Shown here in pieces: positions 1 to 24,901 of a stretch of 24,901 bases of DNA. The translations under genes were made by a program, and so were the position numbers. Each line of letters starts with the position of its first letter. The first letter of the stretch is position 1. The notes beneath the pieces were generated by a model. That model was given only the letters and a program-made list of their open reading frames with translations. It did not search any database and had not been told where the DNA came from. This DNA comes from a virus (lineage: Duplodnaviria > Caudoviricetes): positions 1 through 24,901 of the IMG/VR virus record IMGVR_UViG_3300032225_002328. One strand, given 5' to 3'.

Positions 1-429
1 GATTAGACCTGTTACTTGAATACTATTTGCTCCAGTAATAGCATTGTTACTCATAGCAATTGAACCAGACATGGTGCCACCGGCAAGTGGTAATTTAGTT
101 GAATCAGATGCAGATGCTGATATATTTGCAAAAAGTGAAGAAGCCGAATTTGTAGCGTATGCAACAGACGCACTTGTTATGTTTGTCGCTGGATAATAAT
201 AACTTGCTGGCTGCCCGCCTAATGATGCTGAATTTAAAGCATAATTAACACTTGATGTCCAAGAGGTGTCATAGCTTACAGAGCTGCTTTTTACAAGGAC
301 TTGTCCAACAGTTCCACCCGAAGCCACTCCCGGACCTTGAACACCTACTGATGAAATTACAACATTATTATCCTGCTGAATTGCAGTTACATTATTGGCA
401 TATTGAACAATTGTAATATTTTCAGCCAT
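1..429 (-). CDS. Tail fibre / virion fibre protein, N-terminal 143 codons (runs off the window's left edge)
   Basis: Absent from the ORF track. ATG at 429 overlaps the upstream TAA (TAATG) and the frame is open to base 1: MAENITIVQYANNVTAIQQDNNVVISSVGVQGPGVASGGTVGQVLVKSSSVSYDTSW...STKLPLAGGTMSGSIAM. GGTxGQVLxK..YDTxW and LPLAGGTMxG are typical phage fibre motifs. Confidence 0.8.
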   Translation of the reverse strand, partial: MAENITIVQYANNVTAIQQDNNVVISSVGVQGPGVASGGTVGQVLVKSSSVSYDTSWTSSVNYALNSASLGGQPASYYYPATNITSASVAYATNSASSLFANISASASDSTKLPLAGGTMSGSIAMSNNAITGANSIQVTGLI

Positions 430-785
430 TAATTAATTACCCCGGGATCAACCAAAAACCAGCCCTTTAGCAATGTATATGTATTTGTTCCATTGGTAAT
501 TTGAACTTGATAGGCAGATTTCGGATAATTAAATGTTTTTGTTTTTGTACCAGTCAGGTTTATTGTGACAATCCCGCCGATTCTATCAATTGTTATTCCG
601 TCTCCGACAGAAGCAGATGTTGAAACTGATGCGGAGGCACAAAGAATTCTTCCACCCGGCTCATCTTTAATTTCCATTAATACAGAATAACCTGTTAAAT
701 TAATGGCGGAACCGCTGGAATTAGTATAGGTGAGTTGAACATTCCAAGAATCACCTTGAACTACATTATAATTTGTATCTTTCAT
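429..785 (-). CDS. BppU-N/LtfC-like Ig-fold fibre adaptor protein
   Basis: 118 aa with the pattern QGDSW..LTY..SSG.AINLTGY....IK...G.VTINLT...YQVQIT...LLKG.F.V.PGV. It lies between two fibre genes and has an AGGAG RBS at 791-795. Confidence 0.7.
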   Translation of the reverse strand: MKDTNYNVVQGDSWNVQLTYTNSSGSAINLTGYSVLMEIKDEPGGRILCASASVSTSASVGDGITIDRIGGIVTINLTGTKTKTFNYPKSAYQVQITNGTNTYTLLKGWFLVDPGVIN

Positions 786-800
786 GAGATCTCCTGTTAA

Positions 801-809
801 ATTATATCA
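801..809 (-). promoter_or_regulatory. Extended -10 promoter motif TGATATAAT
   Basis: TGnTATAAT in the 27-bp gap upstream of the RBS of 429..785. The same 9-mer recurs at other gene boundaries. Confidence 0.65.
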
Positions 810-812
810 TCT

Positions 813-3800
813 TTAAGTCAAATTACCTATTAGCAACCATTCATTTGTTGTTCTATACATTAGTGTTGCAGCGCCATATTTAGCTTTAATTGTTCTAGTT
901 GCAGCAGATGTTGGCGAATAATAATTTACTGATGCTCCAGATGCTGGAGTGATTGTTGTAGTTCCAGCTCCATATTGAATTATATCAATTCGTGTTCCCA
1001 CTGTCCATGCGACTGCAGAGGCGGCGGGAACTGTAATGGTATTAGCAGCAGATGATGTCATTTCAATAAATTTACCTGCATCTGTCAAGACTAAGGTATA
1101 GGCAGAGCCAGACTGACTGTTTGTTGCTTGATTGTAAATAACATTTCCTGATGCTGTAATATTTCCTGAACTATCAACTTTTGCCAAAATTGAACCCGCA
1201 GAGTTTTGCCATTCTTGCAGGTTTGCAGATTGAGATGCACTATTTCCACGAATGACAGCACCAATAGTAGTATCAGTTGCTGTAAGGACACCTAATGATG
1301 GTGTGCCAAGACTTGTTCCACTTGTTCTTACAAATAGCCGTGAAGCATTATCAAAACCGCTGTATGTGCTTCCATTAGTGTGATAGAATCTTGCAACATC
1401 AGCAGTTCCTGTTGCATTTGCATTTACTTGCAACCCAATCGCTGATGCTGCCGCATTTATTGTTGCTGCTGTACTAGATGATGGGGAAAGGGTTAAGGCT
1501 CCATTGGCGGATATTTTTGCAAGAATTGTTGTAAGGCTTACGCCGCTAAGGGTATGTCCTATTTGTAAATAATCAACTGTTTGAGCAGAACCAGTTCCTT
1601 GTATTTGTGCCATTGCTGTTGAATCTGTTGTATTTGTAAATCTTACAGGTCTTCCTGTGCCTTGAAATGTCAATGCACTTCCAAAAGCTCCGCTTTGACC
1701 AAATGCAGTTGAATTTGATGTTGTTCCATATAAAATATACGGACCATTACTTTGAGCCGATAATTGAATTTGATAATTGTTTGCTCCAGATGCAGTATTT
1801 CTTGCACTAATTGTGGAGGGTGTAGCAGAAGATGTTGAGTCAACAAAAATAAATCCATTCGAATCAACATATGATAATACTGAACCTGAAGAATTTTGCC
1901 ATTGTGTCAGATTAGAAGATTGGGAGGCAGAACCTCTAATAAGCAAACCATTTTGAGCAGACGCTGGTGTTAATGATAAAGAAAGCGCGGAAATAAGTCC
2001 AGTATTTGGATTATATGTTAATGGGCTAGTTGTATAATCAATTAATAATCCTGTAGTTCCAGAACCAGATGTGAATGTTAAATATCTTGTAGCATTTACA
2101 TTATCATCTGTAACTGCGATATTGTTTGCAGATGCTGCAGTTAATGCAGATGTTACAGAACCTGAAACATTTGATGCTAATATATAACCAGTGCTTGATG
2201 AATATTGAACAGATCCTGTAGCAACATTTGCGCCCAAGTTCACAACACCTGTAAATGTAGGAGATGCTCCAAATGAAGTCAAACTTGAATTAACAACATT
2301 GGAAGCAAGCGTTGTTCCTGTTAATGCTGATGCTGAAATGGAGCTAGCAGATATTGTTACAGAGTCTCCAAGTTTTACCTTTGAGCCATTAATTGTAATA
2401 AAATTATTATTTGAATATATATATCCATTCACATAAAGGTTTGATTCGTAATAAGACTGCATGTAGCCACCTGAACCAGTTCCTGTTGTTACACTTGGAT
2501 GATTAAAGGTAAAAGTTGTTGATGTAGGAATTGAAACAATTCTATAATATGCAGTTGTACTATCGGTATACTGACCATTAATACTAGCTCCAGATGTTGC
2601 AGTTGTACTATAAATATATAAAGGATCTCCAACCCTTAAGGATGAAGTATCTGAAATTGTTGCAGTAATCACATTTGCGGAAACAGTGTATGAAATTATT
2701 GAATATTGATAATAATCTCCCATTGTTACGCTTCCGCCATATTTTTTATTTAAATATAAGCTTGCAGCGGAAGCATTATATTGAGATTGTATATTTTGTG
2801 AATCAATAGCAATATTTTGAATAGATTCTGAATTTCCTACTATAATATTTTTTGATTGAGTTTTTCCAAAGATGTCTACTGAAAACGCTGGATCTGATGT
2901 TTCAGATATTCCAAATCTAACATTATATTGAGATACGGAACTTGTGGTTCCATAAAGTCCTGTAAAATTAGAAAATTGATATGTTGTTGGAGATGCAGAA
3001 AGTTCAAGTTGCATTCCATCATAATTTGCAGAATCATAACCATTCCCTGTTACTAGACCAGATCCATCAGTATTATATGAAACATCAAATTGCACATATG
3101 CAGTATTAGATAAAATTGTTGCCGATGCATAAGCTCTTGTCCATCCACTTGTCATATTAATTAGTGGACCTACTGCTGAAGCAACCATAATTCTTGATGA
3201 ATCATATTGATAAAAAATAGTTTGTGCAGAAGGACTATATGAAAATCCTGCATCTCCGGGAAATACATATCCCGAAAATGTATAAATATTTCCTGATGTT
3301 AATAGTCCGGACGTAGGAATTAAAATTGTAGTTATATTAGAATCGGGATAGTCTCCTAGGGCTTTAAAAGAAATATTTAATGATTTTCCACCATCAAATC
3401 CAATTCCTGAATCTATAGTTTTTACAGTTCTAAATCCTGCATAAGCTGTCCAATAGTTTAATCCTGATTTATTTGATGATTCAAAAGATGGATCATAGTT
3501 TGAAAATAAGTTTTTACCAGTTCCTTGTGTTGAACTAAGCTTATTGCTTGAGATTAACCAGCCACCGATTGATCCAGTTATGGCATTAAGCGTTCCGGCA
3601 AAATATGCGTCTCCACCTGAAGCAGTAATATAAAATGTTGATGAGCCTGCATTGTATCCAAATAATCCATCTTTATTAAATATTACTCCACTAGATGATG
3701 TTAATGCGGGAAGATTTGGAAAAGATCCCGCATACATTGATCCACCATTTAATTGAATGTTAGCGGCAGTATTAGATGTTGCAACAGTAGTGCTTGGGGT

Positions 3801-3914
3801 AGTAAATGTATAAACGGTTGACCAAGCGCCTGTTTGATCTGCAAACAAACCTCTTGCTTGAACATTATATGTTGCTCCCGGTTTTAATTTATCAAGATTG
3901 ATGGAAAATGTCAT
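813..3914 (-). CDS. Modular tail fibre / receptor-binding protein
   Basis: 1033 aa, S/T/G/A-rich. It has an N-terminal half-FN3 (LKPGATYNVQAR..GAWS..TFTTP), a CBM4/9-like domain (KNLF...PSFE...YTFSGYV...GWTR...DGMQLE; ~2980-3518), a small beta-barrel (~2497-2708), QWQN-type repeats and a C-terminal YTLVLTDAGK...IIQYGAG...WLLIGNL domain common in phage fibres. Confidence 0.8.
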   Translation of the reverse strand: MTFSINLDKLKPGATYNVQARGLFADQTGAWSTVYTFTTPSTTVATSNTAANIQLNGGSMYAGSFPNLPALTSSSGVIFNKDGLFGYNAGSSTFYITASGGDAYFAGTLNAITGSIGGWLISSNKLSSTQGTGKNLFSNYDPSFESSNKSGLNYWTAYAGFRTVKTIDSGIGFDGGKSLNISFKALGDYPDSNITTILIPTSGLLTSGNIYTFSGYVFPGDAGFSYSPSAQTIFYQYDSSRIMVASAVGPLINMTSGWTRAYASATILSNTAYVQFDVSYNTDGSGLVTGNGYDSANYDGMQLELSASPTTYQFSNFTGLYGTTSSVSQYNVRFGISETSDPAFSVDIFGKTQSKNIIVGNSESIQNIAIDSQNIQSQYNASAASLYLNKKYGGSVTMGDYYQYSIISYTVSANVITATISDTSSLRVGDPLYIYSTTATSGASINGQYTDSTTAYYRIVSIPTSTTFTFNHPSVTTGTGSGGYMQSYYESNLYVNGYIYSNNNFITINGSKVKLGDSVTISASSISASALTGTTLASNVVNSSLTSFGASPTFTGVVNLGANVATGSVQYSSSTGYILASNVSGSVTSALTAASANNIAVTDDNVNATRYLTFTSGSGTTGLLIDYTTSPLTYNPNTGLISALSLSLTPASAQNGLLIRGSASQSSNLTQWQNSSGSVLSYVDSNGFIFVDSTSSATPSTISARNTASGANNYQIQLSAQSNGPYILYGTTSNSTAFGQSGAFGSALTFQGTGRPVRFTNTTDSTAMAQIQGTGSAQTVDYLQIGHTLSGVSLTTILAKISANGALTLSPSSSTAATINAAASAIGLQVNANATGTADVARFYHTNGSTYSGFDNASRLFVRTSGTSLGTPSLGVLTATDTTIGAVIRGNSASQSANLQEWQNSAGSILAKVDSSGNITASGNVIYNQATNSQSGSAYTLVLTDAGKFIEMTSSAANTITVPAASAVAWTVGTRIDIIQYGAGTTTITPASGASVNYYSPTSAATRTIKAKYGAATLMYRTTNEWLLIGNLT
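1160..1950 (-). repeat. Internal ~35-aa protein repeats in the tail fibre (2 clear and 2 degenerate copies)
   Basis: GLLIRGSASQSSNLTQWQNSSGSVLSYVDSNG (~1855-1950) matches GAVIRGNSASQSANLQEWQNSAGSILAKVDSSG (~1165-1263). Degenerate copies QIQGTGSAQTVDYLQ..ILAKISANG and LQVNANATGTADVARF lie between them. Confidence 0.75.
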
Positions 3915-4768
3915 TAAGTCACCTGCAATGTATATTCAATTCTTGCACTTTGACCATATGTTTTAGTTATGAAAGGACTTGCATAGGCAGAACTTGCTTG
4001 TCTCGCTAGCACTAATTGAGATTCATCTTTGCTATAATTTTTAACAAACTTTAAATGATCTAAAAATAATTGACCATTAGCAGCTGTAAGAGTTATTGAT
4101 GCAGTTGCTATGGTATCACTGAATGCTGAATCTTTTGTATTAAAATTCATTTGCAATACACCCCATGTATTAGATGCGGTAGCAGACAAAGTTCCTGATG
4201 CCGTCCATGTTGTTCCCAAGTCGTCTACAAAAACTGTTGTTACGCTGGCTGCAGATATAGAACTAGAAACTAAATATAGCATATTTAAATAATCTGTATC
4301 AAAATATCCATCTGACGATGCATAAATATTGCTATTCCAGACAGTTGATCCTGCTTGCAATCTAACATCTTGTGTTCCCGCCCTAAACGAAGCAGTTGAA
4401 ACTGATGCAGTTGTACCTGTTTGATAAGACCAAGTTGAGGATCCTGATGTATCAACTTCAGAAAAATCCGTAATTGGAGTATGATCAAGATTTGAAAAAT
4501 TATCTTCTGTAGTTGGAAATACAGCAATTTCATATATTTTTGCAATTAAGTCTGTATCCATATAGCCACCAATAATTATTCTACTTCCTGATGCTGAATA
4601 AATAAAGTTTTTATCAGCTGAATATCTGGCAATTTCATATTGCAAGGCTGTAGTTGCGGATGATGTTGCAGTTGTGCCCAATAGACCAACTGCTATTGTT
4701 CCTGCCCAGTCTCCTCCTGCTCCACCTAAAAATTTATTAATTGAATAAACTCCACTTGAAGTAATCAT
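3914..4768 (-). CDS. Baseplate/fibre-attachment minor tail protein (DUF3751/tail-collar-like frame with an inserted jelly-roll domain)
   Basis: The pattern MIT..G...IAVG..GT......T.L.YEIAR...IYEIAVF...VLAR...ITK.....RIEY.L resembles P2 gpH N-terminal-like domains. The central ~150 aa ending WGVL...LFLDHLKF looks CBM-like. Coupled to both neighbours by ATGA and TAATG overlaps. Confidence 0.55.
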   Translation of the reverse strand: MITSSGVYSINKFLGGAGGDWAGTIAVGLLGTTATSSATTALQYEIARYSADKNFIYSASGSRIIIGGYMDTDLIAKIYEIAVFPTTEDNFSNLDHTPITDFSEVDTSGSSTWSYQTGTTASVSTASFRAGTQDVRLQAGSTVWNSNIYASSDGYFDTDYLNMLYLVSSSISAASVTTVFVDDLGTTWTASGTLSATASNTWGVLQMNFNTKDSAFSDTIATASITLTAANGQLFLDHLKFVKNYSKDESQLVLARQASSAYASPFITKTYGQSARIEYTLQVT

Positions 4769-5175
4769 GCTATGTTAATCCTAACTTCATAATCATATGC
4801 GTCATCGACTCCATCAAATGTCAAATTTGCAACGTAATATACAGATCCATCATTGGTATCTGTTTGTAACCTAAAACCTGTAATACTATCAATATTTAAA
4901 TTTTGTGGAGGATTTTGAAGAATATTGTCTGAAATTGCTAAATAATTTGGAAAATTATCTTCATAAAATCTGTTATTAGATAAATCATAAGTGTTTTCAG
5001 AAAGATATTTGTATTGATCAATCGAAGTAGGCGTTTTTGATGAAACAACTTGAATTCCCGGATTTTCTCTCAAGAATTCAATAGTATTCCTAGGATCATT
5101 TTCTGTAATATAAATTACAGGGTCTCTAGGTACCTGATTGTTAGTAGTTTGTTTAGTATAATCTTTATTAATCAT
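4765..5175 (-). CDS. Minor tail protein ending in an N-terminal half of an FN3-like domain
   Basis: 136 aa with a GGAG RBS at 5183-5186. The C-terminus reads NPPQNLNI...VANLTFDGVDDAYDYEVRINIA. Confidence 0.65.
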   Translation of the reverse strand: MINKDYTKQTTNNQVPRDPVIYITENDPRNTIEFLRENPGIQVVSSKTPTSIDQYKYLSENTYDLSNNRFYEDNFPNYLAISDNILQNPPQNLNIDSITGFRLQTDTNDGSVYYVANLTFDGVDDAYDYEVRINIA

Positions 5176-5193
5176 AATAATTCTCCATGTCTA

Positions 5194-5202
5194 ATTATAT
5201 CA
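5194..5202 (-). promoter_or_regulatory. Extended -10 promoter motif TGATATAAT
   Basis: Its TGA is the stop codon of the 1507-aa gene. It is followed by a GGAG RBS and the ATG at 5175. Confidence 0.65.
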
Positions 5203-8200
5203 ACTCATTCCAAACATTGGCTTTAGGATTAATTCTGTATCGAATCCTGCACCATAATTGTGACTTACTGACTTGACAAAAAAGTATTTTGGAATAACAC
5301 CTGCCTCTCTATCATATCCTATATTTTTTAAGGTATATACAAGTTGACAAAAATCTCCTACTTGTATCAAGGGGTTTCCAAAGATTTTTGCAGTAACAGT
5401 TCCATTAAATGTTTTGCTTAAGATTTGAACAAGATTAACAATATCTTCAGCATCGTTTCTGCTTTGAACCCAAGGTGAATCAATTTGAATATTTTCTTTT
5501 AAATTTTGAGAATTAATTACTTTTTCAATGTTATTATCAGTTGATAAAGTTTGTTTTACGGCATAAAGGGTTACAGGTCTAACAGGGACTTCACCAACTT
5601 TTCCAGAGTCCGTTGAAAGGTAGACAAGTTGATTTGTATTATTTACCATAGCCATAGATACTCTGAATGGAGATTCGCAAGGATCTGAATATGCAACATC
5701 TGTTTCTTGAACTTTATTGAGAGGACTTTCCTGCACTCCAACCTGAGGCAAACCATTTTCATCATGGTATGTGTATGTAGAGTCTGGATCATACTTTACC
5801 TTAATCCACTTAAAGGTTCCCGGCAAACAGGGAGAATACTCTAAGTCTCTACTTCTATAAATATTTAAACCTTTAAAAACAATTTCTGATGTCCACATAT
5901 AATATTTGTTTGTATTTGGAATATTTTGAACAATATTATTTAAATATTTTCTAGCTGTAAAATGGTATTTTAATTTATTTGAAACAATATCAGAATTTGC
6001 ATTTGCAAATGAATCTTGATTTGTTTTCCATTGAGCTGCATATATTTCAGAGATTGCAACTCCAGAATTTTGTGAATTATGATTGTAATAATAAACTCCA
6101 AAATTATTAAAACCATTCGATAATAAGTAATTTAGTAGTTTATACTGACCCAACCATTCTCCATTTATTCCAAAAAAAGAAATTTCCATACCAGTTTTTT
6201 TGTTGTCATTGATTAAAAAAGAAAACCTGTAGAGTTTTTCTTTTGATATTATAAAAGATGTTGGTATTGATAATTTTCCGCTCAAAGATGGACTGTTAGC
6301 AAAATCTGTTCCTAAAGCTGAATTTTGACCGATTACAATAAAAGTGCCACTAGAATTAAATTTTAAGCCTATATATATAGGGTTTGTTGTTGTCACTGGA
6401 GTTGTTGATAAATTTCCGCCCTGATCAAGATATATGCCTACTTCTTGATATTTATCTGTTATCTTGTCAACAATAGAAAAATCTATTGAAAAATAATTAC
6501 AATTTTTAGCTTTAAATTTTGGAACTACCACTCTAGATATATTTTTTAATCTTGTTGACAATGATTGAAGGCTTCTTGCATCAAGAGTCAGAACTGAACC
6601 CTTTTTGCTTAGTAGTTTGCTTTCAGGGACTTGAATAAATTGTGATTTTGGAGAAGCATTTTTTAATGAAGAGCCTCTTGATTTACTTGAAGTTTCTTTA
6701 AAATAAAAATAATTGTCTGGCAATGTAAATCCAGTTTTTGATTGACTTAAAAATCTTAAATGATCTTTTTCTTGAGTTCCATACTTTCCTCTTTCAAGTT
6801 CTACAAATTTTCCGGTGGGTTGAAAATAAAAATCTAAAGCTGTTGGATTTTCTGACTTTAATTGAGAAAGTGTTAATTGAATGTCTGCATCACTTCTTAT
6901 AATTGTTGTATATTTTGATGCATCGTCAACATCAATATTTCCGCACCAAAAGTCGTACTCCATACCGTTATATTTAATAATTTCTCCATCAACAAAACCC
7001 TCTCCAGAATAATCTGTAATTGAATTTAATGCTGTGTTCATAACTCTTGGAGAAATGTAAAGTGAATTTTGACCTGCAGTTAACTGTTGATCTAAACGAG
7101 TTGAAAATAATCCACTCATTTCTTTTGGACCCCACACTGGAGTTGCATCATTTCTGTATTGTTGTCTTGAACTTATTCCTATTGCAGATGAATTTAATGC
7201 CATGTTAATTGATGGAATTTTATAGTTAAAAATAATTTTTCCGGGGACTGGACCAATGTCATGACCAAATCCATCTGAAATTAAATTAGGAGTATATGTA
7301 ATTGAAGATGTTCCAATTTTATCAAGAAATTTATCTGTTACTGCAAAATCTGCTTTAAAACTTTTATCTAAATATGAATCAACAATTTGTCTAATGCTTT
7401 TAAATCTCATAATTCCATATTCATCAAACCATGCACCTATTTGATGTGAAACAAAAAATGATTGTAATGAATCAAATAAAGTTGCTTTTACGTCCGTCCA
7501 AAAAAAGGTTGTATCTTTTGCTGATTCTATTAAAACTGTTTTTAATTGATCATAGTCAAAATCGCTGAATCCGCCTGCTGATAGTAAATTAATAATTGTA
7601 TCAAATGCTGGTTCGTTGTATCCTGAATACTGTGGAGACTGTATTGCCATTAAACTATATTTGGCAAAATCATACAAATCTATTGATAATGTTGAAATAT
7701 CATTCATTGACCACTTATTTGAATACATTACAAACATTGGAATTTTTTCAGTAAAATCTTGTTGTGGAGAAACTAAATTAACAGAAAATTTAACTCCTTC
7801 TCTTAATAAATCTTTAAATGTTGAATTTTCAGATATTTGATCAAAAATTGTATATGGAGTTCCATTGTTATAAACAGGAATATTACTTATTTCAATTGTT
7901 CCTGAATTTGAGTTCATATAGCCCAATGGGAATCCCGCCGCCGTTTGCGATGCATCAATATCTTTCTTAACATTAAAACCTTTTGTCAATGAAGATATGT
8001 CAATTTCAAGTCTAGGTGAAATTTCAACAATATGCAATCTGTTTTGTGTAATTGAATCCCATCCGTCATTAGCACTATTAACATTTTTTAAAACTTTAAA
8101 ATTAATTTGAATTTGAGCAACATTTGATAAAGAATTTGTTATTAAACCAGAATCAGTTAGTGCTGGTGGATCAAATGTTCCTGAGGCATTCCATTTAATT

Positions 8201-9723
8201 CCATCATAAAAAAGAGTTAAATATTCTTTTCCATTTAAATCGGAACTTGAAAAACTTGCAGTTGATATTTGACTTCCTGCTGCATTATAAAAAGATACAC
8301 TACCCGATGAAATATTAGTAAATCTATTTATTGTTTTTAATATAAGCTTGTTTATTGTTAAATAATTATCATATCGTGCAGATATATAATGATCAACTGC
8401 TGCTGAGCCACTTTGAGTTTTTGAATTTGAAATATAATATTTAAATGTATTATAAACAGATGGCAAAATATTTTTTCTATAATTTGCAGCATCAAATCCA
8501 TCTGGATTGTAATAAGCATATGTTACTGGTTTATTAGTAGAACCATTCATAATAGTTGTTGAAGTATTTAATGGATTCAACAAAGATTCTCCGGGTCTAT
8601 TTGATTGAAAAATTTGTTCAATTGGATAGTAATACCCTGCATCATAGTTCCAATCATTAATTTGAATTAAATCAAATTTATCAAAATAAATTATTTGATT
8701 TGAATTAGTTGATGATAAGTTTAATGAAAGATTAAATTTATCAAATGTAGAATATGAACCAAAAAATACTTCTACTTTATTATATTGCACTCCGTTTGGA
8801 TAAAAAGAACCAATTATTTGACCTGTATCCATTTTTTCATCTTCATAAAACTTTACATAGTATGTTGCATCATCAATAGAATCTGTTCCATTATACAATT
8901 TAACAGAAGGAGAAACTGAAATTCCAGAGGGTTGTCCCGGAGGTCTGTGCATTTGATTAATTTCTATTTGACCTATACCCAAAACATTTGTGCTATCTGT
9001 AAATGTTACAGATGCTGTTCCACCACCTGTACTAATGTCTCTTTTTGTAACAGTTTTAAAATATTTTGGATATGGAACATAAGAATCATCATCAGATTGC
9101 TCTGAAAAATAAATATCATATTCAACAGCATTTGGATCTTGAGTCCAAGTTAGGACTGCTTTTGTGTTTGAATTAAATACTCTGCTGGTTGACTCACTGC
9201 CATCAATAGAAAATGACGGTCTATATCCACTTTTACTTACAGGGACAACCCATGCATAGAATTTAATTCCTCCCGGATTTGATGCAGTGGTAAATGATGC
9301 TGTTGTAACTCTATTAGTATATCCAACAACAAAATCCATGTCAGATTTTGTATAAAAAGTTAATTTGTAAAACGCTGGACCGGATACTGTTGCTGATGCG
9401 GTTATGCTTGCACTATTGTTAGTTGTAATAAATCTAACAGAGTTAATATCTTTTCTAGTATTTGTTATATATGCGGTTGATGCAGAATAAATATTTCCAT
9501 TAACAATGTAGTTTGTGCTTCCGGATTGAACTGTTGCATTTGTTGCAGTAAATGAAGATGTAGAGTTAAAAATATTAAATGATGCTGTTGAAAGTTGATT
9601 TGAAAAAACATTGTATGGCTTGTAAATATTGTTATAATTCCATTCAACTAAAGTTTCTGGATTCATATTGATAGAATTATGTGCTGCAAATGTTTGTTCT
9701 GAATTTCCATTTAACTTAAGCAT
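5200..9723 (-). CDS. Large tail tip / baseplate hub (Tal-like) protein
   Basis: 1507 aa directly after the Dit. Hub-like motifs are WFDEYGIMRF, DGEIIKY, ERGKYGT and a C-terminal IDSPWVQS..DAE...IFGNPLIQVGD...YFFVKSVSH. An FN3-like segment (VLTWTQDPNAVEYDIY) lies in the N-terminal part. Confidence 0.75.
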   Translation of the reverse strand: MLKLNGNSEQTFAAHNSINMNPETLVEWNYNNIYKPYNVFSNQLSTASFNIFNSTSSFTATNATVQSGSTNYIVNGNIYSASTAYITNTRKDINSVRFITTNNSASITASATVSGPAFYKLTFYTKSDMDFVVGYTNRVTTASFTTASNPGGIKFYAWVVPVSKSGYRPSFSIDGSESTSRVFNSNTKAVLTWTQDPNAVEYDIYFSEQSDDDSYVPYPKYFKTVTKRDISTGGGTASVTFTDSTNVLGIGQIEINQMHRPPGQPSGISVSPSVKLYNGTDSIDDATYYVKFYEDEKMDTGQIIGSFYPNGVQYNKVEVFFGSYSTFDKFNLSLNLSSTNSNQIIYFDKFDLIQINDWNYDAGYYYPIEQIFQSNRPGESLLNPLNTSTTIMNGSTNKPVTYAYYNPDGFDAANYRKNILPSVYNTFKYYISNSKTQSGSAAVDHYISARYDNYLTINKLILKTINRFTNISSGSVSFYNAAGSQISTASFSSSDLNGKEYLTLFYDGIKWNASGTFDPPALTDSGLITNSLSNVAQIQINFKVLKNVNSANDGWDSITQNRLHIVEISPRLEIDISSLTKGFNVKKDIDASQTAAGFPLGYMNSNSGTIEISNIPVYNNGTPYTIFDQISENSTFKDLLREGVKFSVNLVSPQQDFTEKIPMFVMYSNKWSMNDISTLSIDLYDFAKYSLMAIQSPQYSGYNEPAFDTIINLLSAGGFSDFDYDQLKTVLIESAKDTTFFWTDVKATLFDSLQSFFVSHQIGAWFDEYGIMRFKSIRQIVDSYLDKSFKADFAVTDKFLDKIGTSSITYTPNLISDGFGHDIGPVPGKIIFNYKIPSINMALNSSAIGISSRQQYRNDATPVWGPKEMSGLFSTRLDQQLTAGQNSLYISPRVMNTALNSITDYSGEGFVDGEIIKYNGMEYDFWCGNIDVDDASKYTTIIRSDADIQLTLSQLKSENPTALDFYFQPTGKFVELERGKYGTQEKDHLRFLSQSKTGFTLPDNYFYFKETSSKSRGSSLKNASPKSQFIQVPESKLLSKKGSVLTLDARSLQSLSTRLKNISRVVVPKFKAKNCNYFSIDFSIVDKITDKYQEVGIYLDQGGNLSTTPVTTTNPIYIGLKFNSSGTFIVIGQNSALGTDFANSPSLSGKLSIPTSFIISKEKLYRFSFLINDNKKTGMEISFFGINGEWLGQYKLLNYLLSNGFNNFGVYYYNHNSQNSGVAISEIYAAQWKTNQDSFANANSDIVSNKLKYHFTARKYLNNIVQNIPNTNKYYMWTSEIVFKGLNIYRSRDLEYSPCLPGTFKWIKVKYDPDSTYTYHDENGLPQVGVQESPLNKVQETDVAYSDPCESPFRVSMAMVNNTNQLVYLSTDSGKVGEVPVRPVTLYAVKQTLSTDNNIEKVINSQNLKENIQIDSPWVQSRNDAEDIVNLVQILSKTFNGTVTAKIFGNPLIQVGDFCQLVYTLKNIGYDREAGVIPKYFFVKSVSHNYGAGFDTELILKPMFGMS

Positions 9724-10772
9724 TATATTTCCGTCAATTCTAAACTTATGTCAACACGATCTGTGTATGTTAATCTTTTATTTATTTTGTAATCAAAATT
9801 TGTTATAAAACATTTTACAATATCTGAAGAAACTGCTGGAGCAATAGTTGATGCATAAAATGTGCTGATTGGCTTTGAAATGATTGATGTTGTTGTTTTT
9901 AATGTAATCATTCCGTTTCTTCCTCCGGCAGTTTGACTTGAAGTAGATGTAGCAGTGATCAAATTAGTTTGAGGATTTGATGCATATGTCCAATCAACAT
10001 TATTTATTGTTGATCCTGAAGTCATGAGCATATTTTTTGTTGTAAATACAGTTCCCGATTTAGCCCAATATGTTGCATCAAGGTTGAATGAAGCTGTAGT
10101 TCCTGATTGTAAAAATGCATTTGCAACAACTGTTGGGTTAGAAATATTATAAGTTAATATTGAATTTGATGCTGTATGGGTAACGCTATTAATTGATGCT
10201 GTACCATTAAAGATAGGATCCAATCCAGATACATAAACAAGATTTCCTGCTGTATAGCCAGTTGCTCTTACATTTGTTGTAACAGAAGCTGTTCCAACGC
10301 CTGTACTAATTGCACTAATTGAAGCAGAAACAATGGAATAGGCTGATGGGGTTGATGTGTTTGTAACAGAAGGCTTAAATGTTGTATTTGCGGTGTAATT
10401 ATTTATAGAATTTAATGAAGATACTTGTCTCCATGCTTCTTCTGAATATGTAAGTTTAACCCATACTGGTTGATATACATTTTCTTCAAAAAATGATTTT
10501 AAGAAAGCCCCGCCTAGATTTCCATCGGCAATAAACTCAATGCCAGAATTTGATGGCAAATCGGACCACGATGTTGAGAGTTTCTTTTTGTTGGCAGTAA
10601 TGAATCTACGCATTGTTCCATCAGCCATTCTGTCTGATTTTTCAATTCTTTCATAGTTAATCTGCAATGGTTGTCTATTATGATCTGTTAATGTATAGCC
10701 AGTTGCCGTTGATCCGGGGATTGAAGGATCCTCAAGATAAATCTGTATAATAGCTTTAGTTGGAAAAGACAT
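9723..10772 (-). CDS. Distal tail protein (Dit-like) with a ~190-aa S/T-rich insertion
   Basis: Immediately follows the tape measure (TGATG overlap). A Dit-like N-terminus (LTDHNRQP...RMADGTMRRF...K..STSWSDLP) and C-terminus (CFITNFDY.I.KR....VDISLELTEI) flank a beta-rich insert. Confidence 0.7.
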   Translation of the reverse strand: MSFPTKAIIQIYLEDPSIPGSTATGYTLTDHNRQPLQINYERIEKSDRMADGTMRRFITANKKKLSTSWSDLPSNSGIEFIADGNLGGAFLKSFFEENVYQPVWVKLTYSEEAWRQVSSLNSINNYTANTTFKPSVTNTSTPSAYSIVSASISAISTGVGTASVTTNVRATGYTAGNLVYVSGLDPIFNGTASINSVTHTASNSILTYNISNPTVVANAFLQSGTTASFNLDATYWAKSGTVFTTKNMLMTSGSTINNVDWTYASNPQTNLITATSTSSQTAGGRNGMITLKTTTSIISKPISTFYASTIAPAVSSDIVKCFITNFDYKINKRLTYTDRVDISLELTEI

Positions 10773-13700
10773 CAGATAATTCTCCTATTGCTGTACAAAG
10801 TTTGTTGTTTTCTTTCAATTGTTTTCAAAACGGCATTTGCAATATCATCTGGCGAAGCGCTTGAACCTTCAACATTAACATTAATATTATACACTGTGTT
10901 ATTCATTGTGCCGACATTTACTCCGTTGCTGCCTGAATTAATTGAACTAAATGTTGGTGTTAAAAGCATTCCTTGATTAATCATATCAAGATATTTTATT
11001 CCCATTTTTTTAGCTGCAGATGCATTAATAACATATTCTCCATGTGAGAGTCTAGCAGAAATTGAATCAGATGTTCCTGTTCCGGGACCAGAAACAGATC
11101 CACCTCTTGCAAACCACTGGGTATCGTCCACATTCCCTCCTAAAAACTTAATCCCAAGGGCACCATTTTGTTTAATAGCATTGCCCATTTTGTCGTAAGG
11201 AGTATATCCATTATAACTTCCATAGGTAACGGATGGTTTATATTGTCTATCATCTTTTACAAAAGGATTATTTGTTGCATCAAATATTGGGGCAAGAGAA
11301 GCATTAGATGAAAATGCCGCATGAGCTTTATCAGTAAATTTTGGAAGATAATCTCCTTGATTAGTTTTTTTAGTGTTAATAACTTTTTTGCCTTTATTTA
11401 CTCCATCAGTTAAAGTTTTTGTATCAAAATATCCTTGTAAGGCAAAAGAAAGCAAATAAGAATCAACTGGTGTTTTTAAATCTTGATCAAGATAATAGTC
11501 AGAAATGTTTTCTTTTCCATAGCCTAATGCGGTAGCAAGTTGACTAAAATTGCGAATAGTTGCATTTTTACCAAATCCTAAGGCTGCTTTTGCTTTGCTT
11601 ATATCTTTGCCGAATGCGGTAGAGAGTGAATTTCCAATTTCTGAGGCTGTAGTTCCTTGCCCTTGCGACTTTAATGATGCTGCAACTTGAGCAACTGTTG
11701 CTCTATTTTGACCAATGGCGGGGTTTATTACGCTGCCTTTAGCAATTGCTGAAAGTCTGGATTGTGCTGAAGAAATACCAGCAATTTGTGAAAAACTATT
11801 AATATTTTTCATGCTTAAGGCTAAACTTTGTGCAATGTCGGCAAGATTTTTAAATTCTGGAGTAGCTTTAATTTGACTTAAAACTGATTTTATTTTTTCA
11901 GCATCTACATGAGCATCTTTTAAAGCTTTCCAAGCTTTCCCGGCAGGGGTTGTTGCGCCTTTTCCAGATAAATATCTAAAGAAACCATCCATACTTCCTG
12001 TCCAAGTAGTTAACCCGGCAGCTAAGGTATCTATATATCCCTTAGATTCTACAGCAATATTTCCTATACCTGTCATTGCTTTTGTTGTTGTCTTTGCAAC
12101 CGATGTTGTTGATTTTTGTGCAGCAGCGGAATATTTTTTCATTACTTCTGTCCATTTATCTGCTTTCTCTGTTGCAGCCTGTTGTCTTTTTTCAAGTCGT
12201 GCTTGAGTTGAATCAAATTGTTTGGTATTAGAAATTCTATTTCTTGTTTCTTCTAGATTAGCCTGTGCAGCACTAATTCGAAGAAGATTTCCTGATGCCA
12301 TCGCTTCATCTAATGAATTTTGTGCGCCTTGAACCTCTTTATTTGCTTCTACCGCTGCTTGAGCTTGTTGTCTAAGAGTATTGTTTTCATCAATTTGAGT
12401 TTTCAATGTTTCATTTAAAGTTTTTTGTGCTTTTATATGATCTTGAATTTCTTGTTTACTATAGCCTGTTGCTTTTTTACCTGCTGCAGCTGCTGCGGCT
12501 GCGTTAGAGCTTCCAGTTGATTTTGTTGCTGCAGATTGATTTGCTGCTGCAACTGCTTGATCTATAATGTTGGAACCTTTTGAAACCATGCCTTCTACGG
12601 CATCAACATTTAAAAATGCTTGAAGACCTGCTTGTGTAGCAGTAGCATTAACCAATTGGTCTGCTGTTTGAATTGTTCCATTAACAAAAAGTCTATTCGC
12701 AACCATTAATCTTTCTAAGGCTTGTTGATATCCGGCTGATCCATTTGTCAAATTATTAGTTTGAACTGCAGTATTTAAAGCAATTTGATTGTAATTTGCA
12801 AGAGCTGAATTTTGTTCTCTAACTTTTGAATTATAAGTATCAAATGTTGATGAGTTCATTACAACAGATTCTTTTGTTTTTGAAAGTGTTGTATTCATTT
12901 CATTAAAACTATCATAAAGTGATTTTGCCGATGTTGCAGTTTGCGTTACATTAAATGCAAATGCACCTGTCTGTCCGGACGATGCGTTTCTAAATCCCGT
13001 TGTCATTGCTTGTTGTCTAGTCATTAATTGCATTTGTGATTGCAAGCCACTAAGAAATCCTGCTGATCCAAATCCAGTAATTCCAGCATTTTGCATATAT
13101 GCAGCAACATCTGTTTTTGCTTGTGTTGCAGTCATTCCTGCTGCCATATCTGCTAAAAATTTTTCTTTCAAAAGTTTAAATTGTTCTGAGGTACCCATTC
13201 TTTTAATTCCTTCAACTTCATCCTTGAAGTGGGAATCTTGTTCTTGTTGGGCTTTATATTTTTCTGAAAGTGAATCAATTTCTGATTTAACTGCTTCACT
13301 AGTTGTAACTGCTGATTTAAAAGCAGCATTTCCAAAATCTGTTACCTTAATCCTAAAATGTTCTAAAGCGGTTGAACTTGTCATAGCAGCACCTTCAAGT
13401 GCTGCTGCTTGTTGTCTGGAAAGCATTCTTGCGTGAGCAATTCTTCCTTGAATAAGACCGCCAACTGCTCCAACAATTGCACCTGCGCCAGTGGCAATCA
13501 TATTATATGGAGGGGGAAGGAATTGACCAATTGCACCGCCTACTTCTAATCCTTTAGAAAGACCACCCATTGTTTGCATTCCCATGCTTTGCTCTTCATA
13601 TGGTTTATTTGATCCGGGCATCATGCTTGAAAGCATTCCTGCTCCCATTCCTAATGCGGCTCCACCAATTCCTGCAAATTTACTTTGACCAATTTTTCCA

Positions 13701-16700
13701 AATGCAGTTCTAACTGAATTAAGTTTTGATGAAATTTTCATTCTTCTGCTTGGATTTTTTGAATCTACTTCGTCAAAAAGTGAAGTATAATCTGAAAGTT
13801 GAGATTCCCATTCTCCATATTTTGATTTCATAGAAATTCCAGACTCTCTGGCGGCTTTTCTTTCTCTTAATTGAACTAATCTTGATCTTTGTTCTGCGCT
13901 TAATCCTGACGGAATTGCATCTCCAATTCCACCTGCAAATGCGGGTGCTGCTAAATTTGCAAATCTTCCTAGACCTTTGCTTCTTGTCACTGCGTCTCTA
14001 GCAGAACTTAATTTTTTTGATGGTGTGTCGCCTATTGCTTCATGAGTTACAGCTTCTTGAATTGCAATTTCTGAATTATGAATTATTTTTGCAGTCAATT
14101 CATTTAATCTTAAAGAAAGAGCTTTTGCAAACTCACTTAATCTTTCTTCTGGATCAGTTATATGCGCAACATCTTTTATTGCTTTTTGTTCTGCAGACTC
14201 GGTGGCTTTTGCCATTTGAGTTGTTATTTTACCTACATCAACGCCAAATCTTTTTGCAAGTATCTCAAGATTTGTTTTATACTCTTCAGGGGTCTTTCCA
14301 GCAACAGCATTAATATCAGAAATTGAACCGCCACTTTTTAAAATGGCGTTAGCAGTACTTATAATTGTTGAAGAACCTGCCGTTTGAGATTTTGTTCTGC
14401 CAGAGGATAGGAATGAAACTAATTGTTCTGTTGATAGTCGATTAACTGCTCCTGATGCTGTTACGCCGCCACCTGTTACATCTATCAATTTTTTTCTTAA
14501 TTGTGCTTCATTCATTCCTCTTAATTCTGATTCTGGAAGCATGATTTGAGCATTTCTTTTTCCTATTGCTTTTTGTAAATATTGCTCTTCTGGATTTGTG
14601 GAATAAAAACCTGATTGAATTCCGGACACCCTGCCACTTGCTCCCGCATTGAACAATGCTCCTGCTGTTGATGCGCCTTGACCTGAATGAATAAATTGTA
14701 GCTCTCCTTCATAAGAGCTACCTCTATCTCCTTGAATTTCAATTGATGGAGATCCTGCAGCAGATGCTCTTGCTCCGGGAGTTCCTCCGGGAATAGGTCT
14801 TGGAGTAATTGGTCCGCCTGCATAAATTTGTTCCAGCCTTGTAACCTCAGAAGCATATTCTGCAATTGCCATAGTTAATGCTTTGATTGCATCTTCTTCT
14901 TTCATGACTTGCTGCGTAACTGTTTCAGATAATCTTTGTGATGCTAAAAGAGATGGATCTACTTCTTTAAAATAGTTTTGTGTTCCTGAACTACCGCCCT
15001 TAAATTTTGCTAATAGACCGCCTTCAGTTTTTCCAAAACCTTGTTTAAACATTCTTGCGCCATTATAAATTTTAAACAATTGTCCGGCTAAGTTTGCTAC
15101 CAAACCAATAACCATAGTTATAGGACCAACAAGCATTGCTCCACCTAAAACTGCTTTAATTGCAGTTCCAATTGGACCTAATTTAGAAAAAAGATGAGCA
15201 ATTTTTTCTCCGACTTCCAATACCTTGGTAGCAACAGTTAAAAATGATTCCCCGATAGGAAGAATTGCTGTTTTAAATGATTCCATTGCAATTTTATATT
15301 TACCTGCAGCAGACTCTTGAATTTGTTTTGTTTGTTTGTCTGCAATTCCTGCTAATTGAGCTGAAGAAAGACCCATCATTTGCATGACTTTAGCAGATTG
15401 TGTTCCTTCTTTATTAAAGTTGTTAAACAGGGCTGTCATACGAGCAAATTGAAATTTACCAAATAGCTCTGAAATAGCTCTTTGTCTGTCTAAACTTGAT
15501 AAATTGTCAAGACCTTTTTGAAGGTCTGTAATCATTCCAATCATGTTTCCAGAGTTTTTATTTACAATACCATTAATATCAATTCCAAAAGCTGCAAGTG
15601 ATTTTTGAGCAGTAGCGGTTGGAGAAATTAATCTACCCAATGAGTTTTTAAGTGCGTTTGCACCTTCACCTGCAGAAACACCACCTTCTTTCATAGCTAC
15701 AAGTAATGCAACCATGTCTTTGTAGCTTCCACCCAATCCTTTTACAACAGGACCGACTCTTGGAATTGCTCCAATAAGATCAGCCATGTTGGTTGATGTA
15801 GCAGCTTGTGCTGCGTTAAAAAAGTTTACTGAATCTGTTAATTCAGTTGTATTAAGCTTGAATGCAGTCTGTAAAGCAATAGTTGCTTTAATGGCATCTT
15901 GTTTGTCTGTTTCTCCAAGCACGACCATTCTGGATGCCTGCTTTGTTGCATTAATAAGATCTTTTCCAGTTAGTCCTGCTGCAGCAAGGTCGGCTGCCAT
16001 CGAAGTTGTTTCTTTTGCAGAAACACCTAATGTTTTAGACATTTCTGTAGCAAGTCCCATAATCTCATTTTTTACAAGATTCAATTGAGCTTTTGTAGGT
16101 TCAGTCAAACCTACTCCATATACTTTTTGAAGTCTTGTCATTTCAGTATTTACATCAAGGAACATTTGTGATGCTGCTTTACCTGCAAGTGCCATTGGAA
16201 CAGTTAAACCTGCAGTTAACTGGCGACCCGCCCACTGTGTATTTTTACCAAAGTTAATTAGTTTTTCAGCGCCATCTTTGTACGCTGTATTTAAAAGTTG
16301 TTGATATATTTGTGCTTGTTTTGCGGCATTTCCTGCAGCTGATGTAGCGGCAATAATGTGAGCATAACCTTTTTGAGTAGAAGATGGAATGATTGTTGCT
16401 GCATGCATTTTTGCTTGAGCAGCAGCAACTTGATTTATTTCATCAACAATTCCTTTGCGAGATTTTCCAATAATTGAAAAATATTCACCTAGTTTTAGCT
16501 TGCTTTGTGATATTTGTTTTGTTAATCTTTCAGTGGAGCTTGCAAGTGCAATTGTTTCTACGCTGAATGCTCTTGTTGCAGCAACATTTGCAAGCATTTG
16601 AGTTTCTGCTGATTGAAGTCCCGAAACAAGACCCGCTGGAACAATATTGCCCATAGTTTGTTTTGACAAAGATGCCATTGCCGATTTTAATCTAGCAAGT

Positions 16701-16762
16701 TCTGAATAGACTGGAGCAAAATTAGCATCAGCAGTTAATTGAATATTAAGAAACGATGTCAT
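10772..16762 (-). CDS. Tail tape measure protein
   Basis: 1996 aa, Ala/Lys-rich and helical. It has a TP901-type core (GKNTQWAGRQL...MKEGGVSAGEGANALK...ELFGKFQ), hydrophobic Gly-rich segments and a C-terminal FARGG.V.GPGTGTSDSISARLSHGEYVINA motif. AAGGAGG RBS at 16774-16780; lies downstream of the chaperone pair. Confidence 0.95.
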   Translation of the reverse strand: MTSFLNIQLTADANFAPVYSELARLKSAMASLSKQTMGNIVPAGLVSGLQSAETQMLANVAATRAFSVETIALASSTERLTKQISQSKLKLGEYFSIIGKSRKGIVDEINQVAAAQAKMHAATIIPSSTQKGYAHIIAATSAAGNAAKQAQIYQQLLNTAYKDGAEKLINFGKNTQWAGRQLTAGLTVPMALAGKAASQMFLDVNTEMTRLQKVYGVGLTEPTKAQLNLVKNEIMGLATEMSKTLGVSAKETTSMAADLAAAGLTGKDLINATKQASRMVVLGETDKQDAIKATIALQTAFKLNTTELTDSVNFFNAAQAATSTNMADLIGAIPRVGPVVKGLGGSYKDMVALLVAMKEGGVSAGEGANALKNSLGRLISPTATAQKSLAAFGIDINGIVNKNSGNMIGMITDLQKGLDNLSSLDRQRAISELFGKFQFARMTALFNNFNKEGTQSAKVMQMMGLSSAQLAGIADKQTKQIQESAAGKYKIAMESFKTAILPIGESFLTVATKVLEVGEKIAHLFSKLGPIGTAIKAVLGGAMLVGPITMVIGLVANLAGQLFKIYNGARMFKQGFGKTEGGLLAKFKGGSSGTQNYFKEVDPSLLASQRLSETVTQQVMKEEDAIKALTMAIAEYASEVTRLEQIYAGGPITPRPIPGGTPGARASAAGSPSIEIQGDRGSSYEGELQFIHSGQGASTAGALFNAGASGRVSGIQSGFYSTNPEEQYLQKAIGKRNAQIMLPESELRGMNEAQLRKKLIDVTGGGVTASGAVNRLSTEQLVSFLSSGRTKSQTAGSSTIISTANAILKSGGSISDINAVAGKTPEEYKTNLEILAKRFGVDVGKITTQMAKATESAEQKAIKDVAHITDPEERLSEFAKALSLRLNELTAKIIHNSEIAIQEAVTHEAIGDTPSKKLSSARDAVTRSKGLGRFANLAAPAFAGGIGDAIPSGLSAEQRSRLVQLRERKAARESGISMKSKYGEWESQLSDYTSLFDEVDSKNPSRRMKISSKLNSVRTAFGKIGQSKFAGIGGAALGMGAGMLSSMMPGSNKPYEEQSMGMQTMGGLSKGLEVGGAIGQFLPPPYNMIATGAGAIVGAVGGLIQGRIAHARMLSRQQAAALEGAAMTSSTALEHFRIKVTDFGNAAFKSAVTTSEAVKSEIDSLSEKYKAQQEQDSHFKDEVEGIKRMGTSEQFKLLKEKFLADMAAGMTATQAKTDVAAYMQNAGITGFGSAGFLSGLQSQMQLMTRQQAMTTGFRNASSGQTGAFAFNVTQTATSAKSLYDSFNEMNTTLSKTKESVVMNSSTFDTYNSKVREQNSALANYNQIALNTAVQTNNLTNGSAGYQQALERLMVANRLFVNGTIQTADQLVNATATQAGLQAFLNVDAVEGMVSKGSNIIDQAVAAANQSAATKSTGSSNAAAAAAAGKKATGYSKQEIQDHIKAQKTLNETLKTQIDENNTLRQQAQAAVEANKEVQGAQNSLDEAMASGNLLRISAAQANLEETRNRISNTKQFDSTQARLEKRQQAATEKADKWTEVMKKYSAAAQKSTTSVAKTTTKAMTGIGNIAVESKGYIDTLAAGLTTWTGSMDGFFRYLSGKGATTPAGKAWKALKDAHVDAEKIKSVLSQIKATPEFKNLADIAQSLALSMKNINSFSQIAGISSAQSRLSAIAKGSVINPAIGQNRATVAQVAASLKSQGQGTTASEIGNSLSTAFGKDISKAKAALGFGKNATIRNFSQLATALGYGKENISDYYLDQDLKTPVDSYLLSFALQGYFDTKTLTDGVNKGKKVINTKKTNQGDYLPKFTDKAHAAFSSNASLAPIFDATNNPFVKDDRQYKPSVTYGSYNGYTPYDKMGNAIKQNGALGIKFLGGNVDDTQWFARGGSVSGPGTGTSDSISARLSHGEYVINASAAKKMGIKYLDMINQGMLLTPTFSSINSGSNGVNVGTMNNTVYNINVNVEGSSASPDDIANAVLKTIERKQQTLYSNRRII

Positions 16763-17096
16763 TTACTAAATCTCCTCCTTGGCTGGTATATCCCAGCCCC
16801 ATGCCAATTCCAAAGCCTTCTTCATTGGCTGCAAATCCCTTAAGGTTTGCAATATCAGATTCTTTTTCTGATTCACTAGAATCCGCATCTATATCAACAC
16901 CTTGTAAGGCAGCAAAGAACCTTCTATCACGATGTTCCCGGTCTCTAAGGGCATTAAGCGTGACAATAAGTTCTTCCATTGACAAGTTTGACTCAAGATC
17001 ATCATAATTTTTCCAATTACCCGTGAGGAAAACCTCAGACTCCAAAGCGACTAGATCTACATCACTCCATTTAGATCCGCCGCTAGGAGATTTGGG
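16746..17096 (-). CDS. Tail assembly chaperone, frameshift extension (gpT-like part of a gpGT-type fusion)
   Basis: The track ORF 16746..17045 (TTG start) is open upstream to 17096 (PKSPSGGSKWSDVDLVALESEVFL...), bounded by a TGA at 17097-17099. It is in the -1 frame relative to the upstream chaperone. Confidence 0.85.
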   Translation of the reverse strand, partial: PKSPSGGSKWSDVDLVALESEVFLTGNWKNYDDLESNLSMEELIVTLNALRDREHRDRRFFAALQGVDIDADSSESEKESDIANLKGFAANEEGFGIGMGLGYTSQGGDLVNDIVS

Positions 17097-17392
17097 TCAT
17101 TGAATTTCATACCTCCCGCAATTTCAAGTATTTTCATCATTGTTGGAACTTCAATAGTTTCTTCAAAAAGATCTTTATCTTCAGAAAGTTCTGGCTTAAA
17201 CTGTTTCATGCAAAGCATTGCTGCTTCAACAAAAACTTCCATTGCGTCTGATTCAGTTTCAATTTTTTCTTCATTTAATTTTGCAATAATTTCCATAAAC
17301 TTTTTTAAGTTTTTAATTGATAATGGTCTAATGGTTATGTCTTCTCCATTGGACAGTTTAATTTCAAGTGTGTCATAGACTGTAGTAGCCAC
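17057..17392 (-). CDS. Tail assembly chaperone (gpG-like)
   Basis: 111 aa, acidic (IKLSNG..ITIRPLSIK.LKKFM...NDPN), between the tail tube and tape measure genes. GTG start with an AGGAGG RBS at 17398-17403. Confidence 0.9.
   Translation of the reverse strand: MATTVYDTLEIKLSNGEDITIRPLSIKNLKKFMEIIAKLNEEKIETESDAMEVFVEAAMLCMKQFKPELSEDKDLFEETIEVPTMMKILEIAGGMKFNDPNLLAADLNGVM
17090..17096 (-). other. -1 programmed ribosomal frameshift slippery site C CCA AAT
   Basis: The minus strand reads GAC CCA AAT, an X XXY YYZ heptamer in the correct phase. The -1 frame opens exactly at this heptamer. Confidence 0.85.
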
Positions 17393-17416
17393 AAAAACCT
17401 CCTAGTTTTCTATATC

Positions 17417-17425
17417 ATTATATCA
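17417..17425 (-). promoter_or_regulatory. Extended -10 promoter motif TGATATAAT (with an overlapping TGATATAG)
   Basis: Lies between the tail-tube terminator and the chaperone RBS. Confidence 0.7.
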
Positions 17426-17433
17426 AGATGACG

Positions 17434-17469
17434 AATAAAAACATAAATGCCCTTGAAAGGGCATTTATG
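17434..17469 (-). terminator. Rho-independent terminator after the major tail gene
   Basis: Perfect 12-bp stem CATAAATGCCCT-TTCA-AGGGCATTTATG followed by TTTTTATT on the minus strand. Confidence 0.9.
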
Positions 17470-17489
17470 CTTAAAACAATATTAAATTA

Positions 17490-18338
17490 TCATGTACCAT
17501 ATACGCGGTCAATAATAAATCCGTATTCTGAACCATCTGCATCATCTCTGTCTGCATCTGGAAGACAACGGAAGTTTACGGGAAAAACTGTAACTGCATC
17601 ACGTTTTAGTGCGTGAGCAACTGTTTCAACCTGAACAATTTTACGAGCAATGTAGACTCTTTCTTTCTTCTGTCTTCCACTTGCATCAAGAGTTGTTCCT
17701 GTTCCGACTGAACCGGAAGTATATCCTGTGCCTGAAGCTGCTGATGTCTGAATTGCAGGGTTGTATGTTGCTCCCATGAATCCGGGAGCATTACCGACTG
17801 CTACGATTGTTCTGTCAATTGCAGAATCTCCAAGTGAGCTTCCGTTCAATGATAGAACTGATTTAGATCCAGTATCTGTAACGCTAAATGTCTGAACTGC
17901 TTGACTTGTACCGTCTTGCTTGTAAGCCAAGTAAGAATCTTGTTGACCTAAAGCAAAATGTAGGTTTTCTAAAGTTCCTTCAGTCATTTCTGTTTTAAGA
18001 ACTACTTTTACCTGCTGTCTGAAAAGACGAGCAGCATCAAGAAGCTGGTCAACCATTACATCTGAGTAAGTAGGTTCGTAAGAAACTTCAAGACCATTGT
18101 TTGTGTAACCCAAGTCTCTCCAGAATGTGGAGGCTGTACCTACCAGCGACTGAATTGCACTTGTTGTTGACGCTGTAGATGTAGAGGTATTTGTTCCTTG
18201 GTTCATGTATCCGAATGGAAGAACTGCAGAAGAACTGAGGTCTGGACGGTTTATACCGTTACCACCGGACAAAAAAAGTCTAGCTGCGCCAACAATAATA
18301 TTTCTTGTGTTGTACGCGCCACCTGTTGCGTTTGCCAT
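17490..18338 (-). CDS. Major tail (tube) protein
   Basis: 282 aa with NIIVGAARLF, WRDLGYTNNGLEVSYEPTY.DV.VDQLLD, TEMTEGTLENL and VFPVNFRCLPD. It has a strong RBS, a downstream terminator and sits before the chaperones. Confidence 0.9.
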   Translation of the reverse strand: MANATGGAYNTRNIIVGAARLFLSGGNGINRPDLSSSAVLPFGYMNQGTNTSTSTASTTSAIQSLVGTASTFWRDLGYTNNGLEVSYEPTYSDVMVDQLLDAARLFRQQVKVVLKTEMTEGTLENLHFALGQQDSYLAYKQDGTSQAVQTFSVTDTGSKSVLSLNGSSLGDSAIDRTIVAVGNAPGFMGATYNPAIQTSAASGTGYTSGSVGTGTTLDASGRQKKERVYIARKIVQVETVAHALKRDAVTVFPVNFRCLPDADRDDADGSEYGFIIDRVYGT

Positions 18339-18369
18339 ATTTTATTTCACCACCTTTTTTTTTAAATTT
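18336..18369 (-). repeat. Duplicated translation-initiation region, copy 1 (major tail)
   Basis: AAATTT-A9-GGTGGTGAAATAAAATATG, near-identical to 22710..22744. Confidence 0.85.
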
Positions 18370-18396
18370 ATGGGGTAAAACACTTCCTCATGAATA

Positions 18397-18405
18397 ATCA
18401 TAGCA
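18397..18405 (-). promoter_or_regulatory. Probable extended -10 promoter variant TGCTATGAT
   Basis: TGnTAnnnT in the intergenic gap upstream of the major tail gene. Confidence 0.5.
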
Positions 18406-18411
18406 CAACTT

Positions 18412-18927
18412 TTACTTAAAACGACCTGATGAATTAAGATCTCTTGAGTATCCGTAACAAATTTTTATTTGACCAACTTGAAAATTTCCTTCTTTGTCAA
18501 ATGGCTCTGGAGAAATAATTGAATCAACATACAATAAATGAAAATTAAAATCATTAAGTTGATTTGTATTCAAGTATTCTTGCAAATCATTTGCAGAATC
18601 ATCAAATCTTCTAAAATAATCAAAAAGACAATTTAATATTGTATTAATTTTGTCATAACTAGTTGATATTATTGAAATAGTCATATCTTCTTCTGATATC
18701 CACCAATTTTCCCTGCCTTTTTTAACTTCATAATCATAGACTAAATAAGTTTTGCCGGGAAGTAAATTATTAAATTCAGGCATTTGTTGAGCAGGAATAA
18801 TTGGAATTAAATATGAATCAAAACCATCTGCATAATAATCACTTGAACTTAATAAATTTTCACTTTGAAGAATGCTCCAAACATAAGAACGAAGATTTCC
18901 AATTGCTAAAGATGAATATGTAGCCAT
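18412..18927 (-). CDS. Putative tail terminator protein
   Basis: 171 aa, acidic, immediately before the tail tube gene. Contains IPIIPAQQ.PEF...YLVYDY...WWISEE...FRRFDDSA. Confidence 0.65.
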   Translation of the reverse strand: MATYSSLAIGNLRSYVWSILQSENLLSSSDYYADGFDSYLIPIIPAQQMPEFNNLLPGKTYLVYDYEVKKGRENWWISEEDMTISIISTSYDKINTILNCLFDYFRRFDDSANDLQEYLNTNQLNDFNFHLLYVDSIISPEPFDKEGNFQVGQIKICYGYSRDLNSSGRFK

Positions 18928-19619
18928 TAAAAAATAGTCCTTCCTTGTGAATATAGATGAGAAACTGAAGCAATTTTTTGCTTTATAGCTTGTCTTGTGT
19001 TTTTATCAGATAAAGCTATTGAAATTTCTCTATTTAAAACCTTAAACATATCTGATTTATCCATTACAGATTGAGATTTGTTATTAAACCATGCTTCACC
19101 AAACACTGCCAAAACCTGCGCTGGATTACTATTTGAATCCGGTATGTTTTTATTTACAACAACCGTCTTTGGGACTTTTGTAACTTTTGCTTCACTATCT
19201 TGAGCATTTGCCAGCACAGTTTTACTATTCATAGTAATAATCTTACCACTTATATTTACTTTTGACCCTAGTACGCTCTGAGGGCTTTGTTGGGGTATTG
19301 TAGTGGCACCTTTATTGCTTGAGGCAGCTAAAATAGCGGTTACCCGCCCACCTGTAATTTGACCTCTTGATATTGTATATTTTTTTGCAAAATTTACTCC
19401 GGCGGTATTCCAATCGTAAAGATTTTCAAACTTTTTTCTGTCGGCTTTTGCAGCCATAGACATATCTAATATAAATTGAGTTGCCAATATAGTAAATGCT
19501 GCTTCTCCTATTTTTTGCAAAGCATAGTTACTTTTTAACTCTTCTAATGCAAAAACTTTGTTAGAAATTTCATTATTTATTTTTTTAATTGCTGAATCAT
19601 TAAGACGAAGTGTTATCAT
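18927..19619 (-). CDS. Putative tail-completion/neck protein (HK97 gp10 position)
   Basis: 230 aa, basic, between head closure and tail terminator genes. The call rests mainly on synteny. Confidence 0.5.
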   Translation of the reverse strand: MITLRLNDSAIKKINNEISNKVFALEELKSNYALQKIGEAAFTILATQFILDMSMAAKADRKKFENLYDWNTAGVNFAKKYTISRGQITGGRVTAILAASSNKGATTIPQQSPQSVLGSKVNISGKIITMNSKTVLANAQDSEAKVTKVPKTVVVNKNIPDSNSNPAQVLAVFGEAWFNNKSQSVMDKSDMFKVLNREISIALSDKNTRQAIKQKIASVSHLYSQGRTIF

Positions 19620-20058
19620 TATATTGCACCTGCACTCTTGATAGATTGGAATGGTAATGAGAAGTTTTTCCTAAAGGATCCATTTCTGCATGTGAAGATT
19701 TTACTTCAAAAATCATATCTGGATTACCGTAGCGGTCAAGCTCAACATAAACCTGTTCGTTTGCACTTGTTCTTATTGAAGTTACTCTCCATCTTTTGCT
19801 TAATGGAATTAAACTTTTCATTTTAATTTCTAAAATTTCATGATAAGGATTTGCATTTTTTGAATCAACAACATTAAACATCTTATCATCACCCTTAAAG
19901 GGTCCTCCGGAACGCATTGATTGAATAAAACATGGAATTGTAGAGTGATAAATCCATTCTCTTGTAATTGCACCACTTGATGATTGCGTATTTTTTTGAA
20001 TATAAATATCGCATTTCATAGACATAATTGAATTAGATATTGATGTTGCAAACATCAT
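19600..20058 (-). CDS. Putative head closure (head-tail stopper) protein
   Basis: 152 aa with DIY.....Q.SSGAITREW....TIPC...FEV, an SPP1 gp16-like pattern. It follows the adaptor with an ATGA overlap. Confidence 0.65.
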   Translation of the reverse strand: MMFATSISNSIMSMKCDIYIQKNTQSSSGAITREWIYHSTIPCFIQSMRSGGPFKGDDKMFNVVDSKNANPYHEILEIKMKSLIPLSKRWRVTSIRTSANEQVYVELDRYGNPDMIFEVKSSHAEMDPLGKTSHYHSNLSRVQVQYNDNTSS

Positions 20059-20999
20059 ATCACCACTATGCCGACATTCCTGTATTGATCAAGAATTCCG
20101 TCTACAATTACATTTCCTGTTCCATTAAACGCACCTCCGGCAAGTTTAAATTGGAGTTCACCAACTTTTACATCTGACAAATATTTGTTTCTCCATGCTG
20201 AGTCTTGTGAAAGTAAATCTCCAATTAAAAGAATAGAGCAGATTTTAATTTCTTGTGGAACATACTCATAACCAATTGTGCCAGTAAATGCGTATCTTGT
20301 TCCATTTCTAAACTTACCCCATTCTCTTACATTAACATCAATATTTGAATCATATCTTGTATCCCATCCGGGATTATAAATCCTAGCGGCTTTGCCAGTG
20401 GGGGTTAGTACTACTGTATATCCAAAAGAGTTGTAGCTCGCACTTGATGTGTTATCTACAACAAGAACATCATTTTCATAAATTTTGCTAATAGAAATCA
20501 TTCTTTCCGTAAGCTCTATTGCGTCAGAACCAATTCCAAAAATTTCTTGGTATCCGGTGCGTTGTCCAAACGTAAGGCTTGTATAGTTATTAATAATTGA
20601 TTTTGCTATTCTTTCAGCCTGAATTATTTGTTGTTCAGATTTATAATTTATATCTTGTGGTTTTGTACCAAAATTATAAAAATCAATGATTTCACTAACT
20701 GTTGCATAGGGAGTTGCTACTTCAGCAAAAGTTTGCTGTGTATATGAACCGGATGATAACGAATAGCTCCATAAAGCTTTCAAGTTTCTATCATATTGAA
20801 CTAAATCTCCTTCAATTGGATACGAATATGTTGTATATGTAGAATCATATGTTGCAGAACCAGAACTTAAAACAGTGTTGGTTGTATCGTCTGCATCATA
20901 TATAGTTACCGTAACAGACCCTGAAGCCGATGTTGCGCTTCCATTGTTTTGAATAACTAACTGTATGTTTTCAGGGTTTCCCCTTTGAATATGTTGCAA
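20055..20999 (-). CDS. Head-tail adaptor (connector) with an extra N-terminal Ig-like domain
   Basis: 314 aa with PYATVSEI...AERIAKSIINNYT...GYEYVPQEIKICSILLI...GTGNVIVDGILDQYR, a gp15/gp6-like pattern. TTG start with a GGAGGA RBS at 21007-21012. Confidence 0.75.
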   Translation of the reverse strand: MQHIQRGNPENIQLVIQNNGSATSASGSVTVTIYDADDTTNTVLSSGSATYDSTYTTYSYPIEGDLVQYDRNLKALWSYSLSSGSYTQQTFAEVATPYATVSEIIDFYNFGTKPQDINYKSEQQIIQAERIAKSIINNYTSLTFGQRTGYQEIFGIGSDAIELTERMISISKIYENDVLVVDNTSSASYNSFGYTVVLTPTGKAARIYNPGWDTRYDSNIDVNVREWGKFRNGTRYAFTGTIGYEYVPQEIKICSILLIGDLLSQDSAWRNKYLSDVKVGELQFKLAGGAFNGTGNVIVDGILDQYRNVGIVVI

Positions 21000-21015
21000 C
21001 TATGATTCCTCCAAT

Positions 21016-21405
21016 TTAAGAATAGTATTCTTGTGCCTCTCGTGGATTAGCTAGTCTAAATCCTTGTTCTAAATCAAAGATAGCCTGAGCTTCCCATTCT
21101 GGCATAGCAATAAATGGGTGCTGCTGAGTAAATGTATATCTTCCGACCTGATAAGTTGGATTCATTCTTTCCATTCTTACAAGAACTGTTTGAGAATTTG
21201 TAATATTGATTGATGGCTGTGGAAGAATATTTTCATCCACATCTTCTCTTTCAGCATTTGCAAATTTTTCATACATGCCGTATGTAACGCCCTCTTCTTC
21301 AAGAAGAAGGGCAATTCCTTCACGATTGGTCTTACTTGGAACCTCTACGCCAAAATCTTCTGCAATTTGACGAAGTTCTCCAATTTTAAATTTAGAAAAA
21401 GACAT
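21016..21405 (-). CDS. Hypothetical virion-module protein with an N-terminal HeH/Rho-N-like motif
   Basis: 129 aa; KFKIGELRQIAEDFGVEV...REGIALLLEE resembles helix-extension-helix motifs. GAAAGGA RBS and its own promoter motif. Confidence 0.6.
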   Translation of the reverse strand: MSFSKFKIGELRQIAEDFGVEVPSKTNREGIALLLEEEGVTYGMYEKFANAEREDVDENILPQPSINITNSQTVLVRMERMNPTYQVGRYTFTQQHPFIAMPEWEAQAIFDLEQGFRLANPREAQEYYS

Positions 21406-21432
21406 ATTTTTTCCTTTCGTTTGTATATTAGA

Positions 21433-21441
21433 ATTATATCA
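21433..21441 (-). promoter_or_regulatory. Extended -10 promoter motif TGATATAAT
   Basis: Immediately after the U-tract of the capsid terminator and upstream of an RBS. Confidence 0.7.
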
Positions 21442-21442
21442 G

Positions 21443-21478
21443 AAAAAAAGAAAAAGAGAGGAATTTCTTCCTCTCTTT
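21443..21478 (-). terminator. Rho-independent terminator after the major capsid gene
   Basis: 11-bp stem AAAGAGAGGAA-GAAA-TTCCTCTCTTT followed by TTCTTTTTTT on the minus strand. Confidence 0.9.
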
Positions 21479-21497
21479 CTCTTAAACCGATATATTA

Positions 21498-22712
21498 TCA
21501 GAATGTACCGGGTTGTGATCCTCTTGGGAGGTTTGGATCTGAAATCAAAGATCCGTTTGATACTGCGAAGGTTGAACCAAATGTTGGTGTAGTTCCTCCG
21601 ACAGCAATGTGCTTAACCAGAACATGTGCGTCATAGTTTTCGATTGCACAGCCAACACGGATGAATAGTGTGTATTCAATTGTGTCTTTCTTTGGCTGGA
21701 ACAAACGATAAACAACAACGTCACGCTTGATACCAATAATGAAGTTCTGTGGGAATGTAAGGTGAAGATCACCGTACTGTGTACCACTTGTTGTGTATCC
21801 ACCACTGTCTCCAAATTGCCTGTCGTTGTAGTCTCTTGTCTCATCCATTAGCGGAACATTTGTTACTGGAATTCCGAATGCGAATGGCGTAACTGTACCG
21901 GGACCTCCATCGTTAGCAGCAACGTCACCACGAATGACACCTGAAGAGATGTCGAATGGGTTGACGGAACCTGCTGAAGCTGTGAGGTTGTATAGGTAAT
22001 CCTGAGCCAAGTTGGAACCAACGAAGAAGCGCAGCTGGTTACGGCGTTGCTTGTACTTACGAGGCAACTGCTTAATTGCATTGTTAAATATTGTTCTGTC
22101 AAGACCATTTGTTCCTGAAGCAGAGTTTGCAGTAATAACATGTGCGTTAGAGTTGACAAGTGTACGGAAACCGTTGAAAGACTTAAGTAGACCATCGCTG
22201 GAAGTTGTGATTCCGTTGATTAGTACATCTTCAATGTCGTTACCTGCTTGTGTTGCCATAAGTCTTGCAATGTGATCCTCTAGATCTGGACCCTCAATGT
22301 TGTCCTCAAGTGCTTCTGCAGAAAGCTCCCAATCTAAACGGAGCTTCTTTGTTGTCAAAGAAATTTTGTAGAAGTTTGCACCTGCGGAAACCCAACCACC
22401 AGTACCACCTACAGCTGAAGCACCACCGGAGCTGACTGCATTGTAGTAGTCTGTTGGAGCATCTTCATAAGCCTGACGCATGATTCTCTGTCCTACCTGA
22501 ACGCGGTCAATTTCTGTTGTATTGGCTCTCATGCGAATTGTGCGAGCTGCCTTAGCAAGAATTGTTGCGTCCCACATGTAATCTAGGAATCGATTAGCCT
22601 GATCTGGATAGAGTAGACCAACACCTGATGTGGTGCCGTCTCCTGCGTTGTCCTTACCACCTGATCCAAGATCAGTTGTAGCAATAACCTTTTGTAAAAG
22701 TTCGTTACTCAT
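21498..22712 (-). CDS. Major capsid protein (HK97 fold)
   Basis: 404 aa with GLL.PDQANRFLDYMWDAT.L...R..RM, LTTKKLRLDWELS.EALEDNIEG.DLEDHIARLM and LPRKYK. It follows the protease, has a strong RBS, biased codons and a downstream terminator. Confidence 0.95.
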   Translation of the reverse strand: MSNELLQKVIATTDLGSGGKDNAGDGTTSGVGLLYPDQANRFLDYMWDATILAKAARTIRMRANTTEIDRVQVGQRIMRQAYEDAPTDYYNAVSSGGASAVGGTGGWVSAGANFYKISLTTKKLRLDWELSAEALEDNIEGPDLEDHIARLMATQAGNDIEDVLINGITTSSDGLLKSFNGFRTLVNSNAHVITANSASGTNGLDRTIFNNAIKQLPRKYKQRRNQLRFFVGSNLAQDYLYNLTASAGSVNPFDISSGVIRGDVAANDGGPGTVTPFAFGIPVTNVPLMDETRDYNDRQFGDSGGYTTSGTQYGDLHLTFPQNFIIGIKRDVVVYRLFQPKKDTIEYTLFIRVGCAIENYDAHVLVKHIAVGGTTPTFGSTFAVSNGSLISDPNLPRGSQPGTF

Positions 22713-22744
22713 ATTTTTATTTCACCACCTTTTTTTTTGAATTT
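22710..22744 (-). repeat. Duplicated translation-initiation region, copy 2 (major capsid)
   Basis: AAATTC-A9-GGTGGTGAAATAAAAATATG, near-identical to 18336..18369. Confidence 0.85.
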
Positions 22745-22757
22745 GTTTTTTTTAACG

Positions 22758-23240
22758 TTATAGACTTTTAACACCGAGGAAGTGTCCTTGCCATATGCTT
22801 TTTTCTATTTTTGTTGATTCCGTTGACTTTTCAAGGTCACCGGACTTCTTTACCGCTGTGTCACTTTCGTATGCATCAATTCTTTTCTCAAGAACATCAA
22901 TTCTTTTGAGTAAATCTGCGACATTGTTTGAAAGTTCGGTTGTTGTTGTTCCGAAATCAGTAATTGACTTGCCAAATTCTTCTTTGACTGAGTTAACTGC
23001 TGCAAACATGTCGGCAATTGTTGCTGCGTGAGTAGCGTAATTCTTTTCTATTGTGCCAACGACATCTGTTTTAAGACCGTCTAGCATTTTCGTAAAGTCT
23101 AAGTCTTCTACAGGAACTTCGTAAACGGTTGAGGCTTCCTCTACGGTTTCCCCAACTGTTTCTGTTGCTTCTGCGACTTCTTCTACTAATTCGTCAACCT
23201 GAGTAGCCTCTACTACTTCTGTTGTTGTTTCTTCTGCCAT
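22758..23240 (-). CDS. Probable nested in-frame capsid scaffolding protein (160 aa)
   Basis: AAAGGAGG at 23251-23258 lies 10 nt before an in-frame ATG at 23240. The product MAEETTTEVVE... is acidic, has a coiled coil (VADLLKRIDVLEKRIDAYE) and a short aromatic C-terminus. Confidence 0.7.
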   Translation of the reverse strand: MAEETTTEVVEATQVDELVEEVAEATETVGETVEEASTVYEVPVEDLDFTKMLDGLKTDVVGTIEKNYATHAATIADMFAAVNSVKEEFGKSITDFGTTTTELSNNVADLLKRIDVLEKRIDAYESDTAVKKSGDLEKSTESTKIEKSIWQGHFLGVKSL

Positions 23241-24113
23241 TTCTTCATTCCCTCCTTTGCTTAGAGTTTTATTTTTGTTACCCTTGAACTTATTTTGATC
23301 AGGATACAAATTTATTGTTTTGTCGCTGGAAATAACTCCAGCGTCTCCGTCCATTGTAGTTGCTGAATGATTTGAGTCTGGAGCATCATCTTTTTGCAAA
23401 TAATCGTTTACAGTTTTTTCTATTACAGCTGATTTTTCTGTATCAGATGATTCGACCCATCCAATAGCACTCATTGAAGTGCTACAAATAGCACAGTCTG
23501 TTTTTTCCAATGGGGATGTTGTTGCAATTTGATCTGCATTGCACCAAAAAATATTTTCAAGATCAATATCAGTAGCAATTCCTTTAAACATTAAGCCATC
23601 GACACCTTTTTGAATGGAAAAAATATTTGCCAGTGGGTTTGCTGGACTATCAACTAAAGAAAGCTCCATAAGCTCATAATCTTTAATGACTCTATTGTCT
23701 TCCTTGTCTCCCGGTTGATATCCAGCATCTACGATATTTCCTCCGATTGAAAAGCCTGTTAGGGTGCCGTCAAGAACTTTTTCCCATGTATCTTGTGCGC
23801 CTTTTGAAATGTAGGCATCAACATAAACACCTTTAAAATGTTGTTCAGTTTCTTTGTCAAAAAAATCTTGAGGTTTAAATGAAACAACTTTGCCCACTGC
23901 AATTGGTTGATGCATTTCTCTAAGATTTCCACGAAAACGAGCAAAAGCTTTTTCACTAGCGTCTGAAGTAACAATATCTCCATGTCTATCGATATTGTCA
24001 AGTGTCGCAAAGCCGGACACTGTGCGCTTTTCTTTATTTATTTTAGCAATAGGAAAAGAAATGTTTACTCTATTTTCACTATTGCTCCATGAAGCTTTGT
24101 TTAATTTACTCAT
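22758..24113 (-). CDS. HK97-family prohead (capsid maturation) protease fused to a scaffold domain
   Basis: Motifs VSGFAT..NIDRHGDIV, LREMHQ (His), TGFSIGG (Ser) and ELSLVDSPANP. ATG 24113 is preferred to the track's TTG 24122, which abuts the predicted -10 box. Confidence 0.92.
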   Translation of the reverse strand: MSKLNKASWSNSENRVNISFPIAKINKEKRTVSGFATLDNIDRHGDIVTSDASEKAFARFRGNLREMHQPIAVGKVVSFKPQDFFDKETEQHFKGVYVDAYISKGAQDTWEKVLDGTLTGFSIGGNIVDAGYQPGDKEDNRVIKDYELMELSLVDSPANPLANIFSIQKGVDGLMFKGIATDIDLENIFWCNADQIATTSPLEKTDCAICSTSMSAIGWVESSDTEKSAVIEKTVNDYLQKDDAPDSNHSATTMDGDAGVISSDKTINLYPDQNKFKGNKNKTLSKGGNEEMAEETTTEVVEATQVDELVEEVAEATETVGETVEEASTVYEVPVEDLDFTKMLDGLKTDVVGTIEKNYATHAATIADMFAAVNSVKEEFGKSITDFGTTTTELSNNVADLLKRIDVLEKRIDAYESDTAVKKSGDLEKSTESTKIEKSIWQGHFLGVKSL

Positions 24114-24122
24114 TGTAATCAA

Positions 24123-24151
24123 ATAATATCACTAACCTTACACAAAGGCAA
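24123..24151 (-). promoter_or_regulatory. Sigma70-type promoter TTGCCT-N17-TATTAT with extended TG
   Basis: -35 at 24146-24151, a 17-nt spacer ending TGA, and -10 TATTAT at 24123-24128, in the portal-protease gap. Confidence 0.65.
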
Positions 24152-24162
24152 AATTAATAATA

Positions 24163-24900
24163 CTACTGTACCTTTCTTCCTTCTCCTTGGGCATTTCTGT
24201 CACCCTCAAAATCTGAAGCATTTGATCTTCTTTGTTGATCTCTGTTTCTATTTCCGGATGCCTGCGTTCTTTGTTCTGCTTGTGCGCCTGCGGTAAGCTG
24301 AACTGGATCATCCCCACCGGGTCTTGGGGAAAGACCTTTACGCAATCTAACTTCATTGGGGGTAATAACCTGTGTTCTCAAATATGTTTCATCAATCTTG
24401 CTTTGCATCTGTTCGTCCGTTAAGGTTAACTCGTCAAATCTAAGTTCAAATGCATCTGTAAATTCTTTAACAAAAAGATTAATTTTTTGTTCAAGCATTT
24501 CTTGTGCTGGACGACAAACTTGCTCTTTAAATGTTTTATCTGCATCTTTTGCATTTGCCAAAGAAACTCCTTGAGGAGTTCCAATTTTTGAGATGGGAAC
24601 GCTGTGAGCAATTAGAATACGATCTCTATTTTCTACGGTGTAATTTTTAAAAGAAGAATCTTGAACTCCCGCTTCAATTGGTTCCATTTTAAATTCAACA
24701 CGAGCATTTTCTCCATCAGAGGGAAGGGGAATATAAAGAGTTCTATGATTTCTTCCCTTTAGCCCGGTTTGAAAGAATTCAAGCAATTTGCGTTCAGAGT
24801 CAGCAGATAGCTTAGCCCCTTTGACCGTAATAATATAACGAGGAACTGCTTTATTCTCAAAATAATCCAGATTGAAGCGAGATGCAAACTCATCACCTGC
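24163..24900 (-). CDS. Portal protein (HK97/PBSX-like), C-terminal part, truncated by the window's right edge
   Basis: The frame is open to 24900 (AGDEFASRFNLDYFENKAVPRYIITVKG...), beyond the track's start. Portal motifs include ILIAHSVP..KIG and VITPNEVR.RKGL.PRPGGD. Confidence 0.93.
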   Translation of the reverse strand, partial: AGDEFASRFNLDYFENKAVPRYIITVKGAKLSADSERKLLEFFQTGLKGRNHRTLYIPLPSDGENARVEFKMEPIEAGVQDSSFKNYTVENRDRILIAHSVPISKIGTPQGVSLANAKDADKTFKEQVCRPAQEMLEQKINLFVKEFTDAFELRFDELTLTDEQMQSKIDETYLRTQVITPNEVRLRKGLSPRPGGDDPVQLTAGAQAEQRTQASGNRNRDQQRRSNASDFEGDRNAQGEGRKVQ

Positions 24901-24901
24901 A

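Follow-up and report, generated by a model that had tools for sequence, protein, structure and literature searches.

How is a fibre fastened to the tail tip when the tail hub ends early, and could a single FN3 domain divided between two genes be the fastening? This question is raised by a 24.9-kb (24,901-nucleotide) virus record of an uncultured tailed phage, about 23% complete and analysed over its whole length (hereafter the window), which carries on its minus strand a siphophage structural module with portal, protease, capsid, connector and tube genes. The hub gene is followed by g1, g2, g3 and a gene for a 118-aa protein, in this order (Table 1). A preliminary description of this DNA had proposed that the end of g1 and the start of g3 are complementary halves of one FN3 domain, assembled in trans across an intact g2. 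The open reading frames of g1, g2 and g3 were recovered with the same coordinates, strand and lengths as in that description, and the gene overlaps it relied on can be read in the sequence (ATGA at g1/g2, TAATG at g2/g3).

Two flanking genes deserve a comment of their own. The 349-aa protein in the Dit position compares with a protein of about 133 aa in Streptomyces relatives, which implies a large inserted domain. The 118-aa protein also weakly matches phrog_3304 ("L-shaped tail fiber protein assembly"), and is probably an anchor of the BppU-N/p132 type for side fibres whose genes lie downstream.

Table 1. Tail genes and half-domains of the window, with positions counted from its first nucleotide.
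Feature	Position	Strand	Length or residues	Remarks
Tape measure	10772-16762	-		
Dit-position gene	9723-10772	-	349 aa	
Tail hub (Tal-like)	5200..9723	-	1507 aa	phrog_10359, E 3e-39
g1	4765..5175	-	136 aa	Conserved N-terminal segment, acidic low-complexity linker, C-terminal half-domain
g1 C-terminal half-domain	4768..4914	-	residues 88-136	Likely FN3 strands A, extended A'-B hairpin, B, C
g2	3914..4768	-	284 aa	Predicted T4-gp8-like domain and inserted CBM-type jelly roll
g3, fibre	813..3914	-	1033 aa	
g3 N-terminal half-domain	3795..3914	-	residues 1-40	FN3 strands E, F, G
Gene after g3	429-785	-	118 aa	phrog_1084, E 5e-18

The ends of g1 and g3 compared with FN3 domains

At the level of sequence, the assignment of the g3 start to the second half of an FN3 domain (strands E-F-G) is secure. 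Residues 4-37 align to positions 50-83 of the 84 positions of Pfam fn3 (PF00041) with an E of 0.044, under the curated cut-off, and the same family is matched at E<=0.1 by 21 of the 47 aligned g3 starts of relatives. A search of the PDB with a profile of these 47 starts returned solved FN3 proteins as top matches, and the window copy matches a profile built without it with an E of 5e-11. The residues of the tyrosine corner, L10 and Y16, are nearly invariant among the 47 sequences. In FN3 domains, strands E-F-G pack on strands B and C.

For a comparison within the lineage itself, an intact-FN3 profile of length 104 was used, made from 46 domains that lie further inside the fibres of relatives. 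The g3 start occupies positions 66-104 of this profile (P 4.3e-6), and the g1 half occupies positions 4-49 (P 4.3e-4, with 1e-3 being reached by 3 of 940 shuffles), so that the two map to complementary, non-overlapping stretches of one lineage-specific profile. Strand C' (positions 50-65) is absent from both the g1 half and the g3 half of the window. An N-terminal extension is present in 27 of 46 related g3 starts, and the remaining 19 start at strand E like the window copy; this extension could possibly supply the edge strand C' in the relatives that bear one. All seven FN3 strands are not found together in one chain here, the halves being placed in separate ORFs.

The assignment of the g1 end to FN3 strands A-B-C is plausible. 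The tryptophan of the FN3 B-strand is replaced in g1 by Phe120, the tyrosine of the C-strand is present as Tyr129, and many of the 46 intact domains have an extended A-B hairpin that resembles the one of g1. In 122 g1/g3 pairs, the g1 columns Y114/A116/L118/F120 and Y129/V131 are 90-100% hydrophobic, and the core-facing columns of both halves are 80-100% hydrophobic. The statistics of the g1 half are weak: a P below 0.01 on the intact-FN3 profile was obtained for 6 of 47 g1 halves and for 32 of 940 shuffles, the profile-profile probability of the g1 half against intact FN3 is 1.7-3.2%, and in the context of the whole ORF the g1 match (P 0.0045) does not rise above the chance-level matches among the 123 ORFs of the window. 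The match of the window g1 half to a distant g1 profile built without the window is marginal (equalled by 3 of 2000 shuffles; E 0.59 in the ORF scan). When the halves are searched separately, as the preliminary description had suggested, g3 matches Pfam fn3, but the g1 end gives neither a Pfam match nor a PDB sequence match. Its view that each terminus is one FN3 half is secure for g3 and plausible, though statistically weak, for g1; its view that the halves are complementary agrees with their mapping on the intact domain, except that neither contains strand C'.

Folding of either half into a complete domain on its own had been named as an observation that would speak against the shared domain. 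AlphaFold2 modeling of g1 alone yielded only a hairpin (95-105/112-120), with a pLDDT of 50 and a pTM of 0.22; the alignment was shallow (35 sequences), which possibly explains the poor model.

Some g1 orthologues carry an extra domain after the half-domain (L009:4292-5101, L026, L031, L035, L064-L067; P0020, P0054 and others). Among the best 120 g1 homologues, this appended domain is Trp-rich and FN3-like in 20 and small and cysteine-containing in 10.

Conservation of the locus and the proteins around the halves

The three-gene layout with the same termini follows the hub in the Streptomyces phages Blueeyedbeauty (gp41-43) and Jay2Jay (gp67-69) and in the Rhodococcus phage Trina (gp084-086), with gp41 and gp67 holding the position orthologous to g1. 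Blueeyedbeauty and Jay2Jay belong to the Stanwilliamsviridae and encode these genes in their minor tail module; in all three phages, the annotation of the orthologues does not go beyond "hypothetical" or "minor tail protein".

Among the viral contigs anchored on the hub, both halves were found in all 59 that had enough DNA, a count that is partly circular as the same loci were used to build the profiles (65 contigs were collected via the hub C-terminus, of which 6 were too short). They were likewise present in 10 of 10 and 79 of 79 g2-anchored loci with enough DNA (from sets of 11 loci and of 80, the best of 398, with one too short in each), some of these contigs recurring from the hub-anchored set. 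For 14 closer relatives, the general profiles detect both halves in only one; with a profile of the window's own subfamily the g1 half is detected in 11 of the 14 at P<1e-3 (shuffles 1/700), and with the intact-FN3 profile the g3 half is detected in 13 of the 14 at P<0.01. In the best 120 of 380 g1 homologues we encountered neither a fused form nor an E-F-G half: 90 end at most 15 residues past strand C, and in the other 30 a linker is followed by a further, separate domain. The pairing is conserved across the lineage, and g2 sits between both halves at every locus examined. Loci that clearly keep one half without the other, which the preliminary description regarded as counter-evidence, were not seen among the loci examined. 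It had also suggested looking for co-occurrence and co-evolution of the halves; they are paired at all hub- and g2-anchored loci with enough DNA, but covariation between the g1 and g3 halves gave no signal.

The intervening g2, described earlier as intact, is a conserved, self-complete folded protein, the model of which is complete without g1 or g3. It is predicted to consist of a T4-gp8-like (phage 812 arm-segment-like) domain, formed by residues about 1-90 plus 250-284, and a CBM-type jelly roll inserted at residues about 95-246 (window 4031-4486). The gp8-like features of the model are an N-terminal helix and a beta-sheet with a C-terminal strand (275-281), which is conserved and part of its own well-modelled domain; no sequence-profile similarity to the phage 812 arm segment or T4 gp8 was found. 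In phage 812, the scaffold of the arms passes through dimers of the arm segment, and the fold binds extended strands of a partner (PMC13433997). Unlike g2, the phage 812 arm segment and T4 gp8 belong to the baseplates of contractile tails and have no CBM-type domain inserted. Homologues of g2 contain further insertions (up to about 660 aa) within the gp8-like domain (P0135, P0162, P0166, P0190, P0217, P0220, P0250, P0265, P0272), and given these domain insertions g2 looks like a display platform. The g2 profile also weakly matches residues 515-567 of the baseplate hub of archaeal virus HFTV1 (9H4P; E 0.048, Foldseek E 1.2e-5), so that this hub may include a g2-like domain as a fused part.

For the window hub, matches were obtained in 132 phage records, of which 127 belong to Streptomyces phages and 5 to Rhodococcus phages. 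Its C-terminal domain, presumably HD-IV, aligns with the ends of the hubs of relatives, and the window hub ends without a C-terminal FN3 or spike extension. Within the hub, residues about 180-227 map to positions 19-70 of the intact-FN3 profile (P 0.0036; window 9000-9300, minus strand, hub residues about 150-240), and this FN3-like stretch is preceded by an apparent F-G pair, which suggests a circularly permuted Ig/FN3 insertion.

Judging from its relatives, g3 is probably the central tip fibre. Its C-terminus matches phrog_8780 (minor tail protein). Of six related g3 proteins that were scanned, three have FN3 strings followed by PF09327 Phage_Tail_Tip (E 2e-7, 2e-9 and 1e-3); the other three are partial or lack PF09327. 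The fibres of relatives have several intact FN3 domains behind the half-domain, but none is found in the window g3, which gives no significant match to a PF09327-like segment either; because of this, the central-fibre assignment of the window copy rests on orthology. An Atlas score of 0.82 for a central tip fibre is a lead only. The fibre envisaged in the preliminary description has to be revised: g3 is closer to a central tip fibre (the C-terminal half of lambda gpJ, T5 pb4) than to a side fibre, and the sole basis for calling it swappable is the variable g3 bodies behind a conserved start.

A candidate two-chain joint and its alternatives

We consider it rather probable that the C-terminal strands of g1 and the N-terminal strands of g3 form an FN3 sandwich between the two chains, by which the fibre is connected with the hub region. 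In such a joint, g1 would supply strands A, B and C and g3 strands E, F and G. From the topology of FN3, each of the two sheets (A-B-E and C-F-G) would contain strands of both chains, and the hydrophobic core would therefore arise only once the chains assemble. Through the sandwich, the fibre would be held at the tail tip, with g1 as the likely tether. Less securely, the short N-terminal segment of g1, which is conserved, may bind as an extended strand to either the hub or the gp8-like part of g2, and the acidic linker of g1 may give slack. With g2, the joint would also bear a glycan-binding-type domain. Further partners beyond the window are possible, as the window is about 23% of the genome.

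The main competing explanation is that the strands of g1 are added to g2, at its gp8-like domain, or to the hub and that E-F-G of g3 folds among the copies of the fibre trimer, so that no shared sandwich is needed. g2 may be an alternative partner for g1, since its fold is known to bind extended strands of a partner (PMC13433997). However, the g3 start retains the tyrosine corner and the E-F-G core residues that pack on B and C in FN3, the g1 half corresponds, on the intact FN3 of the same lineage, to a part that the g3 start lacks, and a separate conserved N-terminal segment of g1 could serve g2; we regard this explanation as unlikely. More improbable still is a sandwich of three chains, in which a terminal strand of g2 fills the place of C' or caps the open edge between A-B-C of g1 and E-F-G of g3. 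It would account for the lack of C' in both halves here and for the position of g2, which ends in a conserved strand, between the halves; against it, that strand belongs to the protein's own well-modelled domain, and 27 of the 46 g3 starts bring a candidate C' of their own.

The weak statistics of the g1 half could also be taken to mean that a gene is broken, that the assembly is wrong or that the resemblance has arisen by chance, readings to which we attach almost no credence. The same layout and termini occur in finished genomes of cultured phages and in more than 100 contigs, by which an artefact is refuted, g2 is conserved and folded, and the gene overlaps are coupled. The argument of the preliminary description on this point stands, and the split layout is ancient, not an assembly error.

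The two-chain sandwich can be set beside several known systems. In chaperone-usher pili, a second chain completes an Ig-like fold that lacks a part, through donor-strand complementation, which involves one donated strand, a chaperone and repeated polymerisation. g1 and g3 differ in that each chain would contribute half a domain (about three strands) to a single joint, and donor-strand-type repeated subunits were not found in the window. The closest likeness, by architecture, is the baseplate tripod of Lactococcus phage Tuc2009, where a C-terminal hairpin of BppU completes domain 2 of BppA as a composite titin-like domain: two tail-tip proteins share one beta-sandwich that hangs an adhesion module on the baseplate (PMC4742702). 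There, the hairpin has two strands and complements a sheet in a domain that is already largely formed, each of the two pieces being C-terminal (PMC4742702), unlike g1/g3, in which about three plus three strands would meet, C-terminus to N-terminus, from non-adjacent genes and with a long fibre as cargo. The preliminary description knew of no such arrangement; the principle of a two-chain sandwich is, however, already on record with BppU/BppA (PMC4742702). In our incomplete search of the literature, no description of a split FN3 in this phage family or at a hub-fibre junction was found; a half-and-half FN3 split at this junction, occurring in culturable phages, was thus not found in print.

Lambda and T5 share the order hub, linker, FN3 string and beta-rich spike. 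In lambda the hub, linker, two FN3 domains and central fibre are parts of one chain (PMC10721106), and in T5 pb3 and pb4 each contribute to the FN3 string, which transmits the trigger for infection (PMC10038345). The chain break of T5 falls between two whole, loop-held FN3 domains (PMC10038345); here it would fall inside FN3. Unlike in both phages, the window hub ends early and the linker resides on a separate small protein, g1. Together, g1 and g3 would replace the linker-FN3-spike part that is fused into lambda gpJ and split between T5 pb3 and pb4.

Implications for the lineage

Binding of the two chains is likely, and would constitute a third hub-fibre connection, beside those of lambda (fused) and T5 (split between domains). 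We propose only tentatively the wider reading that an obligate half-and-half FN3, encoded by non-adjacent genes, attaches the central receptor-binding fibre in a large actinobacterial and freshwater siphophage lineage, passes the trigger for infection on from the fibre to the hub, and allows fibres whose bodies differ widely to be swapped behind a plug of 40 residues. Such modules escape domain searches because neither half passes the family threshold. The proposal gives a testable role to genes labelled hypothetical or minor tail in the relatives represented by 132 Streptomyces and Rhodococcus phage records, three of which were inspected. If binding is confirmed, the pair would be a small natural split-domain tag, and the joint would point to the place at which phages of antibiotic-producing Streptomyces can exchange their fibres.
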